In this document: positions 1 through 64,000 of the stretch, piece after piece | Layout: each line of letters begins with the position of its first letter | Numbering within the stretch: position 1 is the first letter of the stretch | Assembly: GCF_057098645.1 (NCBI RefSeq) | Contig: NZ_CM169472.1 | Reading direction: 5' to 3' (one strand) | Length of the DNA: 64,000 nucleotides | Translations under genes and position numbers: made by a program | The notes under the pieces: model-generated | What the model was told of the DNA's origin: nothing | What the model saw: the letters and a program-made list of their open reading frames with translations, nothing else | Databases searched by the model: none

Positions 1-803
1 GGTTTTTTCGGTTCAATCACCGCCTGCTGACGAGCTGGACGCGTAGTGGCCGGACGTTCAGCGGTTTGCGTTTTCGCCGTGTCACGCGATGCATTGCCAT
101 TGCGTACTGGCGCGACAGTTGCTGGTTCAGTCGGCAATGTAGAATTGACCGCCACATTGTTCAACTGTTGCTGATTTTGTGGCTGGGTCAGCGCATTGTT
201 CAGGTCACCCTGCACTTCAACACGTTGTTGACCATCCGTTGCCGCCGGGGTTTGCCCTTGAGTCGGCGTAGAAGAGATCGGCGGCAGAGAAACATCCTGC
301 TGAGTATTTTCCGCAGACGTGGTTCCCGGCGCTGGCTGCACGCCATTGGCCTGATCGGTCGCATTGCCAGCAAGATCAATACTCTTCTCGCCAGACGCGG
401 TTTGATCGCTGGAAGAGGTCGAGGGGGCTTTTAGCGCAGAACCGATACCGATGATCAACAGCAGTAGAACCAGAATGCCGACGCCCATCATCATATACTG
501 ACGAGAAGCGGGTTTACTGGCTGCTTTTTTGCGCTTACGCGGACGACGCTCTACGCGCTCTTCATCCACAGTTTCATCTTCGGATTCGTCAATTTCTTCT
601 TCGATTTCCGGTTCCTCATTGCGCTCTTTTTGCGCACGAGTCGGACGGCGATCGTCAGTGTCATCAAGTTCAATATCATCAAAATTGATCTGCGGTTCGC
701 CACGTTCAGTACGCTCAGAACGTTCAGAAGATTGACGAGAACGACCAGTACGACGATCGCTGGGATCGGGTTTCAGCTCGTCTTCTGGTTTGAATTCATC
801 CAT
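1..803 (-). CDS. damX: Cell division protein DamX, N-terminal part only (gene continues beyond window start; C-terminus missing)
   Basis: Reverse complement of 781-803 reads ATG GAT GAA TTC AAA CCA GAA GA (MDEFKPED...), matching the DamX N-terminus as I recall it; frame stays open to position 1. Not in the ORF track because it is truncated by the window edge. Confidence 0.8.
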
Positions 804-894
804 TTAACACCCCACTAAAAGGTTAATGCTTACCACGTTGCAATTAACCTGAAGCTAATAGACCACTTGATAAGCGGCCTGACCTTTCTTGTTG

Positions 895-1983
895 TTACGC
901 TGATTGACAATCGGCAATGGCGTTAAGAACAAGCTCGTGCGAAACGCCGCTGCGAACTTCACTCTTACCAATTGCCAACGGAAGAATTAAGCGCATCTCT
1001 CCCGCAAGGACTTTCTTGTCACGCAGCATATGCGGTAAATACGCCTGCGCGGACATTTCGCGCGGCCCATTGACCGGTAACCCAGCCCGCGTGAGCAGGG
1101 TTATAATACGCTGCGTTTCGGCAGAACTAAACTGCCCGAGACGTTCCGACGTCCGCGCCGCCATCACCATACCCGCAGCGACCGCGTCACCATGTAACCA
1201 ATTGCCATACCCCATTTCAGCTTCAATGGCATGACCAAAGGTGTGTCCCAGATTCAGTAAAGCACGTAACCCGGTTTCGCGCTCGTCGGCGGCGACAACT
1301 TCTGCCTTCAGTTCACAACAACGGCGAATACAGTACGCCATTGCCGGACCGTCCAGACGCAACAACGCATCCAGATTCTCTTCCAGCCAGTTAAAAAACG
1401 CACCGTCAAGAATAATGCCGTATTTGATGACTTCTGCCAGCCCCGACGCTAACTCACGCGGGGGAAGCGTTTTCAGACAGTCGAGATCCACCACCACTGA
1501 AGCAGGCTGGTAGAACGCGCCAATCATGTTTTTACCGAGGGGATGGTTGACCGCAGTTTTGCCGCCAACGGAGGAATCGACCTGCGACAGTAACGTCGTC
1601 GGGACTTGAATGAAACGAACACCGCGCTGATAACTCGCCGCCGCGAAGCCGGTCAGATCGCCCACTACGCCGCCGCCAAGCGCCACCAGCGTAGTATCGC
1701 GACCATGCGGCTTTTGTAACAACGCCGTAAAGACGGTATCGAGTACAGCCAGGCTTTTATACTGCTCGCCGTCAGGGAGGATAACGCTATCGACGTTAAC
1801 ACCCGCCTGTTCAAGTACGCCGCGGACCTTATCGAGATACAGAGGAGCCAGGGTTTCGTTGGTGACCAACATGACCTGCTCGCCCGATTTCAGCGGTAAG
1901 AATGAAGCTGGTTCATTAAACAAACCAGATGCGATGGTAATTGGGTAACTACGTTCCCCGAGAGTAACGACAATCCTCTCCAT
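895..1983 (-). CDS. aroB: 3-dehydroquinate synthase
   Basis: ORF-track 362 aa ORF; translation ([22 protein letters not shown]...) matches E. coli AroB in length and sequence as I recall it. Confidence 0.95.
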
Positions 1984-2039
1984 AACGCGACATCCACCTT
2001 AATTACTGTACCCGCAGACGAGTGTATATAAAGCCAGAA

Positions 2040-2561
2040 TTAGTTGCTTTCCAGCATGTGAATAATCTGGTTAGCGACCACTTTAGCGCTTTGATCATCA
2101 GTACGAATGGTCACGTCGGCAATCTCTTCATACAGCGGATTGCGTTCATTGGCCAACGCTTCCAGAACTTCACGTGGCGGTGTTTCAACGTGCAGCAACG
2201 GGCGTTTTTTATCACGCTGCGTGCGTGCAAGTTGCTTTTCGATCGTCGTTTCAAGATAAACGACAACGCCACGAGCGGAAAGACGGTTACGCGTTTCACG
2301 GGATTTCACAGAGCCGCCGCCAGTAGCCAGCACAATACCCTGTTTCTCGGTCAACTCATTGATGACCTTTTCTTCGCGATCGCGGAAGCCTTCTTCGCCT
2401 TCTAAATCGAAAACCCAGCCCACATCAGCTCCGGTTCGTTTCTCAATCTCTTGATCGGAATCGTAAAATTCCATATTGAGTTGTTGAGCTAACTGGCGCC
2501 CAATAGTGCTTTTTCCGGCACCCATAGGCCCAACCAGAAAGATATTGCGTTTCTCTGCCAT
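2040..2561 (-). CDS. aroK: Shikimate kinase I
   Basis: ORF-track ORF 2040..2762 trimmed to the internal Met ([19 protein letters not shown]..., Walker A) giving 173 aa; start codon is the complement of cat at 2559-2561. Confidence 0.92.
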
Positions 2562-2961
2562 TTTTTCGGTACTACTAAGACTATTCGTTAATGATAAACC
2601 CGCTTCGCTCAGAGAGCGCCGCAGGACATGAACTGAAACCTCATAAGATATTGCGAGAGTCAGACTGAAAATTATCTCAATACTCCAGCGGGTTTGGCAA
2701 CTGAATAAATCACCCATCCCTCTGCATATCTGGTCGCTGCAAGCGCGCTGCCTTGCTACCACCGCTCTGGCGATAAATCACCGGGTAAGATTAGCGTAAA
2801 AAAGACAGCAAAATGCCGCCTGAATGATAAATCATCATCATGGAACGCAGGCAGCGAAGAGCACCAACTCTCAAATCGGTACTCCTTGTATGCTAAATAC
2901 CTGCGCGCGTCAAATAGATGAAACACGTTCAGCGTAAAAACATTACCGCTTTTACGGCTGT

Positions 2962-4200
2962 TTACTCACTGGAAACCAGTCGTGGCGTGATAAACACCAC
3001 TAACTCGCGTCGTTCATCTTCTTTTCCGTCATGACGAAATAATTGCCCGAACCAGGGAATGTCGCCAAGCAACGGCACGCTATCCTGACCCGATTTATTT
3101 TTACGGGTAAAAATGCCGCCCAGCGCCAACGTTTCTCCGCTTTTGACCTCGACCTGCGTTTCGATCTCCTGCTTATCAATCGCCAGCACTTCGCCATCGG
3201 CCTGCTGTAGCACCTGCCCCGGAACGTTCTGGCTGATGTGTAATTTCAGCCGGATGCGACCTTTTTGTAACACCGTGGGCGTGACCTCCATCCCCAGGAC
3301 GGCCTCTTTAAATTCCACCGACGTCGCGCCACTTTCCCCGCTGGAAACCTGATATGGAATTTCGCTCCCCTGTTTAATGCTGGCAGGCTGAAGATGTGAG
3401 GCCAGCAGACGCGGACTAGCGATAATATCCAGCTGCTGTTTTTGTTCGAGCGCAGAAAGCTCAAGATCCAGCAAACGTCCGTTGATGCGCCCAATGTTAA
3501 AACCGACATGCGTTGTCGCCGTCGCTACGGAGAGGTCGCTGCCAAGCGTGGTGACTTGCCCAACGCCACCAGCTTGTTGCGCATCGGCCAGCGTCCATTT
3601 CACGCCTAACTCACGCAAACTTTTTTCATTAATGGTGACAATATGCGCCGACAGCTCAACCTGCCCGACCGGCAGATCCATTTGCGCTGCCCACTGTTCA
3701 AGGGCGCTTAACGCCGTTTTGTTATCTCGTAGCAAAAGGCGATTGGTGCGTTTATCGACGGTCATACTCCCTTTGGCACTCAGTAGCTTTTCCCCAGCTT
3801 TCGCCAGCTCTCCGGCGTCGGCGTATTGCAGAGTAATATTGCGATTTTCCAGCGGCAGATTTGCCTGCGCCCGCGCCTGCTCCGCTTCCTGGCGGGCGAT
3901 ATTGTCATTCTGCCAGGCAATGGAATGCACTGAGAGAATGTTGCCCTCCTGGCGCGTTATCAGTCCGGCGCTTTTCACTACAGTTTGTAGTGCCTGCTTC
4001 CAGGGAACATCTGTTAGATGTAACGACACCGTACCGCTGACGTCTGGCGACACCACCAGGTTCAACTTCTCCTGTTCAGCCAGCGCCTGCAACACCTGAG
4101 CTACCGGAACGTCATCCACCATCAGCGTCACTTTTTGCGGCTTTGCCGCCTGTACGCCGGGTATCAGCATCAACAGTAGTGCGGCTATCCATTGCTTCAT
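2962..4200 (-). CDS. hofQ: Secretin-family DNA utilization protein HofQ (ComE/PilQ-like)
   Basis: 412 aa ORF with signal-peptide-like N-terminus and secretin C-terminal domain; position downstream of hofMNOP. Confidence 0.93.
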   Translation of the reverse strand: MKQWIAALLLMLIPGVQAAKPQKVTLMVDDVPVAQVLQALAEQEKLNLVVSPDVSGTVSLHLTDVPWKQALQTVVKSAGLITRQEGNILSVHSIAWQNDNIARQEAEQARAQANLPLENRNITLQYADAGELAKAGEKLLSAKGSMTVDKRTNRLLLRDNKTALSALEQWAAQMDLPVGQVELSAHIVTINEKSLRELGVKWTLADAQQAGGVGQVTTLGSDLSVATATTHVGFNIGRINGRLLDLELSALEQKQQLDIIASPRLLASHLQPASIKQGSEIPYQVSSGESGATSVEFKEAVLGMEVTPTVLQKGRIRLKLHISQNVPGQVLQQADGEVLAIDKQEIETQVEVKSGETLALGGIFTRKNKSGQDSVPLLGDIPWFGQLFRHDGKEDERRELVVFITPRLVSSE

Positions 4201-4516
4201 TTGTATCTCCTTGCCGTTGCCACAACCATTGTGGCGGTTCGCAGTTTGTCCCGGTACCCAGCGTTAGTACGTCTGGCGTCAGCTGTAAAATTGTCCAGCC
4301 GTTTTCCAGCACATCATTTTGCTGTACCCGTCGCCATTTCTTCTGCCCGTCTTTTATTACACCGATGATGCGCTCGCCTCGCCCTACCATCCCCTGATAG
4401 CGCCACTGGCTAAGTTCGCTAATCCGGCATAGATCTTCCGGCGGTTTAAAAGGGTCACGCATACCGGTTAAAAGGCACAATGCAATACCTGCCAACAACC
4501 AGCGTTTAACCCTCAT
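4112..4516 (-). CDS. hofP: DNA utilization protein HofP
   Basis: ORF 4112..4555 trimmed to MRVKRWLLAGIALCLL... (134 aa); 3' end overlaps hofQ start by 89 bp in another frame. Confidence 0.85.
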   Translation of the reverse strand: MRVKRWLLAGIALCLLTGMRDPFKPPEDLCRISELSQWRYQGMVGRGERIIGVIKDGQKKWRRVQQNDVLENGWTILQLTPDVLTLGTGTNCEPPQWLWQRQGDTNEAMDSRTTVDADTRRTGGKAAKSDADGG

Positions 4517-4946
4517 GCGGCGTCTCCAGTTGTAGCGTGAACAAAAGGTCATCACCTTCCACGCTTAACGAAAAACGGCTCACGCTGACGTTGCGCTCTG
4601 CCAGCCGTGTAAATGCCGACGGCACTGCTTCCCACAGCGTTTTCAACGCCAACTCACCTCCCTGCGCGGATGGATGCCAGGAAACCAGTTGCGCGCCGGA
4701 TAACTGAAAATCCAGAGGCGAAAAGGGCAGCGTTTTTTCCTCGCTGAAGGGAGTGGTGTCTACCAGGCGATACAGTGCGGCCCACTGCTGGTGATGACTT
4801 GCCCGTAGTCGAATTAATGCGTCGCTCTCTTCATGGTGTGTCGATGACAGAAAAATGAGCGTAACTAACATCAGCAACCAGACTGCCCAGCAAAACTGGC
4901 GGAGGCGGGGTGATATGGCGAACCACCAGTCAAAGAACATGTTCAT
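4506..4946 (-). CDS. hofO: DNA utilization protein HofO
   Basis: 146 aa ORF, hydrophobic N-terminal segment; operon position between hofN and hofP. Confidence 0.88.
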   Translation of the reverse strand: MNMFFDWWFAISPRLRQFCWAVWLLMLVTLIFLSSTHHEESDALIRLRASHHQQWAALYRLVDTTPFSEEKTLPFSPLDFQLSGAQLVSWHPSAQGGELALKTLWEAVPSAFTRLAERNVSVSRFSLSVEGDDLLFTLQLETPHEG

Positions 4947-5469
4947 CGCTAACCTTCCTTGTTAACTGATACTCAAATTGCCAGCGTCCCTGCGCATCCT
5001 GCTGCGTGGCCCCCCGCTGATTGAGATGAAAAGATGCATCCTGGCGGAGTGACGTTTCTAGTGCGTTTAACGCGGTAATGCTTGTTGTCAGCCCCTTGAT
5101 CTCCAGCGTTCCCTGCTGCCAGCTTATCGTTGTCAGCCAGGCGTGCTCGGGTAAAAGCGCCGCCAGTGCTTCCAGCGCAGATTGCCAGTCGCGGGTAAAT
5201 TGTCGCTGGCGCTGCCTTTGCAAACGCTGCTCACGAATTTGTTGGCGCTCCAGCAAACGTGGTTTCGTTATCTGTAAGCTGCGGGCGAGTTGTTGTTCCC
5301 CCTGAAGCAAAACGGCGTCTACGCGAGCTTCGGCGCTGCTTGTCAGACGCAGTATTAGCGTTATCCCGACGGCCAGCAGCAGAGGCGCAACGAACATCAG
5401 CAACCAGAAACGAAGAAAAGCGGTCCGGCGTTGCTGTCGCCAGGGCAAAAAATTAATTGGCGGGTTCAT
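4930..5469 (-). CDS. hofN: DNA utilization protein HofN (PilN-like)
   Basis: ORF 4930..5562 trimmed to MNPPINFLPWRQQRR... (179 aa). Confidence 0.85.
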   Translation of the reverse strand: MNPPINFLPWRQQRRTAFLRFWLLMFVAPLLLAVGITLILRLTSSAEARVDAVLLQGEQQLARSLQITKPRLLERQQIREQRLQRQRQRQFTRDWQSALEALAALLPEHAWLTTISWQQGTLEIKGLTTSITALNALETSLRQDASFHLNQRGATQQDAQGRWQFEYQLTRKVSDEHVL

Positions 5470-6248
5470 CAGTACGCCTTCCCAAGCGCCAGCCCCAGCG
5501 CGATGGCAAAGTCTCCACCTGGCGGCGGTAACGGCGGCTGACGAACAGAAACGGCCTCCCAAGGATCAAATCCGCCTTCGCCACATATCGCGACGCTTTC
5601 GGGATCAACGGATAACGCTGCCGCCAGCTCCTTCGCGCTAGTCATCCCCACCGCCAGTTTGCGCCCCCAGCGATAGCGTGTCGCCCACAGCCACTGTTCG
5701 TTATCACGCCAGGCCAGACATTGCTGATGAGAAGGTAAAAAAGGCAGGAATCGCTGTAATGCACTGGCATCCGGGGTGATCGCGCTCACATGAACACGCA
5801 ACCTTTCTGCCAGAGTGAGTAGCGTTGCCAGCTCTTTGCTTTGCGCGGCAGTCACGTTATAAGCGGGACTGAGTGAGTCTTCGCTGTAATCGAAGCGCAG
5901 GGAGTCCGGATCCATATCCAGCTCGCGGGCCATCGTCCCGGACAGCCAGGCCATTTGCTCCCGCTCACCAAGGGACATCGACGGGCGCGGAAATGACCGC
6001 TGTAATGTGCGACTGGCGGGAAACGCCAACATAATGTGATGACGCTGCGGCAGTTCGCGACTCCACGGTAACAACGTTTTAGCCAGCCGCTGCGCATCAA
6101 CAATCCGCCCATCTTTGATAATGTCGTGCGCCAGCGGCAACCGCCACCAGCGTTGCAAAAAGCATTCTTTTGCGCCCCGCACAATAGCAACCGCTACCGC
6201 TTCTTGCTGTTGTAAATGCAAACCAATTTGCCAGATCTTAAATGCCAT
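5469..6248 (-). CDS. hofM: DNA utilization protein HofM (PilM-like)
   Basis: ORF 5469..6275 trimmed to MAFKIWQIGLHLQQ... (259 aa); GGAG ribosome-binding site just upstream on the minus strand. Confidence 0.88.
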   Translation of the reverse strand: MAFKIWQIGLHLQQQEAVAVAIVRGAKECFLQRWWRLPLAHDIIKDGRIVDAQRLAKTLLPWSRELPQRHHIMLAFPASRTLQRSFPRPSMSLGEREQMAWLSGTMARELDMDPDSLRFDYSEDSLSPAYNVTAAQSKELATLLTLAERLRVHVSAITPDASALQRFLPFLPSHQQCLAWRDNEQWLWATRYRWGRKLAVGMTSAKELAAALSVDPESVAICGEGGFDPWEAVSVRQPPLPPPGGDFAIALGLALGKAY

Positions 6249-6367
6249 TGTGATGATCTCCTTATCACCCGTCACTCTGACGGGTATATCAATGCGTCTG
6301 GCTTGCCTTTATACTACCGCGCGTTTGTTTATAAACTGCCCAAATGAAACTAAATGGGAAATTTCCA

Positions 6368-8920
6368 GTGAAGTTCGTAAAGTATTTTTTGATCCTTGCA
6401 GTCTGTTGCATTCTGCTGGGAGCAGGCTCGATTTATGGCCTATACCGCTACATCGAGCCACAACTGCCGGATGTGGCGACATTAAAAGATGTTCGCCTGC
6501 AAATTCCGATGCAGATTTACAGCGCCGATGGCGAGCTGATTGCTCAATACGGTGAGAAACGTCGTATTCCGGTTACGCTGGATCAAATCCCACCGGAGAT
6601 GGTGAAAGCCTTTATCGCGACGGAAGACAGCCGCTTCTACGAGCATCACGGCGTTGACCCGGTGGGGATCTTCCGTGCAGCAAGCGTGGCGCTGTTCTCC
6701 GGCCACGCGTCACAAGGGGCGAGTACCATTACCCAGCAGCTGGCGAGAAACTTCTTCCTAAGTCCAGAACGCACGCTGATGCGTAAGATTAAGGAAGTCT
6801 TCCTCGCGATTCGCATTGAACAGCTGCTGACGAAAGACGAGATCCTCGAGCTTTATCTGAACAAGATTTACCTTGGTTACCGCGCCTATGGTGTCGGTGC
6901 TGCGGCACAAGTCTATTTCGGAAAAACGGTCGACCAACTGACGCTGAACGAAATGGCGGTGATAGCCGGGCTGCCGAAAGCGCCTTCCACCTTCAACCCG
7001 CTCTACTCGATGGATCGTGCCGTCGCGCGGCGTAACGTCGTGCTATCGCGGATGCTGGATGAAGGGTATATCACCCAACAACAGTTCGATCAGACACGCA
7101 CTGAGGCGATTAACGCTAACTATCACGCGCCGGAGATTGCTTTTTCTGCGCCGTACCTGAGCGAAATGGTGCGCCAGGAGATGTATAACCGTTATGGCGA
7201 AAGTGCCTATGAAGACGGTTATCGCATTTACACCACCATCACCCGCAAAGTGCAGCAGGCCGCACAGCAGGCGGTACGTAATAACGTGCTGGACTACGAC
7301 ATGCGCCACGGCTATCGCGGCCCGGCAAATGTGCTGTGGAAAGTGGGCGAGTCGGCGTGGGATAACAACAAGATTACCGATACGCTGAAGGCGCTGCCGA
7401 CCTATGGTCCGCTGCTGCCTGCCGCAGTCACCAGCGCCAATCCTCAGGAAGCGACGGCGATGCTGGCGGACGGGTCGACCGTCGCATTGAGTATGGAAGG
7501 CGTTCGCTGGGCGCGTCCTTACCGTTCGGATACTCAGCAGGGACCGACGCCGCGTAAAGTGACCGATGTTCTGCAAACGGGTCAGCAAATCTGGGTTCGT
7601 CAGGTTGGCGATGCATGGTGGCTGGCACAAGTGCCGGAAGTGAACTCGGCGCTGGTGTCGATCAATCCGCAAAATGGTGCCGTTATGGCGCTGGTCGGTG
7701 GCTTTGATTTCAATCAGAGCAAGTTTAACCGCGCCACCCAGGCACTGCGTCAGGTAGGTTCCAACATCAAACCGTTCCTCTACACCGCGGCGATGGATAA
7801 AGGTCTGACGCTGGCAAGTATGTTGAACGATGTGCCAATTTCTCGCTGGGATGCAGGTGCCGGTTCTGACTGGCAGCCGAAGAACTCACCACCGCAGTAT
7901 GCCGGTCCAATTCGCTTACGTCAGGGGCTGGGTCAGTCGAAAAACGTGGTGATGGTACGCGCAATGCGGGCGATGGGCGTCGACTACGCCGCAGAATATC
8001 TGCAACGCTTCGGCTTCCCGGCGCAAAACATTGTCCACACCGAATCGCTGGCGCTGGGTTCAGCGTCCTTCACTCCAATGCAGGTGGCGCGCGGCTACGC
8101 GGTCATGGCGAACGGCGGCTTCCTGGTGGACCCGTGGTTTATCAGCAAAATTGAAAACGATCAGGGCGGCGTGATTTTCGAAGCGAAACCGAAAGTAGCC
8201 TGCCCGGAATGTGATATTCCGGTGATTTACGGTGATACGCAGAAATCGAACGTGCTGGAAAATAACGATGTTGAAGATGTCGCTATCTCCCGCGAGCAGC
8301 AGAATGTTTCTGTACCAATGCCGCAGCTGGAGCAGGCAAACCAGGCGTTAGTTGCGAAGACTGGCGCGCAGGAGTATGCACCGCACGTCATCAACACTCC
8401 GCTGGCATTCCTGATTAAGAGTGCTTTGAACACCAATATCTTTGGTGAGCCAGGCTGGCAGGGTACCGGCTGGCGTGCAGGTCGTGATTTGCAGCGTCGC
8501 GATATCGGCGGGAAAACCGGGACCACTAACAGTTCGAAAGATGCGTGGTTCTCGGGTTACGGTCCGGGCGTTGTGACCTCGGTCTGGATTGGCTTTGATG
8601 ATCACCGTCGTAATCTCGGTCATACAACGGCTTCCGGAGCGATTAAAGATCAGATATCAGGTTACGAAGGCGGTGCCAAGAGCGCCCAGCCTGCATGGGA
8701 CGCTTATATGAAAGCCGTTCTTGAAGGTGTGCCGGAGCAGCCGCTGACGCCGCCGCCGGGTATTGTGACGGTGAAAATCGATCGCAGCACCGGGCAGTTA
8801 GCTAATGGTGGCAACAGCCGCGAAGAGTATTTCATCGAAGGTACGCAGCCGACACAACAGGCGGTGCACGAGGTGGGAACGACCATTATCGATAATGGCG
8901 AGGCACAGGAATTGTTCTGA
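6368..8920 (+). CDS. mrcA: Penicillin-binding protein 1A (bifunctional glycosyltransferase/transpeptidase)
   Basis: ORF 6344..8920; annotated-type GTG start at 6368 (VKFVKYFLILAVCC...) gives 850 aa; transglycosylase and transpeptidase motifs present; divergent from hofM. Confidence 0.95.
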   Translation: MKFVKYFLILAVCCILLGAGSIYGLYRYIEPQLPDVATLKDVRLQIPMQIYSADGELIAQYGEKRRIPVTLDQIPPEMVKAFIATEDSRFYEHHGVDPVGIFRAASVALFSGHASQGASTITQQLARNFFLSPERTLMRKIKEVFLAIRIEQLLTKDEILELYLNKIYLGYRAYGVGAAAQVYFGKTVDQLTLNEMAVIAGLPKAPSTFNPLYSMDRAVARRNVVLSRMLDEGYITQQQFDQTRTEAINANYHAPEIAFSAPYLSEMVRQEMYNRYGESAYEDGYRIYTTITRKVQQAAQQAVRNNVLDYDMRHGYRGPANVLWKVGESAWDNNKITDTLKALPTYGPLLPAAVTSANPQEATAMLADGSTVALSMEGVRWARPYRSDTQQGPTPRKVTDVLQTGQQIWVRQVGDAWWLAQVPEVNSALVSINPQNGAVMALVGGFDFNQSKFNRATQALRQVGSNIKPFLYTAAMDKGLTLASMLNDVPISRWDAGAGSDWQPKNSPPQYAGPIRLRQGLGQSKNVVMVRAMRAMGVDYAAEYLQRFGFPAQNIVHTESLALGSASFTPMQVARGYAVMANGGFLVDPWFISKIENDQGGVIFEAKPKVACPECDIPVIYGDTQKSNVLENNDVEDVAISREQQNVSVPMPQLEQANQALVAKTGAQEYAPHVINTPLAFLIKSALNTNIFGEPGWQGTGWRAGRDLQRRDIGGKTGTTNSSKDAWFSGYGPGVVTSVWIGFDDHRRNLGHTTASGAIKDQISGYEGGAKSAQPAWDAYMKAVLEGVPEQPLTPPPGIVTVKIDRSTGQLANGGNSREEYFIEGTQPTQQAVHEVGTTIIDNGEAQELF

Positions 8921-8922
8921 TT

Positions 8923-8946
8923 AAAAAGGCGCTTCGGCGCCTTTTC
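8923..8946 (+). terminator. Intrinsic terminator after mrcA (stem AAAAGGCGC / GCGCCTTTT, loop TTCG, then T-run)
   Basis: Perfect GC-rich hairpin immediately after the mrcA stop codon followed by TTTT. Confidence 0.7.
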
Positions 8947-8972
8947 AGTTTGCTGACAAAGTGCACTTGTTT

Positions 8973-9072
8973 ATGCCGGATACGGGTGAACGCGTCATCC
9001 GGCTAACAAAATCGTGAAAACTCAATATATTGCAGGAACCCCATAAGCCTGATAAGCGTTGTGCATCAGGCA
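8973..9072. repeat. REP-like palindromic elements (two units) between mrcA and nudE
   Basis: atgccggatacgggtgaacgcgtcatccggct and agcctgataagcgttgtgcatcaggca have the REP-type GCC(G/T)GAT...ATC(C/A)GGC dyad. Confidence 0.6.
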
Positions 9073-9084
9073 AACTTCACGCAT

Positions 9085-9645
9085 TTACACTCGCCCCTGC
9101 CCTTTCAACCATTCGCGTACGAGGAACAGCGCGCTGACATTACGCGCTTCGTTGAAGTCAGGGTCTTCCAGCAAATCCATCATATGCGCCAGCGGCCAGC
9201 GCACCTGTGGTAGCGGCTCTGGCTCATCGCCTTCCAGCGATTCCGGGTAGAGATCTTGCGCTACCACGATATTCATTTTGCTGGAAAAGTAAGACGGTGC
9301 CATGCTGAGCTTCTTCAAAAAAGTCAGATCGTTCGCACCAAATCCAACCTCTTCTTTTAGCTCGCGGTTAGCGGCTTCGTAGACGCTTTCACCCGGATCA
9401 ATTAATCCTTTCGAAAAACCTAATTCGTAGGATTCAGTTCCCACTGCATATTCGCGGATCAGGATCAGGTGATCGTCCACAATCGGCACAATCATCACTG
9501 CTTCCCGGTTGGTTGGACGCATTCGTTCATAAACACGCCGCACGCCATTGCTGAACTCCAGATCCACGCTCTCGACGGTAAACAGTCGGGAACGGGCTAC
9601 AGTTTCAACATTCAGAATGGTGGGTTTTTGTAATGATTTGCTCAT
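9085..9645 (-). CDS. nudE: ADP-compounds hydrolase NudE (Nudix)
   Basis: 186 aa ORF MSKSLQKPTILNVETVARSRLF... with Nudix box (GLIDPGESVYEAANRELKEEVG). Confidence 0.95.
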   Translation of the reverse strand: MSKSLQKPTILNVETVARSRLFTVESVDLEFSNGVRRVYERMRPTNREAVMIVPIVDDHLILIREYAVGTESYELGFSKGLIDPGESVYEAANRELKEEVGFGANDLTFLKKLSMAPSYFSSKMNIVVAQDLYPESLEGDEPEPLPQVRWPLAHMMDLLEDPDFNEARNVSALFLVREWLKGQGRV

Positions 9646-9964
9646 CGTGGGATCTATGCTGTGAAATCAGCGGTTATTGTGCGATATCGGACACGCTTTC
9701 GGCAATGTGAATTGCATGTTATTTACATTTATGTAACTTAATAAATAATCGTCCTCAAATCAAATTAAAAGTCAATAGGTTGAAATAACTCCAGGAATTT
9801 GCTGATATTCCGCCTTCAGAGGGTTTGCTATGATCAGCGGTTACTGTGATGTGCTTAATGATGCTCAAGTTAAACTCCACGCTTGCCGATAGCCAACCGC
9901 AGAATCATGTATTGTGTCCGGTGCGACTGACCACGCCTGACAGACTAAGTAAGATGGGGAAAGC

Positions 9965-12100
9965 ATGAGCACCATTGTGATTTTTTTAGCTGCTTTGCTG
10001 GCCTGCTCACTACTTGCGGGATGGCTGATAAAAGTGCGATCCAGACGGCGTCAGCTGCCCTGGACCAACGCCTTCGTGGATGCGCAAACGCGTAAACTCA
10101 CACCTGAAGAACGTAGCGCCGTTGAAAATTATCTTGAGAGCCTGACGCAGGTATTACAGGTGCCTGGCCCAACGGGAGCCAGCGCGGCACCGATCTCTCT
10201 GGCGCTGAATGCCGAAAGCAACAACGTCATGATGCTGACACACGCTATCACGCGTTACGGCATCTCTACCGACGATCCGAATAAATGGCGTTACTACCTC
10301 GATTCGGTAGAAGTCCACCTGCCCCCCTTCTGGGAACAGTACATCAACGATGAGAATACCGTTGAACTGATTCATACCGATTCGCTGCCGTTGGTTATTT
10401 CACTCAACGGTCATACGCTGCAGGAGTACATGCAGGAAACGCGCGGCTATGCCTTGCAACCTGTTCCGTCCACGCAGGCGTCGATTCGCGGGGAAGAGAG
10501 TGAGCAAATCGAGCTACTCAATATTCGCAAAGAAACGCATGAAGAGTATGCGCTGAGTCGTCCGCGCGGGCTGCGTGAAGCGTTGCTGATCGTCGCCTCC
10601 TTTCTGATGTTCTTTTTCTGCCTGATTACCCCGGATGTATTTGTTCCGTGGCTGGCAGGCGGCGCATTACTGCTGCTGGGCGCAGGTCTGTGGGGGCTAT
10701 TCGCCCCCCCGGCAAAATCCTCCCTGCGGGAAATTCATTGTCTGCGCGGTACACCCCGTCGTTGGGGATTGTTTGGCGAAAACGATCAGGAACAGATCAA
10801 CAATATTTCACTCGGTATTATCGACCTGGTCTATCCCGCACACTGGCAGCCATACATTGCTCAGGATCTCGGTCAACAAACCGATATCGATATCTATCTC
10901 GACCGCCATGTAGTGCGTCAGGGACGATATCTTTCGCTGCATGATGAAGTAAAAAACTTTCCGTTACAGCACTGGCTGCGCAGTACGATTATCGCTGCGG
11001 GCTCGCTGCTGGTGCTGTTTATGCTGTTATTCTGGATCCCGCTGGATATGCCGCTGAAATTCACTCTCTCATGGATGAAAGGCGCGCAGACCATTGAAGC
11101 CACCAGCGTAAAACAACTGGCTGACGCTGGCGTGCGGGTAGGCGATACATTGCGTATTAGCGGTACGGGAATGTGTAATATTCGCACTTCCGGAACCTGG
11201 AGCGCGAAAACCAATTCACCTTTTTTACCGTTTGACTGCTCGCAGATCATCTGGAATGACGCCCGCTCATTACCATTACCAGAATCTGAACTGGTCAACA
11301 AAGCGACGGCATTGACTGAAGCAGTTAATCGCCAGCTGCACCCTAAACCGGAAGATGAATCTCGCGTCAGCGCCTCATTACGTTCAGCAATTCAAAAATC
11401 CGGCATGGTATTGCTTGATGATTTTGGCGACATTGTACTGAAGACAGCGGATCTGTGTTCTGCCAAAGATGACTGTGTGCGACTGAAAAATGCGCTGGTC
11501 AATCTCGGCAACAGTAAAGACTGGGACGCGCTGGTAAAACGCGCCAACGCCGGGAAGCTCGATGGCGTGAATGTGTTATTACGCCCGGTGAGTGCGGAAT
11601 CGCTGGATAACCTTGTGGCAACCTCCACCGCGCCGTTTATCACGCATGAAACGGCGCGAGCGGCACAATCACTAAACAGTCCGGCCCCCGGCGGATTCCT
11701 GATTGTCAGCGACGAAGGCAGCGATTTTGTTGATCAGCCCTGGCCTTCGGCATCACTTTACGACTACCCGCCGCAAGAACAGTGGAACGCTTTCCAGAAA
11801 CTGGCACAAATGCTGATGCATACGCCGTTTAACGCCGAGGGTATCGTCACAAAAATCTTCACTGACGCCAATGGTACGCAGCATATAGGCCTTCATCCGA
11901 TCCCGGATCGTTCCGGCCTGTGGCGCTATCTCAGCACCACATTGCTGCTACTGACGATGCTGGGTAGCGCCATTTACAATGGCGTACAGGCCTGGCGTCG
12001 TTACCAGCGTCATCGCACTCGCATGATGGAGATTCAGGCCTATTATGAAAGCTGCCTGAACCCGCAACTGATCACCCCTTCAGAAAGCCTTATCGAATAA
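9965..12100 (+). CDS. igaA: Inner-membrane regulator of Rcs phosphorelay IgaA (YrfF)
   Basis: 711 aa ORF with N-terminal TM helix and multiple TM segments; matches IgaA length and position upstream of yrfG-hslRO. Confidence 0.93.
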   Translation: MSTIVIFLAALLACSLLAGWLIKVRSRRRQLPWTNAFVDAQTRKLTPEERSAVENYLESLTQVLQVPGPTGASAAPISLALNAESNNVMMLTHAITRYGISTDDPNKWRYYLDSVEVHLPPFWEQYINDENTVELIHTDSLPLVISLNGHTLQEYMQETRGYALQPVPSTQASIRGEESEQIELLNIRKETHEEYALSRPRGLREALLIVASFLMFFFCLITPDVFVPWLAGGALLLLGAGLWGLFAPPAKSSLREIHCLRGTPRRWGLFGENDQEQINNISLGIIDLVYPAHWQPYIAQDLGQQTDIDIYLDRHVVRQGRYLSLHDEVKNFPLQHWLRSTIIAAGSLLVLFMLLFWIPLDMPLKFTLSWMKGAQTIEATSVKQLADAGVRVGDTLRISGTGMCNIRTSGTWSAKTNSPFLPFDCSQIIWNDARSLPLPESELVNKATALTEAVNRQLHPKPEDESRVSASLRSAIQKSGMVLLDDFGDIVLKTADLCSAKDDCVRLKNALVNLGNSKDWDALVKRANAGKLDGVNVLLRPVSAESLDNLVATSTAPFITHETARAAQSLNSPAPGGFLIVSDEGSDFVDQPWPSASLYDYPPQEQWNAFQKLAQMLMHTPFNAEGIVTKIFTDANGTQHIGLHPIPDRSGLWRYLSTTLLLLTMLGSAIYNGVQAWRRYQRHRTRMMEIQAYYESCLNPQLITPSESLIE

Positions 12101-12164
12101 CACGTTTGCGCGGCAGGTTATGCTACCCTGTCGCGCAAATTGCTTCACTCTGGAGATTTCCCTC

Positions 12165-12833
12165 ATGCATATCAACATTGCCTGGCAGGACGTAGATACC
12201 GTTCTGCTGGATATGGACGGCACGTTGCTCGACCTCGCCTTCGATAACTATTTCTGGCAAAAGCTGGTGCCTGAAACATGGGGCGCGAAAAACGGGGTCA
12301 CGCCACAGGAAGCGATGGAATATATGCGCCAGCAATATCACGACGTACAGCATACGCTAAACTGGTACTGTCTTGATTACTGGAGTGAGCAACTGGGTCT
12401 GGATATCTGTGCGATGACCACCGAGATGGGACCGCGTGCCGTACTGCGTGAAGATACCATTCCGTTTCTTGAGGCACTGAAAGCCAGCGGTAAGCAGCGA
12501 ATTTTGCTCACCAATGCGCATCCGCACAACCTGGCGGTAAAACTTGAGCATACCGGTCTGGACGCACACCTTGATTTATTACTTTCCACCCACACATTTG
12601 GTTATCCGAAAGAGGATCAGCGGTTATGGCATGCGGTGGCCGAAGCTACGGGTCTGAAAGCTGAAAGAACGCTGTTTATTGATGACAGCGAAGCGATTCT
12701 CGATGCTGCCGCGCAATTTGGTATTCGTTACTGCCTCGGCGTGACTAATCCTGACTCAGGGATTGCCGAGAAACAGTATCAACGCCATCCGTCACTGAAT
12801 GACTACCGCCGCCTGATCCCCTCGCTAATGTGA
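12165..12833 (+). CDS. yrfG: HAD-family GMP/IMP nucleotidase YrfG
   Basis: ORF 12120..12833 trimmed to MHINIAWQDVDTVLLDMDGTLLD (HAD motif I DxDGT), 222 aa. Confidence 0.9.
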   Translation: MHINIAWQDVDTVLLDMDGTLLDLAFDNYFWQKLVPETWGAKNGVTPQEAMEYMRQQYHDVQHTLNWYCLDYWSEQLGLDICAMTTEMGPRAVLREDTIPFLEALKASGKQRILLTNAHPHNLAVKLEHTGLDAHLDLLLSTHTFGYPKEDQRLWHAVAEATGLKAERTLFIDDSEAILDAAAQFGIRYCLGVTNPDSGIAEKQYQRHPSLNDYRRLIPSLM

Positions 12834-12843
12834 AGGAGACGCC

Positions 12844-13245
12844 ATGAAAGAAAAACCTGCTGTTGAGGTTCGACTGGATAAATGGCTATGGGCTGCCCGT
12901 TTTTATAAAACCCGCGCGCTGGCCCGTGAAATGATTGAAGGCGGTAAGGTGCATTACAACGGGCAGCGCAGCAAGCCGAGCAAAATCGTCGAGCTGAATG
13001 CCACGCTCACTCTGCGCCAGGGAAATGACGAACGCACGGTGATTGTAAAGGCGATTACTGAACAGCGTCGCCCCGCCAGCGAGGCAGCCTTGCTGTATGA
13101 AGAGACTGCGGAAAGTGTAGAGAAACGCGAAAAAATGGCGCTGGCACGTAAACTTAATGCCTTAACCATGCCGCACCCGGACCGACGCCCGGACAAAAAA
13201 GAGCGCCGCGACCTGTTACGATTTACACACGGCGACAGTGAATAA
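12844..13245 (+). CDS. hslR: Heat shock protein 15 (ribosome-associated, S4 domain)
   Basis: 133 aa ORF MKEKPAVEVRLDKWLWAARFYKTRA... Confidence 0.95.
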   Translation: MKEKPAVEVRLDKWLWAARFYKTRALAREMIEGGKVHYNGQRSKPSKIVELNATLTLRQGNDERTVIVKAITEQRRPASEAALLYEETAESVEKREKMALARKLNALTMPHPDRRPDKKERRDLLRFTHGDSE

Positions 13246-13263
13246 CTGTTACCTGCAAGAGAG

Positions 13264-14148
13264 ATGATTATGCCGCAACATGACCAATTACATCGCTATC
13301 TGTTTGAAAATTTTGCCGTTCGCGGCGAACTGGTAACCGTTTCGGAAACCCTGCAACAGATCCTTGAGAACCACGATTATCCGCAGCCCGTTAAAAACGT
13401 GCTGGCAGAACTGCTGGTTGCGACCAGCCTGTTAACCGCTACGCTGAAGTTTGATGGTGATATCACCGTACAGCTGCAGGGCGACGGTCCGATGAATCTG
13501 GCGGTTATTAACGGTAACAATAACCAGCAAATGCGCGGTGTGGCGCGCGTGCAGGGCAAAATTCCAGAAAATGCCGACCTGAAAACGCTGGTCGGCAATG
13601 GTTACGTGGTGATCACCATTACCCCGAGCGAAGGTGAACGCTATCAGGGCGTGGTGGGTCTGGAAGGTGATACCCTGGCGGCCTGCCTGGAAGATTACTT
13701 TATGCGTTCTGAACAGCTGCCGACGCGCCTGTTTATTCGCACCGGCGACGTAGACGGCAAACCGGCTGCGGGCGGTATGTTGTTGCAGGTAATGCCTGCG
13801 CAAAATGCCCAGCAGGACGACTTTGACCACCTGGCGACGCTAACCGAAACCATCAAAACCGAAGAACTGCTGACCTTACCGGCAAACGAAGTGTTGTGGC
13901 GTTTGTATCACGAAGAAGAGGTGACGGTTTACGATCCGCAGGATGTGGAGTTCAAATGCACCTGCTCGCGTGAACGTTGCGCCGATGCGCTGAAAACGCT
14001 GCCTGATGAAGAAGTCGATAGCATCCTGGCGGAAGATGGCGAAATTGACATGCATTGTGATTACTGCGGTAACCACTATCTGTTCAATGCGATGGATATT
14101 GCTGAAATCCGCAACAACGCGTCTCCGGCAGATCCGCAAGTTCATTAA
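13264..14148 (+). CDS. hslO: Redox-regulated chaperone Hsp33
   Basis: 294 aa ORF with C-terminal CxC...CxxC zinc centre (CTCSRERC ... CDYCGNHY); start may be the Met at 13270. Confidence 0.93.
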
Positions 14149-14156
14149 TGAGTATG

Positions 14157-14184
14157 TCCGGCAGAGAGGGCTCTGCCGGATTTT
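14157..14184. terminator. Bidirectional intrinsic terminator between convergent hslO and yhgE
   Basis: 10-bp perfect stem TCCGGCAGAG / CTCTGCCGGA with 4-nt loop, followed by TTTT. Confidence 0.65.
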
Positions 14185-14210
14185 ACGACTAATACACCTG
14201 ATGCGCTTTG

Positions 14211-15935
14211 TCACTCATTCAGATTCACATCCAGCCTTTCACCATCCACTACAAGATCGCGCCACGCTTTAGGCTTCGTTCCCAGTTTTCCATCCTTCGC
14301 AGCTGTGAGTAATTTTTCTTTCGTTATATCACGCGGAAGTAAACTCATCGTAAGCTCTTGCCATTCTTTCTTGTCAGGATCAAAGCCATAGACAATGTAT
14401 CTTTCATCATTAAAAGCAAACAGGATCCGCTCCGCCTGACCATCACTATTCAGATCTTGCTCGACCAGTACGCAGGCGTCTTTTTCAATACAGGTCATCA
14501 CGTTATAGCGTTCTTTGATTAATGCCGACCAGAATGCCGCATCCGGTTTGCCAGAACCTGGTGCAATTAACACATTTTCGGCTAATGATTTTTCCGACAC
14601 CACCTTCTGAAGACTTTGCTCCCCATCTAACGCCATCAGCAGATCCCACGCGCGTTTCGGGTCTTTCATAAACCCGGCATCGCTTTTCAGCGACTCAAGC
14701 GCCGCACGTCCATAGTGACCGCTCTGTTCGAGCATGTAGATAGTTACCTGGCCTGGCGTGTTTTTGCCGCTCTGATAACGCGCCATATGACTGTTCACGC
14801 TAATGCGCATACTGTCCAGCACCGGAGAATTAAGAAGCACCAGTATTACCAACACCAATAACGAAACTGCAAGGTTCACTTTGCCCTGAAGAACAAGGGG
14901 ATTTTGCCCTTTACGCCATAGGATACTGACAAAATACCCCAGCGACCATACCAGTAACACCAGCACCACCAGCGCGCCCTGCAAGCGGTCGACAGTCCAG
15001 CCGTACTGAGCGACCCGCAGCCATAACGCCCAGGCGGCGACGAACACATACAGCGGAGCAACCAGCAAAGCGGTTTTAATCAGGCAACGCAACGGCCCCG
15101 TCCAGGGAAGTGACGCTTTTTGCGGATCGCGGACAATAGCCATTAAGATCAATTGCAAAAAGGCCAGCGTTAACAGCAACCCAGCGGCGGAGATGTGGCG
15201 AGAAATCGCACTCAGGCCTGTAAACGGCAGGGTGATGATAAACATCAGGGTTAGCAATGATACTAACGGCAGCAACCCCGTGGCGATTAACGTGAACAAC
15301 TTTTGAATAGAGTCGATTAAACGTGACTGTGTTCGCGCGAGGATCACCGCCAGCGCGGTAACCAGACCTAATGTAAGATACATAAACCAGTCGGTTGCAA
15401 AAAAGAGCGTATTGAAAAACGTGATGCCAACAAGTTTAAACAACTCACCCCACAGTAAAAGCACCAGCCACGTCAGGCCATTGGCGAGAAAAATAACCTG
15501 TAATATAAGTACGTTATGCCATACTGACTGGTAAAAATAGCGATAGCGGCTACTGTCATTGCGGATACGAAGGCTTTGTTGTATCCACGGTAGCAACAAC
15601 ATTGCCATCAGCAGCAGATAGCAGCCAAAATCCCAAAGCGCCTTTTCAGCTCTCCAGGGGTTCATGCCATCAGTTTGCCACTTCAACCAGCCGCTCATCC
15701 CCAGCGTGGCAATAAACACCAGCGCCAGCCATCCCCAAAGGCGCTTCTGTTTAAAAGAGATCACGGAGAAGAGTAAAACGGATGAAAACGCAACGGTCGC
15801 AGGCACGCCATAAACAATCCAACTGTGATTTTTTCCGGCAAGCCAGGCGATCAACAGGTAGCAAACCAGCCCCTGAAGTAATCCGGTAGCAATCATCCCC
15901 CAGCGTGTTGCGGGTGAAAGTTCAACGTTATCCAT
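14211..15935 (-). CDS. yhgE: Inner membrane protein YhgE (putative transporter)
   Basis: 574 aa ORF with many TM segments; matches YhgE position and size. Confidence 0.9.
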
Positions 15936-16313
15936 GTTGGTTATCCAGAATCAAAAGGTGGGTTAATTATCGCATCCGGGCAGTAGTATTTTGCTTTTTT
16001 CAGAAAATAATCAAAAAAAGTTAGCGTGGTGAATCGATACTTTACCGATTGAATTTGCATCAATTTCATTCAGGAATGTGATTCCACTCACAATATTCCC
16101 GCCATATAAACCAAGATTTAACCTTTTGAGAACATTTTCCACACCTAAAATGCTATTTCTGCGATAATAGCAACCGTTTCGTGACAGGAATCACGGAGTT
16201 TTTTGTCAAATATGAATTTCTCCAGATACGTAAATCTATGAGCCTTGTCGCGGTTAACACCCCCAAAAAGACTTTACTATTCAGGCAATACATATTGGCT
16301 AAGGAGCAGTGAA

Positions 16314-17936
16314 ATGCGCGTTAACAATGGTTTGACCCCGCAAGAACTCGAGGCTTATGGTATCAGTGACGTACATGATATCGTTTACAACCCAAGCTAC
16401 GACCTGCTGTATCAGGAAGAGCTCGATCCGAGCCTGACAGGTTATGAGCGCGGGGTGTTAACTAATCTGGGTGCCGTTGCCGTCGATACCGGGATCTTCA
16501 CCGGTCGTTCACCAAAAGATAAGTATATCGTCCGTGACGATACCACTCGCGATACTTTCTGGTGGGCAGACAAAGGCAAAGGTAAGAACGATAACAAACC
16601 TCTCTCTCCGGAAACCTGGCAGCATCTGAAAGGCCTGGTGACCAAACAGCTTTCCGGCAAACGTCTGTTCGTTGTCGACGCCTTCTGTGGTGCGAACCCG
16701 GATACTCGTCTTTCCGTCCGTTTCATCACCGAAGTGGCCTGGCAGGCGCATTTTGTCAAAAACATGTTTATTCGCCCGAGTGATGAAGAGCTGGCAGGTT
16801 TCAAACCAGACTTTATCGTTATGAACGGCGCGAAGTGCACTAACCCGCAGTGGAAAGAACAGGGTCTGAATTCCGAAAACTTCGTGGCGTTTAACCTGAC
16901 CGAGCGCATGCAGCTGATTGGCGGCACCTGGTATGGCGGCGAAATGAAGAAAGGGATGTTCTCGATGATGAACTACCTGCTGCCGCTGAAAGGTATCGCT
17001 TCTATGCACTGCTCCGCCAACGTTGGCGAGAAAGGCGATGTTGCGGTGTTCTTCGGCCTTTCCGGCACCGGTAAAACCACCCTTTCCACCGACCCGAAAC
17101 GTCGCCTGATTGGCGATGACGAACACGGCTGGGACGATGACGGCGTGTTTAACTTCGAAGGCGGCTGCTACGCAAAAACTATCAAGCTGTCGAAAGAAGC
17201 GGAACCTGAAATCTACAACGCTATCCGTCGTGATGCGTTGCTGGAAAACGTCACCGTGCGTGAAGATGGCACTATCGACTTTGATGATGGTTCAAAAACC
17301 GAGAACACCCGCGTTTCTTATCCGATCTATCACATCGATAACATCGTTAATCCGGTTTCCAAAGCGGGTCACGCAACGAAAGTTATCTTCCTGACCGCAG
17401 ACGCCTTTGCTGTGCTGCCGCCGGTTTCTCGTCTGACTGCCGATCAAACCCAGTACCACTTCCTCTCTGGCTTCACCGCCAAACTGGCCGGTACTGAGCG
17501 TGGCATCACCGAACCGACGCCAACCTTCTCCGCTTGCTTCGGCGCGGCATTCCTGTCGCTGCACCCGACTCAGTACGCAGAAGTGCTGGTGAAACGTATG
17601 CAGGCGGCGGGCGCGCAGGCTTATCTGGTTAACACTGGCTGGAACGGCACTGGCAAACGTATCTCGATTAAAGATACCCGCGCCATTATCGACGCCATCC
17701 TCAACGGTTCGCTGGATAATGCAGAAACCTTCACTCTGCCGATGTTTAACCTGGCGATCCCAACCGAACTGCCGGGCGTAGACACGAAGATTCTCGATCC
17801 GCGTAACACCTACGCTTCCCCGGAACAGTGGCAGGAAAAAGCCGAAACCCTGGCGAAACTGTTTATCGACAACTTTGATAAATACACCGACACCCCTGCG
17901 GGTGCCGCGCTGGTAGCGGCTGGTCCGAAACTGTAA
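16314..17936 (+). CDS. pckA: Phosphoenolpyruvate carboxykinase (ATP)
   Basis: ORF 16245..17936 trimmed to [22 protein letters not shown]... (540 aa); AAGGAG ribosome-binding site at 16301-16306; kinase-1a motif GLSGTGKTT. Confidence 0.96.
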
Positions 17937-17983
17937 TGATTTGAAGCTGGAGAATATCTATCCAGTATCTTATAGAAAGCAAA

Positions 17984-18007
17984 ACGGGAGGCACCTTCGC
18001 CTCCCGT
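17984..18007. terminator. Bidirectional intrinsic terminator between convergent pckA and envZ
   Basis: 9-bp perfect stem ACGGGAGGC / GCCTCCCGT, 6-nt loop, T-rich runs on both strands. Confidence 0.7.
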
Positions 18008-18011
18008 TTAT

Positions 18012-20080
<2,069 letters not shown>

Positions 20081-20307
20081 TGTTTGTACTCCCAAAGGTT
20101 CGCAACAATTTGTAAGCGTGTATTCTTAAAAAAGCTCACGTTCGTCACCAGCTAAATCTGGTATGAATTTCAGCCTAAATTGTTACAAAGCATATTAAAC
20201 AGCAGCTTAAGTATACAATTTATTCGGCGAAACATTATTGATTCTGTTGATATGATCACGTTATACCCAATGTGCGCATTATCAAACAGACAAAGGGAAT
20301 CAACGAG

Positions 20308-20784
20308 ATGAAAACGCCCCTGGTTACCCGGGAAGGGTATGAAAAACTCAAACAAGAGCTTAATTATCTCTGGCGTGAAGAACGCCCGGAGGTCACAAAA
20401 AAGGTGACCTGGGCCGCAAGTCTGGGCGACCGCAGCGAAAATGCTGACTATCAGTATAATAAAAAGCGTCTGCGTGAAATCGACCGTCGCGTGCGCTATC
20501 TCACTAAATGCATGGAAAATCTCAAAATCGTCGATTACTCCCCTCAGCAGGAAGGCAAAGTCTTTTTTGGCGCGTGGGTGGAGATTGAAAACGACGATGG
20601 CGTGACTCACCGTTTCCGTATAGTCGGTTACGATGAAATTTTTGGCCGTAAAGATTACATCTCTATCGATTCCCCGATGGCTCGCGCATTGCTGAAAAAA
20701 GAGGTGGGCGATTTGGCGGTGGTGAATACCCCTGCCGGGGAAGCGAGCTGGTATGTTAATGCTATCGAGTACGTGAAACCGTAA
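20308..20784 (+). CDS. greB: Transcription elongation factor GreB
   Basis: ORF 20272..20784 trimmed to MKTPLVTREGYEKLKQELNYLW... (158 aa). Confidence 0.94.
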   Translation: MKTPLVTREGYEKLKQELNYLWREERPEVTKKVTWAASLGDRSENADYQYNKKRLREIDRRVRYLTKCMENLKIVDYSPQQEGKVFFGAWVEIENDDGVTHRFRIVGYDEIFGRKDYISIDSPMARALLKKEVGDLAVVNTPAGEASWYVNAIEYVKP

Positions 20785-20880
20785 GGAAGAGTCTTAACCT
20801 CCTGCCGATGGCTGGCATTTTTGCCAGCCAGTCCGTATAACTATCCCCTGATTTTTGATCCGATAAGATGAACTCAAACC

Positions 20881-23202
20881 ATGATGAATGATTCGTTCTG
20901 CCGCATTATTGCGGGTGAAATTCAGGCGCGCCCGGAACAGGTTGACGCTGCCGTTCGCCTGCTTGACGAAGGGAATACCGTGCCGTTTATCGCACGTTAT
21001 CGTAAGGAAATCACCGGCGGTCTGGATGACACGCAGTTGCGTAATCTGGAAACGCGTCTGGGATACCTGCGTGAACTGGAAGAGAGACGTCAGGCGATCC
21101 TCAAATCCATTTCCGAGCAAGGCAAACTCACCGATGATCTGGCGAATGCCATCAACGCCACCCTAAGCAAAACCGAACTCGAAGACCTCTACCTGCCCTA
21201 CAAACCTAAACGCTGCACCCGCGGGCAAATCGCCATTGAAGCAGGGCTTGAGCCGTTGGCTAACCTGCTGTGGAGCGATCCGTCACACACGCCAGAAGTC
21301 GCCGCTGCGCAATATATTGATGCCGATAAAGGCGTGGCAGATACCAAAGCCGCGCTGGACGGCGCGCGCTATATCCTGATGGAACGGTTTGCCGAAGATG
21401 CCGCGCTGCTGGCGAAAGTGCGTGATTATCTGTGGAAGAACGCGCATTTGGTTTCTACGGTGGTGAGCGGTAAAGAAGAGGAAGGGGCGAAATTCCGCGA
21501 CTATTTCGATCATCACGAACCGTTGTCCACGGTGCCTTCTCACCGCGCGCTGGCGATGTTCCGTGGGCGTAACGAAGGCGTACTTCAGCTTTCGCTGAAT
21601 GCCGATCCACAGTTCGATGAGCCGCCGAAAGAGAGCTATTGCGAGCAAATCATCATGGATCACCTTGGCCTGCGCCTGAACAATGCCCCGGCGGATAGCT
21701 GGCGCAAAGGCGTGGTGAGCTGGACGTGGCGCATCAAGGTGCTGATGCATCTGGAAACCGAACTGATGGGCACCGTGCGCGAACGTGCGGAAGATGAAGC
21801 AATCAACGTCTTTGCCCGTAACCTGCACGATCTGCTGATGGCGGCTCCAGCCGGACTGCGTGCCACGATGGGCCTCGATCCGGGTCTGCGTACTGGGGTA
21901 AAAGTGGCGGTAGTCGATGCAACCGGCAAACTGGTGGCGACCGATACCATTTACCCGCACACCGGACAAGCCGCAAAAGCAGCGATGACTGTTGCTGCGC
22001 TGTGTGAAAAGCATAACGTTGAACTGGTGGCGATCGGCAACGGTACAGCTTCCCGCGAAACCGAACGTTTCTATCTCGACGTGCAGAAGCAGTTCCCGAA
22101 AGTGACCGCACAGAAAGTGATCGTCAGCGAAGCTGGCGCGTCGGTTTACTCGGCTTCCGAGCTGGCAGCGCAGGAGTTCCCGGATCTCGACGTTTCGCTG
22201 CGTGGCGCGGTTTCTATCGCCCGCCGTTTGCAGGATCCGCTGGCGGAGCTGGTGAAAATCGATCCGAAATCTATCGGCGTAGGTCAGTATCAGCATGACG
22301 TCAGCCAGACGCAACTGGCCCGCAAACTGGATGCAGTAGTAGAAGACTGCGTAAACGCCGTTGGCGTCGATCTCAACACCGCTTCTGTTCCGCTATTAAC
22401 TCGCGTGGCGGGCCTGACGCGCATGATGGCGCAAAACATCGTGGCCTGGCGCGATGAGAACGGCCAGTTCCAGAACCGTCAGCAACTGCTGAAAGTCAGC
22501 CGTCTGGGGCCGAAAGCCTTCGAGCAGTGCGCGGGCTTCCTGCGCATTAACCACGGTGATAACCCGCTGGACGCCTCTACCGTTCACCCGGAAGCCTATC
22601 CGGTGGTGGAACGCATTCTGGCAGCAACACAGCAGGCACTGAAAGATCTGATGGGTAACAGCAGCGAACTGCGTAACCTGAAAGCGTCTGACTTTACTGA
22701 TGAAAAATTCGGTGTGCCGACAGTAACTGACATCATCAAAGAGCTGGAAAAACCGGGTCGCGATCCGCGTCCGGAATTTAAAACCGCTCAGTTTGCCGAT
22801 GGCGTCGAGACAATGAACGACCTGCAACCGGGTATGATCCTCGAAGGCGCTGTCACCAACGTCACCAACTTTGGCGCGTTTGTCGATATCGGCGTGCATC
22901 AGGACGGCCTGGTTCACATCTCTTCATTGTCGAACAAGTTTGTGGAAGATCCGCATACCGTGGTGAAAGCGGGCGACATTGTGAAGGTGAAAGTGCTGGA
23001 AGTGGATCTTCAGCGTAAACGTATCGCCCTGACTATGCGTCTGGACGAGCAGCCTGGCGAAACCAACTCTCGTCGCGGCGGCGGTAACGATCGCCCGCAA
23101 AACAACCGCCCGGCAGCCAAACCACGCGGTCGTGAAGCGCAGCCTGCCGGTAACAGCGCGATGATGGACGCGCTGGCGGCAGCGATGGGTAAAAAACGTT
23201 AA
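20881..23202 (+). CDS. yhgF: Tex-like transcription accessory protein YhgF (S1 domain at C-terminus)
   Basis: 773 aa [31 protein letters not shown]...; matches YhgF/Tex position after greB. Confidence 0.93.
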
Positions 23203-23223
23203 ACGCCCGGACTGGCCCCTAAA

Positions 23224-23256
23224 CCTGCGCGATAAGGCGTTCACGCCGCATCTGGC
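23224..23256. repeat. REP element downstream of yhgF
   Basis: tgcgcgataaggcgttcacgccgcatctggca is an inverted-orientation REP unit. Confidence 0.55.
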
Positions 23257-23504
23257 AACGAACGCCTTGCCTGACATAAAAGTGCCGGAAAATATCTCCG
23301 GCATATTTATTCCACAGCCAAACTCACAATATACTCCGTTAATATTTATCACTTCATTAACAACTGAAACCTTAATTAAACATTAGCCAGTCCTGGTAAT
23401 TCACTATTCGAATTATATTTTCGCTGCGATATAACCTTGAGCCACATCAACATTGAGTCAGATTATTATTCAAACCAACATTCGCACACATTTTAAGTAT
23501 TGCT

Positions 23505-23530
23505 GATAGAAACCATTCTCATTATCATTG
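23505..23530. promoter_or_regulatory. Putative Fur box in the feoA promoter region
   Basis: gatagaaaccattctcattatcattg contains CATTATCATT, matching the AATGATAAT core of the Fur consensus; about 110 bp upstream of feoA in an AT-rich promoter region. Confidence 0.4.
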
Positions 23531-23639
23531 TACTGTTGATTATTTAATCTCTCCTTCGTTGGCAAATCATCTGGTCTCATGTCGCTGTCAAACGCCCCAT
23601 GAGGTAGTTATCCAGTTAATGAGAAACAAGTAGGCACCT

Positions 23640-23867
23640 ATGCAATACACTCCAGATACTGCGTGGAAAATCACTGGCTTTTCCCGTGAAATCAGCCCGG
23701 CATATCGCCAAAAACTGCTTTCTCTAGGCATGTTACCTGGCTCCTCTTTTAATGTGGTGCGCGTCGCTCCACTCGGCGACCCCATTCATATCGAAACCCG
23801 TCGTGTGAGCCTGGTATTACGCAAAAAAGATCTGGCCTTATTAGAAGTGGAAGCGGTTTCCTGTTAA
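23640..23867 (+). CDS. feoA: Ferrous iron transport protein A
   Basis: 75 aa [51 protein letters not shown]... Confidence 0.95.
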
Positions 23868-23883
23868 TACGGTGATAACAACA

Positions 23884-26205
23884 ATGAAAAAATTAACCAT
23901 AGGCTTAATTGGTAATCCAAATTCTGGCAAGACAACCTTATTTAACCAGCTCACTGGCGCACGTCAGCGTGTAGGTAACTGGGCTGGCGTTACCGTCGAA
24001 CGTAAAGAAGGGCAATTCTCCACCACCGATCATCAGGTCACGCTGGTGGATCTGCCCGGCACCTATTCTCTGACCACTATCTCATCGCAGACCTCGCTCG
24101 ATGAGCAAATCGCCTGTCACTACATTTTGAGTGGCGACGCCGACCTGCTGATTAACGTGGTGGATGCGTCTAACCTTGAGCGTAACCTGTACCTGACGCT
24201 ACAACTGCTGGAACTCGGCATTCCCTGCATCGTGGCGCTGAACATGCTCGACATTGCCGAGAAGCAAAATATTCGTATTGAAATTGATGCTCTGTCGGCG
24301 CGTCTTGGCTGCCCGGTGATCCCGCTGGTTTCAACCCGTGGTCGCGGTATTGAAGCGCTCAAGCTGGCGATTGATCGCTATAAAGCTAACGAAAATGTGG
24401 AACTGGTGCATTACGCTCAGCCGCTGCTCAACGAAGCAGATTCACTGGCAAAAGTGATGCCTTCCGACATCCCGCTGAAACAACGTCGCTGGCTGGGCCT
24501 GCAAATGCTGGAAGGCGATATCTACAGCCGCGCCTACGCCGGTGAAGCGTCGCAGCATCTGGATGCCGCCCTCGCCCGTCTGCGTAATGAGATGGACGAT
24601 CCGGCGCTGCACATTGCCGATGCGCGTTACCAGTGCATTGCTGCCATCTGTGATGTGGTAAGCAACACCCTGACGGCAGAACCCAGCCGTTTCACCACTG
24701 CGGTAGATAAAATCGTGCTCAACCGTTTCCTCGGTCTGCCGATTTTCCTCTTTGTGATGTACCTGATGTTCCTGCTGGCTATCAACATCGGCGGGGCGTT
24801 ACAGCCGCTGTTTGACGTCGGCTCCGTGGCGCTATTTGTGCATGGTATTCAATGGATTGGCTACACGCTCCACTTCCCGGACTGGCTGACTATCTTCCTC
24901 GCCCAGGGCCTGGGTGGTGGTATTAACACCGTGCTGCCACTGGTGCCGCAGATCGGCATGATGTACCTGTTCCTCTCCTTCCTTGAGGACTCCGGCTATA
25001 TGGCGCGTGCGGCGTTTGTGATGGACCGCCTGATGCAGGCGCTGGGCTTGCCGGGGAAATCCTTTGTGCCGCTGATCGTCGGTTTCGGTTGTAACGTACC
25101 GTCGGTAATGGGCGCACGTACGCTTGATGCACCGCGTGAACGTCTGATGACCATCATGATGGCACCGTTTATGTCCTGCGGCGCGCGTCTGGCTATCTTC
25201 GCGGTATTCGCGGCTGCCTTCTTCGGGCAGAACGGTGCGCTGGCGGTCTTCTCGCTGTATATGCTGGGTATCGTAATGGCGGTGCTGACTGGCCTGATGC
25301 TCAAGTACACCATCATGCGCGGTGAAGCGACGCCGTTTGTCATGGAGCTGCCGGTCTACCATGTACCACACGTTAAAAGCCTGATTATCCAGACCTGGCA
25401 GCGCCTGAAAGGCTTCGTTCTGCGTGCTGGTAAAGTGATTATCATCGTCAGCATTTTCCTGAGCGCTTTCAACAGCTTCTCGTTGAGCGGGAAAATCGTC
25501 GATAACATCAACGACTCGGCGCTGGCTTCCGTCAGCCGGGTGATCACCCCGGTCTTCAAGCCGATTGGCGTGCATGAAGATAACTGGCAGGCAACAGTTG
25601 GCCTGTTTACGGGTGCAATGGCGAAAGAAGTGGTGGTGGGTACACTCAACACCCTCTACACCGCAGAAAATATTCAGGACGAAGAGTTCAATCCGGCGGA
25701 ATTTAACCTCGGTGAAGAGTTGTTCAGCGCGGTAGATGAAACCTGGCAGAGCCTGAAAGACACCTTCAGCCTTAGCGTACTAATGAACCCCATTGAAGCT
25801 AGCAAAGGCGACGGCGAAATGGGTACCGGGGCGATGGGTGTGATGGATCAGAAATTCGGTAGCGCAGCTGCCGCATACAGCTACCTGATTTTCGTCCTGC
25901 TGTATGTACCGTGCATCTCGGTGATGGGAGCCATCGCCCGTGAATCAAGCCGTGGCTGGATGGGCTTCTCCATCCTGTGGGGGCTGAATATCGCTTACTC
26001 ACTGGCAACATTGTTCTATCAGGTCGCCAGCTACAGTCAGCACCCAACTTACAGCCTGGTGTGCATTCTGGCGGTAATCCTGTTTAACTTCGTAGTTATC
26101 GGTCTGCTGCGCCGCGCGCGTAGCCGGGTGGATATCGAACTGCTGGCAACCCGCAAGTCGGTAAGTAGTTGCTGCGCAGCCAGCACCACCGGTGATTGCC
26201 ATTAA
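23884..26205 (+). CDS. feoB: Ferrous iron transporter B (G-protein-coupled permease)
   Basis: ORF 23872..26205 trimmed to [25 protein letters not shown] (G1 motif), 773 aa. Confidence 0.96.
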
Positions 26206-26441
26206 TGGCTTCACTTATTCAGGTACGTGATTTGCTGGCGTTACGGGGCCGTATGGAAGCGGCCCAGATAAGCCAGACATTGAACACTCCACAGCCAATG
26301 ATTAACGCCATGCTGCAACAACTGGAAAGTATGGGCAAAGCCGTGCGGATTCAGGAAGAACCTGACGGCTGCCTCTCCGGCAGTTGTAAAAGCTGTCCGG
26401 AAGGAAAAGCCTGTCTGCGCGAGTGGTGGGCGCTGCGTTAA
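26205..26441 (+). CDS. feoC: FeoC
   Basis: ATG at 26205 overlaps the feoB stop codon (taATG); [24 protein letters not shown]..., 78 aa, with a four-Cys cluster. Confidence 0.9.
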
Positions 26442-26463
26442 CCATACTCCATCGCCTGTTTTG

Positions 26464-26498
26464 AAAAGCCCGGTATGCGTTTGCATCCGGGCTTTTTT
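26464..26498 (+). terminator. Intrinsic terminator after feoC
   Basis: Stem GCCCGG / CCGGGC with 13-nt loop followed by TTTTTT. Confidence 0.65.
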
Positions 26499-26643
26499 GC
26501 GTGCGGCTTTCCATAAAAATGCAATTCTTGCAGCTCGACGTAAGTTCCTCTGAAAGCGTCTCGCAGGGATGAAAACTGGCTAATGCACAGGTGTGGAGTG
26601 GCGCGTAGAGTCGCGGCATTCAAACAACAGGTGAAGGAACGCC

Positions 26644-27522
26644 ATGAGCAAAAAGCAGAGTTCCACCCCACACGATGCGCTGTTCAAACTCTTTTTACGC
26701 CAACCGGAGACGGCACGCGATTTTCTTGCGTTTCATTTACCGGCACCCATTCACGCGCTCTGTGATATGAAAACCCTCAAGCTGGAGTCGAGCAGCTTTA
26801 TTGATGACGATCTGCGTGAAAGCTATTCCGACGTGCTGTGGTCGGTGAAAACGGAACAAGGACCAGGATACATCTATTGTCTGATTGAACATCAAAGCAC
26901 CTCAAACAAATTGATCGCATTCCGCATGATGCGTTACGCCATTGCCGCAATGCAAAATCACCTTGATGCCGGATACAAAACGTTGCCGATGGTGGTGCCA
27001 TTGTTGTTTTATCACGGTATTGAAAGCCCCTATCCCTATTCGCTGTGTTGGCTGGATTGTTTCGCCGATCCCAAACTGGCAAGGCAGCTTTATGCCTCCG
27101 CATTTCCGCTGATTGATGTCACCGTCATGCCTGATGATGAAATCATGCAGCACCGACGTATGGCGCTGCTGGAGTTAATTCAAAAACATATTCGTCAACG
27201 CGACCTGATGGGGCTGGTAGAGCAAATGGCCTGCTTATTAAGTAGTGGATACGCTAATGACAGACAAATCAAAGGGCTGTTTAATTACATCTTGCAAACC
27301 GGCGATGCGGTACGTTTTAACGATTTTATCGACGGCGTTGCCGAACGTTCACCGAAACACAAGGAGAGTTTAATGACTATTGCGGAAAGATTGCGGCAGG
27401 AGGGGTTTCAGAAAGGTATACGTACTATTGCCAAAACCATGCTGGATGCCGGAGTCCCTCTTGAGGACGTTCTGCGATTTACCGGGCTGTCAGAGGAAGA
27501 ATTGGCTGCGGCGAGCCAGTAG
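26644..27522 (+). CDS. yhgA: Rpn-family recombination-promoting nuclease YhgA (PD-(D/E)XK, transposase_31-like)
   Basis: 292 aa [31 protein letters not shown]...; size and sequence as recalled for YhgA/RpnA. Confidence 0.9.
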
Positions 27523-27537
27523 ACACTATCCCCTGCT

Positions 27538-27584
27538 TAAGTGCTACTTTGTGCTATCTTGCATGTAACACAAAGTAGCACTTA
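27538..27584. promoter_or_regulatory. Perfect 16-bp inverted repeat (TAAGTGCTACTTTGTG - 15 nt - CACAAAGTAGCACTTA) upstream of the antitoxin start
   Basis: Arms at 27538-27553 and 27569-27584 are exact reverse complements; right arm ends 10 bp before the antitoxin ATG (AGGAA ribosome-binding site at 27584-27588). Candidate operator or repeat element. Confidence 0.5.
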
Positions 27585-27593
27585 GGAACTGAT

Positions 27594-27863
27594 ATGCAGA
27601 CAGTGAAATTACGGCAACAAGGAGGAGCCATAATCGTTACTATCCCACGAGATCTTGCCACCGATCTTGGCTGGTCACCGGGCACAGAGCTTACCGTGGA
27701 GAAAAAGGGCGATAGCGTTAATTTGCGCGCCACAGAGCACAAACCTCGTGGGCGTCTTACCGTCGCGCAGTTGTTGAGCCAGATCGATGAAAACGAAATT
27801 AAGGCCTTAAATCAGTCCTCAGAAGGATGGGCTGAAGAGAAAAAAGGTAATGAAGCATGGTAA
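27594..27863 (+). CDS. MazE/ChpS-like (AbrB/SpoVT-fold) type II antitoxin
   Basis: 89 aa ORF MQTVKLRQQGGAIIVTIPRDLATDLGW...; swapped-hairpin-type N-terminus and acidic C-terminus; stop overlaps the downstream toxin start. Confidence 0.8.
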   Translation: MQTVKLRQQGGAIIVTIPRDLATDLGWSPGTELTVEKKGDSVNLRATEHKPRGRLTVAQLLSQIDENEIKALNQSSEGWAEEKKGNEAW

Positions 27864-28225
27864 AGGCACGGACGCCACATCGTGGTGAGATCTGGTGTTT
27901 TAACCCTGATCCGGTTGCCGGGCATGAACTTCGGGGTCCACATTATTGCATTGTGGTAACGGACAAAGAGCTCAACAATGTTTTAAAAGTTGCTATGTGC
28001 TGCCCGATTTCAACAGGGGCAAATGCGGCACGTTCCTCAGGGGTGACGGTGAACGTCCTCCCCCATGATACGCAAACCGGTAACCTGCATGGCGTTGTGC
28101 TCTGTCACCAGCTAAAAGCTGTCGATCTTATTGCCCGTGGCGCTAAATTTCATACCGTTGCCGATGAAGCATTGATTAGTGAGGTGATCGGTAAACTGGT
28201 GAATTTAATCGACCCACAACAGTAG
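27857..28225 (+). CDS. MazF/PemK/ChpB-family endoribonuclease toxin
   Basis: 122 aa ORF MVKARTPHRGEIWCFNPDPVAGHELRGPHYCIVV...HGVVLCHQLKAVDL; pattern parallels ChpBK/MazF (RGDIVLV.FDP..GHE...P.T......G.HGVVL.NQ....D); ATG overlaps the antitoxin stop (ATGGTAA). Confidence 0.82.
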   Translation: MVKARTPHRGEIWCFNPDPVAGHELRGPHYCIVVTDKELNNVLKVAMCCPISTGANAARSSGVTVNVLPHDTQTGNLHGVVLCHQLKAVDLIARGAKFHTVADEALISEVIGKLVNLIDPQQ

Positions 28226-28239
28226 CCCTGACTTACCAC

Positions 28240-29731
<1,492 letters not shown>

Positions 29732-29789
29732 AGCCTCGATGATGGGCGTATTATAACCAACTAAAATAGTCAACTATTAGGCCATTACT

Positions 29790-30365
29790 ATGATCCGTAT
29801 TTCCGATGCTGCACAAGCGCACTTTGCCAAACTGCTGGCAAACCAGGAAGAAGGGACACAAATCCGCGTATTTGTGATTAACCCTGGCACGCCTAACGCT
29901 GAATGTGGTGTTTCTTATTGTCCGCCGGATGCCGTGGAAGCCACCGACACTGCCCTGAAATTTGACCTGCTGACCGCGTATGTTGATGAGTTAAGCGCAC
30001 CATACCTGGAAGATGCAGAGATCGATTTTGTTACCGACCAGTTGGGCTCTCAGCTAACACTGAAAGCGCCTAACGCCAAAATGCGTAAAGTGGCAGACGA
30101 TGCACCACTGATGGAGCGCGTGGAGTATATGCTGCAGTCGCAGATCAACCCACAGCTTGCTGGTCACGGTGGCCGCGTTTCACTGATGGAAATCACCGAA
30201 GACGGTTACGCCATTCTGCAATTTGGCGGCGGCTGTAACGGTTGTTCCATGGTCGATGTGACGCTGAAAGAAGGGATCGAGAAGCAGCTGCTAAACGAAT
30301 TCCCGGAGCTGAAAGGTGTGCGCGATCTCACCGAACACCAGCGCGGCGAACACTCCTACTACTAA
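29790..30365 (+). CDS. nfuA: Fe/S biogenesis protein NfuA
   Basis: 191 aa [44 protein letters not shown]... with C-terminal CxxC (GGGCNGC). Confidence 0.95.
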
Positions 30366-30421
<56 letters not shown>

Positions 30422-30548
30422 ACGTTGAACATGTGCCAGACGTTGGCGCAGCATTGCTTTGGCAAATCCCTCCCTTCGTTTCCCCGCGATAATATGACCA
30501 ACCTCTCATAATTTAAATTTACCCCGCTCTAGTGATTCTCAAACGCCA

Positions 30549-30583
30549 GATGTTACCCGTATCATTCACATGGGTACCAAACA
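30549..30583. promoter_or_regulatory. Putative GntR operator in the gntT promoter
   Basis: atgttacccgtatcattcacatgggtaccaaacat contains the ATGTTACCC half-site type; a second GTTACCCATAAC-like site lies at 30688-30709 near the gntT start. Confidence 0.4.
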
Positions 30584-30725
30584 TACTCCTGACATCTGAC
30601 TACAATAATTAGTTTTAGTGGGTATCAGTCGTGGTGCCGCAATATCTCTGTTCCCGATTGGGATAATTAGAGTTTGTCGTCAGAAAATTGACGTTACCCA
30701 TAACAAATGAAAGGCCAGGTAAATC

Positions 30726-32042
30726 ATGCCATTAGTCATTGTTGCTATCGGTGTAATCTTGTTGTTGCTCCTGATGATCCGCTTCAAAATGAACGGCTTC
30801 ATCGCTCTCGTCCTCGTGGCGCTTGCTGTTGGATTAATGCAAGGAATGCCGCTGGATAAAGTTATTGGCTCCATCAAAGCCGGTGTCGGCGGGACGCTCG
30901 GTAGCCTTGCCCTGATCATGGGTTTTGGCGCAATGCTGGGCAAAATGCTGGCAGACTGCGGTGGCGCACAACGTATCGCCACCACGCTGATTGCCAAATT
31001 TGGTAAAAAACACATCCAGTGGGCGGTGGTACTGACCGGTTTTACCGTTGGTTTTGCCCTGTTCTATGAAGTGGGCTTTGTGCTGATGCTGCCGCTGGTG
31101 TTTACCATCGCGGCTTCCGCGAATATTCCACTGCTGTATGTTGGTGTACCAATGGCAGCTGCACTGTCTGTGACCCACGGCTTCCTGCCACCGCATCCGG
31201 GCCCGACTGCGATTGCCACCATTTTCAATGCCGACATGGGTAAAACCCTGCTGTACGGTACTATTCTGGCAATCCCGACCGTGATTCTCGCCGGTCCGGT
31301 TTACGCTCGCGTGTTGAAAGGTATCGATAAGCCAATTCCGGAAGGTCTCTACAGCGCGAAAACCTTCAGCGAAGAAGAGATGCCGAGCTTTGGCGTCAGC
31401 GTCTGGACCTCTCTGGTGCCGGTAGTACTGATGGCGATGCGTGCGATTGCCGAAATGATCCTGCCGAAAGGTCACGCTTTCCTGCCGGTAGCGGAGTTCC
31501 TCGGTGACCCGGTAATGGCTACGCTGATTGCCGTGCTGATTGCGATGTTCACCTTTGGTCTAAACCGTGGTCGTTCAATGGATCAGATTAACGACACGCT
31601 GGTTTCTTCCATCAAAATCATTGCGATGATGCTGTTGATCATCGGTGGTGGCGGTGCGTTCAAGCAGGTGCTGGTAGACAGCGGCGTGGACAAATACATT
31701 GCTTCCATGATGCACGAAACCAACATTTCTCCGCTGCTGATGGCCTGGTCGATTGCTGCCGTACTGCGTATCGCGCTGGGTTCCGCAACCGTTGCGGCAA
31801 TCACTGCGGGTGGTATCGCGGCACCGCTGATTGCAACGACGGGTGTTAGCCCGGAGCTGATGGTTATTGCGGTTGGTTCCGGTAGTGTGATTTTCTCTCA
31901 TGTGAACGATCCGGGCTTCTGGCTGTTCAAAGAGTACTTTAACCTGACTATCGGCGAGACCATCAAATCCTGGTCGATGCTGGAAACCATTATCTCGGTG
32001 TGCGGTCTGGTAGGCTGTCTGCTGCTGAATATGGTGATTTGA
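30726..32042 (+). CDS. gntT: High-affinity gluconate transporter GntT (GntP family)
   Basis: 438 aa polytopic membrane ORF MPLVIVAIGVILLLLLMIRFKMNGFIALVLVALAVGL... Confidence 0.95.
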   Translation: MPLVIVAIGVILLLLLMIRFKMNGFIALVLVALAVGLMQGMPLDKVIGSIKAGVGGTLGSLALIMGFGAMLGKMLADCGGAQRIATTLIAKFGKKHIQWAVVLTGFTVGFALFYEVGFVLMLPLVFTIAASANIPLLYVGVPMAAALSVTHGFLPPHPGPTAIATIFNADMGKTLLYGTILAIPTVILAGPVYARVLKGIDKPIPEGLYSAKTFSEEEMPSFGVSVWTSLVPVVLMAMRAIAEMILPKGHAFLPVAEFLGDPVMATLIAVLIAMFTFGLNRGRSMDQINDTLVSSIKIIAMMLLIIGGGGAFKQVLVDSGVDKYIASMMHETNISPLLMAWSIAAVLRIALGSATVAAITAGGIAAPLIATTGVSPELMVIAVGSGSVIFSHVNDPGFWLFKEYFNLTIGETIKSWSMLETIISVCGLVGCLLLNMVI

Positions 32043-32053
32043 TAACACTGACT

Positions 32054-32074
32054 GCCGGATGCATCGCATCCGGC
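32054..32074. terminator. Hairpin between convergent gntT and malQ (9-bp perfect stem GCCGGATGC / GCATCCGGC)
   Basis: Perfect dyad with 3-nt loop; no strong T-run, so possibly REP-like rather than a canonical terminator. Confidence 0.4.
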
Positions 32075-32086
32075 ATCAACCGCACT

Positions 32087-34171
32087 CTACTTCTTCTTCG
32101 CTGCAGCTCTGCGCCGTCTGTCCAAATCCTTCAGCAACTTGTTCACGCCATCATCGGCAAACATCGTCTCAAGCGTTGCGGAAAGCTTGCGTCGCCAGTT
32201 TTTATACTGGTAACTGGTGCCAGGAATATTCACCGGTTCGGCCATATCCAGCCAGTCTTCCGGCTGTAGTCCTAACAGAGCACTGTTACTGTCGGCAATG
32301 TAGCGCTGCAAACCACGGTTCAGCGTCGGCGTCATCGACATCAACGATGCCTTATGCCCGGCACGTTTTGGCAGACAACCATATTTATGCAGTGCATCCA
32401 GCAGCCCTTGCTTCGCCAGTTCGCGATCCTGATACAGACCGCGCAGTACCACTTCATCCGGATACAGCCCCAGGGTTTTGCCCAGAGTTAGATCCCCGCT
32501 CTCCCAGTAGCCGCGTAGCGTAGGCAGGTCATGTGTCGCCGCAACCGCCATCGACTGCTCCGGATACGCTTTCGGTGCACGGAACGTCTTCTCGTGGTCG
32601 TTTTCGAAATAGAGCACTTTGTAGGAGTACACACCGCTGCTGCGCAGCTTACCGACAATCTCTACCGGTACGGTACCGAGATCTTCACCAATCACCATAC
32701 AGCGATGACGTTTACTTTCGAGTGCCAGAATCGAGAGCAGATCATCCACCGGATAGTGAACATACGCGCCCTGATCCGCCGTCTCGCCATACGGTATCCA
32801 CCACAAACGCAGCATCGACATCACATGGTCAATTCGTAATGCGCCGCAGTTTTGCATATTGGCACGCAACAGCTCGATAAACGGTTCATAGGCACGCGCG
32901 GTGATGATATGCGGGTCCATTGGCGGTAATCCCCAGTTCTGCCCCAACGGGCCGAGGATATCCGGCGGCGCGCCAACCGACGCTTTCAGGCAATATAGTT
33001 CACGGTCACACCAGGTTTCCGCCCCACCTTCCGCTACGCCAACCGCCAGATCACGATACAAGCCAATCGGCATTTCATAGCCCTGGCTTATCTCCCAGCA
33101 GGCGGCAAACTGGCTGTAAGCCAGCCACTGCAGCCAGAGATAAAAATCAACGTCATCGCGATGTTCTTCGCAGAACTGACGCACTTCTGGTGAATCCACG
33201 TTCTGATACATCTCTGGCCATGCAGGCCAGCCCCAGCGCATTTCGTCCTCTTTCACTTGCTGGGCATGTAGCGCATCAAAGGCTGCCTGCCAGAACAGGC
33301 TGTCGCCTTGATCTGCAACAAACTGGCGAAACGCGGCCATCTGCTCATCATCACGTTGCGCGAAACCTTTCCACGCCATTCGTAATGCTGTCATTTTTAG
33401 GGCGGTAACCGTGGAGTAATCGACCCAGTCGGCATCCCGCGCCTGTTGCAGCGTCTGTTGCGTGGTCGGCAACTGCCACCAGGCCTGAGCCTCTTCGCTA
33501 AGATGGAAATCTTCGACGGCGTTAACGTCGATATAAATCACATTCAGCCAACGGCGAGAAGACGGGCTGTATGGGCTGGCACTCTCCGGATTTGCCGGAT
33601 AGAGCGCATGAATCGGGTTCAGGCCGATGAACGACCCGCCACGTTTTGCCACATCCACCAGCATCGCTTTGAGATCGCCAAAATCCCCAATACCCCAGTT
33701 TTTTTCCGATCGCAGCGTATAAAGCTGGACGCAGGCACCCCACAGCTTTTGTTTATTCAGCAACGCCTGCGGTTCGTAACAGCGTTTCGGGGCGACAATC
33801 ACCCGGCAATGCGCGCGCTGGTCGTCCTGGGTGAGTGTCAGCGTGTGATAACCTTCCGGCAGCTTCGTCGGTAGATTGAACGCTTTGCCCCCCGTTACAT
33901 GGCCTTTGTACTGCGTTCCTTCTTCGGTGGTCAGCAGCCAGCTATATTCGCCGCTGCCCTCCACCACCATCGGCATTTTTTTGCCGCTGGTATAAACCAT
34001 GACATTCGGGACTGGCGTTACCGCCACTTTCGTGGCGGTACGTTGATGCATCGCGTCAAGCAAACGCCGTTTGGTTTCGGCGCTAATCGACTGCGGTTTA
34101 CCGTGGGCATTGATGTAATTGGGGCTAATCCCCGCCGCCAGCGCGGCATTATCCAGACGTTTGCTTTCCAT
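32087..34171 (-). CDS. malQ: 4-alpha-glucanotransferase (amylomaltase)
   Basis: 694 aa ORF MESKRLDNAALAAGISPNYINAHGKPQSISAETKRRL... Confidence 0.96.
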   Translation of the reverse strand: MESKRLDNAALAAGISPNYINAHGKPQSISAETKRRLLDAMHQRTATKVAVTPVPNVMVYTSGKKMPMVVEGSGEYSWLLTTEEGTQYKGHVTGGKAFNLPTKLPEGYHTLTLTQDDQRAHCRVIVAPKRCYEPQALLNKQKLWGACVQLYTLRSEKNWGIGDFGDLKAMLVDVAKRGGSFIGLNPIHALYPANPESASPYSPSSRRWLNVIYIDVNAVEDFHLSEEAQAWWQLPTTQQTLQQARDADWVDYSTVTALKMTALRMAWKGFAQRDDEQMAAFRQFVADQGDSLFWQAAFDALHAQQVKEDEMRWGWPAWPEMYQNVDSPEVRQFCEEHRDDVDFYLWLQWLAYSQFAACWEISQGYEMPIGLYRDLAVGVAEGGAETWCDRELYCLKASVGAPPDILGPLGQNWGLPPMDPHIITARAYEPFIELLRANMQNCGALRIDHVMSMLRLWWIPYGETADQGAYVHYPVDDLLSILALESKRHRCMVIGEDLGTVPVEIVGKLRSSGVYSYKVLYFENDHEKTFRAPKAYPEQSMAVAATHDLPTLRGYWESGDLTLGKTLGLYPDEVVLRGLYQDRELAKQGLLDALHKYGCLPKRAGHKASLMSMTPTLNRGLQRYIADSNSALLGLQPEDWLDMAEPVNIPGTSYQYKNWRRKLSATLETMFADDGVNKLLKDLDRRRRAAAKKK

Positions 34172-34180
34172 CGAGCTTCC

Positions 34181-36598
<2,418 letters not shown>

Positions 36599-36640
36599 TC
36601 AACACAACGTTATCGCTAGTTTGCCAGGCTCGATGTTGAC

Positions 36641-36690
36641 CTTCCTCATCCTGCGGGGGATTAGGCAGGGAGGAGTTGCGGGGATGAGCA
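36641..36690. promoter_or_regulatory. MalT box cluster in the malP promoter
   Basis: GGATGAGG (complement of cctcatcc at 36644-36651), GGGGATTAGG (36654-36663) and GGGGATGAG (36680-36688) match the MalT box consensus GGGGA(T/G)GAGG, positioned upstream of malP. Confidence 0.55.
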
Positions 36691-37179
36691 AGGAAATGTG
36701 ATCTCAACCACTTAAAGCTAGTGCAAACCACAGGATTAGCAGCAAATCAATGCCATACAGCGCAGAAAATCTGTATCTAAGTGCAAAAAATGGCCGTTGC
36801 GTATTTTCAAAAAGCGGAAGGTAACTCTATAAATTAAGTAAAGGAGTGAAACAGTTTCACAAGTAAAATATCCAGTGTGCTCCATCTCATTCTTAATAGA
36901 TTTATTAAGATCATCTTTTTAGATAGCACTTTCATCAGGAATGAAGAAGAAACCCTTGCTTAAATGAATCTGATGAACATAAGGGAAACCAGTATTCACG
37001 CTGGATCAGCGTCGTTTTAGGTGAGTTGTTAATAAAGATTTGGAATTGTGACACAGTGCAAATTCAGACACATAAAAAAACGTCATCGCTTGCATTAGAA
37101 AGGTTTCTGGCCGACCTTATAACCATTAATTACGAAGCGCAAAAAAAATAATATTTCCTCATTTTCCACAGTGAAGTGA

Positions 37180-39891
<2,712 letters not shown>

Positions 39892-39951
39892 GTTTGTATA
39901 GCGTTTTTATGTACACTCTTTATACTGTATATAAAATCGCACTACAGGCTC

Positions 39952-40236
39952 ATGAATATGAAACCGGAAAGCAAAGAAGCGCCAATCAATATCAGAGCGA
40001 AAGCCTCACAGCGTGACCTGATTGATATGGCAGCGAATCTGGTCGCAAAATCGCGCACTGATTTTATGCTGGATGCCGCATGCCGTGAAGCGCAAGACAT
40101 CTTATTAGATCAACGACTATTCATCCTTGATGACGAGCAATACGATGCGTTTCTCGCTGCCCTGGACGCCCCCATCACTGCTGAGCGTCAGGCCAAAATT
40201 AACGCGTTGATGAATCGTAAATCGCCATGGGAATAA
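39952..40236 (+). CDS. DUF1778-type (RHH, TacA/AtaR/KacA-like) type II antitoxin
   Basis: 94 aa ORF MNMKPESKEAPINIRAKASQRDLIDMAANLVAKSRTDFMLDAACREAQDILLDQRLF...; closely parallels the TacA/AtaR antitoxin pattern; 3' end overlaps the toxin start. Confidence 0.82.
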   Translation: MNMKPESKEAPINIRAKASQRDLIDMAANLVAKSRTDFMLDAACREAQDILLDQRLFILDDEQYDAFLAALDAPITAERQAKINALMNRKSPWE

Positions 40237-40712
40237 CGGCTCCTACTCCCCTAACGTCTGAACATAATCTGGCTGACTTTTGCTGTTCCGATCACGGGAT
40301 GAATGAATGGCTAAAAAAGAAAGCGTTAAAAAATCACAGCACCGGTCTGTCTCGTGTTTACGTTATCTGTATTGTCAATACCCGCCAGGTAATCGGCTAT
40401 TACTGCCTTTCTACAGGCAGTATTCAACGTAATTTGGCCCCTGGAGCCATGCGACGTAATGCTCCCGAATCGTTGCCTGTTGTCGTATTAGGCAGACTGG
40501 CAATTGATCAAGCCTGGGCAGGTAAAGGGTTGGGCGTCGCATTGTTGAAAGATGCAGTCTATCGCACAATGTCCATAGCTCAACAGGTAGGGGTTCGTGC
40601 GCTCATTGTTCATGCCTTAGACGATTCAGTACGCAATTTCTATCTGAAGTATGCCTTTGTACCTTCACCATTCCAGTCACTTACCTTACTGTATCCCATT
40701 ACTCTGGAGTAA
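40227..40712 (+). CDS. GNAT-family acetyltransferase toxin (TacT/AtaT/ItaT/KacT-like; predicted aminoacyl-tRNA acetyltransferase)
   Basis: 161 aa ORF with acetyl-CoA binding motif region (VLGRLAIDQAWAGKGLGVALLKDAV) and overall pattern shared with TacT; ATG lies inside the antitoxin 3' end (CCATGGGAATAA). Confidence 0.82.
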   Translation: MGITAPTPLTSEHNLADFCCSDHGMNEWLKKKALKNHSTGLSRVYVICIVNTRQVIGYYCLSTGSIQRNLAPGAMRRNAPESLPVVVLGRLAIDQAWAGKGLGVALLKDAVYRTMSIAQQVGVRALIVHALDDSVRNFYLKYAFVPSPFQSLTLLYPITLE

Positions 40713-40761
40713 TTTACCTCTACCGGATAGTCACACTGATGAGTCTGATCCGGGAGGGATT

Positions 40762-50771: not shown

Positions 50772-52289
50772 TTAAGGTAGCGTCTTATACATCGGGACAT
50801 AACCTACATCTTCCACCAAACTCTGCCCCTGCGGCGTTAAAAACCATTCCACCAATTTTTGTGTCTCTGACGTCGTATTTTCCCTCGTTACCATAAAGGC
50901 ATCGACGATATAGGGATATTTGCCGTTGCGAATATTTTCCGCAGTCGGTGCAATACCGTTAATCGCTAGCAGTTTTATATTTTTATCGGCGTTCATTTGT
51001 GTTGCGTAATAACGGAAGGTGTAACCTATTGCGTTGTTTGTATTACGATATTCGGCAACGACTTTAATCATTCCCTCCATTACGCTTGCCACTTCGGTTT
51101 CCTGCGGCGAGATCATGCGGACATTTTTCATGACCTGTGATTGCATCACTGTCTGGCTGCCAGAGTCTTCCGGGCGCTGCCAGGTCTGGATCTCCTGATC
51201 GTTACCGCCAACAGTACGCCAATTGGTAATTGCACCACTGAAAATGTCACGCACCTGTTGTTCAGTCAGGGAATTAACCGGATTATCCGCATTGACGATG
51301 AAAACGAATGCTTCACGGGCAAAGGGGGTGTACAGCAAAGTGACACCAGATTCCTTTGCACGTTTTTTTTGCCCACCGGAAGGTTGCGCCACGAAAATAA
51401 TATCAGCATCGCCCTTAACGATTTTGTTATATGCTTCTGGCGTACGAGAGTTTTCCAGATAATCCCAAACGTGAAAATCCTCTGGTATTACACTTAATGC
51501 ATAAAATGCAGAAGCATAAATTGGGTACGCAGCCGTGGCGCCATCGATTCGCGGCCAGTTTTGCCTAAACTGAATTTGCGGTTTGCCACGCAGCGGCGTC
51601 AGTCGATTATTGAGTTTATCGGGTTGCCAGGCCCAGATATCAATATTTTCGCGTACACCGACACCAGGATTGAGCTGTTTATATAAATAACCCTGATAAC
51701 CAGCGACAAAACCAAGCATGAGAAGGATAAACAGGAGGGAATTACGGCAACGTAGCCCGGATGTACCGGTTAAAGGATGTCTGGTTGGCCGGCCGTACCC
51801 CAGCGAAAAACTGATATGCGCGCCAACGGGTATAATGACTATCCACCAGTACTCACCTCCGACTACTGAGACTAACAAAACGCCCAGCCAGGGGAGCATA
51901 AGATCAGCCAACCAACCCGATCCCATCTGGTGAAATTGATAATCTGCCAGATGCAGCGCGATTATCCAGCCAACCAGGATTAATAAAGCGGGTACTAAAA
52001 AAAGACATTGTCGCCAGACGGCTATTTCTCTTTTTTCTGGTGCACTATCGCCTGCCCATACTCGCCCCGAGAAAAATAGCATTAATGCGCCCAGCGCCAG
52101 CATAAAAATGTTGAGCAGAAGGTAAATTGTTGGCGTGATAAGGATATTACAAACTTCAATAATACCGGCAAGTCCGACACCCAGCATAGCAACAACCGCC
52201 GCCAAAAATTGCGTCAGTATGGGGATGCCGAAAAAAGTCATTACCAGCGAGGACAAAATCCATTTTCTGTTTTGCATTATTCTTTCCAT
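50772..52289 (-). CDS. Membrane-anchored PstS-like (PBP type 2) substrate-binding domain protein (gene 1 of accessory operon)
   Basis: 505 aa ORF: N-terminal ~240 aa with ~6 hydrophobic helices, C-terminal ~260 aa resembling phosphate-binding-protein folds (AAYPIYASAF..., LTEQQVRDIFSGAITNWRTVGG..., EDSGSQ, AIGYTFRYYA, INGIAPTAENIRNGKYPY...). Start may be the Met at 52277. Confidence 0.7.
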   Translation of the reverse strand: MERIMQNRKWILSSLVMTFFGIPILTQFLAAVVAMLGVGLAGIIEVCNILITPTIYLLLNIFMLALGALMLFFSGRVWAGDSAPEKREIAVWRQCLFLVPALLILVGWIIALHLADYQFHQMGSGWLADLMLPWLGVLLVSVVGGEYWWIVIIPVGAHISFSLGYGRPTRHPLTGTSGLRCRNSLLFILLMLGFVAGYQGYLYKQLNPGVGVRENIDIWAWQPDKLNNRLTPLRGKPQIQFRQNWPRIDGATAAYPIYASAFYALSVIPEDFHVWDYLENSRTPEAYNKIVKGDADIIFVAQPSGGQKKRAKESGVTLLYTPFAREAFVFIVNADNPVNSLTEQQVRDIFSGAITNWRTVGGNDQEIQTWQRPEDSGSQTVMQSQVMKNVRMISPQETEVASVMEGMIKVVAEYRNTNNAIGYTFRYYATQMNADKNIKLLAINGIAPTAENIRNGKYPYIVDAFMVTRENTTSETQKLVEWFLTPQGQSLVEDVGYVPMYKTLP

Positions 52290-52306
52290 TCTTTCTGAAT
52301 GGCGAA

Positions 52307-52312
52307 ATTATA
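52307..52312 (-). promoter_or_regulatory. Candidate -10 hexamer (TATAAT) for the accessory operon
   Basis: Perfect TATAAT on the minus strand about 18-30 bp upstream of the two candidate start codons of gene 1; no good -35 seen. Confidence 0.35.
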
Positions 52313-52361
52313 CTCCCCGAGTCCCCTTGCCCCTTCTGGACACTTTTCCGAAATGATGGCG

Positions 52362-52388
52362 AAAAAAACGGGACCCTTTGGCCCCGTT
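52362..52388 (-). terminator. Intrinsic terminator of glgP (glgCAP operon)
   Basis: Minus strand reads AACGGGGCCAAAGGGTCCCGTTTTTTT: a 7-bp stem (one G-U pair) then seven T, immediately after the glgP stop. Confidence 0.7.
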
Positions 52389-52404
52389 CTATTTATTGGT
52401 GAAA

Positions 52405-54870
<2,466 letters not shown>

Positions 54871-56304
54871 CTATTTCAAGCGATAGTAAAGCTCACGGTA
54901 CGACTTCGCCGCGACCTGCCAGCTAAAATCCATTGCCATAGCCTGACGTTGCACAAACCGCCACAGTGAAGGACGGGACCACAGTACAAAAGCACGTCGA
55001 ATAGCCCGTAACAGCGACCAGGCATTACTATCTTCAAAGACAAACCCACTGGCGACGCCATCTGCAAGGTTCTCAAGAGAACAGTCAGAAACCGTATCAG
55101 CAAGCCCACCGGTGCGCCGCACTAACGGCAGCGTACCGTACTTCAATCCATAAAGTTGCGTTAAGCCGCACGGTTCAAAACGGCTGGGCACCAGAATGAC
55201 GTCCGCGCCGCCCATAATGCGATGCGAAAATGCTTCGTGATAGCCAATCTGAACGCCCACCTGGCCGGGGTATTCCGCTGCCGCCGCAAGGAAACCTTCC
55301 TGCAGCACCGGATCGCCCGCGCCGAGTAGCGCCAGCTGCCCGCCCTGCTCCAGAAGGCCCGGTAAGGCTTCCAGCACCAGGTCGAGACCTTTCTGGCTGG
55401 TCAGACGGCTCACCACTGCAAAAAGCGGCACTTTATCGTCAACCTTAAGCCCCATTGCGATTTGTAACTGGCGCTTATTTTCCGCTTTATCTTCCAACGT
55501 ATCGCGGGTGTAACGCGAGGCCAACAGTAAGTCCGTCTCTGGACTCCAGATTTTCTCGTCCACGCCGTTCAGTACGCCGGAAAGACGCCCTTCACGGTGA
55601 CGCTGTTGCAACAGACCTTCCATACCGTAGGCAAACTGCGGTTCGGTGATCTCGCGAGCGTAGGTTGGACTGACCGCCGTAATGTGATCGGCATAGTACA
55701 GACCGGCCTTCAGGAAAGAGATTTGTCCGTTGAATTCCAGCCCATGAATATTAAAGAATGACCATGGCAATTGGATGTCATTCATGTGATGTGCATAAAA
55801 CATGCCTTGATAGGCCAGGTTGTGCACAGTAAACACCGACTTCGCCGGACGCCCGCGCGCCGCCAGATATGCAGGCGCAAGGCCTGCATGCCAGTCGTGC
55901 GCATGCACCACATCAGGACGCCAGAATGGGTCAAGCCCGCTGGCCATTTCTGCCCCAACCCACCCCAGCAGCGCAAAACGCAATACGTTGTCGGTATAGG
56001 CAAATAAGTTGGTATCGTGATACGGGCTTCCCGGACGATCATAGAGATGCGGCGCGTCAATCAGGTATATGCCAACCCCGTTGTAATGACCGAACAACAG
56101 CGTGATATGTCCGGCGAAGGTATCACGACGGGATACTACCTGCGCATCGGTCACGCCACGGCGAATATCGGGAAATGCAGGCAACAGTACGCGAGCGTCA
56201 ACGCCGTCTGCGATTTGTGCTGCGGGTAATGCCCCAATAACATCAGCCAGACCGCCGGTTTTAAGCAGCGGGAACATCTCTGAACATACATGTAAAACCT
56301 GCAT
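54871..56304 (-). CDS. glgA: Glycogen synthase
   Basis: 477 aa [33 protein letters not shown]... (KTGGL motif). Confidence 0.96.
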
Positions 56305-57599
56305 TATCGCTCCTGTTTATGCCCTAACTTCCGTAGCATTTCGCGCGTTACCAGCACGATGCCTTCTTCTGAACGATAGAAACGACGTGCATCTTCCTCT
56401 GCGTTTTCACCAATCACCATGCCTTCCGGAATAACACAAGCACGATCAATGACGCAGCGGCGCAGACGGCACGAGCGACCTACCCATACTTCCGGTAACA
56501 ATACGGCGGAATCAATGTTGCAGAATGAATTCACGCGAACGCGCGAGAACAGAACGGACTGCACCACCACCGAACCGGAGATCACACAACCGCCGGAAAC
56601 CAGTGAGTTAAGGGTCATCCCGTGGCTACCGGAGCGATCCTGCACGAATTTCGCTGGCGGTAATGATTCATTGTAGGTGCGAATTGGCCAATTGCGATCG
56701 TACATATCCAGCTCCGGTACCACAGAGGCCAGATCGAGGTTCGCTTTCCAGTAAGCTTCCAGCGTACCCACATCGCGCCAGTACGGCTCGGCATCCGGGT
56801 CGGATTGTACGCAAGAGAGCGGGAACGGGTGCGCATAGGCCAGACCGGCTTCGGTGATCTTGGGAATCAAATCTTTGCCAAAGTCGTGGCTGGAGTTCTC
56901 ATCGCGATCGTCTTCTTCCAGCAGTTCATACAGATAGTCGGCGTCAAAGACGTAGATACCCATACTCGCCAGAGATTTGCTCGGATCGTTCGGCATTGAC
57001 GGCGGGTTAGCAGGTTTTTCAACGAATTCGATAATTTTATCGTTCTCATCAACCGCCATAACGCCAAATGCGGAGGCTTCTTCAATCGGTACTGGCATAC
57101 AAGCAACGGTGCAACGTGCGCCTTTTTCGACGTGATCGATAAGCATACGCGAGTAGTCTTGCTTGTAGATATGGTCGCCCGCCAGGATCACCACGTATTC
57201 CGCTTTATAACGGCGGATAATATCGAGGTTTTGGGTGACCGCATCTGCGGTGCCGCGATACCAGTTTTCCCCTTTCATTCTCTGCTGTGCTGGCAGCAGA
57301 TCGACAAACTCGTTCATTTCTTCATTGAAGAATGACCAGCCGCGCTGAATGTGCTGCACCAGAGTGTGGGACTGGTACTGGGTGATCACGCCCATACGAC
57401 GGATCCCGGAGTTGATGCAGTTAGACAGCGCAAAGTCGATAATGCGGAACTTACCGCCGAAGTGTACGGCCGGTTTTGCTCGCTTATTGGTTAAATCCTT
57501 CAGGCGGGTACCACGTCCTCCCGCCAGTATCAGGGCAACAGATTTCAATGGCAGCTGGCGCGCCAACATTAAGTGATCGTTCTTCTCTAAACTAACCAT
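56304..57599 (-). CDS. glgC: Glucose-1-phosphate adenylyltransferase
   Basis: ORF 56304..57635 trimmed to [33 protein letters not shown]... (431 aa); stop overlaps the glgA start by 1 nt. Confidence 0.95.
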
Positions 57600-57616
57600 G
57601 ACTAACTCCTTTTTTA

Positions 57617-59590
57617 TCATCTCTGGAACACACACAATCCGTGTGCAGGTCCCTGCCAGACAGCCGTAATCACTGGGTTATCCTCTCCAGCGAATGGGGG
57701 AATGGCGTGCCACTCCCCAGCAGGTAAAACAATCTCTGTTACCTCAAGCGTGGCGTTAATTGCGATCAAAAAGCGATCCGAGAGCAGAATTTGCAGCTGT
57801 TTCGGCCCGTTTTGCCACTCATCCGTGCTTAAAGGTTGAGCATATCGATTTAGCCAACGGACATTGCCGTCGCCTTCTTCCCACCAGCGATTCTCCACCA
57901 AAGCGGGAATACGCTTGCGCAGATGGATTAACGCGGCGGTAAATGCGGTTAAACCACTGCTTGCCTGCGACCAGTCCAACCAGGTTAATTGGTTATCCTG
58001 ACAGTAGGCATTGTTATTGCCATGCTGGCTGTGACCATGTTCGTCACCGGCCAGTAACATCGGCGTGCCCTGGGAGAGCAACAACGTTGTTAACAGGGCA
58101 TGAATGCTGTCGCGCCGCCGTTCAACCAGATCAAGAGTACCGCCTAACCCTTCTTTACCATGATTGTTACTGTAATTGTTGTTGGTCCCGTCGCGATTTT
58201 CTTCTCCGTTTGCTTCATTGTGTTTATGGTTGAAGCAAACGCAGTCGCGAAGCGTAAAACCGTCATGTGCGGTGACGAGATTAATCGCGGCACTCGGCAG
58301 ACGACCATTACGTTTAAAAACATCGCTGGAGGCAGCAAAACGCCCGGCAAACGCCCCCAGAGGCAAATCATAATGCAGCCAGAAACGACGGGCAGCATCG
58401 CGGAAATGATCGTTCCACTCGGCAAACAGCGGCGGGAAATTTCCCACCTGATAACCACCAGGAGCGATATCCCACGGTTCAGCAATTAACTTCACCTGCG
58501 AGAGCACCGGGCAGTTCTGGATTGCGGTAAACAACGGCGCATCCTGACGGAACTCTGGCGTACGGCCCATGACTGCCGCCAGATCAAAGCGGAAACCATC
58601 GACGTGGCAGGTTTCTACCCAATAACGCAGGCAAGCGCTGGCATAATCCACCACCGCCGGGTGACTCAAATTGAGCGTGTTGCCACAACCGGTCCAGTTG
58701 TGATAATCGCCGTCTTCTCTTATCCAATAATAGCTACGGTTGTCGATCCCACGCAGCGAGAATAACGGGCCGTCGAGGTCCAGTTCCGCACTATGGTTGA
58801 GTACGATATCAAGAATGACTTCGATACCCGCTTTATGCAGTGCTTTGATTGCATCGCGAAACTCATCCAGCGCCGTTTCTGGCGAGCAGGCATACGCCGG
58901 ATGCAGCGCAAACATCGCCACCGGGTTGTAACCCCAGTAGTTACTTAGCCCCATGCGTTGCAGACGTGGTTCACTGGCAAACTGCGCCACTGGCAGCAGT
59001 TCCAGCGCGGTAATGCCCAATTGTTTCAAATAGTTGATCATCACCGGATGCCCGAGGGCTTTATAAGTGCCACGGATCTCGACCGGGATCTCCGGGTGCA
59101 GGTACGTTAATCCTTTAACATGGGCTTCATAAATGATGGTGCTGCCCCACGGCGTGCGCGGCGGGGCATCATCTTCCCAGTCATAGTGATCAACCACCAC
59201 TACGCATTTCGGCGCAATGGCGGCGTTGTCGCGATAGTCAGGTTCATTATGACCGGCGTGCAGCAGCGGGTTATCTTTAAATTCCCCGTCAATTTGCCGC
59301 GCGCAAGGATCAATCAACAACTTCGCCGGGTTAAAGCGATGCCCCTCGGCGGGTTGCCAGGGGCCATGAACGCGATAACCATAACGCAAACCCGGGCGCG
59401 CATCCGGCAGATAACCGTGCCAAATGTCGCCACTGTGCCCTGGCAAGTCATAGCGATGTTCCTGGCCATTGGCGTCAAAGACACACAGCTCTACCCGCTC
59501 GGCATGAGCGGAGAAAAGTGTGAAGTTGACGCCCTGACCGTCGTAATGCGCGCCGAGGGGAGCGGGCTTGCCAATGGCGAGTTGTGTCAT
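57617..59590 (-). CDS. glgX: Glycogen debranching enzyme
   Basis: 657 aa [39 protein letters not shown]... Confidence 0.96.
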
Positions 59591-61773
59591 TCTGCCTCCC
59601 GAACCAGCCAGATAGTGGCCAGCGGTGGTAGCGTCAGGCTTAGTGAATGCTGACGACCGTGGCTGGCAATCTCATCGCTGTGTACCGTGCCGCCATTGCC
59701 TGCATTACTGCCGTGATAGTGCATGGAATCGGTATTGAGGATCTCACGCCATTTGCCTGGCTGATTAATGCCGAAGCGATAATCATGACGCGGCACCGGC
59801 GTAAAGTTACTGGCAACGATGATTTCGTTACCCTCTTTATCGCGACGCACAAAGATCAGCACCGAGCGTTCTTTGTCATCCACCACCAGCCATTCAAAGC
59901 CGTACGGGTCAAAATCCAGTTCATGCATCGCTTTATGGTGGCGGTAGGTGAGGTTCAGATCGCGCACCAGACGCTGGACACCGTGGTGCCAGTTATCGCC
60001 GCCTTCCAACAGATGCCAGTCGAGGCTGGCGTCATGGTTCCACTCGCGGCCCTGGGCAAATTCGTTCCCCATGAACAGCAGTTTCTTGCCCGGAAATGCC
60101 CACATCCAGCCATAGTAAGCGCGCAGGTTAGCGAATTTCTGCCATGCGTCGCCCGGCATCCGGTCGAGAATCGATTTTTTACCGTGGACCACTTCATCAT
60201 GCGACAACGGCAGGACGAAGTTTTCAGTGTAGTTGTAGAGCATCCCGAAGGTAAGTTTATCGTGATGATACTGACGATAAATCGGGTCGAGTTTCATGTA
60301 GTCCAGGGTGTCATGCATCCAGCCGAGGTTCCACTTGTACCAGAAGCCCAGACCGCCCATATCCTGCGGACGAGAAACGCCAGGGAAATCGGTAGACTCC
60401 TCAGCCATTGTCACCGCACCGGAAACCTGCTCACCAAGAATACGGTTGGTATTACGCAAGAATTCAATCGCTTCAAGATTCTCGCGCCCGCCAAATTCGT
60501 TCGGGATCCACTCCCCCTCTTTACGGCTGTAGTCGCGATAAATCATTGACGCCACCGCATCGACGCGCAGCGCATCAATACCAAAACGTTCAATCCAGTA
60601 AAGCGCGTTACCGACAAGGAAGTTACTGACTTCACGGCGACCATAGTTGTAGATTAGCGTGTTCCAGTCCTGATGATAGCCTTCACGCGGATCGCTGTGT
60701 TCATACAAGTTCGTGCCATCAAATTCGGCAAGCGCAAAGTCATCAGTCGGGAAGTGGCCTGGCACCCAGTCGAGAATCACGTTCAGACCAGCTGCGTGTG
60801 CGGCATCAATGAAATAACGGAAGTCGTCGCGAGTACCAAAACGGCGGGTCGGTGCATACAGGCCGGTTGGCTGATAACCCCAACTGCCATCGAAGGGATG
60901 CTCGTTAATGGGCAGTAGTTCGAGGTGGGTAAAGCCCATCCATTTAGCATAAGGCACCAGTTGATCGGCCAGCTCGCGGTAGCTCAACCAGAAATTGTTG
61001 TCGGTGTGGCGACGCCAGGAGCCCAGGTGAACTTCATAAATAGAGATTGGCGCATCAAACTGATTCGCTTTTTTGCGCTCTTCAGTCTGTACAACCTTTT
61101 CCGGCAGCCCGCAAATAAGAGACGCGGTTTCCGGGCGCATTTGCGCTTCGAAGGCATAAGGGTCGGACTTCAGACGCAAGTTGCCATTGGCATCAATCAT
61201 CTCGTATTTATAGAGCTGACCGTTATGCGCCCCAGGGATAAACAGTTCCCAGATGCCGCTCTCTTTACGCAGGCGCATCGGGTGACGGCGACCGTCCCAG
61301 TAGTTGAATTGCCCAACCACCGAGACCCGACGGGCGTTTGGAGCCCAGACAGAGAAACGCGTACCTGTGACGCCATCCATAGTATCTGCATGCGCGCCTA
61401 AGGTTTCATACGGGCGCAGGTGAGTACCTTCAGATAATAGCCAGGCATCCATTTCCTGGATTAGCGGACCAAAACGGTAAGGATCATCAATCAGGTTTTG
61501 CTGACCATGCCAGACAACAGCCAACTGATAGCGGAAAAAATTCTTACGTCGCGGAATGACGCCGCTAAAGAATCCCCGTGAGTCGAGACACTCCAGTTTT
61601 GCGAGTTTGCGCCCGGTTTTCGGTTCAATCACCCACACATCGGTAGCGTCGGGTAAAAGGGCACGGACTTCCAGTCCCGCGGTGGTTTTATGCATTCCCA
61701 GTACGGAAAAAGGATCCGCAAAATGGCCTGCAATTAGCGCGTTAATCACGTCTCTATCGATACGATCGGACAT
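59587..61773 (-). CDS. glgB: 1,4-alpha-glucan branching enzyme
   Basis: 728 aa [40 protein letters not shown]...; stop overlaps the glgX start. Confidence 0.96.
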
Positions 61774-62045
61774 GCTTGTCTTCCTGTTTTATTGTGTCAC
61801 CCCATCCAATTGGATTTTTGACTTCTGGTTGTGACATTTTTTTGACCTGAACGGCGCAGCACTCTGTGCATCCTCTCTGCGTCGTCCTCACTTCAGGTAA
61901 GGCTGTGAATACTCATGTATTCAGCCACCCTTAAAGAATAGCCAATGCTCTATTTAACTCCCGGTAAATCATGAAACATCTGCGCTTACTCCTGTATTAC
62001 GCACTAACAGGGGCGGCATCGCGCCCCAGATTTAATGAATAAAGA

Positions 62046-63149
62046 TTACGCCAGTTGACGAAGCATCCGACGCAGCGGCTCCGCGGCCCCCCACAGCAGC
62101 TGGTCGCCCACGGTAAAGGCTGACAGGAACTCTGGTCCCATATTCAGCTTACGCAGGCGGCCTACCGGCGTGGTCAGCGTGCCGGTAACGGCAGCTGGGG
62201 TTAGCTCACGCATAGTGATTTCCCGATCGTTCGGAACGACTTTCGCCCACGGATTGTGCGCAGCCAGCAGTTCTTCCACGGTCGGAATCGACACATCTTT
62301 TTTCAATTTAATAGTGAATGCCTGGCTGTGGCAGCGCAATGCCCCGACACGCACACATAAACCATCTACCGGAATTACGGAAGATGTGTTGAGGATCTTG
62401 TTGGTTTCCGCCTGCCCTTTCCACTCTTCGCGGCTCTGACCGTTATCGAGCTGTTTGTCGATCCACGGAATCAGGCTACCCGCCAGCGGCACGCCAAAGT
62501 TATCCACCGGCAGCTCACCGCTACGGGTTAAGGTTGTGACTTTGCGTTCGATATCGAGAATAGCAGAGGACGGGGTCGCGAGTTCATCTGCTACATGGCC
62601 ATACAGATGGCCCATCTGGGTTAATAACTCACGCATATGTCGCGCACCACCGCCGGAAGCGGCCTGGTAGGTTGCAACGGACACCCAATCAACAAGATCA
62701 TTGGCGAATAAACCACCCAACGACATCAACATCAGGCTTACGGTACAGTTACCGCCAACAAAAGTCCTGATGCCATTATTTAATCCGTCGGTAATGACGT
62801 CCTGATTGACGGGGTCAAGAATGATGATGGCGTCATCTTTCATGCGCAGAGACGATGCTGCGTCAATCCAGTAACCCTGCCATCCGCTTTCACGAAGCTT
62901 TGGATAGATTTCGTTGGTATAATCGCCGCCCTGACAGGTCACAATGATATCGAGGGCCTTTAGCGCCTCCAGATCAAAGGCATCCTGAAGTGTGCCAGTG
63001 GTTCCGCCAAAAGACGGCGCAGCCTGACCAAGCTGAGAAGTAGAAAAGAAGACAGGGCGAATGGCGTCGAAGTCGCGCTCTTCAACCATGCGTTGCATGA
63101 GAACGGAGCCGACCATACCGCGCCAGCCGATAAAACCAACATTTTTCAT
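62046..63149 (-). CDS. asd: Aspartate-semialdehyde dehydrogenase
   Basis: ORF 62046..63209 trimmed to [27 protein letters not shown]... (367 aa). Confidence 0.96.
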
Positions 63150-63340
63150 AAGCGTTTTTTCCTGCAAAGATGTGTGCTGTATAAATGTGCCGGTCTCCTC
63201 TTGGCACATCTTTCACCATACAAAAAGCAGCCAAAGTCGCAAGTGAAATTAATCAATGATAGCGAAGCCATCAGTAATGCGACTTATCCTGCTTTGTTAG
63301 CACGCAGAAAGTCCGCGGCAATTATCAGGGAATTTGAGTT

Positions 63341-63934
63341 ATGAATGAAATCATTTCTGCAGCAGTTTTATTGATCCTGATTATGGATCCGCTCGGAAAC
63401 CTACCTATTTTCATGTCCGTACTGAAACATACTGAACCGAAAAGACGGCGGGCAATCATGGTGCGAGAGTTGCTTATTGCTCTCCTGGTGATGCTGGTGT
63501 TCCTGTTTGCGGGTGAGAAAATTCTGGCATTTCTTAGCCTGCGAGCAGAAACCGTCTCCATTTCTGGCGGCATCATTCTGTTTCTGATCGCCATTAAGAT
63601 GATTTTCCCCAGCGCTTCAGGAAATAGCAGCGGGCTTCCGGCAGGTGAAGAGCCATTTATCGTGCCGTTGGCAATTCCGTTAGTCGCCGGGCCGACTATT
63701 CTCGCCACGCTGATGTTGCTGTCTCACCAGTACCCAAATCAGATGGGACATCTGGTGATTGCTCTGCTGCTGGCTTGGGGCGGCACCTTTGTCATCCTGC
63801 TACAGTCTTCGCTATTTTTACGTCTGCTGGGCGAGAAAGGGGTGAACGCACTTGAACGCCTGATGGGATTGATTCTGGTGATGATGGCAACCCAGATGTT
63901 CCTCGACGGCATTCGAATGTGGATGAAGGGGTAA
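63341..63934 (+). CDS. yhgN: MarC-family inner membrane protein YhgN
   Basis: 197 aa polytopic membrane ORF MNEIISAAVLLILIMDPLGNLPIFMSVLKH... Confidence 0.92.
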   Translation: MNEIISAAVLLILIMDPLGNLPIFMSVLKHTEPKRRRAIMVRELLIALLVMLVFLFAGEKILAFLSLRAETVSISGGIILFLIAIKMIFPSASGNSSGLPAGEEPFIVPLAIPLVAGPTILATLMLLSHQYPNQMGHLVIALLLAWGGTFVILLQSSLFLRLLGEKGVNALERLMGLILVMMATQMFLDGIRMWMKG

Positions 63935-64000
63935 CGAGGAGAGTTTTTCGAAAAGAGCCCGGTAGCGTCACAACTACCGGGCGAACAAACTTAACTCAAC

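Follow-up and report, generated by a model that had tools for sequence, protein, structure and literature searches.

The 89 nt shared by the 3' end of hofP and the 5' end of hofQ most probably form a genuine and evolutionarily conserved dual-coding region, in which both annotated gene ends are correct and hofP carries a 3' extension with a selected tail. Both genes are encoded within the window, the entire analyzed stretch of 64,000 nt from contig NZ_CM169472.1 (assembly GCF_057098645.1), and their coordinates are listed in Table 1. An out-of-frame overlap of 89 bp, unusually long within the hof operon, had been described in the original prediction, and this description is borne out by the ORF listing and by the RefSeq coordinates. 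On NZ_CP007133 (100% identical), hofQ spans 1563-2801 and hofP 2713-3117 in locus coordinates, equivalent to 2962-4200 and 4112-4516 of the window. A spacing of -89 for the K-12 pair b3392/b3391 is given in the supplement of PMC10666635. The overlap is already annotated in RefSeq and is no annotation error, and both ORFs are real genes with homologues (domain, fold and PDB matches). In the shared stretch, hofQ codon position 1 coincides with hofP codon position 2, and the HofQ signal peptide is covered together with the first residues of the mature protein. The overlap is a selected dual-coding region made by extension of the hofP 3' end, an option that was absent from the original prediction.

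Table 1. Genes and sequence features at the hofP/hofQ junction (window coordinates).
Feature	Position	Strand	Evidence
hofQ CDS, 412-aa secretin / DNA uptake porin, start ATG 4200-4198	2962..4200	minus	ORF listing, RefSeq, Pfam, PDB matches, start kept in 76 Enterobacteriaceae species
hofP CDS, 134 aa, PilP-like, start ATG 4516, stop TGA 4114-4112	4112..4516	minus	ORF listing, RefSeq, Pfam, AlphaFold2, Foldseek
89-nt dual-coding overlap, HofP N106-G134 + stop / HofQ M1-D30	4112..4200	minus	Coordinates, family-wide conservation, composition, pLDDT
hofQ Shine-Dalgarno AAGGAG inside HofP codons Q102-G103-D104 (end of folded HofP domain)	4207..4212	minus	Sequence, cross-species motif, RNA fold
HofQ signal-peptide coding region, MKQWIAALLLMLIPGVQA, predicted cleavage after A18	4147..4200	minus	Hydropathy, charge, AXA inspection
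hofQ codons D29-D30 (GAT GAC); bases 4114-4112 = hofP stop TGA	4111..4116	minus	Sequence, codon conservation
hofO CDS, 11-nt overlap with hofP	4506..4946	minus	
hofN CDS, 17-nt overlap with hofO	4930..5469	minus	
hofM CDS, 1-nt overlap with hofN	5469..6248	minus	

Among the candidate starts of hofQ, ATG 4200 alone has an upstream Shine-Dalgarno (SD) sequence, namely AAGGAG (4212-4207) with a 6-nt spacer. By inspection only, translation from this ATG gives the signal peptide MKQWIAALLLMLIPGVQA, followed by AKPQ. A Sec signal peptide combines a positive n-region, an h-region of 7-15 hydrophobic residues and small residues at -3/-1; inspection of HofQ revealed K2 in the n-region, a 13-residue hydrophobic core WIAALLLMLIPGV (10-aa KD hydropathy of 2.88) and a VQA-A cleavage motif. 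It had been suggested earlier that the annotated start might be wrong and that a downstream internal Met would be the true one. M11 (4170) or M27 (4122) would then reduce the overlap to 59 or 11 nt. ATG codons are present at hofQ codons 11 and 27, and in databases most long co-directional overlaps result from a downstream gene that was wrongly extended at its 5' end (PMC2478687). However, M11 and M27 lack an upstream SD, a positive n-region and a hydrophobic core, and an outer-membrane secretin requires a signal peptide. When the alternative HofQ starts were compared by inspection, the signal peptide was present only in the ATG 4200 version, as the sequence-level answer to this question.

The comparison between species points in the same direction. 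The equivalent of ATG 4200 is kept as start in about 76 Enterobacteriaceae species and, together with the SD, in all genera, whereas positions 11 and 27 are variable (L/V/I/T/A). An SD-type motif (AAGGAG, GAAGGA or GAGGGA) occupies this position in almost every species, and the HofQ N-terminus is alignable from residue 1 family-wide. The signal-peptide sequence differs among genera but its character is always kept: the N-terminal 18-20 residues are signal-peptide-like in every species despite the sequence turnover. Nor can the start sit further upstream, since the hofQ frame of several species has a stop codon immediately 5' of the ATG. The misannotated start is thus refuted, as SD, signal peptide and conservation all favour ATG 4200 alone, and its probability is close to nil. 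The misannotation category of PMC2478687 in which the downstream gene is over-long at its 5' end is likewise ruled out for hofQ by the alternative starts being without SD and signal peptide.

The region is present in 5,423 of 5,426 complete E. coli genomes (96.7-100% identity). The overlap measures about 80-98 nt in most Enterobacteriaceae genera, and 74 nt in Atlantibacter, which also belongs to this family. When 76 Enterobacteriaceae species were compared, the hofP stop was located exactly at the GAT-GA site in 56, 3 nt earlier in 8, earlier still in 9 and later in 3; in other words, 64/76 species have it either at the VDD site or 3 nt ahead of this site. A strain-specific frameshift or stop mutation that lengthened the hofP 3' end can be ruled out, as the extension is fixed in the 5,423 E. 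coli genomes and in the family. About 11 of 78 lineages have shortened the overlap to 38-62 nt or returned to a 4-nt ATGA overlap (L046, L052), which makes a specific essential function of the tail doubtful. From genus to genus, the sequence of the tail shows little conservation. A programmed frameshift giving a HofP-HofQ fusion was also considered and rejected: the 517-aa fusions in the databases (P0076) arise from a 1-nt deletion inside the overlap and not from the wild-type sequence.

The long overlap is absent in Edwardsiella, Serratia, Dickeya and Pectobacterium, and in more distant pilP-pilQ loci. The genes overlap by 4 nt (ATGA) in Edwardsiella and Ca. Symbiodolus, by 8 nt in a PilP/PilQ locus and by 11 nt in locus L084. 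They are separated by gaps in Dickeya (+3), Serratia (about +4 to +10) and Pectobacterium (+89), as well as in the loci L086 (+4) and L083 (+30). HofP is also longer than its outgroup orthologues (104-129 aa). Because the long overlap is family-wide in Enterobacteriaceae and absent outside, HofP appears to have gained ~29 residues by a change at its 3' end, now ending at a TGA inside hofQ D29-D30. In an ancestor of the Enterobacteriaceae, a hofP stop at or just before the hofQ start would have been lost, and the present-day relatives outside the family would represent the ancestral arrangement. Translation of hofP would then have been extended through the ribosome-binding site, the start codon and the signal-peptide codons of hofQ. 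This extended frame is naturally without stops, since the hydrophobic signal-peptide codons (NTN, GCN) are unable to make TAA, TAG or TGA there. Termination would have taken place where a dependable out-of-frame stop is first met, at the TGA embedded in the invariant codons for Asp-Asp/Glu in mature HofQ (gaTGAc), and the result would be a tail of ~29 residues after the PilP-like beta-domain of HofP.

The open frame alone is unsurprising, but its conservation exceeds chance. The null model was a synonymous-codon shuffle of hofQ, which ignores codon-pair and context effects, though it proved well calibrated on the control region (a ratio of observed to expected off-frame stops of 1.05 over the remainder of hofQ). 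For the window sequence, the shuffle placed the stop earlier with a probability of 0.12, 3 nt earlier with 0.17, exactly here with 0.45 and later with 0.25. Over the 76 species, 56 exact-site stops were observed versus 25.2 expected, together with 9 premature stops versus 28.3 and 3 run-ons versus 14, counts that overstate independence because the species are phylogenetically related. After collapsing to 26 lineages, 18 stops remained at the VDD site versus 11.1 expected (P=0.003), and 6 premature stops versus 10.5 (P=0.02), the latter being moderate support at the lineage level for a frame that is kept open.

Selection is detectable in both frames of the overlap, in hofP at the stop, the wobble T, the Cys and the aromatics, and in hofQ through the retained signal-peptide character and the invariant VTLxVDD motif. 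The hofQ codon D29 is GAT in 71 of 76 species (93%), versus 40 of 62 for D30, and D29 also shows a lower synonymous divergence (0.125) than other positions (~0.5). At the 4-fold wobble sites of hofQ, T accounts for 3.7% in the overlap versus 16.3% downstream, and it is equally depleted where it would not make a stop (3.6% versus 15.4%). None of the 338 opportunities for Cys in the tail is used. Compared to the synonymous shuffle, the tail contains 0 Cys (94 expected), 6 Tyr (49), 8 Phe (28) and 2 Trp (9.5), versus 137 Lys where 41.5 would be expected. The same can be observed for the 26 lineage representatives, with 0 Cys versus 26.8 expected (log10 P = -14.6) and 5 aromatics versus 30.9 (6-fold depletion).

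Two controls are available for this composition. In the lineages with a shortened overlap, the freed stretch has a T content of 10.8% and Cys returns in the alternative frame. In 10 outgroup hofQ/pilQ genes without the long overlap, the first 28 codons carry 27% T, and the alternative frame contains 16 Cys, 30 aromatics and 12 stops in 280 codons. A general codon bias of 5' ends or signal peptides can be dismissed as the cause of the wobble-T depletion, given this 27% T at the outgroup 5' ends. These substitution patterns suggest translation of the tail as well as purifying selection on it. Synonymous positions in the hofQ signal-peptide codons would thereby be constrained to encode a tail that has no Cys and almost no aromatics, is rarely shortened and ends at a constant stop.

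It could be argued that the HofP tail is merely unselected read-through, and that the overlap persists because signal-peptide codons cannot form stops, the residues being neutral or untranslated. Given the HofQ amino acids, the frame is indeed open to the VDD site in most shuffles (with the probability of 0.12 for a premature stop in the window), while the tail has low conservation and predicted disorder, and several lineages have shortened or lost it. Read-through predicts an ordinary wobble composition, yet T is 4-fold depleted. It also sits badly with the missing Cys (0 versus 26.8 over 26 lineages), the 6-fold depleted aromatics and the 93% conservation of the stop-forming GAT. Moreover, the depletion is gone in the outgroups without overlap and relaxed where the overlap was shortened, so that unselected read-through is considered unlikely.

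The original prediction had also raised translational coupling. Here, the long overlap would tie hofQ to hofP translation, either by termination-reinitiation or by hofP ribosomes that unfold or occlude the hofQ RBS, thereby setting the HofP:HofQ stoichiometry. All four hofMNOPQ junctions overlap (1, 17, 11 and 89 nt), PilP and the secretin form a complex, overlapping pairs are enriched among complex subunits (PMC10666635), and premature hofP stops within the hofQ 5' region are under-represented. However, in termination-reinitiation the upstream stop is typically at -4 or -1 from the downstream start, and here hofP terminates 89 nt past the start of hofQ, a comparison in which the criterion (PMC10666635) stems from intergenic distance and not from overlap length. 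In E. coli, reinitiation is almost abolished at a stop-start distance of about 20 nt, although the stop was there moved upstream of the start, the opposite geometry to hofP/hofQ (PMC10666635). Termination-reinitiation coupling is unlikely at 89 nt, so that hofQ probably initiates by itself. It would start independently at its own SD, which is embedded in the final codons for the folded HofP domain. This SD is strong, optimally spaced and predicted to be unpaired, as is the AUG in the single-sequence mRNA fold of E. coli. An RNAalifold analysis of 23 species (-1.6 kcal/mol, no covarying pair) yielded no conserved RNA structure that would mask the hofQ RBS or account for the constraint on synonymous sites. 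Coupling would furthermore leave the avoidance of Cys and aromatics unexplained, and relatives manage with 4-nt overlaps or gaps. As the explanation of the overlap, it is very unlikely.

Scans of positions 2700-6450 returned no Rfam family at gathering score and no promoter or terminator above shuffle expectation, including no internal promoter before hofQ. The hof operon is described in PMC3330819 as poorly expressed without Sxy. A CRP-S-like site (TGCGA-N6-TCGCA with <=2 mismatches, a pattern that is perhaps too strict) had no match in the mrcA-hofM spacer, and the matches over the whole window were below chance.

With respect to the selected tail, the AlphaFold2 model of HofP (Pfam PF10748 HofP, 3e-80) separates a core of residues ~30-103 (pLDDT ~90) from a tail of residues ~105-134 (pLDDT <50) that is coincident with the overlap. 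Foldseek matched the core to 3jc8 PilP (2e-4), 2ivw, 2y4x/2y4y and 3oss GspC, and the modelled core is a beta-sandwich of the PilP / GspC HR-domain fold. The tail has a hydrophilic composition with much Gly, Ala, Asp, Arg and Lys, and disorder is predicted for it. Our best guess is that selection mainly keeps this periplasmic tail harmless, without stray disulfides near the conserved C30/C92 and without a hydrophobic or aromatic C-terminus. Judging from homology and operon context, HofP would bind the secretin N0 domain as well as PilN/PilO, and the tail may also act as a flexible linker near the HofP-HofQ (PilP-secretin N0) contact. Going further, it could tentatively be proposed, as a possibility below even chances, that hofP/hofQ is the longest verified family-wide co-directional overlap in E. 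coli and an exception to the '60-bp rule'. The tail would then be a functional, lineage-specific disordered module (a HofP-HofQ linker or contact, or a device by which hofP ribosomes tune hofQ initiation), whose coding needs would shape the synonymous sites of the signal peptide.

The hofP/hofQ overlap is not discussed in the literature found naming both genes. Nor is the pair included in the supplementary lists of PMC2478687, a study in which no real co-directional overlap was found above the 60-bp limit. With the enterobacterial co-directional overlaps of that study, it shares the out-of-frame arrangement, the conservation across genera and an upstream C-terminus that is coded over a downstream N-terminus. 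At 89 nt (80-98 nt across most genera), however, the hofP/hofQ overlap is longer and exceeds 60 bp, and its overprinted partner is a signal peptide. The short ATGA/TGATG reinitiation overlaps (PMC10666635) share the operon logic and the one envelope complex, and the other hof junctions measure -1, -17 and -11. The outgroup junctions of Edwardsiella and Ca. Symbiodolus are of the ATGA type, in contrast to hofP/hofQ, where the hofP stop is 89 nt beyond the hofQ start and hofQ has its own strong SD. A further parallel is overprinting after stop loss, which is well known from the overlapping genes of viruses and matches category iii ('3'-end extension') of PMC2478687. Here too, the hofP 3' end is longer than in orthologues outside the family, and the new segment, which is compositionally biased and predicted to be disordered, overlies the signal peptide, where the older gene is weakly constrained. 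The hofP/hofQ case differs in being no annotation or sequencing artefact, in its fixation across a bacterial family and in the purifying selection on the new frame.

The overlap is of modest interest to researchers of overlapping genes, being a kind of feature that is already known, and it leaves the known function of the Hof DNA-uptake machinery unchanged. It does provide a counter-example to the 60-bp rule in which start, stop and both reading frames are backed by comparative evidence; an automated filter that treats any co-directional overlap >60 bp as a mistake would introduce a false 'correction' into hofQ or hofP. It also represents a clean bacterial case of overprinting, from a hofP 3'-end change and extension through a stop-free frame over the signal peptide to later purifying selection. 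Selection on the new peptide (no Cys, few aromatics, a fixed stop) has left a measurable footprint at the synonymous sites of the older gene. In practice, synonymous recoding or codon optimization of the hofQ 5' end alters HofP, and hofP deletions take away the hofQ RBS and start.

HofQ contains the Pfam domains STN, Secretin_N and Secretin, and its PDB matches include PilQ (down to 6e-74) and the HofQ fragment 2y3m. The pair is comparable to PilP-PilQ (alignment subcomplex and secretin of the type IVa pilus) and GspC-GspD, with the HofP core fold, a PilQ-type secretin and the synteny mrcA-pilMNOPQ-aroK-aroB as shared features. Unlike the PilP lipoproteins among the PDB matches, HofP has no N-terminal lipobox Cys, and its C-terminal tail is family-specific. 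HofQ is short (412 aa) compared to the matched PilQ chains of 571-901 aa, whose long N-terminal regions it leaves uncovered.

The window represents Escherichia coli; its 3900-4600 segment is 100% identical to the O145:H28 strain RM12761 and is present at 96.7-100% identity in 5,423 of the 5,426 complete E. coli genomes. On the minus strand the genes are ordered aroB-aroK-hofQ-hofP-hofO-hofN-hofM, with mrcA divergent. The RefSeq junctions overlap by 89 (hofQ/hofP), 11 (hofP/hofO), 17 (hofO/hofN) and 1 nt (hofN/hofM), and identical values for K-12 are tabulated in the supplement of PMC10666635. The 89-bp out-of-frame hofP/hofQ overlap of the original prediction is thus correct. Here, the second position of the hofP codons coincides with the first of the hofQ codons, and the hofQ wobble position with the first HofP codon position.

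Genes of the hof cluster in the window (RefSeq annotation)
Gene	Coordinates	Strand	Product
hofQ	2962-4200	minus	412 aa
hofP	4112-4516	minus	134 aa
hofO	4506-4946	minus	
hofN	4930-5469	minus	
hofM	5469-6248	minus	

The suspicion that the hofQ start had been misannotated was rejected. The ATG at 4200 is preceded by AAGGAG (4212-4207, spacer of 6 nt) and begins a textbook signal peptide (MKQWIAALLLMLIPGVQA, followed by AKPQ), in keeping with export of an outer-membrane secretin; HofQ is of the PilQ type. When the alternative starts were compared, the in-frame internal Met codons M11 (4170) and M27 (4122) were found to lack a Shine-Dalgarno (SD) sequence, a positively charged n-region and a hydrophobic core. 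For comparison, 80 loci of GTDB species representatives were collected, all Enterobacteriaceae, of which 76 pairs were usable. In all 76 species the start is kept, together with an SD-like motif and an N-terminus resembling a signal peptide, although the peptide sequence turns over; Met is not conserved at positions 11 and 27. In several species a hofQ-frame stop lies directly 5' of the ATG. With SD, signal peptide and conservation all at ATG 4200, M11 and M27 are out, and the annotated start is right as far as sequence can tell.

The conserved core of HofP, which matches PilP and GspC HR-domain structures, terminates in ...C92-E-P-x-x-W-x-W-x-R-Q/E-G103. The hofQ SD is formed by the codons of Q102-G103-D104, the A and T of its ATG sit in codon N106 (AAT), and the signal-peptide codons, shifted by one base, encode HofP residues 106-134 (the tail). 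The hofP stop TGA (4114-4112) is made by hofQ D29-D30 (GAT GAC), within the invariant VTLxVDD motif. In AlphaFold2 (72 sequences), the beta-domain residues ~30-103 reach a pLDDT of ~90, with a final strand at 96-101, and residues 109-134 stay below 50, so that disorder is predicted for the tail encoded by the overlap. A lipobox Cys is expected in PilP lipoproteins; HofP, however, lacks it and carries a conserved ...LLTG-MRDPF motif instead. HofP also diverges far faster than HofQ (~60% vs 84-87% identity between E. coli and Salmonella or Citrobacter).

A stop arises in the hofP frame only where a hofQ codon has T as its last base and the next codon begins with AA, AG or GA. The signal-peptide h-regions contain no codons able to provide it, so the first realistic chances arise at the charged residues of mature HofQ. 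Synonymous hofQ codons were shuffled with the HofQ amino acids fixed, a well-calibrated null (same-frame stops at 1.05x expectation across the remainder of hofQ). For the window sequence, the probability was 0.12 for an earlier stop, 0.17 for one 3 nt earlier, 0.45 for exactly the observed site and 0.25 for a later one. The long open frame by itself is therefore unsurprising. Its conservation goes further than the shuffle predicts: across the 76 pairs, the stop falls exactly at GAT-GA in 56 (25 expected from the shuffle), 3 nt earlier at GTT-GA in 8 (9 expected), earlier still in 9 (overlaps of 38-80 nt; 28 expected) and later in 3 (overlaps of 122-140 nt; 14 expected). When collapsed to 26 lineages, 6 have a premature stop vs 10.5 expected (P=0.02), and 18 stop at the VDD site vs 11.1 (P=0.003). 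The stop-forming GAT at D29 is present in 71 of 76 species (GAT at D30 in 40 of 62), and pairwise synonymous divergence is 0.125 at the D29 codon vs about 0.5 at other hofQ positions. Two lineages additional to the 76 pairs, L046 and L052, have changed frame, back to a 4-nt ATGA overlap.

The tail itself also appears, from its composition, to be under selection. Wobble T at 4-fold-degenerate hofQ codons amounts to 3.7% inside the overlap vs 16.3% downstream, and the depletion is equally strong where T makes no stop (3.6% vs 15.4%). T at these positions would give HofP Cys, Tyr, Phe, Trp or Ser. None of the 338 Cys opportunities is used. Relative to the shuffle, the tails are poor in Cys (0 vs 94), in the aromatics Tyr (6 vs 49), Phe (8 vs 28) and Trp (2 vs 9.5), and in Leu (30 vs 62), and rich in Lys (137 vs 41.5). 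When each of the 26 lineages is represented once, no Cys is seen where 26.8 are expected (log10 P = -14.6), and 5 aromatics where the expectation is 30.9. The signal is linked to the overlap by two controls. Where a lineage has an early hofP stop, T stands at 10.8% in the stretch of hofQ thus set free, and the alternative frame contains Cys again. In ten hofQ/pilQ genes from outgroups that lack a long overlap, wobble T is 27% over the first 28 codons, and their alternative frame holds 16 Cys, 30 aromatics and 12 stops among 280 codons. As another explanation of the constraint, conserved RNA structure was searched for at the overlap and none was found. A perfect 7-bp hairpin (GCCACAA-TGG-TTGTGGC, 4219-4235, minus strand) lies 7 nt 5' of the hofQ SD, in HofP codons P95-Q100; it is present in the E. 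coli MFE fold, with neither conservation nor covariation in other genera.

Outside Enterobacteriaceae, the two genes at this junction of the mrcA-pilMNOPQ-aroK-aroB locus overlap by a few bases or are separated by a gap, and the HofP orthologues count 104-129 aa. Overlaps are 4 nt in Edwardsiella hoshinae (ATGA) and Ca. Symbiodolus, 8 nt in a PilP(PF04351)/PilQ locus and 11 nt in locus L084; gaps are +3 in Dickeya, about +4 to +10 in Serratia aquatilis (called start corrected), +4 in locus L086, +30 in L083 (a Pectobacteriaceae-like contig) and +89 in Pectobacterium. Within the family, Atlantibacter has a 74-nt overlap. These junctions indicate that the long overlap is a derived trait of Enterobacteriaceae. 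In the simplest account, the ancestral hofP stop would have been lost, and translation would have continued as far as the next stop out of frame. In L083 (2246-2306), three tandem copies of a ~14-nt unit (GGATGATGAACAAC) span the hofP stop, which suggests a slippage- and rearrangement-prone junction.

The comparison establishes both gene ends, the conservation of the overlap and the constraint on both frames. The tail is probably translated and kept soluble and unreactive, and hofQ probably initiates from its own SD. The translational coupling proposed alongside the overlap is unlikely as classical termination-reinitiation, since in E. coli its efficiency is nearly gone at a stop-start distance of about 20 nt (measured on separated genes, not lengthened overlaps; PMC10666635), and the hofP stop lies 89 nt past the hofQ start. 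Ribosomes on the hofP tail would have to cross that start and could modulate initiation via unfolding or occlusion.

The overlap was already known from standard annotation and the tables of PMC10666635; our literature search found no publication discussing it. PMC2478687 reported no real co-directional overlap above 60 bp, its longest identifiable real case being holD/rimI (32-56 bp), and hofP/hofQ is absent from its supplementary lists. By the criteria applied here, hofP/hofQ is a real exception. The overlap belongs to a known kind, in which a gene extended at its 3' end overprints its neighbour, here the part of hofQ that codes for the signal peptide. The comparison adds evidence of an ancient overlap that is derived within a single family, with constraint on both frames.

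In Escherichia albertii NBRC 107761, an in-frame TAA (L003:3283-3285) lies about one third into hofP, probably a pseudogene in that strain; it leaves hofQ intact, and further downstream the geometry of the overlap is the same. In E. coli L1PEag1 (NZ_CP145513; L002:3022-4448), the IS3-family IS1397 splits hofP into two annotated pseudogene pieces. The database entry P0076 (517 aa, 29 member sequences) joins HofP(1-125) straight to mature HofQ (...TRRTGGKA to QKVTLMVDD..., window 4130-4150 region), consistent with a 1-nt deletion within the GCCGCAAAAAG run of the overlap. This fusion would put the whole of HofP in place of the signal peptide and may reflect either natural variation or a faulty assembly. 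In Citrobacter sp. Res13 (L017:3431-3601), the GACAAGGACAAG motif, which contains the SD, is duplicated (12 nt) directly 5' of the hofQ start; this adds 'QGQG' to HofP and creates a second SD-like site. In Citrobacter koseri NCTC10786 (L040), a search of the hofQ frame found no VTLxVDD anchor, and the match by tblastn begins only at residue 38-76, suggesting a frameshifted or disrupted hofQ 5' end in that assembly. Downstream, the RefSeq hofQ-aroK gap spans 400 nt (2562-2961), and its hofQ-proximal 200 nt (2763-2961) contain two minus-strand terminator-like hairpins (2958-2945 and 2821-2803) that may end the hof transcript ahead of the aroK promoters.

Follow-up and report, generated by a model that had tools for sequence, protein, structure and literature searches.

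The two convergent junctions hslO/yhgE and pckA/envZ each hold one inverted repeat, and the pair is with good probability made up of two different devices: a bidirectional intrinsic terminator at pckA/envZ (hairpin 2) and a leaky, unidirectional terminator of hslO with Rho as backup at hslO/yhgE (hairpin 1). Both lie in the window, a 64,000-nucleotide stretch of E. coli chromosome, and both junctions have the K-12 sequence apart from a single coding SNP each, in envZ and in yhgE respectively. The assignment draws on the stems, on the U content of the tail on each strand, on published RNA 3' ends from K-12, and on the recurrence of the two designs in other genera.

Architecture of the two junctions

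Genes were annotated according to RefSeq for the identical strain 95-3192, and MG1655 positions were converted to window positions with an offset of 3516504. The convergent stop codons are separated by 62 nt at hslO/yhgE and by 75 nt at pckA/envZ, with one inverted repeat in each spacer (Table 1). Hairpin 1 starts 8 nt past the hslO stop, and in + strand RNA a G-U pair can lengthen its stem to 11 bp; hairpin 2 begins just 2 nt past the envZ stop (18012-18014) and features an 8-bp G+C-rich core, the A/T ends of the stem doubling as the A and U tracts. The first-pass annotation had reported one perfect inverted repeat per convergent junction and a 10-bp stem at hslO/yhgE, both of which are borne out by the inverted-repeat search; the 9-bp stem that it gave for pckA/envZ is real (17984-18007) but forms only the core of the 11-bp stem.

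Table 1. Positions of junction features in the window
Feature	Position	Strand	Basis and remarks
hslO stop codon TAA	14146..14148	+	sequence; RefSeq annotation of identical strain 95-3192
Hairpin 1 tail on yhgE strand, CAUACUCAUU, not T-rich, no U tract	14147..14156	-	tail score at 48th percentile
Hairpin 1, perfect 10-bp stem TCCGGCAGAG/CTCTGCCGGA, loop AGGG	14157..14180 (arms 14157-14166/14171-14180)		folding; inverted-repeat search
Short U tract UUUU then AC, site of hslO 3' terminus	14181..14186	+	tail score in top 0.7%; published terminus
C-rich, G-poor RNA (32-36% C, 10-18% G), candidate rut region	14187..14290	+	composition; antisense to yhgE 3' end
yhgE stop codon TGA	14211..14213	-	sequence; RefSeq annotation; 30 nt upstream of hairpin 1 in yhgE direction
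pckA stop codon TAA	17934..17936	+	sequence; RefSeq annotation; 45 nt upstream of hairpin 2
U-rich tail for envZ transcripts, UUUUGCUUUCU	17974..17984	-	tail score in top 0.2%; terminator scan match
Hairpin 2, perfect 11-bp stem AAACGGGAGGC/GCCTCCCGTTT, 6-nt loop ACCTTC	17982..18009 (arms 17982-17992/17999-18009)		
U-rich tail for pckA transcripts, UUUAUUUA	18007..18014	+	tail score in top 0.3%
Secondary read-through pck 3' end, 'pck Alternative primary', inside antisense envZ	18098..18108 (MG1655 3534602-12)	+	PMC10687069

On either strand, the RNA folds of both hairpins have energies between about -18.5 and -20.8 kcal/mol, and relative to dinucleotide shuffles their z-scores range from -4.4 to -6.5; the - strand of hairpin 1 folds at -18.5 kcal/mol with a z-score of -6.5. 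Both hairpins fall within the stem and loop sizes expected of intrinsic terminators (about 5-14 bp and 3-8 nt). Across the window, 8 distinct perfect hairpins have a stem of 9 bp or more, making 11 entries versus a shuffle mean of 1.8 entries, an excess of about six-fold, and four of the eight are located at convergent junctions. The gntT/malQ hairpin (32053-32075) has a stable stem with no U tract on either side.

The tails separate the two junctions. Each was scored by its rank among all 15-mers of the window: the + strand tail of hairpin 1 (TTTTACGAC) contains 4 T and scores in the top 0.7%, a marginal U tract, whereas the - strand tail (CATACTCATT) has 2 T in its first 8 positions and lies at the 48th percentile, which is background level. 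With the A/T pairs at the stem base counted as tract, the tails of hairpin 2 score in the top 0.3% on the + strand (TTTATTTA) and in the top 0.2% on the - strand (TTTTGCTTT). Symmetry of A tract and T tract is therefore seen at hairpin 2 (AAAA...TTTATTT) and not at hairpin 1 (GTATG...TTTT), and for lack of it hairpin 1 is not filed as a member of the bidirectional terminators. A consensus terminator scan flagged hairpin 2 on the - strand only and hairpin 1 on neither strand, and returned no terminator-like site for yhgE on the - strand. T-rich runs on both strands, as originally described for both junctions, are thus present at hairpin 2 but not on the - strand of hairpin 1.

Published RNA 3' ends and Rho-dependent regions

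The K-12 3' termini considered here come from RNAtag-seq as well as Term-seq datasets analysed by TRS (PMC10687069, Supplementary Data 2-4). The signal of each is R = L/(L+D), L being the read starts within 3 nt and D those in the 67 nt downstream, and a high R means low local read-through; R is 0.91-0.99 across the three 'Primary' ends at the junctions (PMC10687069). These are the termini of hslO at + 3530689/90 (window 14185/14186; signal 0.93-0.98), of envZ at - 3534481-83 (window 17977-17979; 0.93-0.97) and of pck at + 3534515-18 (window 18011-18014; 0.91-0.99) (PMC10687069). Each of the three is 5-8 nt past a G+C core and falls inside a U-rich tract or at its end. The pck terminus overlaps the envZ stop codon, and as the pck and envZ ends are 33-38 nt apart the overlap of their mRNAs across hairpin 2 reaches 38 nt. 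The 'pck Alternative primary' end is listed at + 3534608/9, about 95 nt beyond the primary one (PMC10687069).

No yhgE 3' terminus appears in the published K-12 lists (PMC10687069); weak expression of yhgE may explain this, and the absence, as yhgE may be transcribed too weakly for an end to be called, is considered weak negative evidence. Adams et al. (PMC7815308, Supplementary file 1) give a curated Term-seq list that, searched by gene name and coordinate prefix, contains no 3' end at either hairpin while it does include a pck-internal end and a greB end; the hairpin ends are therefore not among the strongest of that dataset. A literature search for a pckA/envZ terminator returned nothing relevant, and no in vitro termination data were found for hairpins 1 and 2. 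An RNA 3' end mapped in vivo may mark either the point of termination or a stable stem at which exonucleases stopped trimming, and the mapping does not on its own tell the two apart.

Rho-dependent regions were taken from DirectRNA-seq with and without bicyclomycin, in which reads are counted over spans of 800 nt upstream and downstream of each site (PMC7815308, Supplementary file 2). Region 3530894(+) (window 14390) has a Rho score of 5.6 (p 1.6e-19), with 128 reads upstream and 32 downstream without the drug against 332 and 466 with bicyclomycin; region 3535269(+) (window 18765) has a score of 5.0, the corresponding counts being 89 and 13 without the drug and 203 and 149 with it (PMC7815308). 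The downstream count exceeds the upstream count at 3530894 under bicyclomycin, which is a caveat on reading it as read-through, and given the 800-nt spans part of the score at both regions could come from antisense transcription that begins within yhgE or envZ instead of read-through of the hairpins. These + strand regions indicate a leak past the hairpins, not a mechanism acting at the hairpins themselves. Past hairpin 1 the + strand RNA has a C/G ratio of about 3 over 100 nt.

Recurrence in other genomes

At pckA/envZ the same design of an A run, a GC stem and a T run is found in nine species with differing stem sequences, the carriers being E. coli, two Citrobacter, Kluyvera, four Enterobacter-like genomes and Yersinia. 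Hairpin 2 is homologous only to the Citrobacter stems; the others differ. At its stem base the Citrobacter hairpin differs by one double change, C:G to A:T, and because this single double change is anecdotal the case for hairpin 2 rests on the recurring architecture.

Hairpin 1 is present in 5423 of 5426 E. coli genomes, and most of the 30 lineages examined have a hairpin 1-30 nt past the hslO stop. The sequence past the hslO stop codon allows no alignment between genera; the terminator function after hslO is conserved and its sequence is not. The hslO-side hairpin is also found in many lineages that have no yhgE, where pckA lies co-directional downstream. A T tract is missing altogether from many hslO-proximal hairpins of other genera, and it is missing on the yhgE side in several relatives that do carry yhgE, including Citrobacter FP75 and E. 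cloacae. Some other E. coli have a longer hslO/yhgE spacer allele with REP-like sequence beside hairpin 1.

Toxin-antitoxin cassettes are repeatedly found at the pckA/envZ junction; 1331 of the 5426 E. coli genomes carry one, and such modules occupy the junction in E. coli, E. albertii, Serratia and Rahnella. The junction is thereby a recurrent toxin-antitoxin landing site, used in about a quarter of E. coli genomes, which is a modest point for comparative genomics.

Proposed mechanism and alternatives

In the favoured explanation, RNA of either strand at hairpin 2 folds into the same G+C-rich stem at about -20 kcal/mol, and the A run of one side serves as the U tract of the opposite strand, so that polymerase arriving from either gene would pause on a U-rich hybrid; it would then be released 5-8 nt past the G+C core, whether it came from the pckA or the envZ side. 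Termination in the pckA direction is incomplete; the read-through ends some 95 nt past the primary site and, within antisense envZ, by the action of Rho. Hairpin 1 probably terminates the hslR-hslO unit alone: with its strong stem and only four U it gives the defined hslO end at 14185/6 on the + strand and would leak, the leak being caught by Rho on the C-rich RNA immediately downstream. Toward yhgE, the same stem without a U tract is predicted not to act as an intrinsic terminator, and may be at most a pause, a roadblock or a stem that protects 3' ends; in that case Rho or collision would end yhgE transcription, within hairpin 1 or past it.

The reading of the first-pass annotation, in which both hairpins are shared bidirectional intrinsic terminators and hairpin 1 also ends yhgE by hairpin and U tract, is considered improbable. 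The perfect 10-bp stem of hairpin 1 does fold just as stably on the - strand (-18.5 kcal/mol, z -6.5), the 62-nt junction has no second strong hairpin, and no other terminator-like site follows yhgE on that strand; however, the - strand tail CAUACUCAUU is at background level (48th percentile), the published lists give no yhgE 3' terminus (PMC10687069), equivalent hairpins follow hslO where yhgE is absent, and Citrobacter FP75, E. cloacae and other yhgE carriers have no T tract on the yhgE side. Somewhat less improbable, though still unlikely, is that the mapped ends are processing products, Rho ending transcription downstream and 3'-to-5' exonucleases trimming the RNA back to protective hairpins, as Dar and Sorek (2018) described for Rho-dependent transcripts (PMC6061677). 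This would suit the significant Rho-dependent regions that follow both hairpins on the + strand, the mere four U of hairpin 1 before C-rich, G-poor RNA, and the lack of a T tract at many hslO-proximal hairpins of other genera. The three ends nevertheless fall where one would expect intrinsic release, 5-8 nt beyond the G+C core, the tails of hairpin 2 are U-rich on both strands, and the A-run/T-run symmetry is kept across genera despite differing stems, a symmetry for which a protective cap has no need.

It has also to be considered that RNA polymerase collisions, head-on or trailing, drive termination at both junctions and that the stem-loop only fixes the position. A collision model of this kind was reportedly put forward for overlapping bidirectional termination sites by Ju et al. 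in 2019 with SEnd-seq. It was likewise set out by Wang et al. 2022 (bioRxiv 10.1101/2022.10.23.513370). Both sites do lie between convergent genes, the 33-38 nt pck/envZ overlap across a stem-loop is the geometry described for such sites, and for yhgE, which has no U tract, collision is one of the few mechanisms left. As the general explanation it is nonetheless poorly favoured: the site class is described as unlike intrinsic terminators while both strands of hairpin 2 show the canonical form, terminators of hairpin and tract also come after hslO in genomes whose next gene runs in the same direction, and simultaneous transcription from both sides is required when yhgE gave no callable 3' end. 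That the hairpins have no specific role, being palindromes formed by chance or members of a dispersed repeat like REP, is hardly credible; the REP-like sequence beside hairpin 1 in the longer spacer allele is the observation in its favour, and it is countered by the 11 hairpin entries seen against 1.8 in shuffles and by published RNA 3' ends that abut both hairpins. Each hairpin is single-copy in the window with up to 3 mismatches allowed, an 81-nt query of junction 1 matches a median of one place per genome, and a permissive E-value search of Rfam over 11000-21000 placed no family at either junction and gave two sub-threshold chance matches elsewhere. Both the dispersed-repeat and the chance-palindrome identity were rejected on the shuffles, the single-copy counts and the published 3' ends.

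Implications

The favoured division into one bidirectional and one unidirectional terminator retains shared bidirectional termination for pckA/envZ, with its symmetric A/T tracts, 3' termini on both strands and recurrence in other genera, and gives it up for hslO/yhgE, where the yhgE strand has no T run, hslO alone has a terminus and the hairpin exists without yhgE. Mapping of 3' ends, which the first-pass annotation had named as the check, was available from the published K-12 maps; it places the hslO, pck and envZ ends at the hairpins but gives none for yhgE. The description of the terminators as clean was too strong in view of the + strand Rho regions past both junctions and the pck read-through end about 95 nt on; the judgement that they are ordinary was correct, the terminator biology at both junctions being already known. 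With this, three transcription units (hslR-hslO, pckA and ompR-envZ) have their 3' boundaries set, a result of little import beyond annotation. It also advises that a perfect hairpin in a convergent spacer be checked for a tract on each strand before it is named bidirectional. The pckA 3' end that covers the envZ stop and the mRNA overlap of up to 38 nt could matter for antisense effects or for an interplay of ribosome and terminator; nothing unusual is suggested by the overlap.

yhgE is fast-diverging, absent from most Enterobacterales and located between the anciently adjacent hslO and pckA. A joint reading of the two junctions, offered tentatively and rather doubtful as a whole, is that yhgE has no terminator of its own and is stopped at the rear of the hslO hairpin without a U tract, and that terminator hairpins of convergent junctions may serve as fixed boundaries beside which small accessory cassettes land again and again. 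The candidate means by which yhgE would stop there are collision, a roadblock or Rho; if true, hairpin 1 would be a natural test case for termination free of a U tract. Under the same joint reading, the E. coli cassette may fill exactly the space from the pckA stop to the hairpin, and the retained envZ-side hairpin may be reused as its own terminator.

Comparison with known systems

Seen from the yhgE side, hairpin 1 is like the protective stems of Rho-terminated transcripts (PMC6061677) or of REP in having a stable stem with no U tract; it differs in that no yhgE 3' end is mapped at it, and both hairpins differ in being single-copy. The collision-type overlapping sites (Ju et al. 2019; Wang et al. 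2022) share with these junctions their location at convergent gene pairs, the stem-loop that lies in the overlap, and the uniform 3' ends on both strands, whereas hairpin 2 resembles an intrinsic terminator on both strands. On the + strand, hairpin 1 is comparable to a unidirectional terminator with Rho backup, having a strong stem, a short U tract, an end after UUUUA(C), and a Rho region and C-rich, G-poor RNA directly downstream; it differs in its only four U and in its convergent site, the other strand of which has no matching tract. Hairpin 2 departs from the standard bidirectional intrinsic terminator in its interrupted U tracts (UUUAUUUA, UUUUGCUUU), each partly paired in the stem, in its detectable read-through in the pckA direction and in its start 2 nt past the envZ stop; it is like that class in having one G+C-rich stem-loop between convergent stops, with an A run on one side and a T run on the other, and in the 3' ends of both strands, which fall a few nucleotides beyond the stem.

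Hairpins and U tracts at the two convergent junctions

The window is E. coli chromosome; strain 95-3192 (NZ_CP027362.1) is 100% identical over a 4.4-kb stretch surrounding both hairpins, and this stretch is present in 5424 of 5426 complete E. coli genomes. The gene layout was taken from the 95-3192 RefSeq annotation and the ORF list. Both junctions are the same in K-12 and the window over 161 nt, except for one SNP within yhgE and one within envZ, and coordinates convert by a fixed offset (window = MG1655 - 3516504); published K-12 transcript maps are therefore directly transferable. Elsewhere in the region, igaA/yrfF is an intact 711-aa ORF in the window (9965-12100); its RefSeq call in 95-3192 as a frameshifted pseudogene (CDS 9966-12100) may be a start-codon annotation artefact.

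The first-pass annotation described one perfect hairpin at each junction, with T-rich runs on both strands and shared bidirectional termination. An inverted-repeat search bears out the hairpins, with exactly one perfect repeat per convergent spacer; the 9-bp stem placed at 17984-18007 is real, but is only the core of the longer hairpin 2 stem. RNA folds of both hairpins on either strand reach about -18.5 to -20.8 kcal/mol, with z-scores of -4.4 to -6.5 versus dinucleotide shuffles. With a minimum of 9 bp for a perfect stem and loops of 3-8 nt, the window yields 11 entries (8 distinct hairpins) versus a mean of 1.8 in 100 shuffles, and half of the distinct hairpins lie at convergent junctions: mrcA/nudE, hslO/yhgE, pckA/envZ and gntT/malQ. 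Hairpins 1 and 2 are each present in one copy, neither matches an Rfam family, and both are real, beyond chance.

Each tail received a standard decaying T-weight score, which was ranked among the scores of all window 15-mers; the T-rich runs hold on both strands of hairpin 2, but at hairpin 1 the yhgE side does not rise above background. A simple consensus terminator scan gave a hit for hairpin 2 on the - strand alone and no hit for hairpin 1. The mrcA/nudE hairpin (8924-8945, AAAAGGCGC-TTCG-GCGCCTTTT), directly 3' of the mrcA stop, is of the textbook symmetric bidirectional type; its tails rank in the top 0.4% and 0.15%, and there are published 3' ends nearby on both strands (MG1655 3525451, +; 3525419, -). 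In contrast to hairpin 2, the perfect 10-bp REP-like hairpin between convergent gntT and malQ (32053-32075, TGCCGGATGC-ATC-GCATCCGGCA) has a T-rich tail on neither strand (30th and 35th percentile); a strong published - strand 3' end lies nearby (MG1655 3547879-82).

Coordinates of genes, hairpins, RNA 3' ends, Rho-dependent regions and junction variants (reads are upstream, downstream)
Feature	Window	Strand	MG1655	Detail	Source
hslO	end 14148	+			RefSeq annotation, ORF list
Hairpin 1	14157-14180			TCCGGCAGAG-AGGG-CTCTGCCGGA, perfect inverted repeat	
Hairpin 1 tail, hslO side		+		TTTTACGAC, top 0.7% of 15-mers	
Hairpin 1 tail, yhgE side		-		CATACTCATT, 48th percentile	
hslO primary end	14185/6	+	3530689/90	directly after UUUU	PMC10687069
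Rho-dependent region		+	3530894	210 nt beyond hairpin 1, antisense to yhgE; 128, 32 without drug; 332, 466 with drug; score 5.6; p 1.6e-19	PMC7815308
yhgE	14211-15935	-			RefSeq annotation, ORF list
pckA (pck)	16314-17936	+			RefSeq annotation, ORF list
envZ primary end	17977-79	-	3534481/83	6-8 nt beyond G+C core	PMC10687069
Hairpin 2	17982-18009			AAACGGGAGGC-ACCTTC-GCCTCCCGTTT, perfect inverted repeat	
Hairpin 2 tail, pckA side		+		TTTATTTA, top 0.3% of 15-mers	
Hairpin 2 tail, envZ side		-		TTTTGCTTT, top 0.2% of 15-mers	
pck primary end	18011-14	+	3534515-18	5-8 nt beyond core, across envZ stop codon	PMC10687069
pck alternative primary end	about 18104	+	3534608/9	weaker read-through end	PMC10687069
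envZ	18012-19364	-			RefSeq annotation, ORF list
Rho-dependent region		+	3535269	antisense to envZ; 89, 13 without drug; 203, 149 with drug; score 5.0; p 9.6e-9	PMC7815308
pckA/envZ stem, Citrobacter				AAAAAGGGAGGC...GCCTCCCTTTTT	
pckA/envZ stem, soil metagenome-assembled genome				AAAACCCGCCA...TGGCGGGTTTT	
pckA/envZ stem, Enterobacter BIGb0383				GAAAAGACCACC...GGTGGTCTTTTT	
820-bp cassette	replaces 45-nt spacer 17937-17981			L001 4338-5157	
Accessory stretches at pckA/envZ, other genera				L006 6124-10023; L021 6121-7006; L027 6109-7048; L012 6121-7735	
hslO/yhgE spacer alleles	14187-14210			L003 550-684; L002 550-2182	

RNA 3' ends and read-through

Termini were taken from Supplementary Data 2-4 of the TRS study of E. 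coli K-12 (RNAtag-seq and Term-seq; PMC10687069). The three primary ends (hslO, envZ, pck) have signals of 0.91-0.99; the signal is R = L/(L+D), where L is read starts at most 3 nt from the position and D those in the 67 nt downstream, a high R denoting little local read-through. A yhgE terminus is absent from every file of these data; published mapping supplies ends on both strands at hairpin 2 but for hslO only at hairpin 1. Measured between the mapped pck and envZ ends, the overlap of the two mRNAs across hairpin 2 is 33-38 nt. The curated Term-seq table of Adams et al. (PMC7815308) has a 3' end at neither hairpin; it lists a pck-internal end at MG1655 3532969 (window 16465, +), 151 nt into the ORF and classed as internal and not Rho-dependent, which is possibly a premature end or a processing site.

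On the + strand RNA just 3' of hairpin 1, C makes up 32-36% and G 10-18% of the first ~100 nt; C-rich, G-poor RNA is the composition preferred by Rho. DirectRNA-seq with and without bicyclomycin places two relevant + strand Rho-dependent regions past the hairpins (PMC7815308). Termination in the + direction is therefore not clean at either site, contrary to the first-pass description, and Rho ends what gets through; the 800-nt windows of that analysis are coarse and could also include antisense transcripts starting within yhgE or envZ.

Conservation and accessory genes

A genome-collection scan with PckA as query gave 80 loci, in which the convergent pckA/envZ order is retained across Enterobacterales. 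The A-run/GC-stem/T-run hairpin occurs at this junction in nine species; Citrobacter stems are homologous to that of E. coli and those of other species differ. Going by these comparisons, selection evidently keeps the bidirectional architecture, not the sequence.

At the other junction, a yhgE gene separates hslO from pckA only in E. coli, Citrobacter, Enterobacter cloacae, Kluyvera, Superficieibacter and one Enterobacter-like genome, with YhgE identity of 37-59% versus 86-96% for flanking proteins; in the remaining genomes without it, E. albertii, Yersinia, Vibrio, Aeromonas and Haemophilus among them, hslO is directly followed by pckA in the same orientation. The distribution of yhgE (DUF4153) is patchy and its divergence fast; E. 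albertii and most Enterobacterales, Vibrio, Aeromonas and Haemophilus lack the gene, and the E. albertii sequence is homologous to the region upstream of E. coli pckA only from ~290 nt before the pckA ATG. Alignment similarity ends exactly at the hslO stop codon. Most of 30 lineages have a hairpin 1-30 nt 3' of this stop regardless of the next gene, and many of these hairpins lack a T tract; a hairpin here is therefore a property of hslO rather than of the hslO/yhgE pair.

An 820-bp insert with a relE/parE-like toxin gene and nadS (HTH antitoxin) occupies the space from the pckA stop to hairpin 2 in 1331 of the 5426 complete E. coli genomes; the window strain lacks it. The homology breakpoint is window 17981: hairpin 2 still adjoins envZ, directly 3' of the nadS stop, and pckA gets a different terminator-like hairpin (CCCCTTATCC-AAAC-GGATAAGGGG, then TTTTTTT). 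The RelE/HTH pair recurs in E. albertii, accompanied by a further ~3 kb that includes a SUKH/SMI1-family gene. RHH (ribbon-helix-helix antitoxin) and PIN-domain modules occupy the junction in Serratia and Rahnella (a FitA-like RHH antitoxin in Serratia silvae, a VapBC-like RHH and PIN pair in Rahnella), and in Superficieibacter it holds 1.6 kb of unannotated ORFs. Accessory genes seem to land at this junction repeatedly.

The hslO/yhgE spacer has two E. coli alleles, a 62-nt form (window and K-12) and a 135-nt form with REP-like sequence (about 2370 genomes), between which the yhgE 3' end likewise varies; in strain 3385 an IS200/IS605-type element (insQ/tnpB and a truncated transposase) sits in the long allele downstream of hairpin 1. 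Two more small accessory modules lie at gene junctions (window 27594-28225 and 39958-40712): a MazE/MazF-type pair whose end is 15 nt from convergent bioH, and a DUF1778/GNAT (TacAT-like) pair flanked by malT and convergent rtcA. The first-pass annotation probably meant these by "accessory insertions".

Mode of termination

Hairpin 2 very probably acts as a bidirectional intrinsic terminator, with one palindrome supplying stem and U tract to polymerases from either the pckA or the envZ side. Polymerase collision (Ju et al.; Wang et al.) and Rho termination followed by trimming (PMC6061677) would be minor contributors at hairpin 2; both are possible at hairpin 1. The latter would be a unidirectional intrinsic terminator of hslR-hslO with Rho backup, and is probably leaky. 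From the yhgE side it presents a stem without a U tract, which would serve at most as a polymerase pause or as RNA-end protection; yhgE transcription may instead be stopped by Rho or by collision with hslO-side polymerases, or may run antisense into hslO. Shared termination is supported for pckA/envZ but not for hslO/yhgE, where the yhgE-strand tail is at background and only the hslO end is mapped.

The useful correction is that, on both sequence and data, bidirectionality applies to hairpin 2 only. There is no novelty of substance, all three 3' ends being already in public tables; bidirectional intrinsic terminators are textbook features.

Follow-up and report, generated by a model that had tools for sequence, protein, structure and literature searches.

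Results

The toxin-antitoxin cassette between rpnA and bioH

The window, i.e. the whole 64-kb stretch of DNA that was analysed, is 100% identical to E. coli O145 strain RM9872. The genes around the element studied here are arranged in the order feoB, feoC, rpnA (yhgA), antitoxin and toxin, with bioH convergent. The antitoxin gene (27594-27863, plus strand) codes for a Kis/PemI-like protein of 89 aa with the AbrB/MazE/SpoVT fold; it precedes and overlaps by 7 nt the toxin gene (27857-28225, plus strand), whose 122 aa product belongs to the PemK/MazF family and is closest to Kid. The antitoxin matched the Pfam family MazE_antitoxin (PF04014, 26.7 bits against a cutoff of 24.7) and was 35% identical to PemI/Kis over 72 aa. 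The toxin matched Pfam PemK_toxin (PF02452, E 1.4e-18) and PemK itself (35% identity, E 3e-25), and its closest solved relative was the Kid structure of plasmid R1 (1m1f, E 3.3e-17).

Since a sequence search of the PDB returned no match for the antitoxin, structure prediction and a fold search were used. The AF2 model had a pLDDT of 76, rising to 83-90 over residues 1-40, which form an N-terminal b-b-a-b-b domain, and its best fold matches were MazE, the operator-DNA-bound AbrB-fold VapB, AbrB and SpoVT. The model could be aligned with the MazE structures 1mvf/2mru with an rmsd of 1.3-1.8 A over 43-50 residues, although the identity in these fold alignments was low (14-18%). As judged from the model, the antitoxin has an N-terminal AbrB/MazE swapped-hairpin DNA-binding domain. 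Neither protein reached the cutoff of the NCBIfam equivalogs (Agrobacterium-type MazE/MazF, ChpB, MazF, PemI/MazE), the best scores being 35.3 bits against a cutoff of 130 for the antitoxin and 93.9 against 150 for the toxin. By these scores the toxin-antitoxin (TA) pair represents an unnamed subfamily.

Both genes lie in a segment (27523-28239, plus strand) that occupies the rpnA-bioH interval in some genomes and is missing from it in others, 717 bp replacing about 25 bp of the empty sites; in the cassette-free genomes the rpnA-bioH spacer is about 26 bp. A collection of 5,426 complete E. coli genomes had 43 with the cassette (0.8%), always in a single copy and always at the rpnA-bioH site; the carriers belong to O145:H28, a Shiga-toxin-producing E. 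coli, and to a few further lineages. A literature search found no study of this TA cassette, nor of the REP-adjacent palindrome that is discussed below.

A perfect inverted repeat in front of the antitoxin gene

The 71-nt gap between the rpnA/yhgA stop codon (27520-27522) and the antitoxin ATG (27594) contains an inverted repeat, hereafter the dyad. The earlier note had described it as a perfect 16-bp repeat with a 15-nt spacer between these two genes, and its coordinates proved to be exact: the left arm, TAAGTGCTACTTTGTG, occupies 27538-27553 and its reverse complement, CACAAAGTAGCACTTA, forms the right arm at 27569-27584 (both annotated without strand). The repeat finder extended the arms to 19 nt, of which 95% were complementary, leaving a gap of 9 nt. 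The dyad belongs to the 717-bp present/absent segment, lies 16 nt from its left junction and ends 9 nt upstream of the antitoxin ATG. Six of the 16 arm positions are G or C (37.5%).

Allowing three mismatches or fewer, a single further match of the arm was found in the 64-kb window (at 45724, with 3 mismatches). The four-heptad pattern described in the next section occurred once in the window and in none of 200 Markov-simulated 64-kb sequences, and folding of the dyad region as RNA gave -29.2 kcal/mol, z = -6.0 relative to shuffled sequences. Thus the inverted repeat is more than a chance occurrence, as the near-uniqueness of the arm in the window, the absence of the pattern from the simulations and the folding score together indicate.

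Heptads and putative promoter elements

Each arm is composed of two heptads of the form (G/A)TNNNA(C/T), phased by 10 bp, i.e. by one turn of the helix. The first, H1 (GTGCTAC, 27541-27547, plus strand), is a proposed antitoxin half-site whose frame and 10-bp phasing are kept in the homologous loci. H2 (GTGCTAT, 27551-27557, plus strand) begins 10 bp past H1, overlaps the putative extended -10 element and is kept even in the Rhizobiaceae homologues. The inverted copies follow on the minus strand: H3 (GTAACAC, 27565-27571), 14 bp past H2, has the most variable centre of the four, and H4 (GTAGCAC, 27575-27581), 10 bp past H3, mirrors H1. The left arm contains H1 and most of H2, and the right arm part of H3 and the whole of H4. 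H4 was identical in 10 of the 11 aligned loci, the Salmonella locus having GTAGAAC. The H1-H2 and H3-H4 spacing was 10 bp at every locus, while H2 and H3 were 11-14 bp apart.

A putative extended -10 element was read from the sequence at 27552-27560 (plus strand), with TG at 27552-27553, then c, and TATCTT at 27555-27560; the TG and the TA of TGcTATCTT come from H2. The pattern TGnTAnnnT over H2 was seen in all aligned loci, in relatives as TGcTATATT, TGcTACATT or TGcTACTAT. The position equivalent to a -35 element (27533-27538, plus strand) adjoins H1. Several relatives have TTGACT, TTGCCC, TTGCCA or TTGATT at this place, 16 nt upstream of the -10, and in Serratia and Salmonella the promoter scan called promoters with a -35, a 16 nt spacer and a TG-extended -10 at the homologous place. 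The same scan called no promoter in the window itself; here the -35 equivalent is CTGCTT, a poor match, and the -10, TATCTT, agrees with the consensus at four of six positions. The assignment in the window thus rests on an extended -10 identified by eye together with homology. With these elements the transcription start is predicted to lie near 27567-27568, at H3.

The ribosome-binding site (RBS), AGGA at 27584-27587 (plus strand), is located 6 nt upstream of the ATG and shares its first base with the right arm, which ends there; all homologues have GGAG or AGGA at the same place. The earlier note had proposed that the repeat overlaps both the promoter and the ribosome-binding site. For the latter this holds to the extent of one base only (27584), and for the promoter it holds as far as the extended -10 read by eye and its counterparts in the homologues go, the scan having called none in the window.

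The dyad in homologous loci

The E. coli variants of the cassette differ by about 4.5%, with two arm and two spacer substitutions, and are therefore too close to be informative as a test of conservation, so that distant homologues were needed. The protein database, plasmids and one viral contig supplied homologues with an antitoxin identity of 40-91%, whose upstream DNA was read. Of the 17 homologous loci that were compared, 16 had the dyad element upstream of the antitoxin, at a distance of 8-15 nt from the ATG, its carriers including Klebsiella, Salmonella, Serratia, Rahnella, Pantoea, Arsenophonus and the viral contig. The one exception, a Pantoea soli homologue without heptads, was also without a cognate toxin. 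The neighbouring genes differed completely from one locus to the next: Salmonella had Bro-N/ParB and another enterobacterium LacI/DeoR neighbours, and plasmid loci lay next to SSB, antirestriction, portal or transposase genes. The unrelated contexts also took in Klebsiella spallanzanii and plasmids from Serratia, Rahnella and Pantoea. Homology between these contexts ended immediately upstream of H1.

In five loci with 69-82% antitoxin identity, 29-32 of 34 arm positions agreed with the window (85-94%), against 30-48% of the third codon positions of the antitoxin gene (binomial test for each locus, P 1e-7 to 7e-14). Since the arms were kept to such an extent next to third codon positions that had diverged this far, the alignments indicate that the dyad is under strong purifying selection. 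Moreover, the two arms covaried. Both arms were changed at four pairs (8 cells); examples are the replacement of G/C by T/A in Salmonella and that of TTT/AAA by TTA/TAA. In 500 shuffles neither the observed number of covarying cells nor the covariation score was ever reached.

The number of heptads was two in Rhizobiaceae, four in Escherichia, Klebsiella, Serratia and Rahnella, and five in Pantoea. The Rhizobiaceae homologues (about 40% identity) have GTGCTAT-N4-GTAGCAC, an 18-bp palindrome over the -10 element. At the Pantoea loci the fifth heptad lies upstream and the consensus is GTGTGAC/GTCACAC instead of GTGCTAC; the N-terminus of the Pantoea antitoxin is also altered (QTV to A/T-V/S-T, IPR to IPS). 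Hairpin potential was found in most homologues (z -4 to -8). In the viral contig, R. sikkimica and Rahnella the heptads flip or re-pair and the fold is weaker (z -1.6 to -3.7), with the GT..AC frame and the 10-bp phasing kept, and the mismatches between the arms include non-wobble C/A and G/A combinations.

Natural variants of the locus

The sole heptad substitution seen in E. coli occurs in the PE164 lineage, that is, together with a nonsense codon at the invariant Trp27 of the antitoxin; the toxin of this lineage has a Gly-to-Glu exchange in a conserved SGGN-like motif. In E. marmotae the TA pair is found at the same site and the dyad is gone. The E. marmotae antitoxin starts with MTIAERLRQ... 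and uses a duplicate of the RBS, the ATG and the first codons of the internal RpnA_S start; the junction of these RpnA_S-derived codons with the antitoxin is at ACGGCAACAAGGAGG. In RpnA this start is Met244, at 27373 in the window (PMC10400941). Since the E. marmotae TA pair exists without the dyad, the dyad is dispensable in at least one arrangement.

Copy number of the dyad and of the REP-adjacent palindromes

Because each arm resembles a palindrome found next to REP clusters, the earlier note had considered that the dyad might be a repeat element marking the insertion junction. The REP-adjacent palindromes, ACAAAGTGCACTT(T)GT, do exist, at 8956-8971 and 48626-48641, and each arm shares ACAAAGT and GCACTT with them; like the dyad, the REP/BIME elements and their adjacent palindromes are palindromic, intergenic and placed after a convergent gene pair. 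The arm itself, however, can be matched to them only through a 1-nt indel, and with three mismatches or fewer a search with either motif does not pick up the other. In addition, the REP-adjacent palindromes are without the 15-nt spacer of the dyad, and the dyad is without the G+C-rich REP consensus and is not adjacent to a REP.

A 64-nt query centred on the dyad found the TA locus only, once per genome, in 43 of the 5,426 E. coli genomes, whereas the control query, the REP-adjacent site 48596-48660, found at least 27-60 places per genome. Isolated 16-nt arms are below the reach of BLAST in the 28-Gb database, and these counts refer to the dyad, not to single arms. REP thus occurs at tens of places per genome and the dyad at one locus in 0.8% of the genomes. 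A pattern with both arms, scanned against 100,044 species genomes (one per species), gave two matches. The match in Klebsiella spallanzanii is a homologous TA operon, and that in an Oscillospiraceae metagenome-assembled genome (MAG) is an unrelated hairpin with a T-run behind it, about what is expected by chance. The scan demanded a G at the third heptad position and the presence of both arms, and thus covered neither Salmonella-type (GTTCTAC) nor single-arm occurrences. On these counts the dyad was rejected as a dispersed repeat.

The proximity of the dyad to the left junction of the cassette would suit a terminal repeat or a scar of the insertion. There is, however, no matching repeat at the other end: around 28200-28260, where the cassette has its 3' end, no repeat was found that pairs with 27523-27590, and the CAGTAG common to the stop regions of rpnA and of the toxin gene cannot regenerate the sequence of the empty site. 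The suggestion of a junction repeat was therefore abandoned.

Discussion

We consider it probable that the dyad is the autoregulatory promoter-operator of a Kis/Kid (PemI/PemK)-like type II TA cassette. The earlier note had named this as one of its readings, and the comparative evidence speaks for it: the element travels with the cassette, it is conserved, promoter-like elements lie within it, and the antitoxin behind it has the AbrB/MazE fold. Antitoxin dimers would bind the heptads through their N-terminal AbrB/MazE domain, to either side of the -10 element and along the same face of the helix. Bridging by toxin dimers, as in the Kid2-Kis2 chains, may strengthen this binding; the complex would then exclude RNA polymerase and the operon would be repressed. 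By analogy with parD, repression would depend on the toxin:antitoxin ratio.

The parD system offers the closest model for such a mechanism. There Kis recognises a perfect palindrome of 18 bp that overlaps the extended -10 element; binding is piloted by Kis, tuned by Kid and best with octamers of Kid2-Kis2 units (PMC1865072). The cassette has in common with parD/pem of R1/R100 an antitoxin-first operon, an AbrB-fold antitoxin and a Kid/PemK toxin, and in both cases a perfect palindrome is found just upstream of the RBS with its left half over an extended -10, in the cassette a putative one (PMC1865072). The parD half-sites are also of the GT...AC type (region I, GTTATAT-TTAA-ATATAAC), and the 18-bp palindrome of the Rhizobiaceae homologues has the size and geometry of parD region I. 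The layouts differ, however. The parD operator has a pair of 18-bp palindromes separated by 33 bp, region I being GTTATATTTAAATATAAC and region II GTTATATTTTTATTAAAC, whereas the cassette has one 47-bp dyad with four 10-bp-phased heptads and the half-site GTGCTAY in place of GTTATAT; the cassette is chromosomal (rpnA-bioH), whereas parD/pem are found on plasmids R1/R100. Since half-site, number and spacing all differ, the dyad was rejected as a copy of the parD operator, and it is only the way of working that would be parD-like.

In the mazEF system, the operator is likewise 47 bp long and contains three MazE-dimer sites (PMC4333400). This 'cab' operator (the alternating palindrome) resembles the dyad in having several adjacent antitoxin-dimer sites over the promoter (PMC4333400), those of the dyad being predicted ones. 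It has, however, three sites, an ATATAT core and two promoters, in contrast to the four GTNNNAC heptads of the dyad in a 2+2 inverted arrangement. A 10-base repeat motif was described upstream of 76 of 79 AbrB-linked MazF modules (Chopra et al. 2013, PMC3879964), and the 10-bp-phased heptads fit that description; the published motif is a generic logo of the superfamily, whereas the present subfamily has a consensus of its own with a variable number of copies.

An extended form of the operator reading, in which a modular and countable operator code is combined with insulation of rpnA by a hairpin, is in our judgement unlikely. In such a code, 10-bp-phased heptads of the GTGCTAY type would be present in variable number and their central triplet would co-evolve with the antitoxin's N-terminus; the heptad number would set the length of the templated antitoxin2-toxin2 chain, and hence the toxin:antitoxin ratio where repression fails. 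At the same time, the perfect dyad would serve in E. coli as the 3' hairpin of rpnA/rpnA_S read-through transcripts. In this way it might separate two adjacent TA-like systems, RpnA_L/RpnA_S and the Kis/Kid-like pair, and the E. marmotae fusion would represent the uninsulated state.

That a nucleic-acid hairpin should be the main role of the dyad seems to us quite improbable. In this case read-through RNA from rpnA, or from an internal RpnA_S promoter, would form a 16-19-bp stem just before the RBS, which might terminate or insulate, stabilise the rpnA mRNA at its 3' end, be an RNase III site or modulate antitoxin translation. The stability of the predicted hairpin, the hairpin potential of most homologues and the fact that the stem ends at the RBS are all in its favour, and symmetric covariation of the arms is equally expected of an RNA or a DNA hairpin. 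However, the heptad frame and phasing persist at those loci where the fold weakens, and the non-wobble mismatches between the arms speak against a hairpin. The dyad is absent from the 5,383 cassette-free E. coli genomes, so rpnA does not need it, and cassettes whose upstream gene is divergent, or that have none, carry it as well. Furthermore, the conserved -35 and extended -10 elements place the left arm upstream of the cassette's own predicted transcription start. Since these putative promoter elements lie inside the dyad, the mRNA of the cassette itself would be without the left arm. No Rfam family matched the dyad hairpin; in Rfam 15 only eukaryotic miRNA-precursor models appeared, with 20-26 bits against cutoffs of 47-100, none above its threshold.

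As for termination, the earlier note had suggested that the repeat might act as the yhgA terminator. This was not borne out: no Rho-independent terminator was called, the sequence downstream, GGAACTGATATG, is without a T-run, the stem is A+T-rich, and the dyad, found also at loci with no gene reading into it, is missing from genomes that lack the cassette. In addition to the probable operator function, the hairpin may secondarily affect transcripts reading through from rpnA.

It is very unlikely that the dyad is a conserved operator for some other regulator, of the host or of a mobile element, rather than for the antitoxin of the cassette. In its favour, that a sequence is conserved does not by itself say which protein binds it. 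The dyad, however, is found with the TA genes in Gamma- and Alphaproteobacteria, on plasmids and in a viral contig, where no further neighbour is shared, and the heptad switch in Pantoea (GTGCTAC to GTGTGAC/GTCACAC) is accompanied by the changes in the antitoxin N-terminus.

Finally, a dispersed repeat (a REP/BIME-associated palindrome or a MITE-like element) or a terminal repeat or scar of the insertion is extremely improbable on the copy numbers and on the state of the 3' end of the cassette, the shared motifs and the nearby junction notwithstanding.

GTGCTACNNNGTGCTAY is expected at one locus in a complete O145 genome. The current understanding of TA regulation is left unchanged; the proposed operator is a familiar kind of control element, with a heptad layout specific to the subfamily. 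The analysis provides a testable operator map (four heptads, an extended -10 and an RBS) for an uncharacterised chromosomal Kis/Kid-like TA cassette. Together with it come natural variants in which the reading of DNA by an AbrB-fold antitoxin, and the relation between site number and ratio-dependent repression, may be followed: the loci with two, four and five heptads, the half-site switch of Pantoea and the loss of the operator in E. marmotae.

Sequences resembling the dyad

The palindrome ACAAAGTGCACTT(T)GT occurs in the window at 8956-8971 and 48626-48641, each time flush against a REP/BIME element on its outer side, and is commoner than chance (2 places in the window against 0.29 expected at three or fewer mismatches). 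It can be parsed as AC-AAA-GTGCAC-TTT-GT, which gives it a superficial likeness to the heptad/linker grammar of the toxin-antitoxin dyad; however, its core is 6 bp long. No published literature on this palindrome was found. In an Oscillospiraceae metagenome-assembled genome (L028:1209-1251), GTGCTACTTTGT-N17-ACAAAGTAGCAC is followed by a T-run and lies between the genes of a GspE/PilB-like ATPase and a MATE transporter, with no toxin-antitoxin genes nearby; the match is probably a chance resemblance acting as a terminator. The two 62-aa ORFs crossing the dyad in a mechanical ORF list (27554-27742 on the minus strand, 27380-27568 on the plus strand) are unsupported and presumably are not genes.

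Heptads in homologous and altered cassettes

The alphaproteobacterial homologues on Neorhizobium and Rhizobium plasmids (about 40% identity) carry one 18-bp palindrome that reads GTGCTAT-N4-GTAGCAC and overlies a TGcTAT... -10 element (L036:355-400 and L037:350-395). Its half-site is identical to that of the E. coli dyad, and it shares the two-heptad geometry with region I of the parD operator. On a Pantoea soli plasmid (L024:380-1267) the antitoxin homologue (42% identity) lacks a heptad dyad upstream and is not followed by a PemK gene; the start of a RelE/ParE toxin gene lies 230 bp downstream. This antitoxin may be an orphan or re-partnered one, the operator of which has been lost.

In the PE164 lineage of E. 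coli (L004; three genomes at 96.5%) a stop codon replaces the family-invariant Trp27 of the antitoxin (window equivalent 27672-27674), and the toxin ORF is intact but encodes Glu for Gly in its conserved ...STGAN... motif. A G-to-A change is present in heptad H2, at the equivalent of 27551. The PE164 cassette appears to be undergoing decay.

The rpnA 3' end and the E. marmotae locus

In the strains with the cassette rpnA ends in CAGTAG (27517-27522), while at empty sites it ends in CAGTAA (L001:1070-1110), therefore the left cassette junction lies inside or adjoining the rpnA stop codon. The toxin gene likewise terminates in CAGTAG (28220-28225). Were the two CAGTAG copies to recombine, the empty-site sequence would not be restored. 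In some E. coli genomes (TUM2330 type; L002, record span 1884 bp versus 1676 bp) about 208 bp extra occupies the rpnA 3' end in place of the cassette; this segment is RpnS-like and corresponds to a duplication of, or an alternative to, the RpnA C-terminus. The 3' end of rpnA is a rearrangement hotspot.

In E. marmotae (L008-L011) the rpnA-bioH interval holds the same toxin-antitoxin pair, and the dyad and the promoter are absent; the locus is a natural operator deletion. The ribosome-binding site, the ATG and the first approximately 8 codons of the antitoxin duplicate the internal start within rpnA (e.g. L009:1484-1560), which serves the intragenic antitoxin RpnA_S (Met244; ATG at 27373, region 27358-27400 of the window), and this copy is fused to the antitoxin at GAAAGATT|ACGGCAACAAGGAGG. 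With 142 sequences from 263 contigs represented by the protein cluster, this arrangement seems to be fixed in E. marmotae. At the E. marmotae locus the regulatory regions of two neighbouring toxin-antitoxin-like systems are fused.

What the first reader, a model, noticed from the sequence alone, without database searches (positions are those of the whole stretch)
27594..28225. MazE/MazF-like toxin-antitoxin module inserted between yhgA and bioH
Two co-directional small genes with a 7-nt start/stop overlap encode an AbrB-fold antitoxin and a MazF/PemK/ChpB-like endoribonuclease. As I recall the K-12 arrangement, yhgA and bioH are separated by only a few tens of bp, so this ~0.7 kb segment is strain-variable cargo. 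It lies next to an Rpn-family nuclease gene (yhgA), a possible link to how it was acquired.
Basis: partly seen in the sequence, partly recalled or inferred. Interest (0 to 1): 0.55.

Follow-up and report, generated by a model that had tools for sequence, protein, structure and literature searches.

The report
Strain-variable MazEF/Kid-like toxin-antitoxin operon
A small, apparently self-regulated toxin-antitoxin gene pair of the MazEF/Kis-Kid family sits between rpnA (yhgA) and bioH in this E. coli strain but in under 1% of complete E. coli genomes; it is an ordinary, already-annotated accessory module whose one unusual feature is a histidine where MazF toxins have their catalytic arginine.

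Summary
Two co-directional ORFs, 27594-27863 (89 aa) and 27857-28225 (122 aa), overlap by 7 nt and fill a 717-bp rpnA-bioH gap that is 28 bp in K-12.

The upstream protein is a MazE/AbrB-type antitoxin. The downstream one is a PemK/MazF/Kid-fold toxin: Pfam 1.5e-18, Kid in the PDB 3e-17, and Foldseek ranks Kid and MazF first.

Just upstream, a 19-nt inverted repeat holds four GTGCTAC-like heptamers at 10-bp spacing. The same motif recurs upstream of relatives in other genera, so it is probably the operator.

Only 43 of 5,426 complete E. coli genomes carry the module, always at this site. Shigella flexneri and E. marmotae carry it there too. RefSeq already annotates it; I found no experimental work.

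- **Active site.** The residue aligned with the catalytic Arg (MazF R29) is an invariant His in this clade, so RNase activity is inferred, not shown.
- **Direction of the event.** Insertion versus loss is not proven.
- **Rpn link.** Relatives elsewhere lie by cas3/cse1, in a T3SS cluster or on plasmids, not by rpn genes. However, rpnA's 3' end is recombinogenic here.

Verdict: a new, uncharacterised member of a known kind; low to moderate interest.

The parts
26644..27522 (+). rpnA (yhgA), recombination-promoting nuclease RpnA, 292 aa; left flank of the module
   Evidence: ORF. NCBIfam NF007361 RpnA scores 680 bits against a cut-off of 583. RefSeq annotates it as rpnA.
27409..27522 (+). Variant 3' tail of rpnA (…[27 protein letters not shown]…) in the known hypervariable RpnS region
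   Evidence: It diverges from K-12 after …CGGCAGGAGGGG. At >=95% identity this tail occurs in only 41 of 5,426 genomes, consistent with 41 of the 43 carriers; the two hit lists were not compared genome by genome. Carriers LHM10-1 and S. flexneri have the K-12-type tail, so the tail is not part of the inserted unit. RpnS hypervariability is described in PMC10327210.
27538..27584 (.). Candidate operator: 19-nt inverted repeat TAAGTGCTACTTTGTGCTA / TAACACAAAGTAGCACTTA with a 9-nt spacer. It holds four GTGCTAC-like heptamers at 27541-47 and 27551-57 (direct) and 27565-71 and 27575-81 (inverted), 10 bp apart within each arm
   Evidence: the repeat finder reports 95% complementarity. The same heptamers (<=1 mismatch, 2-5 copies) lie upstream of the antitoxin in 9 of 13 family loci, against 0.2 expected per 110 nt. 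Homology with the Klebsiella spallanzanii module begins exactly here.
27552..27560 (+). Possible extended -10 promoter element TGcTATCTT inside the left operator arm (weak call, read by eye)
   Evidence: Read from the sequence. The Klebsiella relative has TGCTATATT at the same place. The consensus promoter scan, which needs both hexamers, found nothing.
27594..27863 (+). Antitoxin gene, 89 aa: N-terminal MazE/AbrB-type DNA-binding domain (about residues 5-46) and a helical C-terminal tail ending in the conserved GNEAW
   Evidence: Pfam PF04014 E=1e-5. NCBIfam Agrobacterium MazE E=9e-9, below cut-off. The family profile hits MazE chains in the PDB only marginally, E 0.02-0.05. The AF2 model (pLDDT 75) has beta-beta-alpha-beta-beta topology, and Foldseek ranks E. 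coli MazE 1ub4_C first, followed by AbrB-type VapB, AbrB and SpoVT.
27857..28225 (+). Toxin gene, 122 aa, PemK/MazF/Kid fold; probable sequence-specific endoribonuclease with His29 in place of the canonical catalytic Arg
   Evidence: Pfam PF02452 E=1.5e-18. Kid 1m1f E=3.3e-17. NCBIfam MazF-at, ChpB and MazF all fall below cut-off. The AF2 model (pLDDT 71.5) puts Kid and MazF first in Foldseek.
28240..29010 (-). bioH, convergent right flank; its stop codon lies 14 bp after the toxin stop
   Evidence: Identity with K-12 resumes at CCAC|CTACACCC.

Best explanation
This is an intact, self-contained chromosomal type II toxin-antitoxin operon of the MazEF / Kis-Kid (PemIK) / ChpB superfamily. The unit runs from about 27538 to 28225 (roughly 690 bp) and consists of operator/promoter, antitoxin gene and toxin gene.

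Shown here: the gene order and the 7-nt overlap; family and fold membership of both proteins; a conserved repeated heptamer motif upstream; presence in only 43 of 5,426 complete E. coli genomes, always at the rpnA-bioH site.

Inferred from the family:
- The antitoxin dimer binds the GTGCTAC heptamers through its AbrB-type N-terminal domain and represses the operon.
- Its C-terminal tail (…GNEAW) wraps the toxin dimer and blocks it.
- When the labile antitoxin is no longer replenished, the toxin is freed and cleaves single-stranded RNA at a short sequence without needing the ribosome, which arrests growth.

In this clade the general acid/base is probably His29, possibly acting with His84, instead of the Arg used by MazF. 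The likely biological role is stabilisation of its DNA (addiction) or abortive phage defence; that role was not tested.

The module most likely entered the rpnA-bioH spacer once in an Escherichia ancestor or lineage. It has since moved or been lost through homologous recombination in the flanking core genes.
For: - **ORFs and overlap:**
- **Toxin family and fold:** Pfam PemK_toxin 1.5e-18; Kid 3.3e-17 aligned over residues 8-117; Foldseek top hits are Kid, D. radiodurans MazF and E. coli MazF, probability 1.00.
- **RNA-site residues kept:** E24 (invariant), H23 (= Kid/MazF-SEA His17), S52 (= Thr46/Thr52), R59 (= Arg53), R94. Their roles are described in PMC8887465, PMC10893535, PMC10864209 and PMC8160871. 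Leu at the Kid-R73 position is normal for MazFs that cleave UAC, UACA or UACAU.
- **His29 is not a lesion:** it is invariant in the 20-sequence clade and present in 37 of the 130 nearest 50%-identity clusters.
- **Antitoxin:**
- **Operator motif conserved across genera:**
- **Limits of the unit:** homology with Klebsiella spallanzanii runs only from the operator to the toxin stop.
- **Closest curated family:** MazF-at of Agrobacterium is the best NCBIfam match and is an experimentally shown ribosome-independent RNase neutralised by its MazE.
- **Selection:** dN/dS is 0.26-0.36 for the window toxin against the diverged Escherichia alleles LHM10-1, RM11911, A35 and E. marmotae.
- **Distribution:**. 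Plasmid-borne relatives at 56-66% identity occur in Rahnella, Serratia and Arsenophonus.
Against: - No experiment exists for this clade in the literature I could search.
- The canonical catalytic Arg is absent (H29), and Kid's R73 and D75 are L82 and H84.
- Three E. coli genomes share one allele at 96.5% identity. In the one examined, PE164, the antitoxin has a premature stop (W27*) beside an intact toxin ORF. That would be lethal if the toxin were fully active and expressed.
- Among close E. coli alleles, toxin dN/dS is about 1-1.9, with changes at otherwise conserved positions (R59H, D90N, G79S). The antitoxin is unchanged between those same alleles. The number of sites is small.
- No consensus sigma-70 promoter was found by the scan.
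- No PADLOC defence model matches either protein.
Confidence: 0.75

Rival explanations
1. The module is a decaying or attenuated remnant. The toxin is weak or inactive in Escherichia, and the pair persists as a harmless passenger, or the antitoxin is kept as an anti-addiction factor or regulator.
For: The catalytic Arg is replaced by His. PE164, one of three genomes sharing its allele, has a nonsense codon in the antitoxin next to an intact toxin carrying Y30H, S52T and G54E. Toxin dN/dS is about 1 or higher among close E. coli alleles, while antitoxin dN is 0. Truncated toxin forms of 75-100 aa are recorded in S. flexneri, for example strain 2457T. The window allele has Y14C where other Escherichia alleles have Tyr.
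Against: His29 is invariant across genera and common in neighbouring clusters, so it is not a lesion. PGAP annotates the toxin as a protein-coding gene in all 43 E. coli carriers, and the ORF is intact in the six carrier loci examined, window included. The operator is preserved. The window toxin shows dN/dS of about 0.3 against the diverged alleles. The window copy has no change at any invariant column.
Confidence: 0.17
2. The toxin keeps the MazF/CcdB fold but has a target other than RNA, such as gyrase in the manner of CcdB.
For: CcdB shares this fold (established knowledge), and the catalytic Arg is missing here.
Against: All sequence and fold matches are to Kid, MazF and ChpB RNases. The residues that hold RNA in MazF and Kid (E24, H23, S52, R59, R94) are conserved.
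Confidence: 0.04
3. The module works together with RpnA. RpnA is itself a toxin (RpnL) with an intragenic antitoxin (RpnS), so the two would form a composite defence locus, and Rpn activity would have captured the module.
For: The FQKGIR-type RpnS tail is found in only 41 of 5,426 genomes, matching 41 of the 43 module carriers. In E. marmotae the operator and first antitoxin codons are replaced by a copy of the rpnA internal start region, giving MTIAERLRQ fused to QGGAM…. PMC10327210 suggests RpnL may start recombination that creates small RpnS-like genes downstream of rpn genes.
Against: Carriers LHM10-1 and S. flexneri have the K-12-type tail. Relatives in Klebsiella, Pantoea, Pectobacterium, Brenneria, Rahnella and others are not adjacent to any rpn gene. 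There are no flanking repeats or other mobility signatures.
Confidence: 0.04

Closest known systems
Kis-Kid (parD of plasmid R1) = PemI-PemK (R100)
   Same: Best solved-structure match: 1m1f, E=3.3e-17, about 30-34% identity, same fold. AbrB-type antitoxin encoded first. A palindromic operator overlaps the promoter region (the operator comparison rests on family knowledge). His17 and Arg53 equivalents are kept, and Thr46 is replaced conservatively by Ser52.
   Different: Kid R23 is His29 here, R73 is Leu82 and D75 is His84. This module is chromosomal. The toxin has about 12 extra residues, including a longer loop at 66-77. The antitoxin has no detectable sequence match to Kis in the PDB.
ChpBI-ChpBK of E. 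coli K-12
   Same: Chromosomal E. coli MazF paralogue. The NCBIfam ChpB model matches full length, E=4e-17. From memory of the ChpBK sequence, not checked here, it shares the GVVL(C/V)xQ strand with Leu at the Kid-R73 position.
   Different: The score of 62 bits is far below the equivalog cut-off of 129, so this is not a ChpB orthologue. ChpBK keeps the catalytic Arg (from memory, not tested here). It lies at a different locus.
MazE-MazF of E. coli
   Same: Same fold and gene order. Foldseek ranks E. coli MazE (1ub4_C) first for the antitoxin model. E24 is conserved. The antitoxin ends in Trp, as I recall MazE does.
   Different: 27% identity. NCBIfam MazF scores 37 bits against a cut-off of 120. 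R29 is His and T52 is Ser.
MazEF-at (Atu0939/Atu0940) of Agrobacterium tumefaciens
   Same: Best NCBIfam family for both proteins: toxin E=5.6e-27 over the full length, antitoxin E=9e-9. MazF-at is a shown ribosome-independent RNase, E24 is required for its toxicity, and MazE-at neutralises it (PMC8160871).
   Different: Both scores are below the equivalog cut-offs (94 against 150 bits; 35 against 130 bits). Alphaproteobacterial relatives recovered here keep Arg at position 29 (…NPRY…). The MazF-at sequence itself was not examined.

Membership tests
PemK/MazF/Kid toxin superfamily (Pfam PF02452) | Significant match to the family profile over the whole domain | tested here: met
   PF02452 E=1.5e-18, residues 9-114 against model positions 2-105 of 109.
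PemK/MazF/Kid toxin superfamily (Pfam PF02452) | Kid/MazF fold | tested here: met
   AF2 model with pLDDT 71.5 and pTM 0.66. The top 50 Foldseek PDB hits are all Kid, MazF, PemK or MoxT, with TM 0.6-0.8 and probability 1.00. The 55-67 loop is of low confidence.
PemK/MazF/Kid toxin superfamily (Pfam PF02452) | Catalytic Arg (E. coli MazF R29, B. subtilis MazF R25, Kid/MazF-SEA R23) | tested here: not met
   The aligned residue is His29, in an ungapped alignment to Kid and MazF. It is invariant in the clade. Of the 130 nearest clusters, 37 have His and 89 have Arg. The role of the Arg is described in PMC8887465 and PMC10893535.
PemK/MazF/Kid toxin superfamily (Pfam PF02452) | Stabilising Thr (E. 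coli MazF T52, B. subtilis MazF T48, Kid T46) and the Glu needed for toxicity (E24) | tested here: met
   Ser52 is a conservative replacement that keeps the hydroxyl (Ser in 25 and Thr in 99 of 130 clusters). E24 is invariant.
PemK/MazF/Kid toxin superfamily (Pfam PF02452) | Sequence-specific, ribosome-independent RNA cleavage that the cognate antitoxin neutralises | not testable with these tools
   Needs expression and cleavage assays.
Kid-type active site (His17, Arg73, Asp75; Kamphuis 2006, as cited in PMC8887465) | All three residues present | tested here: not met
   H23 matches His17, but R73 is Leu82 and D75 is His84. Leu at this position is a specificity variant in other active MazFs.
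NCBIfam equivalogs ChpB (NF007320), MazF (NF007386) and MazF-at (NF052489) | Score at or above the curated cut-off | tested here: not met
   62 against 129, 37 against 120 and 94 against 150 bits. The toxin is an orthologue of none of them.
MazE/AbrB/SpoVT-type antitoxin (Pfam PF04014) | N-terminal swapped-hairpin DNA-binding domain | tested here: met
   PF04014 E=1e-5 over residues 7-41. The AF2 topology is beta-beta-alpha-beta-beta. Foldseek ranks MazE 1ub4_C first (probability 1.00, E=0.02), then AbrB-type VapB, truncated E. coli MazE (rmsd 1.6 over 46 columns), AbrB and SpoVT. All E-values are weak because the domain is small.
Type II toxin-antitoxin operon | Antitoxin gene first with coupled or overlapping reading frames, and repeated or palindromic operator sites at the promoter | tested here: met
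   Four heptamers in an inverted repeat, conserved in relatives, are. Binding itself was not tested.
Mobile element (IS, transposon, integron cassette or prophage) | Terminal repeats, target-site duplication, or a recombinase gene | tested here: not met
   No such repeats were found. Homology with the nearest relative outside Escherichia ends at the operator and at the toxin stop. The neighbours are core genes.

The most novel reading that the evidence does not exclude
The 'GPHY…GVVLCHQ' clade would be a catalytic variant of MazF-fold RNases that uses histidine (His29, perhaps with His84) instead of arginine as general acid/base, with an unknown cleavage specificity. In addition, the 3' end of rpnA would be a recombination hot spot that can rewire the expression of neighbouring genes, as in the E. 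marmotae chimera where RpnS translation signals replace the operator and the start of the antitoxin.
Probability: 0.3. Interest if true: 0.45.

Novelty: new member of a known kind. Interest (0 to 1): 0.25.

Why it matters
The practical value is modest. The module marks particular lineages: O145:H28 Shiga-toxin-producing E. coli, S. flexneri and E. marmotae.

It is also an untested subgroup of MazF-like toxins in which the catalytic arginine is replaced by histidine. If the toxin is active, it would show that MazF-fold RNases tolerate a different catalytic residue, and it might add a new cleavage specificity for RNA tools.

The junctions also add examples to the reported hypervariability of the RpnA C-terminal (RpnS) region.

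None of this challenges current understanding of toxin-antitoxin systems.

Tried and rejected
1. **Left breakpoint inside rpnA.** The first three-way alignment put the left breakpoint inside rpnA, which suggested that the insert carries its own rpnA tail. I rejected this as a rule. The RpnA proteins are collinear at 292 aa, with only a locally diverged RpnS segment. S. flexneri and E. coli LHM10-1 carry the module behind a K-12-type tail. The insertion is therefore intergenic, directly after the rpnA stop codon.
2. **Flanking direct repeat.** I considered CCCTGCTTA (left) and CCCTGACTTA (right) as a target duplication or deletion substrate. It is imperfect, it is not kept in S. flexneri (right flank GCTCTCACTTACC), and K-12's spacer is not the predicted deletion product. 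Not supported.
3. **Recombination tract boundaries.** The 400-bp identity profile against O157:H7 and other carriers shows a generally mosaic region with no clean boundaries.
4. **Consensus promoter and terminator scan.** No promoter was found, and the only terminator-like site is inside rpnA on the minus strand.
5. **Rfam search of 26400-29200.** Only sub-threshold miRNA-type matches to the hairpin.
6. **PADLOC defence models.** No match for either protein.
7. **phmmer of the antitoxin against the PDB.** Nothing meaningful. The family profile gave only marginal MazE hits.
8. **Inverted repeat as the rpnA terminator.** There is no U-tract after it, and the motif is conserved in relatives that are not downstream of rpn genes. 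This is unlikely to be its main role.
9. **Literature searches.** No study of this module was found.

Full report
**Observation.** The ORF list and the sequence confirm two co-directional ORFs. The first is 27594..27863 (89 aa) and the second is 27857..28225 (122 aa). The second ATG overlaps the first TAA, giving the 7-nt overlap GC-ATGGTAA. They lie between rpnA/yhgA (26644..27522, +) and bioH (28240..29010, -).

**Identity of the two proteins: the toxin.**
- It matches Pfam PemK_toxin at E=1.5e-18 over the whole domain.
- It matches the Kid toxin of plasmid R1 at E=3.3e-17 in the PDB.
- An AF2 model (pLDDT 71.5) retrieves only Kid, MazF and PemK structures at the top of a Foldseek search.
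- In NCBIfam the best models are Agrobacterium MazF (94 bits, cut-off 150), ChpB (62, cut-off 129) and MazF (37, cut-off 120). It therefore belongs to the superfamily but is an orthologue of none of the curated toxins.

**Identity of the two proteins: the antitoxin.**
- It matches Pfam MazE_antitoxin at E=1e-5 over residues 7-41 and Agrobacterium MazE at E=9e-9.
- It has no PDB match as a single sequence, and as a family profile only marginal matches to MazE chains.
- Its AF2 model (pLDDT 75) has the beta-beta-alpha-beta-beta topology. Foldseek ranks E. coli MazE first, followed by AbrB-type VapB antitoxins, AbrB and SpoVT.
- RefSeq annotates the same two genes as 'AbrB/MazE/SpoVT family DNA-binding domain-containing protein' and 'type II toxin-antitoxin system PemK/MazF family toxin'.

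**Regulatory region.**
- Sixteen bases after the rpnA stop there is a 19-nt inverted repeat, 27538-27556 and 27566-27584, 95% complementary with a 9-nt spacer.
- It consists of four GTGCTAC-like heptamers. Two are direct (27541, 27551) and two inverted (27565, 27575), spaced 10 bp within each arm.
- The same heptamers (at most one mismatch) occur in 2-5 copies just upstream of the antitoxin gene in relatives from Klebsiella, Pantoea, Pectobacterium, Brenneria, Rahnella, Lonepinella and Winslowiella. That is 9 of 13 loci, against 0.2 hits expected per 110 nt.
- This is what an operator for an AbrB-type antitoxin should look like.
- By eye, an extended -10 element (TGcTATCTT, 27552-27560; TGCTATATT in Klebsiella) lies inside the left arm. 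The consensus scan, which requires both hexamers, found no promoter, so this call is weak.
- Rfam gives nothing above threshold.

**Active site.**
- The literature places catalysis by MazF on Arg29 and Thr52 in E. coli (Arg25 and Thr48 in B. subtilis). For Kid it names Arg73, His17 and Asp75 (PMC8887465, PMC10893535).
- In ungapped alignments the window toxin has His29 at the Arg position, Ser52 at the Thr position, His23 at Kid His17, Leu82 at Kid Arg73 and His84 at Kid Asp75.
- Glu24 (needed for toxicity in E. coli MazF and MazF-at), Arg59 (Arg53, RNA capture) and Arg94 are kept.
- Leu at the Arg73 position is the normal state in MazFs that cleave UAC, UACA or UACAU, and it affects specificity rather than catalysis.
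- His29 is not a lesion. It is invariant in 20 clade members from Escherichia to Gallibacterium. It occurs in 37 of the 130 nearest 50%-identity clusters out of 1.84 billion proteins, against 89 with Arg. More distant alphaproteobacterial relatives have Arg in the same …PRY… context.
- The family feature 'catalytic Arg' is therefore not met. The most likely reading is a His-using variant of the same RNase, and this is inference.

**Distribution.**
- Megablast of the 717-bp spacer finds it in 43 of 5,426 complete E. coli genomes. There is always one chromosomal copy, in at least four haplotypes (99.7-99.9%, 96.5%, 95.7% and 95.4-95.5% identity).
- The top group is O145:H28 and close relatives. 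The window is 99.9% identical to O145 strain RM9872.
- All five carrier loci fetched show feoC-rpnA-[module]-bioH.
- The other genomes have no remnant of the module.
- The module is also at this site in Shigella flexneri, where it is very common in public assemblies.
- It is also there in a second Escherichia species whose flanks are 91-93% identical to the window. Cluster members with this toxin are named E. marmotae.
- Among carriers the module's DNA is more diverged (4-6%) than the flanks (1-3%).
- Outside Escherichia the closest relative is in Klebsiella spallanzanii (toxin 85% identical). Homology there runs only from the operator to the toxin stop.
- More distant relatives lie between cas3 and cse1 of type I-E CRISPR-Cas loci (Pectobacterium, Brenneria), inside a T3SS cluster next to yefM-yoeB (Pantoea), and on plasmids (Rahnella, Serratia, Arsenophonus).
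- No repeats, target duplication or recombinase accompany it.
- I infer a minimal, horizontally mobile operon that entered this spacer once in Escherichia and has since spread or been lost by homologous recombination in the flanks. The direction of the event and the number of events were not tested.

**The Rpn question.**
- rpnA encodes a nuclease toxin (RpnL) and an internally initiated antitoxin (RpnS) whose C-terminal region is hypervariable (PMC10327210).
- In the window the RpnA tail diverges from K-12 starting 11 residues after the internal Met: [12 protein letters not shown]… against EGEQSKALHIAK….
- At 95% identity or more, this tail is found in only 41 genomes, matching 41 of the 43 module carriers.
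- LHM10-1 and S. flexneri carry the module with the K-12 tail, so tail and module are separable.
- In the E. marmotae-type locus the operator and the first antitoxin codons are replaced by a 40-bp copy of the rpnA internal start region. The crossover lies in ATT(G/A)CGGCA and gives MTIAERLRQ fused to QGGAM….
- These facts show that rpnA's 3' end is recombinogenic. They do not show that Rpn inserted the module, and relatives elsewhere are not associated with rpn genes.

**Is the toxin active?**
- For: intact ORFs in the carrier loci examined; a conserved operator; no substitution at invariant columns in the window allele, whose only oddity is Y14C at a variable position; dN/dS of about 0.3 for the window toxin against the diverged alleles.
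- Against: PE164, one of three genomes sharing its allele, has W27* in the antitoxin with an intact toxin carrying Y30H, S52T and G54E. Close E. coli alleles differ mostly by non-synonymous changes in the toxin (R59H, D90N) and by none in the antitoxin. S. flexneri has truncated forms.
- The counts are small. I put about 0.17 on an attenuated-remnant reading for the Escherichia copies.

**Verdict.** This is a real, correctly located and already-annotated type II toxin-antitoxin operon of the MazEF/Kid superfamily, strain-variable at a fixed site. It is a new, uncharacterised member of a known kind. The one feature worth a bench test is the His-for-Arg active site shared by its clade. Interest is 0.25.

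Noticed in passing
L008 3700-3790 (also L009); E. marmotae-type Escherichia: The operator and the first codons of the antitoxin are replaced by a 40-bp duplicate of the rpnA internal start region (AAGGAGAGTTTAATGACTATTGCaGAAAGATTaCGGCA). The crossover lies in a short microhomology and gives a chimeric antitoxin that starts [17 protein letters not shown]. Only 19 bp separate it from a 308-aa rpnA that carries QGVQ repeats.
   Followed up: partly
window 27409-27522: This RpnA C-terminal (RpnS-region) allele, [27 protein letters not shown], occurs at >=95% identity in only 41 of 5,426 E. coli genomes, matching 41 of the 43 module carriers. Two carriers and S. flexneri have the K-12-type tail instead.
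   Followed up: yes
L003 2600-2820 (E. coli SWHEFF_58; similar alleles H3 and H75-H80): A third rpnA-bioH allele has no toxin-antitoxin module. Its rpnA is 297 aa with a different tail, and the spacer is 219 bp. The spacer holds a small RpnS-like ORF (MTDAEREYLISYLIGYLLDRRLEALDIAKRML*) fused to a remnant of the K-12-type tail. [quoted passage not shown]
   Followed up: partly
L005, L006, L007 (Pectobacterium), L011, L012 (Brenneria): Homologues of this module (toxin 64-66% identical) sit between cas3 and cse1/cas8e of type I-E CRISPR-Cas loci and have the same operator half-sites. A pemK downstream of cas3 in Pectobacterium was already remarked in PMC6963963.
   Followed up: partly
L025 8072-8341 (E. 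coli PE164; E105 and F2_81 share the 96.5% allele but were not examined): The antitoxin gene has an internal stop (W27*, flagged as a pseudogene by PGAP) while the toxin ORF is intact but carries Y30H, S52T and G54E. This suggests an inactivated or unexpressed toxin.
   Followed up: partly
L029, L030 (Shigella flexneri), about 3356-3400: S. flexneri carries the module at the same site. The bioH stop codon is mutated (CTA to CAA on the + strand), which extends BioH to 262 aa so that it abuts the toxin stop. Truncated toxin forms of 75-100 aa are also on record, for example in strain 2457T.
   Followed up: partly
window 27632 region and 27896-27898: The window antitoxin has Ile13 where RM9872 and all other alleles have Met; this is the single difference from RM9872 in the module. 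The O145-type toxin has Cys14 where other Escherichia alleles have Tyr.
   Followed up: partly
window 39952-40712: A second small overlapping gene pair (94 aa and 161 aa) lies between malT and rtcA. At the corresponding position O157:H7 has a DUF1778 protein plus a GNAT acetyltransferase, which is a TacAT-like toxin-antitoxin pair.
   Followed up: no
window 14400-14800 and 18400-18800: Identity to O157:H7 drops locally to 91.5% and 95.5% in a region that is otherwise about 99% identical. These may be small recombination patches.
   Followed up: no

Follow-up and report, generated by a model that had tools for sequence, protein, structure and literature searches.

At malPp, the malPQ promoter of Escherichia coli K-12, binding and transcription depend on MalT, ATP and maltotriose. 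The divergent region between malP and malT in the genome studied here raises the question of which of the short motifs ahead of malP correspond to the MalT sites of that promoter. A preliminary description of positions 36641-36690 of the window (the whole stretch of 64,000 nucleotides that was analysed) had singled out three MalT-box-like motifs, located 70-115 bp upstream of the malP start, and had matched them to the known multi-site architecture of malPQ. Our analysis of this segment, in which a consensus scan detects four MalT-type boxes, suggests that it is very probably the MalT-box array of malPp, the MalT-dependent promoter of malPQ. The array is already known biology, and one of its boxes was mis-assigned in the earlier description.

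The window belongs to an E. coli chromosome. Over the interval 36400-37300, identity to E. coli O145 RM9872 is 100%, and essentially every complete E. coli genome matches at 97% or more; the region occurs in 5423 of the 5426 complete genomes. Both malP and malT are annotated by RefSeq in identical or near-identical E. coli records, which confirms the divergent arrangement previously read from the letters, and the position of the malP ATG (36574, minus strand) bears out the distance of the motifs from the gene. The genes concerned are as follows:

32087-34171, minus strand: malQ, downstream of malP (open reading frame and RefSeq annotation of matching records)
34181-36574, minus strand: malP, encoding maltodextrin phosphorylase, 797 aa, with its ATG at 36574 (open reading frame and RefSeq annotation)
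37186-39891, plus strand: malT, the MalT activator gene, 901 aa, intact and divergent from malPQ (open reading frame and RefSeq annotation)

The MalT-type boxes sit upstream of a maltose-regulon operon, malPQ, in a genome that encodes MalT. The malP-malT intergenic region is 611 bp long and shows four differences when compared to the K-12 derivative C600-p2-3 (at 36742, 36754, 36860 and 36925), none of which lies inside 36640-36715 or in the malP promoter. The promoter region 36575-36741 is identical in sequence to K-12, and therefore what is known from K-12 carries over one to one; K-12 malPp has the same locus, genes and box array, and its promoter is without any difference. Window coordinates are converted into those of MG1655 (NC_000913.3) by adding 3,515,899.

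The scan made use of the MalT-box consensus GGGGA(T/G)GAGG with its core GGA(T/G)GA, as quoted in the literature (PMC7567727). The four boxes, with their approximate centres relative to the inferred malPQ start, are:

36680-36689, plus strand: distal box (classical site 1), GGGGATGAGC, a 9/10 consensus match with a perfect core, pointing away from malP, about -73.5
36667-36676, plus strand: second box (classical site 2), AGGGAGGAGT, with the perfect core GGAGGA, about -60.5
36656-36665, plus strand: near-consensus box, GGGGATTAGG, 9/10 in the 10-mer with the core GGATTA matching at 5/6, about -49.5
36644-36653, minus strand: proximal box (classical site 3), CAGGATGAGG, with a perfect core, pointing towards malP, about -37.5

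Perfect cores occupy 36646-51 (minus strand), 36669-74 and 36682-87 (both plus strand), and the 5/6 core occupies 36658-63. The three motifs named at the outset are all real and lie where they had been placed (36644-51, 36656-65 and 36680-89). The inverted motif CCTCATCC corresponds to GGATGAGG on the minus strand at 36644-36651, which as a 10-mer reads CAGGATGAGG (36653..36644), and GGGGATGAG(C) is the distal motif at 36680-36689 on the plus strand. The boxes at 36680-89 and 36667-76 form a direct repeat with a start-to-start distance of 13 bp, which leaves the 10-mers 3 bp apart, and GGGGATTAGG together with the proximal box forms the inverted repeat TCATCC-N6-GGATTA. As an additional observation, the likeness of the proximal and distal boxes extends past the 10-mer into GGATGAGGAAGG (36640-36651) and GGATGAGCAAGG (36682-36693), two 12-nt arms that are 92% complementary, and this extension is not kept in other genera.

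The box centres listed above follow from the placement of the core promoter, for which the elements are:

36618-36623, minus strand: inferred -10 hexamer CAAACT, inside the conserved block TGGCA(A/C)ACTA
36611 (plus or minus 1-2 nt), minus strand: inferred malPQ transcription start, an A, with a leader of about 37 nt

The start near 36611 was deduced from the position of the -10 (-12 to -7) and from the proximal box centre at -37.5, and a -10 at -12 to -7 in turn puts the boxes at -37.5, -49.5, -60.5 and -73.5. The proximal box points towards malP and begins 30 bp before the -10, which is the placement of a box overlapping the -35 region as reckoned from the inferred start. On the malP strand, a simple sigma-70 scan gave no promoter-like match that included a good -35, as would be expected where an activator has to substitute for this element. 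In the parts of the Cappable-seq and SMRT-Cappable-seq supplements that were covered, a search by coordinate gave no entry for the malP start. TAACGT (36612..36607) was also considered as the -10 and was dropped, as it would move the proximal box to about -49.5 and the conserved block is CA(A/C)ACT.

Comparison with other MalT promoters of MG1655 is informative for both the core promoter and the boxes. The distance from the start of the proximal 10-mer to a weak -10 is 30 bp in all five promoters (malPp, malSp, malZp, malKp and malEp), and the hexamers are CAAACT at malPp and malSp, CAAGGT at malZp, CATAGT at malKp and GAAACT at malEp, so that the latter four promoters resemble malPp in having the weak form (C/G)A(A/T)A(C/G)T. 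The 13-bp box pair recurs at malKp (segment L083, 355-364 and 368-377), at malEp (199-208 and 212-221) and at malZp (segment L085, 2418-27 and 2431-40), and because of this shared spacing GGGGATGAGC and AGGGAGGAGT can be regarded as a direct-repeat module. Similarly, malZp has the same 13/23-bp layout as malPp, with the nearer distal box 23 bp from an oppositely oriented proximal box. The identical TGGCAAACT is present at malSp and malZp has TGGCAAGGT in its place, in both cases as far from the proximal box as at malPp. Unlike malPp, malKp has overlapping box registers with a 3 bp offset, and no counterpart of the conserved GGATTAG box, which at malPp lies between the distal sites and the proximal one, is seen at malZp, malSp, malKp or malEp. 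Both malKp and malEp also require CRP. An extended -10 block can be recognized, TGGCAAACT at malPp (36614-36625) and malSp (segment L086, 2456-2464) and TGGCAAGGT at malZp (segment L085, 2481-2489), and its beginning lies 30 bp downstream of the proximal box start in every case.

The evolutionary behaviour of the array was assessed on malP loci fetched from 80 species-level Enterobacteriaceae genomes, whose MalP proteins are 86-98% identical, by aligning the 200 bp upstream of the malP ATG in 81 sequences. In these 81 genomes, the four boxes and the -10 are all conserved, in contrast to the sequence that separates them. Mean information content reaches 1.75 bits for box 1 (36680-89), 1.73 bits for box 2 (36667-76), 1.45 bits for the GGATTAG box (36656-65), 1.76 bits for the proximal box (36644-53) and 1.70 bits for the -10 block TGGCA(A/C)ACTA; columns upstream of about -105 (0.28 bits) and in the -32 to -15 spacer (0.73 bits) show essentially no conservation. 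Furthermore, the spacing is invariant in 81 of 81 sequences, with 13 bp from box 1 to box 2, 11 bp from box 2 to the GGATTAG box, 12 bp from the GGATTAG box to the proximal box, and 30 bp from the start of the proximal box to the -10 hexamer. Within box 2, CTCCTCCC is kept in at least 95% of the 81 species, and its T/G position carries G in most species and T in 3 of the 81; at the equivalent position of the proximal box, 49 species have T and 32 have G. The degenerate T/G position thus toggles in boxes 2 and 3 as the consensus predicts. In GGGGATTAGG, it is the CTAATCC (the complement of GGATTAG) that is kept in at least 95% of the species.

These data allow the possible interpretations of the segment to be weighed. 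Judged from the window alone, the box cluster stands out only modestly: of 300 dinucleotide shuffles, 14 had three perfect cores inside 50 bp, and of 200 shuffles, 6 had four 10-mer matches in such a span, which means that comparable clusters occur in about 3-5% of shuffles. Across the whole window, matches to the 10-mer consensus (up to 2 mismatches allowed) are not enriched (71 vs 70.5 expected). Such figures would leave room for the idea that the cluster consists of chance, functionless G-rich words in an intergenic region, but the boxes and their spacing are kept in 81 species while the flanks diverge, and other MalT promoters show an identical geometry. As conservation and common geometry together indicate that the cluster is not a matter of chance, this explanation, whose probability we regard as negligible, was rejected and is effectively refuted by the conservation. 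A different proposal, implicit in the preliminary description, is that its trio constitutes exactly the three characterised sites, with GGGGATTAGG as site 2 and AGGGAGGAGT as a bystander. GGGGATTAGG indeed matches 9/10 positions of the extended consensus, is conserved, and resembles the distal box over 14 nt. However, its core is GGATTA and not GGA(T/G)GA, and it lies 24 bp from the distal box vs the 13 bp of the malKp, malEp and malZp pairs, while AGGGAGGAGT combines a perfect core with the least variation of any box and occupies the 13/23-bp positions seen at malZp; we therefore consider this proposal quite improbable.

The classical sites are accordingly taken to be 36680-89 (site 1), 36667-76 (site 2) and 36644-53 (site 3), a provisional numbering that derives from the geometry. 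GGGGATTAGG is presumably not among the three classical malPp sites of Raibaud and Danot. The arrangement of malPp in the literature, in which the proximal site is centred at -37.5/-38.5 and the two distal ones form a direct repeat, agrees with the geometry found here. Placed in this way, the characterised sites all fall within the same 50 bp and do not map elsewhere. Of the match to the malPQ architecture that was originally proposed, the promoter, the protein, the interval, GGATGAGG (site 3) and GGGGATGAG (site 1) stand, and only the remaining site has to be changed, since GGGGATTAGG had been taken for site 2 and the real direct-repeat partner, AGGGAGGAGT, had been overlooked. A full-text literature search for malPp sites yielded general statements or unrelated matches only. 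The title of Vidal-Ingigliardi 1991 refers to a direct-repeat motif common to all mal promoters. In addition, the MalT promoter pulAp and the engineered malPp800, which mimics pulAp, have four MalT sites each (PMC10427625), which suggests that wild-type malPp has fewer.

The status of GGGGATTAGG is a separate matter. Although not a classical site, it may be a weak fourth MalT contact, a suggestion that we hold to be almost as probable as its opposite. In the fuller form of this idea, to which we would give slightly below an even chance, all four boxes would be real MalT contacts in a regular array of about 12 bp (13, 11 and 12), in which the GGATTAG and proximal boxes would be paired as an inverted repeat, like dimeric LuxR-type domains; it extends the main explanation and does not contradict it. 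The presence of GGATTAG in at least 95% of the 81 species with an invariant spacing is consistent with this, and TCATCC-N6-GGATTA resembles the palindromic MalT motif of Actinoplanes, TCATCC-N5-GGATGA (PMC7567727). Klebsiella pulAp and malPp800 provide a parallel with their four MalT sites (PMC10427625), as malPp likewise displays four box-like elements if GGATTAG is counted; the sequence of malPp800 is absent from the supplement of that paper. Moreover, T at core position 5 is also found in box 1 of 9 species (GGAGTA) and in the second box of the 13-bp pair at malEp, GGGGCGTAGG. On the other hand, the core T of GGGGATTAGG is replaced by the consensus G in none of the 14 most frequent of its 27 variants, a pattern that could equally reflect selection unrelated to MalT binding, and malZp and malKp are without a box at the equivalent place.

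Further upstream, a second conserved element adjoins the array, and it is to be distinguished from the CRP site of the malT promoter:

36697-36712 (22-mer 36694-36715): CRP-like box, reading TGTGATCTCAACCACT on the plus strand, at about -93.5 from the inferred malP start
37047-37062, plus strand: known malT-promoter CRP site, TGTGACACAGTGCAAA, with the same sequence as the RegulonDB entry at -70.5 (PMC3105977)

TGTGATCTCAACCACT matches TGTGA-N6-TCACA at 14/16 positions, and when read towards malP it has the form AGTGG-N6-GATCACA. In the 81 species, its half-sites reach 1.98 and 1.71 bits vs 0.67 bits for the spacer, and a distance of 7 or 8 bp separates it from box 1 in every one of them. Shimada et al. 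(2011) had already given the exact TGTGATCTCAACCACT as a predicted CRP box, inside a genomic SELEX peak of the malPQ/malT spacer for which malT was named as the target (PMC3105977); the predicted CRP site is therefore not new. The effect of CRP on malPQ has been described as indirect, through MalT (PMC6390033), and the parts of the CRP ChIP-exo supplement text that were searched contained no match for a peak at TGTGATCTCAACCACT. From the position of TGTGACACAGTGCAAA at -70.5, transcription of malT would begin near 37125, which is about 61 nt ahead of its ATG. The invariant GATCACA half of the CRP-like box also contains a Dam methylation site, GATC, at 36700-36703.

Considering the two additional elements together, it is conceivable, though we regard it as rather doubtful, that malPp exceeds the textbook description of a three-site, CRP-independent promoter by means of the GGATTAG box at -49.5 and the CRP box at about -93.5. 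If so, either box could tune malPQ, by a weak contact with a fourth protomer or by direct catabolite input, and such tuning would have gone unseen in the classical K-12 assays.

MalT has been described to multimerise and to bind MalT boxes cooperatively (PMC4381067, PMC10427625). At malPp, MalT together with ATP and maltotriose would form a multimer that occupies the boxes cooperatively, and the box-bound MalT would then recruit RNA polymerase, with the proximal box (36653..36644) presumably standing in for the -35 element ahead of the weak -10 CAAACT and the start near 36611. Our own basis for this scheme is the sequence, its conservation and the common geometry; occupancy by MalT, the exact start and the numbering come from the literature or by deduction. 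As malPp is one of the classic MalT model promoters and the window carries its K-12 sequence unchanged, identification of the promoter as such matters little. The useful results are that the box map has been corrected (GGAGGA added, the status of GGATTAG revised), that the layout is constant down to the single base pair in 81 species, and that two additional elements, the GGATTAG box and the CRP-like box, are conserved, with as yet putative roles at malPp.

Finally, some minor observations concern the rest of the intergenic region. Its central part of about 320 bp (36716-37040) appears AT-rich by eye and contains all four K-12 SNPs, and the portion of this stretch that is nearest to malP (36716-36760) is essentially unconserved between genera, with 0.28 bits per column. 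Plasmid records that match part of the malP-malT intergenic region number 61 in all. One IncFIB conjugative E. coli plasmid (NZ_CP026206.1, 178158-183377) carries a full malT copy with a 260 bp upstream region, together 99.6% identical to window positions 36926-39891, with IS1 transposase genes on the flanks.

Follow-up and report, generated by a model that had tools for sequence, protein, structure and literature searches.

An O145-lineage allele of AtaR2-AtaT2 between malT and rtcA

Two small genes lying between malT and rtcA in a 64,000-nt stretch of Escherichia coli chromosome (the window) constitute, with a probability that we put at about 94%, the O145-lineage allele of the chromosomal type II toxin-antitoxin (TA) system AtaR2-AtaT2, acting by the mechanism proposed below. 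The AtaR2-AtaT2 pair is an already published and already crystallized system, and nothing contradicts the identification; the correct labels are ataR2 and ataT2 (antitoxin and Gly-tRNAGly acetyltransferase toxin) rather than "hypothetical" or "GNAT family." New here are the exact limits of the inserted block relative to K-12, a conserved nested-palindrome putative operator with a central −10 element that defines a minimal mobile cassette, relatives within IncF transfer regions, antitoxins nearly free of glycine across the subfamily, a decayed copy in another Escherichia lineage, and a private nonsense mutation in rtcR.

Over 63 kb, only 22 differences separate the window from the O145 strain RM9872 of E. 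coli, and the ataRT2 allele of the window is that of the O145 lineage. Gene order around the module is malQ-malP, malT, the two small genes, rtcA-rtcB (on the opposite strand), rtcR, and glpR. An initial annotation, made from the letters alone, had proposed a DUF1778/GNAT (TacAT/AtaRT-like) module between malT and rtcA, and the Pfam matches, the PDB matches, and the locus all bear this out. Both of the ORFs that it described are present on the plus strand, at positions 39952-40236 and 40227-40712, sharing 10 nt, and the peptide motifs that it quoted for antitoxin and toxin are found in the two translations. As in eight relatives, the two genes are arranged as an operon on one strand, the antitoxin gene preceding the toxin gene and overlapping it by 10 nt. 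The features to which we refer are as follows.

39889..39952, no strand assigned: putative operator, imperfectly palindromic (arms of 27 nt with 21 matches, 10-nt center)
39896..40784, no strand assigned: block absent from K-12, comprising operator-promoter, ataR2, ataT2, hairpin, and variant rtcA 3' end (pairwise alignment)
39921..39926, plus strand: candidate −10 hexamer TATACT at the palindrome center, aligning with TATAAT/TATAGT in related loci
39958..40236, plus strand: ataR2, DUF1778/TacA-type ribbon-helix-helix (RHH) antitoxin, 92 aa (Pfam, PDB identity, start alignment)
40227..40712, plus strand: ataT2, GNAT toxin (aminoacyl-tRNA N-acetyltransferase), 161 aa (identity to PDB 7F37_B, Pfam GNAT)
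40717..40757, no strand assigned: hairpin with a CCGGAT...ATCCGG core at 40723-40753, between the convergent stops of ataT2 and rtcA
40762..40784, minus strand: variant rtcA 3' end, making RtcA 4 aa longer than in K-12 (K-12 end ...VTRVSIE)

In the O157:H7 strain Sakai, the same pair (ECs_4261/ECs_4262) is flanked by malT (ECs_4260) and rtcA (ECs_4263), and Ovchinnikov et al. gave the ataRT2 locus tags as ECs4261-ECs4262 (PMC7470980). The two systems share the malT-rtcA site and the 10-nt overlap, and their DNA is 99.8% identical over 870 bp; they differ by two conservative toxin substitutions in the window allele, S39T and A50V, which are likewise the sole differences from the toxin of the O157 strain TW14359.

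The toxin and its predicted action

The AtaT2 sequence matches chain B of PDB entry 7F37 at 159 of 161 positions (98.8%; E = 9e-106). That entry, which was tied to the module by sequence match only, contains two toxin chains and four antitoxin chains, a composition that fits T2:R4. End-to-end alignments were further obtained with three toxins of known structure, with E values of 7e-44 for TacT (5FVJ, over 153 residues), about 1e-19 for AtaT, and about 1e-17 for KacT, matches to the three together extending to 1e-16. An HMM search of the kind suggested as a check on the GNAT assignment recovers it, with weak Pfam matches led by PF13508 (E = 1.5e-4) and PF00583 (E = 2.6e-4), the families spanning 1.5e-4 to 1.4e-3. 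No NCBIfam model matched either protein, which reflects the limits of that library and is not counterevidence. Loss of the acetyl-CoA-binding residues of TacT-family enzymes had been named as the finding that would speak against such a toxin; AtaT2 retains both the acetyl-CoA motif QAWAGKGLG (from Q95, with the motif-A glycines) and the catalytic Tyr139.

Considerable experimental information exists for the O157 allele. Expression of AtaT2 is toxic, and the toxicity is abolished by the Y139A substitution and neutralized by coexpression of AtaR2, with which the toxin forms a 99-kDa complex consistent with a T2:R4 heterohexamer (PMC7470980). AtaT2 causes ribosomes to stall at Gly codons, and mass spectrometry of Gly-tRNAGly revealed a shift of +42 Da that is reversed by peptidyl-tRNA hydrolase (Pth) (PMC7470980). 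Liquid chromatography-mass spectrometry (LC-MS) in vivo found that AtaT2 acetylates exclusively Gly-tRNAGly (PMC9177977). The earlier expectation that the toxin acetylates aminoacyl-tRNA thus coincides with what is published for the O157 allele, with Gly-tRNAGly as the target (PMC7470980; PMC9177977), and the mass-spectrometric identification of the target, which had been put forward as an experiment, is already in print for that allele.

Given the 98.8 to 100% identity to the O157 proteins, we infer the same N-acetylation of Gly-tRNAGly and the same neutralization by AtaR2 for the window allele. AtaT2 would acetylate Gly-tRNAGly and render it unusable in elongation, each of the four Gly codons would hold up ribosomes, and growth would cease, with Tyr139 required for the effect. 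AtaR2 would neutralize AtaT2 within a T2:R4 heterohexamer, and Pth could undo the damage. Because AtaR2 is free of glycine, its synthesis could continue during toxin activity, and repression would be restored.

Among related systems, TacA-TacT of Salmonella Typhimurium (PDB 5FVJ, 7F36, and 7AK8) has the same GNAT/DUF1778 architecture, and TacT is likewise reported to be specific for Gly-tRNAGly in vivo (PMC9177977). The system differs in being of another subfamily, its toxin alignment showing visibly lower identity, and in residing at another chromosomal locus of another genus, so that it is not a positional orthologue. AtaR-AtaT of O157:H7 (ECs4308-ECs4307) and KacA-KacT of Klebsiella pneumoniae belong to the same family and form the same T2:R4 heterohexamer, but their toxins are distant, AtaT having 29.2% identity to AtaT2 (PMC7470980), and their targets are broader or different (Met-tRNAfMet and several elongator tRNAs).

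A very unlikely alternative would make the module of the window strain an inactive or decaying remnant carried by linkage, its toxin weakened by S39T/A50V or its operon silent. Such a reading could draw on the observation that both differences from the O157 toxin are amino acid changes, with no synonymous change beside them (2 nonsynonymous and 0 synonymous, counts that are tiny), on the fact that most E. coli genomes are without the module, and on a deletion-riddled remnant at the same site in another Escherichia lineage (see below), by which the module does decay. It is opposed by the full-length ORFs, an antitoxin identical to the crystallized protein, and the intact Tyr139 and acetyl-CoA motif. 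Moreover, both substitutions are conservative and fall at positions that are variable in the family, with T39 also present in the Yersinia, Salmonella, Citrobacter, and Klebsiella relatives, the operator and start-codon context are intact, and both genes are annotated as intact in all 30 of 30 sampled genomes. 

In comparisons with eight relatives from other genera, dN is 0.07 to 0.15 for the antitoxin and 0.17 to 0.29 for the toxin, while synonymous sites are saturated, a substitution pattern that indicates long-term purifying selection on the module. Comparison of the toxin with that of strain GF4-3 yields 5 nonsynonymous and 3 synonymous changes, too few for inference, and within E. coli there may be room for some relaxation of the constraint on the toxin.

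The antitoxin and its lack of glycine

A search with the DUF1778 model, also suggested as a check, bears out the family of the antitoxin, Pfam PF08681 (TacA1/DUF1778) matching residues 12 to 87 of the 94-aa ORF at an E value of 1.2e-19. The antitoxin is identical to chain C of 7F37 at 92 of 92 positions, AtaR2 here being identical to the O157 protein, and it matches 7ZG6_A, from the TacA-TacT system, at an E value of 5e-21. The initial annotation gave it a length of 94 aa. That ORF does exist (39952-40236), but translation almost certainly begins at its second ATG (39958), which yields a protein of 92 aa: this ATG lines up with the start codons of eight relatives, where a GAGG Shine-Dalgarno sequence lies closely 5' of it, strain GF4-3 has ATC where the window has the first ATG, and both RefSeq and 7F37_C use the 92-aa form.

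AtaR2 contains no glycine, and the authors of PMC7470980 noted that it can hence be translated during toxin action. Examination of the 92-aa antitoxins of eight relatives from other genera revealed no glycine in seven and a single one in the eighth, whereas toxins of the same subfamily have 11 to 13 glycines each. The persistence across genera of antitoxins with no or almost no glycine suggests that the Gly-tRNA target is common to the AtaRT2 subfamily.

A conserved nested palindrome as putative operator-promoter

Upstream of ataR2, the initial annotation had pointed to TGTATA/TGTACA repeats and a TATAAA element as a possible promoter-operator. All of these are present, with TGTATA at 39895 and 39926, TGTACA at 39910, and TATAAA at 39930. 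An inverted-repeat search placed the repeats within a larger imperfect palindrome whose arms, 39889-39915 and 39926-39952, are complementary at 21 of 27 positions; none of 1,000 dinucleotide shuffles reached this value, the best attaining 19. Together with an inverted TGTAGT at 39941-39946, the TGTATA and TGTACA elements recur at a spacing of 15 to 16 bp.

We aligned the upstream regions of eight loci, namely, that of E. coli, those of the IncF-type regions of Yersinia, Salmonella, Citrobacter, and Enterobacter, that of a Klebsiella plasmid, and those of the Pectobacterium and Serratia chromosomes. Across these eight genera the outer arms TGTrTAGC ... GCTACACA are invariant and the inner arms ATAyACA ... 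TGTrTAT are conserved; the right outer arm is less regular in the window (GCACTACA) than in the relatives (GCTACACA). Sequences 5' of the left arm are unrelated among the loci, and similarity stops 3' at the toxin stop codon, from which the conserved unit appears to be a minimal cassette reaching from the operator to that stop codon.

The conserved palindrome and the −10-like hexamer at its center make a credible operator-promoter, and conservation across genera supports the earlier proposal of one, but the conserved hexamer is TATACT (39921-39926) and not TATAAA. The best pair in a scan for promoter consensus sequences was TGTACA (39910) and TAAAAT (39932-39937) separated by 16 nt; this pair is not kept in the relatives, whereas the central TATAAT-like hexamer is, and the latter is hence the preferred candidate. 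In KacAT, RHH antitoxin complexes (T2:R4) bind palindromes and display conditional cooperativity, and in the AtaR-AtaT and KacA-KacT systems two RHH dimers occupy the palindromic operator through which the operon regulates itself (PMC6698736). On this precedent, the RHH domains of AtaR2 dimers are predicted to bind the nested palindrome 39889-39952, and the binding would repress the operon's own promoter, as in KacAT and AtaRT. PMC7470980 neither mentions an operator nor gives operator data, and the literature that we searched contained no report of AtaR2 DNA binding or of a transcription start.

The 889-bp block and the altered end of rtcA

Alignment to the K-12 malT-rtcA junction had been suggested as a check on the insertion, and the module is absent there. 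Pairwise alignment and reading of the junctions revealed that 889 bp in the window stand in place of 49 bp in K-12 and other empty sites, homology extending up to GTGTGAGTTT (39895) and resuming from TCACCCGCG (40785). The 49 bp of K-12, where the gap between malT and rtcA is 42 bp, include a REP-like hairpin, similar to that of the block described next, as well as the stop codon of rtcA and the four codons before it. The resulting size difference of 840 bp from empty sites is seen in 5,027 genomes.

At its distal end the block carries a hairpin of its own, with predicted folding energies of −17.7 kcal/mol on the plus strand (z = −0.5, not significant) and −17.2 kcal/mol on the minus strand (z = −2.1). 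A scan for consensus terminators did not call it, and with a plus-strand folding energy that is not unusual it is at best a possible weak two-way terminator. Beyond it, the block supplies the variant end of rtcA, which occurs in exactly the 394 E. coli genomes with the module. Over its last 300 bp, malT has only 90% identity to K-12, as against more than 99% over most of the gene, and rtcA is 94 to 96% identical. Such diverged flanks suggest that the block moves among lineages by homologous recombination.

Distribution, relatives, and mobility

We found the module in 394 of 5,426 complete E. coli genomes (about 7%), always as a single chromosomal copy at the malT-rtcA junction. Carriers include O157:H7, O55:H7, O145, and scattered other strains, and in 5,027 genomes rtcA adjoins malT without the module. 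An exact-match scan with the hairpin sequence, using one genome per bacterial species, retrieved one further locus, in Escherichia sp. MOD1-EC7003, where the gap between malT and rtcA is 228 bp. This remnant is riddled with deletions and has lost the antitoxin gene; what survives is the left operator half, two fragments from within the toxin gene, the 3' end of that gene, the hairpin, and the variant rtcA end. The block thus occurs outside E. coli as well, and its decay proceeds through internal deletions.

We examined the surroundings of eight loci that encode the toxin's closest relatives (65 to 79% identity), which come from Yersinia, Salmonella, Citrobacter, Enterobacter, Klebsiella, Pectobacterium, and Serratia. 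Four loci, found in Yersinia, Salmonella, Citrobacter, and Enterobacter, are flanked by traD and traT of IncF-type transfer regions; the other four have different surroundings, on plasmids or chromosomes. The Klebsiella relative is on a plasmid among hypothetical genes, that of Pectobacterium lies beside a ugp-like ABC transporter, and that of Serratia has sulfur-transport genes on one side and a HAD/ter cluster on the other. PLSDB contains 1,153 plasmids with a relative at 60 to 80% nucleotide identity. The cassettes between traD and traT resemble the window module in their 92-aa antitoxin, toxin of about 160 aa, 10-nt overlap, operator palindrome with a TATAAT center, and antitoxin with no or almost no glycine; they differ in being plasmid borne and in their toxins, with identities of 73 to 79% for the Yersinia, Salmonella, and Citrobacter copies. 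The cassette from operator to stop codon would be a small mobile element, frequent on the IncF-type plasmids of Enterobacterales; it may have reached the gap between malT and rtcA in an ancestral Escherichia within the 889-bp block and would now be segregating in E. coli.

As to what the module does for its carriers, the mechanism could be the same but serve phage defense by abortive infection, and not selfish addiction or tolerance of stress. A link between TA modules in general and abortive infection has been described (cited in PMC7470980), and the family is common on mobile plasmids. Nevertheless, we regard a defensive role as unlikely: the neighboring genes are housekeeping genes and not a defense island, a search of a phage genome collection retrieved no relative of the module, and a location within plasmid transfer regions suits plasmid addiction at least equally well. 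A PADLOC search found no defense system model matching either protein (E ≤ 0.01), although for identification this reflects the limits of the library.

Adjacency to rtcBA

The proximity of the module to the RNA repair operon rtcBA had been remarked on as striking though possibly coincidental, and coincidence is what the comparison favors, rtc genes being absent from the neighborhood of all eight related loci from other genera. We accordingly consider the adjacency to be most likely an accident of the insertion site. A functional coupling would have translation stress caused by AtaT2 induce Rtc, or else convergent transcription or the altered RtcA C terminus modulate it. In its favor, ataT2 and rtcA converge on stop codons separated by only 49 bp and one hairpin, and the final codons of rtcA are altered by the block, the variant end being strictly linked to the module (394 genomes with both). 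That Escherichia sp. MOD1-EC7003 has a decayed copy at this site further implies that the adjacency is old.

We nonetheless hold coupling to be highly improbable. There are no rtc genes within 2.5 to 5 kb of the eight close relatives, four of which sit between traD and traT. RtcB ligates RNA ends bearing 2',3'-cyclic phosphate and 5'-OH groups. The damage inflicted by AtaT2 is instead an N-acetyl group, which is removed by Pth (PMC7470980), and Rtc would therefore have no substrate in it. A literature search yielded no paper joining rtcB with GNAT toxins. An equally faint prospect is that the block is not neutral to rtcA, with read-through out of the TA operon into the convergent rtcA, the longer RtcA tail, or AtaT2-induced stalling at Gly codons altering or inducing Rtc output; if true, EHEC-type E. 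coli would have a lineage-specific stress circuit made up of ataRT2 and Rtc.

Coupling in this strain is also opposed by the state of rtcR, whose product, the activator of rtcBA, is probably inactive. In the window rtcR carries a CAG-to-TAG change at 44301-44303 (Q365*), a change private to this strain among the complete E. coli genomes of the collection, where the closest match over 71 nt has one mismatch. With this nonsense codon, RtcR is probably defective in the window strain.

Possible recombination around the ataRT2 block and a decayed copy at the same site

The sequence flanking the block that carries the AtaR2-AtaT2 toxin-antitoxin module is unevenly diverged from K-12: most of malT differs by <1%, whereas divergence reaches 10% in its last 300 bp (window 39586-39885) and is 4-6% in rtcA (window 40785-41700). 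This mosaic pattern, read from sequence comparison, suggests recombination around the block.

The same malT-rtcA site holds a decayed ataRT2 in another lineage, Escherichia sp. MOD1-EC7003 (L020 6039-6266). There the antitoxin gene has been deleted. What remains is the operator's left half, three pieces of the toxin gene (two internal fragments and the 3' end), the hairpin, and rtcA with its variant end.

AtaRT2-like cassettes in conjugative elements

In four IncF-type loci, from Yersinia, Salmonella, Citrobacter and Enterobacter (L007, L010, L017 and L019), AtaRT2-like cassettes occupy the gap between traD and traT of the conjugative transfer region, with their genes on the opposite strand from the tra genes. 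The toxins of the Yersinia, Salmonella and Citrobacter copies show 73-79% identity, and a relative 60-80% identical is found in 1,153 PLSDB plasmids, mostly from Klebsiella.

The antitoxins of the AtaR2 subfamily are nearly devoid of glycine. Across the window copy (39958-40233) and the relatives among loci L006-L019, eight of the nine 92-aa sequences have none and the ninth has one; toxins of the same subfamily have 11-13. What was previously remarked upon for AtaR2 (PMC7470980) now extends to seven other genera.

Variability of the Rtc locus

In E. coli EH01-18-04-A and similar strains (L005 3035-3821), a deletion that removes rtcB leaves 3' fragments of rtcA and rtcR fused to each other. 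Hence the Rtc locus, too, varies within E. coli and is dispensable there. The window has a nonsense codon in the gene for the rtcBA activator:

43209-44807, + strand, rtcR, sigma-54 activator of rtcBA

Relative to E. coli RM9872 and Sakai, an in-frame TAG replaces CAG at window 44301-44303 (Q365*), truncating RtcR to 364 of its 532 aa. The allele was present in none of the complete E. coli genomes of the collection, where even the closest match over 71 nt is one mismatch away. Either a mutation private to this strain or an error in sequencing could account for it.

Other variable loci in the window

A second type II toxin-antitoxin pair, consisting of two overlapping genes, lies between rpnA/yhgA and bioH (window 27594-28225, + strand):

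27594-27863, + strand, AbrB/MazE-like antitoxin, 89 aa
27857-28225, + strand, MazF/PemK-like toxin, 122 aa

The NCBIfam matches of the pair score below the curated cutoffs. Nothing occupies the yhgA-bioH gap of O157 Sakai.

Between glpD and glgP, at about 48223-51829 on the - strand, is a four-gene island annotated in RM9872 as three hypothetical proteins and one PstS-family substrate-binding protein; the Sakai annotation has three genes here, under other names. The glpD-proximal end of this variable island contains the sole Rfam match above the gathering score in the entire window:

48545-48587, - strand, ES036 (CssrF) sRNA, 39.3 bits (threshold 37.6)

What the first reader, a model, noticed from the sequence alone, without database searches (positions are those of the whole stretch)
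50772..52289. Unusual architecture: polytopic membrane domain fused to a PstS-like periplasmic binding domain
The C-terminal ~260 residues carry hallmark phosphate-binding-protein motifs, but instead of a signal peptide or lipobox there is a ~240-aa N-terminal region with about six predicted TM helices. No ABC permease or ATPase genes accompany it. A membrane-integral binding protein without a cognate transporter suggests sensing or substrate presentation rather than classical ABC import.
Basis: inference. Interest (0 to 1): 0.6.

Follow-up and report, generated by a model that had tools for sequence, protein, structure and literature searches.

The report
Membrane-embedded PstS-like phosphate-binding protein family
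The gene encodes a phosphate-binding-type domain permanently joined to its own previously undescribed membrane domain; this is a widespread but unstudied bacterial protein family that databases label as an ABC-transporter part, although nothing around it supports that role.

Summary

It is not a one-off fusion. The window is E. coli O145:H28, and 3347 of 5426 complete E. coli genomes carry the gene. K-12 yzgL is its deletion remnant. The same binding-domain subfamily, always behind three or six membrane helices, occurs across many phyla.

The membrane domain has no Pfam, PDB or AlphaFold-database relative outside this family. Seven of eight PstS phosphate ligands are kept; the discriminating Asp56 is Ala. 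All members score below NCBI's PstS cut-off.

There is no Pho box, and no gene neighbour is conserved across taxa. The exceptions are a stand-alone copy of the membrane domain (Ybl142, the last gene of the operon here) and, in Paenibacillus, an overlapping orphan histidine kinase.

The best reading is a self-contained, membrane-integrated oxyanion receptor rather than an ABC importer component. Ligand, output and topology are unproven. E. coli alleles are old and mosaic but under purifying selection.

The parts
50772..52289 (-). Gene for the membrane-fused PstS-like protein ('A505'; 505 aa from the first ATG; the RefSeq start at 52280 gives 502 aa)
   Evidence: ORF; RefSeq annotation; Pfam and NCBIfam matches; dN/dS 0.10-0.22 between E. 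coli alleles.
51672..52289 (-). Membrane domain, aa 1-206: six predicted helices. Conserved residues are P23, G75, R93, W108, P133 and Q199. Helix 5 carries the motif PxGxxxxFxLG.
51555..51671 (-). Linker, aa 207-245, with the conserved acidic motif (E/D)xxDxxxYxPF...LTPL...WPR
   Evidence: Alignments. The motif is shared by the six-helix and three-helix forms.
50772..51554 (-). PstS-type binding domain, aa 246-505 (includes the stop codon). Anion-site residues: T252, A253, T283, R372, S376, G377, S378. A301 stands at the PstS Asp56 position.
50046..50756 (-). Second gene of the operon ('B236'): predicted cytoplasmic protein of unknown function, starting 15 bp after A505
   Evidence: ORF. No Pfam or PADLOC match. 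Only 29 clusters, all Enterobacteriaceae. A 55%-identical orthologue occupies the same slot in K. oxytoca.
49276..50043 (-). Third gene ('C255'): predicted cytoplasmic protein of unknown function, starting 2 bp after B236
   Evidence: ORF. No Pfam match even at E 10. 52 clusters, mostly Escherichia and Shigella.
48674..49273 (-). Fourth gene ('D199', named Ybl142 in some records; RefSeq start): a stand-alone paralogue of the A505 membrane domain, starting 2 bp after the C255 stop codon
   Evidence: hhalign against the membrane-domain profile: probability 96%, E 3.5e-9. Shared motif GPISAQLGFALGY versus PVGAHISFSLGY. Source names. Present at the end of the locus in all four E. coli variants compared.
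52361..52390 (-). Terminator-like hairpin plus T-run just after the glgP stop codon, upstream of A505
   Evidence: Read directly from the sequence: aacggggcc-aaa-gggtcccgt followed by ttttttt. The consensus scan did not list it.
52307..52312 (-). Perfect TATAAT hexamer about 20 bp upstream of the first ATG: a possible own promoter (unverified)
   Evidence: Sequence. The region contains no Pho box, and the whole window has none with up to 3 mismatches.

Best explanation
A505 belongs to a widespread, uncharacterised family of membrane-integrated PstS-like receptors.

Shown. A family-specific helical membrane domain is covalently joined, through a conserved acidic linker, to a PstS-type two-lobed ('Venus-flytrap') binding domain. 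The membrane domain has six helices in Proteobacteria, Clostridia and several other groups, and three in Bacillales. The family is not genetically tied to an ABC importer.

Inferred. The binding domain sits on the periplasmic (outer) face of the inner membrane. It keeps the PstS anion clamp (Thr-Ala at the first helix N-terminus, Thr283, Arg372, Ser-Gly-Ser 376-378), so it probably binds phosphate or a closely related tetrahedral oxyanion or phosphoryl group. Because the discriminating Asp56 is Ala, specificity may differ from that of PstS.

Inferred, least certain. Closure of the binding domain on its ligand is read by the protein's own membrane domain, possibly paired with the stand-alone paralogue Ybl142 encoded at the end of the operon. 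That signal is passed on within the membrane to a partner, or the membrane domain gates something itself. The ligand is not handed to PstCAB.

In E. coli the gene heads an accessory, mosaic four-gene operon (A505, B236, C255, Ybl142) between glgP and glpD. That operon is lost in K-12.
For: Domain identity.

Anion-site residues. The R135, S139, G140 and T141 equivalents come from the hhalign to E. coli PstS. That alignment starts just after the S38 position, so the T10, F11 and S38 equivalents were read by eye from the motifs GATAAYP and SRTPEAY in the family alignment. These residues are near-invariant in 76 proteins from many phyla.

Not a classical PstS. The score is 124 bits against the 206.6 TIGR02136 cut-off, and other family members also fall below it. 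No ABC genes lie nearby. No Pho box is present. Among 80 loci no neighbour is conserved across taxa.

The membrane domain is a dedicated module.
- It occurs almost only with this binding-domain subfamily or alone.
- It has no Pfam, PDB or AFDB relative outside the family.
- It carries conserved motifs.
- It evolves under purifying selection (omega 0.19-0.37).

Coupling of the two modules. E. coli O157 carries a split version: a lipoprotein binding protein and Ybl142, encoded by genes that overlap by 1 nt. Stand-alone membrane paralogues lie next to family genes in E. coli, an Opitutaceae genome and Pasteurella.

Binding domain outside the cytoplasm. Paralogues about 60% identical carry lipoboxes. 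The loop charges of the three-helix Bacillales forms give N-terminus inside, C-terminus outside.

A sensing precedent within the family. In three Paenibacillus species a membrane-embedded orphan histidine kinase overlaps the start of the family gene.

The gene is functional: omega 0.10-0.22, and it is intact in 3347 of 5426 E. coli genomes.
Against: - No ligand, partner or phenotype is known. I found no literature on any member.
- Orphan binding proteins can serve transporters encoded elsewhere, and E. coli has pstSCAB.
- The kinase link is confined to one genus.
- The six-helix count conflicts with 'three positively charged loops inside, binding domain outside', so the topology is unresolved.
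- The protein has no cytoplasmic output domain, so any signal must pass laterally to an unidentified partner.
- The E. coli context (variable cassettes, deep allelic divergence) fits a role in inter-strain or phage conflict at least as well as nutrient sensing.
Confidence: 0.45

Rival explanations
1. Tethered spare PstS. The protein is an extra phosphate-binding subunit, held at the inner membrane, that delivers Pi to the canonical PstCAB importer encoded elsewhere. The membrane domain is only an anchor.
For: PstS fold and most phosphate ligands are kept. PGAP names it a PstS-family protein. Membrane-anchored binding proteins are common in Gram-positive bacteria (general knowledge), where the three-helix forms occur.
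Against: - It scores below the curated PstS cut-off.
- Asp56 is missing family-wide.
- No Pho box is present.
- It is not adjacent to pstCAB in the 80 loci surveyed.
- A Gram-negative cell needs no tether.
- A six-helix domain with conserved motifs under purifying selection, plus a stand-alone paralogue, is far more than an anchor needs.
- The gene is dispensable: it is lost in K-12.
Confidence: 0.15
2. Self-contained transporter or channel. The membrane domain (probably as an oligomer, possibly with Ybl142) is itself a translocation pathway, fed or gated by the fused binding domain. This would be a binding-protein-dependent secondary carrier or channel for phosphate or a related anion.
For: - The family is genetically self-sufficient.
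- The best-conserved membrane segment is a Pro/Gly-rich helix (PxGxxxxFxLG), which may not fully span the membrane, as re-entrant elements in carriers do.
- The three-helix minimal form and six-helix form, with a weak hint of internal duplication, recall the way small carriers are built from repeated helix units.
- A paired stand-alone membrane paralogue exists.
Against: - No structural similarity to any known transporter fold.
- Few conserved polar or charged residues within the helices.
- The internal-repeat signal is not significant (probability 28%).
- Three helices is very small for a carrier.
Confidence: 0.15
3. Conflict-system component. In Enterobacteriaceae the family is part of variable cassettes involved in inter-strain or phage conflict, for example as an envelope immunity or decoy protein, or as a receptor under diversifying pressure. 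The phosphate-binding fold has been re-used to bind a phosphorylated envelope molecule or a toxin.
For: - The glgP-glpD slot is mosaic between strains.
- Synonymous divergence peaks at A505 (dS 0.26-0.46, against 0.015-0.04 in glgA).
- Lipoprotein paralogues in Salmonella are cassettes within an array of small ORFs that includes an Ntox34 fragment and a HEAT-repeat protein. These cassettes are absent from another strain.
- B236 and C255 are narrow-range orphan proteins.
- DUF4279, faintly hit by B236 orthologues in precomputed Pfam data, is described as an immunity family (PMC9424270).
Against: - No toxin gene lies in the window.
- PADLOC finds nothing.
- My own Pfam scan of 11 B236 homologues found no DUF4279 even at E 0.1.
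- A505 itself is under purifying, not positive, selection overall.
- Outside Enterobacteriaceae the family sits in ordinary, unrelated neighbourhoods.
- The anion site is strictly conserved.
Confidence: 0.15
4. Decaying remnant or mis-called fusion with no present function.
For: K-12 carries only a deletion remnant (yzgL). About 38% of complete E. coli genomes lack an intact copy. The locus contains truncated and chimeric genes in other taxa.
Against: The reading frame is intact in 3347 genomes. Omega is 0.10-0.22, and 0.06-0.14 in the binding domain. The architecture is conserved across phyla. The AF2 model is confident.
Confidence: 0.03

Closest known systems
PstS, the periplasmic phosphate-binding protein of the PstSCAB importer (E. 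coli PstS; 'type 2' PstS such as PDB 4gd5, 4ecf, 1twy; P. aeruginosa 4omb)
   Different: - A polytopic membrane domain replaces the signal peptide.
- It scores well below the curated PstS cut-off (124 against 206.6 bits).
- Asp56 is Ala throughout the family.
- It has its own signature motifs (DGATAxYP, FAREAFVF, QRPxxSGSQT, GYxFRYYAT).
- No pstCAB linkage and no Pho box.
Substrate-binding domains fused to, or anchored beside, ABC importer membrane domains (e.g. GlnPQ, OpuA; named from general knowledge, not tested here)
   Same: A binding domain covalently attached to a membrane-embedded polypeptide, so that it acts in cis at the membrane surface.
   Different: Here the membrane part shows no similarity to ABC permease domains: no Pfam match and no structural match. 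No ATPase gene accompanies it. The binding domain is C-terminal to a very small (three- or six-helix) domain.
Binding proteins that act as co-sensors for membrane receptors (LuxP-LuxQ, TorT-TorS, and PstS-CtpL in P. aeruginosa; reviewed in PMC8050422)
   Same: A binding protein used for signalling rather than import. PstS itself is known to activate a chemoreceptor. In Paenibacillus the family gene is translationally coupled to a membrane-embedded orphan histidine kinase.
   Different: Those co-sensors are soluble or lipid-anchored and dock onto a receptor's periplasmic domain. Here the binding domain carries its own conserved membrane domain, and in most genomes, including this window, no receptor gene is adjacent.

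Membership tests
PstS family phosphate ABC transporter substrate-binding protein (Pfam PBP_like_2; NCBIfam TIGR02136) | PstS-type two-lobed binding fold / PBP_like_2 domain | tested here: met
PstS family phosphate ABC transporter substrate-binding protein (Pfam PBP_like_2; NCBIfam TIGR02136) | Whole-protein score above the curated family cut-off | tested here: not met
   124 bits against a cut-off of 206.6. The other family members tested score 119-142 bits.
PstS family phosphate ABC transporter substrate-binding protein (Pfam PBP_like_2; NCBIfam TIGR02136) | Arg135 and Ser139-Gly140-Thr141 clamp, plus Thr10/Phe11 and Ser38 equivalents | tested here: met
   R372 and S376-G377-S378 come from the hhalign to E. 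coli PstS. T252-A253 and T283 were placed by motif inspection of the family alignment, because the hhalign does not reach them. All are near-invariant in 76 proteins. The SGSQ and QRP columns are biased by the search pattern used to collect those proteins.
PstS family phosphate ABC transporter substrate-binding protein (Pfam PBP_like_2; NCBIfam TIGR02136) | Asp56, the acceptor that recognises protonated phosphate (role known from E. coli PstS; general knowledge) | tested here: not met
   hhalign places A301 at Asp56. In 76 family proteins the four commonest residues in this column, A (64), L, G and F, account for 74; rarer residues were not listed.
PstS family phosphate ABC transporter substrate-binding protein (Pfam PBP_like_2; NCBIfam TIGR02136) | Secreted or lipid-anchored: cleavable signal peptide or lipobox | tested here: not met
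   The N-terminus is a roughly 205-aa six-helix membrane domain. Lipoboxes occur only in the short paralogues.
PstS family phosphate ABC transporter substrate-binding protein (Pfam PBP_like_2; NCBIfam TIGR02136) | Encoded with pstC, pstA and pstB (or another ABC permease and ATPase) | tested here: not met
   None within about 20 kb in the window. No conserved ABC neighbour in 80 loci. E. coli pstSCAB lies elsewhere in the genome.
PstS family phosphate ABC transporter substrate-binding protein (Pfam PBP_like_2; NCBIfam TIGR02136) | Binds inorganic phosphate with high affinity | not testable with these tools
   Needs ITC or a similar assay on the purified domain.
Binding-protein co-sensor of a two-component or chemotaxis receptor | Genetic or physical coupling to a sensor kinase or chemoreceptor | tested here: inconclusive
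   Not met in the window or in most loci. Met in Paenibacillus L040, L062 and L078, where the kinase stop codon overlaps the family gene's start.
ABC importer with a fused substrate-binding domain | Membrane domain homologous to ABC permease domains, plus a partner ATPase | tested here: not met
Polymorphic-toxin immunity or anti-phage defence cassette | Adjacent toxin or effector gene, or a match to a known immunity or defence family | tested here: not met
   PADLOC finds nothing for all four operon proteins. No DUF4279 in my scan of B236 homologues. The only support is indirect context for Salmonella paralogues.

The most novel reading that the evidence does not exclude
The family is a new class of single-polypeptide envelope receptor. 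A PstS-like clamp is wired directly to a previously undescribed three- or six-helix membrane module, with stand-alone paralogues such as Ybl142 as partners. The module either transmits the occupancy of a phosphate-like ligand across the membrane or gates its passage, independently of any ABC system. In E. coli the module has been drawn into a hypervariable locus kept polymorphic by balancing selection.
Probability: 0.3. Interest if true: 0.75.

Novelty: new variant of a known kind. Interest (0 to 1): 0.55.

Why it matters
Phosphate sensing in bacteria is usually explained through PstSCAB, PhoU and PhoR. A second, widespread PstS-like protein that is built into the membrane and genetically independent of any ABC system would be either an overlooked phosphate or oxyanion sensing or uptake route, or a re-use of the phosphate clamp for another envelope ligand.

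The family is present in most E. coli and Salmonella genomes, including pathogens such as O157 and O145, and in many Firmicutes. It carries a misleading automatic name. It also explains the K-12 pseudogene yzgL.

Its membrane domain has no recognisable relative and is small enough for direct structural and genetic study. The deep allelic divergence at this locus in E. coli marks a recombination or selection hot spot between two core operons.

Tried and rejected
- PADLOC defence models found nothing for any of the four operon proteins.
- Pfam found nothing for B236, C255 or the membrane-domain alignment. The weak Tetraspanin, MatE and Ceramidase hits look like hydrophobic noise.
- Literature searches (yzgL, PBP_like_2, STM3527, membrane-anchored phosphate-binding, Sll0540) found no study of any member. 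STM3527 appears once, in a list of genes co-regulated with SPI-2, but I could not confirm that this locus tag is the family gene.
- Neighbour clustering over 80 loci found no partner conserved across taxa. The largest cluster is generic ABC ATPases several kb away.
- The test for an internal three-helix duplication gave only 28% probability, so I make no such claim.
- The idea that B236 is a DUF4279-type immunity protein rested on faint precomputed hits. My own scan did not confirm it.
- A Pho box search found none.
- I could not derive a definite topology.

Full report
**Where the window comes from**

The 4-kb stretch around the finding is 100% identical to Escherichia coli O145:H28 chromosomes. 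The gene lies between glgP (52405-54852, minus strand) and glpD (46940-48460, plus strand). In RefSeq it is annotated as 'PstS family phosphate ABC transporter substrate-binding protein', followed by three 'hypothetical protein' genes.

**The observation**

- The ORF at 50772..52289 (minus strand) is intact and encodes 505 aa. RefSeq starts it three codons later.
- Residues 247-485 match Pfam PBP_like_2 (E 8.9e-31) and NCBIfam TIGR02136 (E 6e-36).
- Solved PstS proteins match by sequence at E 7e-19 to 1e-12.
- An AlphaFold2 model built on 25 homologues is confident (pLDDT 85.7, pTM 0.72).
- The first ~205 residues are hydrophobic and fold as six long helices. There is no signal peptide or lipobox.
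- No ABC permease or ATPase gene lies within about 20 kb.

**The binding site**

A profile alignment to E. coli PstS pairs PstS residues with A505 residues as follows:

| E. coli PstS | A505 |
|---|---|
| R135 | R372 |
| S139 | S376 |
| G140 | G377 |
| T141 | S378 |
| D56 | A301 |

That alignment begins just after S38. I read the remaining equivalents by eye from the family motifs GATAAYP and SRTPEAY: T10/F11 correspond to T252/A253, and S38 to T283.

In 76 family proteins from many phyla these positions are near-invariant. The D56 position is Ala in 64 of them, and none of the four commonest residues there is acidic. Part of that invariance reflects the search patterns used to collect the proteins.

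The roles of these residues in E. coli PstS are established knowledge that I recall; they were not tested here. The domain therefore very probably clamps a tetrahedral oxyanion or phosphoryl group, but it lacks the residue that gives PstS its preference for protonated phosphate.

All members tested fall far below the curated PstS cut-off (119-142 bits against 206.6).

**The membrane domain**

- A profile of the first ~206 residues found only 165 representatives among 1.84 billion proteins. Almost all were 470-540-aa proteins with the same binding domain, or ~180-215-aa stand-alone proteins.
- The domain has no Pfam family.
- In AFDB50 it matches only members of its own family.
- Conserved features are P23, G75, R93, W108, P133, Q199, a GDF(T) loop after helix 3, and the helix-5 motif PxGxxxxFxLG.

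**A family, not a one-off**

Full-length relatives occur in E. albertii, Klebsiella oxytoca, Salmonella, Budviciaceae, Leclercia and Brachymonas. A scan of one genome per species found at least 576 loci encoding this binding-domain subfamily.

ORF reconstruction gave the following picture:
- About 480-540-aa proteins with five or six hydrophobic helices occur in Proteobacteria, Clostridia, Synergistaceae, Coriobacteriia, Planctomycetes and an Enterococcus. Thirty-two of the 80 loci match the membrane-domain profile.
- About 380-400-aa proteins with three helices occur in Bacillales (Lysinibacillus, Paenibacillus, Planococcus and others) and in a Pasteurella.

**Which side of the membrane**

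Short paralogues about 60% identical in the binding domain carry lipoprotein signal sequences (LISGC, LMSGC, VTAGC, LLAGC). This indicates that the domain works outside the cytoplasm.

In the three-helix forms, one conserved K/R precedes helix 1, the loop between helices 1 and 2 is neutral, and the loop between helices 2 and 3 is K/R-rich. This pattern gives N-terminus inside and binding domain outside.

The six-helix form is not resolved. The N-terminus, loop 76-93 and loop 167-182 are all K/R-rich (2.3, 3.3 and 4.2 per sequence). Having all three inside with the binding domain outside needs an odd number of spans. Either helix 5 does not span the membrane, or the N-terminus lies outside. I could not decide this.

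**Gene context**

In the window the four genes are packed tightly: 15 bp between A505 and B236, 2 bp between B236 and C255, and 2 bp between C255 and the RefSeq start of D199. They follow a terminator-like hairpin after glgP and a TATAAT hexamer. There is no Pho box.

The fourth gene (D199, named Ybl142 in some records) is a stand-alone homologue of the A505 membrane domain (hhalign probability 96%, E 3.5e-9).

B236 and C255 have no family assignment and a narrow distribution.

The slot is mosaic between strains:

| Strain | Genes between glgP and glpD |
|---|---|
| O145 (window), 33-6 | A505, B, C, D |
| AVS0972 | A505, C, D |
| O157 | A505, lipoprotein binding protein, D (last two overlap by 1 nt: a split version of the fusion) |
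| TA054 | 141-aa gene, A505, two further binding-protein genes, 120-aa gene (one assembly only), B-like gene, 142-aa gene |
| K-12 | yzgL only: 73 codons of A505 fused out of frame to the end of D |

K. oxytoca and Salmonella carry the gene in the same slot with other small genes. Elsewhere the neighbours are unrelated.

The one recurrent link is in Paenibacillus. There a membrane-embedded orphan histidine kinase overlaps the start of the family gene.

**Population genetics**

- 3347 of 5426 complete E. coli genomes carry at least 80% of the gene, mostly at only 90-95% nucleotide identity.
- Between four alleles, dS is 0.26-0.46. The same strain pairs give 0.015-0.04 in glgA, 0.02-0.12 in glgP and 0.11-0.23 in glpD.
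- Omega is 0.10-0.22 overall, 0.19-0.37 in the membrane domain and 0.06-0.14 in the binding domain.
- One pair has dS = 0 in the linker, a sign of mosaic recombination.

The gene is therefore functional. Its alleles are old or imported.

**Interpretation**

The evidence best fits a self-contained, membrane-integrated PstS-like receptor whose dedicated membrane domain, not an ABC permease, is the partner of the binding domain. I put this at about 0.45.

Four alternatives remain:
- a tethered spare PstS that feeds PstCAB (0.15);
- a small binding-protein-gated carrier or channel (0.15);
- a role in strain or phage conflict in Enterobacteriaceae (0.15), suggested by the mosaic cassettes and by Salmonella arrays that contain an Ntox34 fragment;
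- a decaying remnant (0.03).

These figures leave a small remainder for explanations not considered. None of the first four can be settled without experiments.

**Novelty**

The fold and the likely chemistry of the binding domain are known. The membrane module, the obligatory fusion and the independence from ABC systems are not described in any paper I could search. I rate it a new variant of a known kind, of moderate interest.

Noticed in passing
window 44301-44303 (rtcR, 43209-44807, + strand): rtcR is interrupted by an in-frame stop codon (...LPGLRQR*EDIEPNL...). This splits it into ORFs of 364 and 157 aa, so the sigma-54 activator of the rtcBA RNA-repair operon is probably inactive in this strain.
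   Followed up: partly
window 48733..52060, compared with L009 (E. coli K-12 3563724-3564005, yzgL): K-12 yzgL (93 aa) is a deletion remnant. It consists of the first 73 codons of the membrane-fused PstS-like gene joined out of frame to the 3' end of the Ybl142-like gene. About 3.3 kb is missing.
   Followed up: yes
window 46940-56304 (glpD to glgA), compared with L099, L100 and L101: Synonymous divergence between E. coli strains rises from 0.015-0.04 in glgA to 0.26-0.46 in the PstS-like gene, then falls to 0.11-0.23 in glpD. This marks a local hot spot of old alleles or recombination between two core operons.
   Followed up: partly
L099 6044-7638 (E. coli O157): O157 carries a lipoprotein version of the binding domain (330 aa, lipobox LLAGC). 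Its gene overlaps by 1 nt the gene for the stand-alone membrane domain, giving a split, reversed-order version of the fusion.
   Followed up: partly
L005 9564-10109 (Salmonella) compared with L002 9838-10958 (K. oxytoca): The Salmonella 181-aa protein that defines NCBIfam NF007301 (PRK09781, 'equivalog') is a chimera. Its first 45 residues come from the B236-like protein, and the rest is a lipoprotein (Pfam YbbD_head) that is a separate gene in K. oxytoca.
   Followed up: partly
L011, L012, L018 (Salmonella, next to yegQ and an SseK/NleB-like gene), compared with L017: A long same-strand array of small ORFs separated by wide spacers contains two lipoprotein PstS-like cassettes, an Ntox34 toxin-domain fragment and a HEAT-repeat protein. 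The PstS-like cassettes are absent from another strain. It resembles an orphan toxin/immunity array.
   Followed up: no
L040 6637-9113; also L062 and L078 (Paenibacillus spp.): A membrane-embedded orphan histidine kinase with no adjacent response regulator ends in an overlap with the start codon of the three-helix PstS-like gene. htpG follows about 120 bp downstream.
   Followed up: partly
L007/L008 9625-11138 (Leclercia): In Leclercia the family gene is followed by a polyphosphate kinase 2 (PPK2) gene and a ccdB-type toxin-antitoxin pair. The PPK2 neighbour is the only phosphate-metabolism gene I saw next to a family member.
   Followed up: no
L014 3987-4412 and 9636-10064; L015 8446-8868: Small secreted proteins of about 140 aa, built from repeats of the form GNxxGxxxxxSxGxxTYRDxxGN, occupy the same glgP-glpD slot in some Escherichia and related genomes.
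   Followed up: no

Follow-up and report, generated by a model that had tools for sequence, protein, structure and literature searches.

The closest described system is the stretch between glgP and yzgL (b3427) of Escherichia coli K-12 MG1655, which is the same element as the one analyzed here: from the glgP stop codon to the yzgL ATG the two sequences are 97% identical, and hairpin (3564117..3564091), TATAAT (3564040..3564035) and ATG all recur in K-12. What differs is the downstream part. In K-12, an internal deletion has joined ~80 codons from the beginning of gene 1 to the final ~20 of gene 4, whereas the operon is intact, with four genes, in the window (the whole 64,000-nt stretch of DNA that we analyzed). 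The putative promoter therefore precedes only a remnant in K-12, but a four-gene operon in the window. We know of no promoter described for yzgL, nor of any report of a gene 1 promoter.

Two broader classes invite comparison. Bidirectional terminators, such as the one between can and hpt (PMC6131387), also consist of a palindrome between an A-tract and a U-tract, and also produce 3' ends on both strands with partial read-through. Unlike in the can/hpt type, the flanking operons here run in the same direction, and the stop on the opposite strand acts on antisense or glpD read-through RNA rather than on the transcript of a convergent gene. The second class comprises sigma-70 promoters without a -35 element, either UP-dependent (rrnB P1 type) or activator-dependent (e.g. 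PhoB). A strong -10, the lack of a usable -35, a conserved AT-rich element directly ahead of the -35 position and an apparently low basal activity are common to these promoters and to our locus, which differs from them by its mismatches to the UP consensus (5/14), by a proximal match that is shifted by 3 bp, and by having no pho box, no CRP, FNR or CpxR site and no TGn.

The window stems from an E. coli chromosome; O145:H28 strains are 100% identical to it over a 301-nt query that spans the feature. On the minus strand, glgX-glgC-glgA-glgP (glgP 52405..54852) are followed by a gap of ~125 nt, by four close-packed genes (gaps of 15, 2 and 2 nt), and by the convergent glpD. The coding features next to the gap are these:

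52407..52405, minus strand: stop codon TAA of glgP
50772..52277, minus strand: gene 1, PstS-family binding domain (PF12849, E = 7e-31) with an N-terminal multi-span membrane domain
50046-50756, minus strand: gene 2, 236 aa, DUF4279-like
49276-50043, minus strand: gene 3, 255 aa
48674-49273, minus strand: gene 4, 199 aa, predicted to be membrane-embedded from its hydrophobic sequence

Genes 2-4 (48674..50756, minus strand) would share the putative promoter of gene 1. Scans of the operon proteins with PADLOC for anti-phage defence and against NCBIfam returned the PstS family assignment and nothing further. The membrane domain of gene 1 (51558-52277) and the gene 4 protein (48674-49273) are weakly similar (29% over 73 aa, E = 0.012), and a motif ending in GY is common to gene 1 (SFSLGY) and gene 4 (GFALGY). 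REP-like palindromes are found at 48520-48640, in the interval that separates gene 4 from the convergent glpD terminator. Gene 1 has three in-frame start candidates, ATG 52289, ATA 52280 and ATG 52277. Annotation by PGAP begins at ATA 52280, an artefact of alleles that read ATGATG at this point. Because a stop codon separates the upstream ATG from the main ATG in K. oxytoca, ATG 52277, which is also the start of K-12 yzgL, is the best-supported start codon judging by the comparison of sequences.

Transcription of the glg genes ends at the following elements:

52389..52398, minus strand: A-rich tract AATAAATAG, 5' of the hairpin; its plus-strand complement is a U-rich tail, UUCUAUUU
52367..52388, minus strand: hairpin with 5' arm AACGGGGCC (52388..52380), loop AAAG (52379..52376) and 3' arm GGTCCCGTT (52375..52367)
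52362..52368, minus strand: T7 (U7) tract directly 3' of the hairpin, invariant in Escherichia

The hairpin starts 17 nt after the glgP stop codon. Its stem has nine pairs, one of them G.U, and can be lengthened to eleven by the A and U tracts. For the 34-nt segment with the hairpin, the folding energy is -17.1 kcal/mol, compared to -7.2 +/- 2.3 kcal/mol for shuffled versions (z = -4.3, with none of 200 shuffles equal), and the terminator 27-mer is unique within the window, where no match would be expected. In eight Escherichia sequences (E. coli alleles, E. albertii, E. whittamii and two cryptic clades), only one of 17 stem sites varies, by a change from G.U to G-C, and none of the seven T positions does, while three of the four loop positions vary; for comparison, the per-site variation at third codon positions of this set is 0.44-0.53. 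When K. oxytoca, a second Klebsiella and Phytobacter were added for a pairing set of eight sequences from three genera (Escherichia, Klebsiella, Phytobacter), pairing was complete, with 80/80 sequence-pair cells paired. The changes in the stem are one compensatory replacement of G-C by A-U and the replacement of G.U by G-C; the loop varies in both sequence and length, one loop being extended from 4 to 7 nt. The covariation is modest, as 53 of 500 shuffles do as well.

Transcript ends have been mapped at this position in K-12. In two RNAtag-seq datasets, the glgP 3' terminus classed as “Primary” spans 3564085-3564095 and peaks at 3564089 and 3564086 (PMC10687069). We located the U-tract of the near-identical K-12 sequence at 3564097..3564091, and the mapped glgP 3' ends fall 2-5 nt beyond it. 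The 3'-end tables of Adams 2021 that were covered have no glgP entry. Hairpin and T7 tract together are a true intrinsic terminator of the glg transcript. The terminator also works on the other strand, since a K-12 plus-strand terminus at 3564123 (corresponding to about 52394 in the window) adjoins the same palindrome, directly after it and UUCUAUUU (PMC10687069), and since the A-rich tract flanks the other side of the hairpin and so enables it to stop plus-strand RNA as well. The published K-12 plus-strand 3' ends at 3563871 and 3564123 indicate antisense transcription across yzgL and the promoter region. The antisense RNA over yzgL probably has its source in read-through from glpD and its end at the glgP hairpin.

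Where gene 1 is the next gene after glgP (Escherichia, Klebsiella, Phytobacter), the same hairpin lies between the two, and other hairpins follow glgP in B2-type E. coli and in a Salmonella with an extra ORF. Initially we considered that the terminator might “belong” to the variable module, a question on which this distribution of hairpins does not decide. An automatic promoter and terminator scan missed both the terminator and the TATAAT, the former probably because the extension of the stem into the A/T tracts consumes the T run, the latter because the scan requires a -35. Its alternative promoter, TCGCCA-18-AATAAT (52305..52276), was rejected, because the proposed -10 overlaps ATG 52277 and AATAAT is not conserved in Klebsiella and Salmonella.

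Termination in K-12 is not complete. SMRT-Cappable-seq has extended the RegulonDB operon b3427 (yzgL) to b3428|b3427 (PMC6131387, Supplementary Data 3), so that primary transcripts must contain glgP and yzgL together. The terminator thus combines a strong 3'-end signal with listed glgP-yzgL co-transcripts, and insulation is leaky on account of the latter. A preliminary description of the region had regarded the downstream operon as apparently insulated in transcription, seemingly with a promoter of its own in place of read-through from the glycogen genes. The terminator is borne out by its conservation and by its K-12 3' ends, but as a leaky one; the promoter we consider very probable, because it is conserved in five genera and follows gene 1 (see below); the exclusion of read-through fails on the b3428|b3427 transcripts.

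Between the terminator and gene 1, the minus strand has the following features, some of them predicted:

52344..52354, minus strand: upstream motif ATTTCGGAAAA with dyad TTTC-G-GAAA, at -54..-44 from the predicted start (centre at -49)
52313..52343, minus strand: G-rich stretch that covers the -35 and spacer region, not conserved in sequence
52312..52307, minus strand: -10 hexamer TATAAT, identical to the consensus at 6/6 positions, beginning 49 nt past the last T of the T7 tract
52300, minus strand: predicted transcription start A, placed 7 nt past the -10 (3564028 on the minus strand of K-12 MG1655, NC_000913.3; 3562051 in U00096.2)
52278..52299, minus strand: predicted 5' leader, with the Shine-Dalgarno-like sequences AGAAAG (52296..52291) and GGAAAG (52287..52282)

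On its own, the hexamer predicts little, since, of its eight copies in the window, only two have a same-strand gene starting within the next 120 nt. By rough arithmetic, the probability of a same-strand TATAAT in the 72-nt gap by chance is ~0.4-1%; as about 50 intergenic regions of the window were inspected by eye, a single chance occurrence would be possible on these numbers alone. TATAAT is depleted in the window (eight copies versus 19.4 +/- 4.2 expected, with at least eight in 100/100 shuffles), which is consistent with selection against stray -10 elements. What settles whether the hexamer exceeds chance is not its statistics, but its conservation across genera.

Within Escherichia, GGAGTATAATT, which includes the -10, is invariant in the eight sequences, and its flanks vary at the neutral rate (13 of 23 sites in the spacer, 52335-52313, and three of six in the discriminator). 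Three of 20 sites vary in the leader, where a CAGGRA block is conserved across genera. For the wider comparison, we traced homologues of gene 1 with 47-55% protein identity to their contigs and aligned the upstream regions in blocks, which gave ten sequences from five genera (Escherichia, Klebsiella, Phytobacter, Salmonella and Intestinirhabdus). Upstream of the orthologous gene for the membrane-anchored PstS-like protein, the hexamer takes the form TATAAT, TATACT or TATCAT, so that positions 1, 2, 3 and 6 are invariant in all ten sequences. An A is found 7 nt downstream of the -10 in 9/10 orthologues, and TTTC-R-GAWAA upstream of it in 10/10. In 9/10, the C of TTTC precedes the first base of the -10 by 37-38 nt; the exception is Intestinirhabdus, where the motif is 12 bp, or about one helical turn, closer to the -10. 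The same arrangement occurs after an Fe-ADH gene and after a 174-aa ORF (both in Salmonella), and after the type VI secretion gene tssM (Intestinirhabdus). As it is kept where glgP is not the upstream neighbour, the promoter appears to travel with gene 1 and not with glgP. On this comparative evidence, we consider it very probable that TATAAT is a genuine -10 of gene 1.

The -35 element is missing throughout. At a spacing of 16-18 bp, the best match to TTGACA in the window is 1/6, and in the ten orthologous promoters it never exceeds 3/6 at spacings of 15-19 bp. An extended -10 (TGn) is absent as well; the corresponding positions read GAG in Escherichia and GCT, GTT, CTT or TCT elsewhere. A promoter with neither -35 nor TGn is intrinsically weak. 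On the plain facts of the sequence, the preliminary description was accurate: the hairpin with T7 lies exactly at 52362-52388, with K-12 3' ends just past a near-identical U-tract, the TATAAT lies exactly at 52307-52312, with its 49 nt from the T run matching the “about 50 bp” that had been given, and the lack of a -35 hexamer extends to every orthologue. The further suggestion that the promoter may need an activator holds as one of two options, the other being that the conserved T-tract/A-tract motif is an UP-like element.

The motif is a candidate for either an activator site or an UP-like element, and in combination with the -10 it forms a two-part pattern that is unique in the window. Compared to the full UP consensus (-59..-38), it has five mismatches at 14 specified positions; compared to the proximal UP subsite, it has two mismatches at eight positions (one in Salmonella), and it is displaced upstream by 3 bp. 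Inside the AT-rich motif are a C and a G that are both conserved. Consensus tests for PhoB, CRP, FNR, CpxR, GlpR, Fur, LexA, ArcA and PhoP gave no consistent match in E. coli, K. oxytoca and Salmonella. The PstS-like nature of gene 1 prompted a specific test for a pho box (CTGTCATAWAWCTGTCAY) at the position of the -35; the best candidates in these three have 7/18 mismatches and lie at non-equivalent positions. The G-rich stretch between motif and -10 has a composition of G ~0.5 and C ~0.15 on the coding strand in seven of the ten orthologous promoters. This conservation of composition without conservation of sequence (52313-52343) is not explained by a simple promoter model. A G-quadruplex in the spacer was considered and rejected, as there are just three G-tracts, which are not conserved. 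Likewise discarded was an 11-codon mini-ORF (GTG 52343 to TAA 52308), which has a frameshift in E. coli SCPM-O-B-8794 and otherwise mostly non-synonymous changes.

The unexplained G-rich composition, the dyad symmetry of the motif, as is frequent in operators, and the existence of co-transcripts in K-12 could all be taken to mean that the conserved blocks (TTTC-R-GAWAA, TATAMT and CAGGRA) act at the level of RNA or as an operator, for instance as leader structure or as a processing or protein-binding site, and that the promoter is elsewhere. We judge this to be improbable. The pattern of conservation is the one that contacts with RNA polymerase predict (hexamer positions 1, 2, 3 and 6, and a purine 7 nt downstream), and the upstream genes differ between genera, so that there is no common longer transcript in which an RNA element could act. 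Folding of the 121-nt intergenic RNA is unremarkable outside the terminator (z = -1.56), and an Rfam search of 52150-52480 found no family, only a CRISPR-repeat match below threshold (21.4 versus a cut-off of 35 bits) that we took as noise. The frameshift and the mostly non-synonymous changes in the mini-ORF speak against this reading as well.

A promoter that is real but read by an alternative sigma factor is about as improbable, in our view. The factor could be sigma-S, which tolerates the lack of a -35 and typically uses TATACT, the form found in Klebsiella, Salmonella and Intestinirhabdus, or it could be a factor not yet recognised, for which the upstream motif takes the place of a -35. 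In E. coli, however, the hexamer is TATAAT and not TATACT, position -13 is G and not C, and expression of the EDL933 gene Z4789 is not lowered but raised in an rpoS mutant. The consensus sequences of sigma-54, sigma-E, sigma-32 and sigma-28 were not consistently matched across E. coli, K. oxytoca and Salmonella (sigma-E has one near-match in K. oxytoca, but it is not conserved and lies on the other strand), and a distance of 37-38 nt is far too long for a -35 element.

Expression of the glg genes is expected to rise in stationary phase. Given this expectation, the behaviour of Z4789 in strain EDL933, with expression close to background and a roughly 2-fold increase upon loss of rpoS (PMC2907692), is unlike that of a pure read-through product of glgP. 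In K-12, yzgL is among the CpxR-modulated genes, with a 2-fold change (-2.0), and the glg genes are not listed (PMC2731931). The two array studies are a hint that the operon is under separate control. They bear on the possibility that TATAAT is not a working promoter at all, and that the operon is transcribed only by read-through of the glgP terminator, as a conditional extension of the glycogen operon. Such read-through, documented by the long reads that extend b3427 to b3428|b3427, could supply some or all of the expression in K-12, and the absence of both -35 and TGn, together with the location of most of the window's TATAAT copies away from promoters, fits this idea. Kim 2012 and Cho 2014 have no start entry near the hexamer (around 52300, or 3564028 in K-12), within the part of the published start site tables that was covered, some of which are from exponential phase only. 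Nevertheless, we consider exclusive read-through unlikely. It does not explain why the -10, the A at +1 and the motif at fixed spacing are conserved in five genera, including loci after Fe-ADH, the 174-aa ORF and tssM, and it would have to operate across a terminator with near-ideal features and strong 3' ends in vivo.

Together, our data suggest a model with a leaky bidirectional terminator, followed by a promoter without -35 that starts at A 52300 and is aided at the dyad (-54..-44), and we regard this model as a whole as probable. According to it, the hairpin and the seven U would end most glgBXCAP and glgAP transcripts, and also the antisense RNA on the plus strand, and some polymerases would pass the terminator into the next gene. 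This first part can be traced to observations: the hairpin itself, the 3' ends found in vivo in K-12, the pattern of conservation and the existence of read-through. Downstream, a sigma-70-type promoter with perfect -10 and no -35 would serve the four-gene operon, which would be transcribed from A 52300 after a 23-nt leader that ends before ATG 52277. The missing -35 contact would presumably be replaced by a factor at the dyad, either the C-terminal domains of the RNA polymerase alpha subunits, in UP-like fashion, or an activator. For this second part, we infer that TATAAT fires, where the start is and what binds the dyad. Expression near background in laboratory culture would follow from such an arrangement. 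More tentatively, TTTC-R-GAWAA may be the operator of a dedicated activator, with the G-rich spacer as part of the arrangement, that switches on an envelope module of Enterobacteriaceae; this is a possibility to which we give less than even weight.

The preliminary description had called the operon “accessory” and its genes “cargo”, which overstates how recent they are. A PstS-like module is present at the glgP-glpD junction of Klebsiella, Phytobacter and some Salmonella, and because the same junction is occupied in these genera, the “cargo” is an old, plastic module and not a recent insertion. Homologues of genes 2-4 are present in the Klebsiella and Salmonella modules. Among 5426 complete genomes, the terminator and promoter region is kept in 4021 and the body of gene 1 in 3363. 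The junction (48674-52404 in the window; loci L002, L003 and L004) is a hotspot of gene swapping, for which we saw four layouts: the four-gene type of the window, an O157 type with swapped middle genes and a second PstS-like gene, the yzgL remnant of K-12, with the deletion that runs from gene 1 into gene 4, and, in B2/APEC strains, a fimbrial operon, with homology stopping 4 nt after the glgP stop codon. O157:H7 (L004, 5081-5245) and the window are 99.7% identical at the 3' end of glgP, but only 86% between the genes and 90% within gene 1, a drop that places a recombination breakpoint at the glgP stop codon. Most E. coli alleles of gene 1 are only 90-95% identical to the allele of the window.

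The gene for the membrane-anchored PstS-like protein is found in tandem, in two or three copies, in Klebsiella sp., Salmonella and Intestinirhabdus (L017 320-7118, L021 460-5003 and L018 3501-6542), and the partners of the duplicated genes are DUF4279-like and YbbD_head proteins. In Intestinirhabdus, the PstS-like gene directly follows the type VI secretion gene tssM. The E. coli glgP/yzgL junction, complete with the promoter motif, also turned up in an assembly of Terrisporobacter mayombei, on contig NZ_JAHZMP010000174.1 (L011; 477 bp, 0.78x coverage), which is almost certainly a contamination of the assembly.

A terminator with a promoter downstream is ordinary operon punctuation, and the gain in annotation is modest: the glgP terminator had already been mapped in K-12, and the promoter is well supported by phylogenetic footprinting. 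For the operon 3' of glgP, which is present in ~60% of complete E. coli genomes, the analysis provides a regulatory region, with a terminator boundary, a -10, a predicted start, a leader and a start codon corrected to ATG 52277. In K-12, the pseudogene yzgL, which is in use as a “neutral” site for integration, still has antisense transcription, a leaky terminator upstream of it and a promoter that is probably functional. The short conserved upstream motif offers a handle for seeking the regulator of an uncharacterised operon. If it should be the operator of a dedicated activator, then the protein that binds it would reveal the inducing signal, and hence the function, of a module of membrane-anchored PstS-like proteins and swappable DUF4279-like and YbbD-like genes that is widespread in Enterobacteriaceae.
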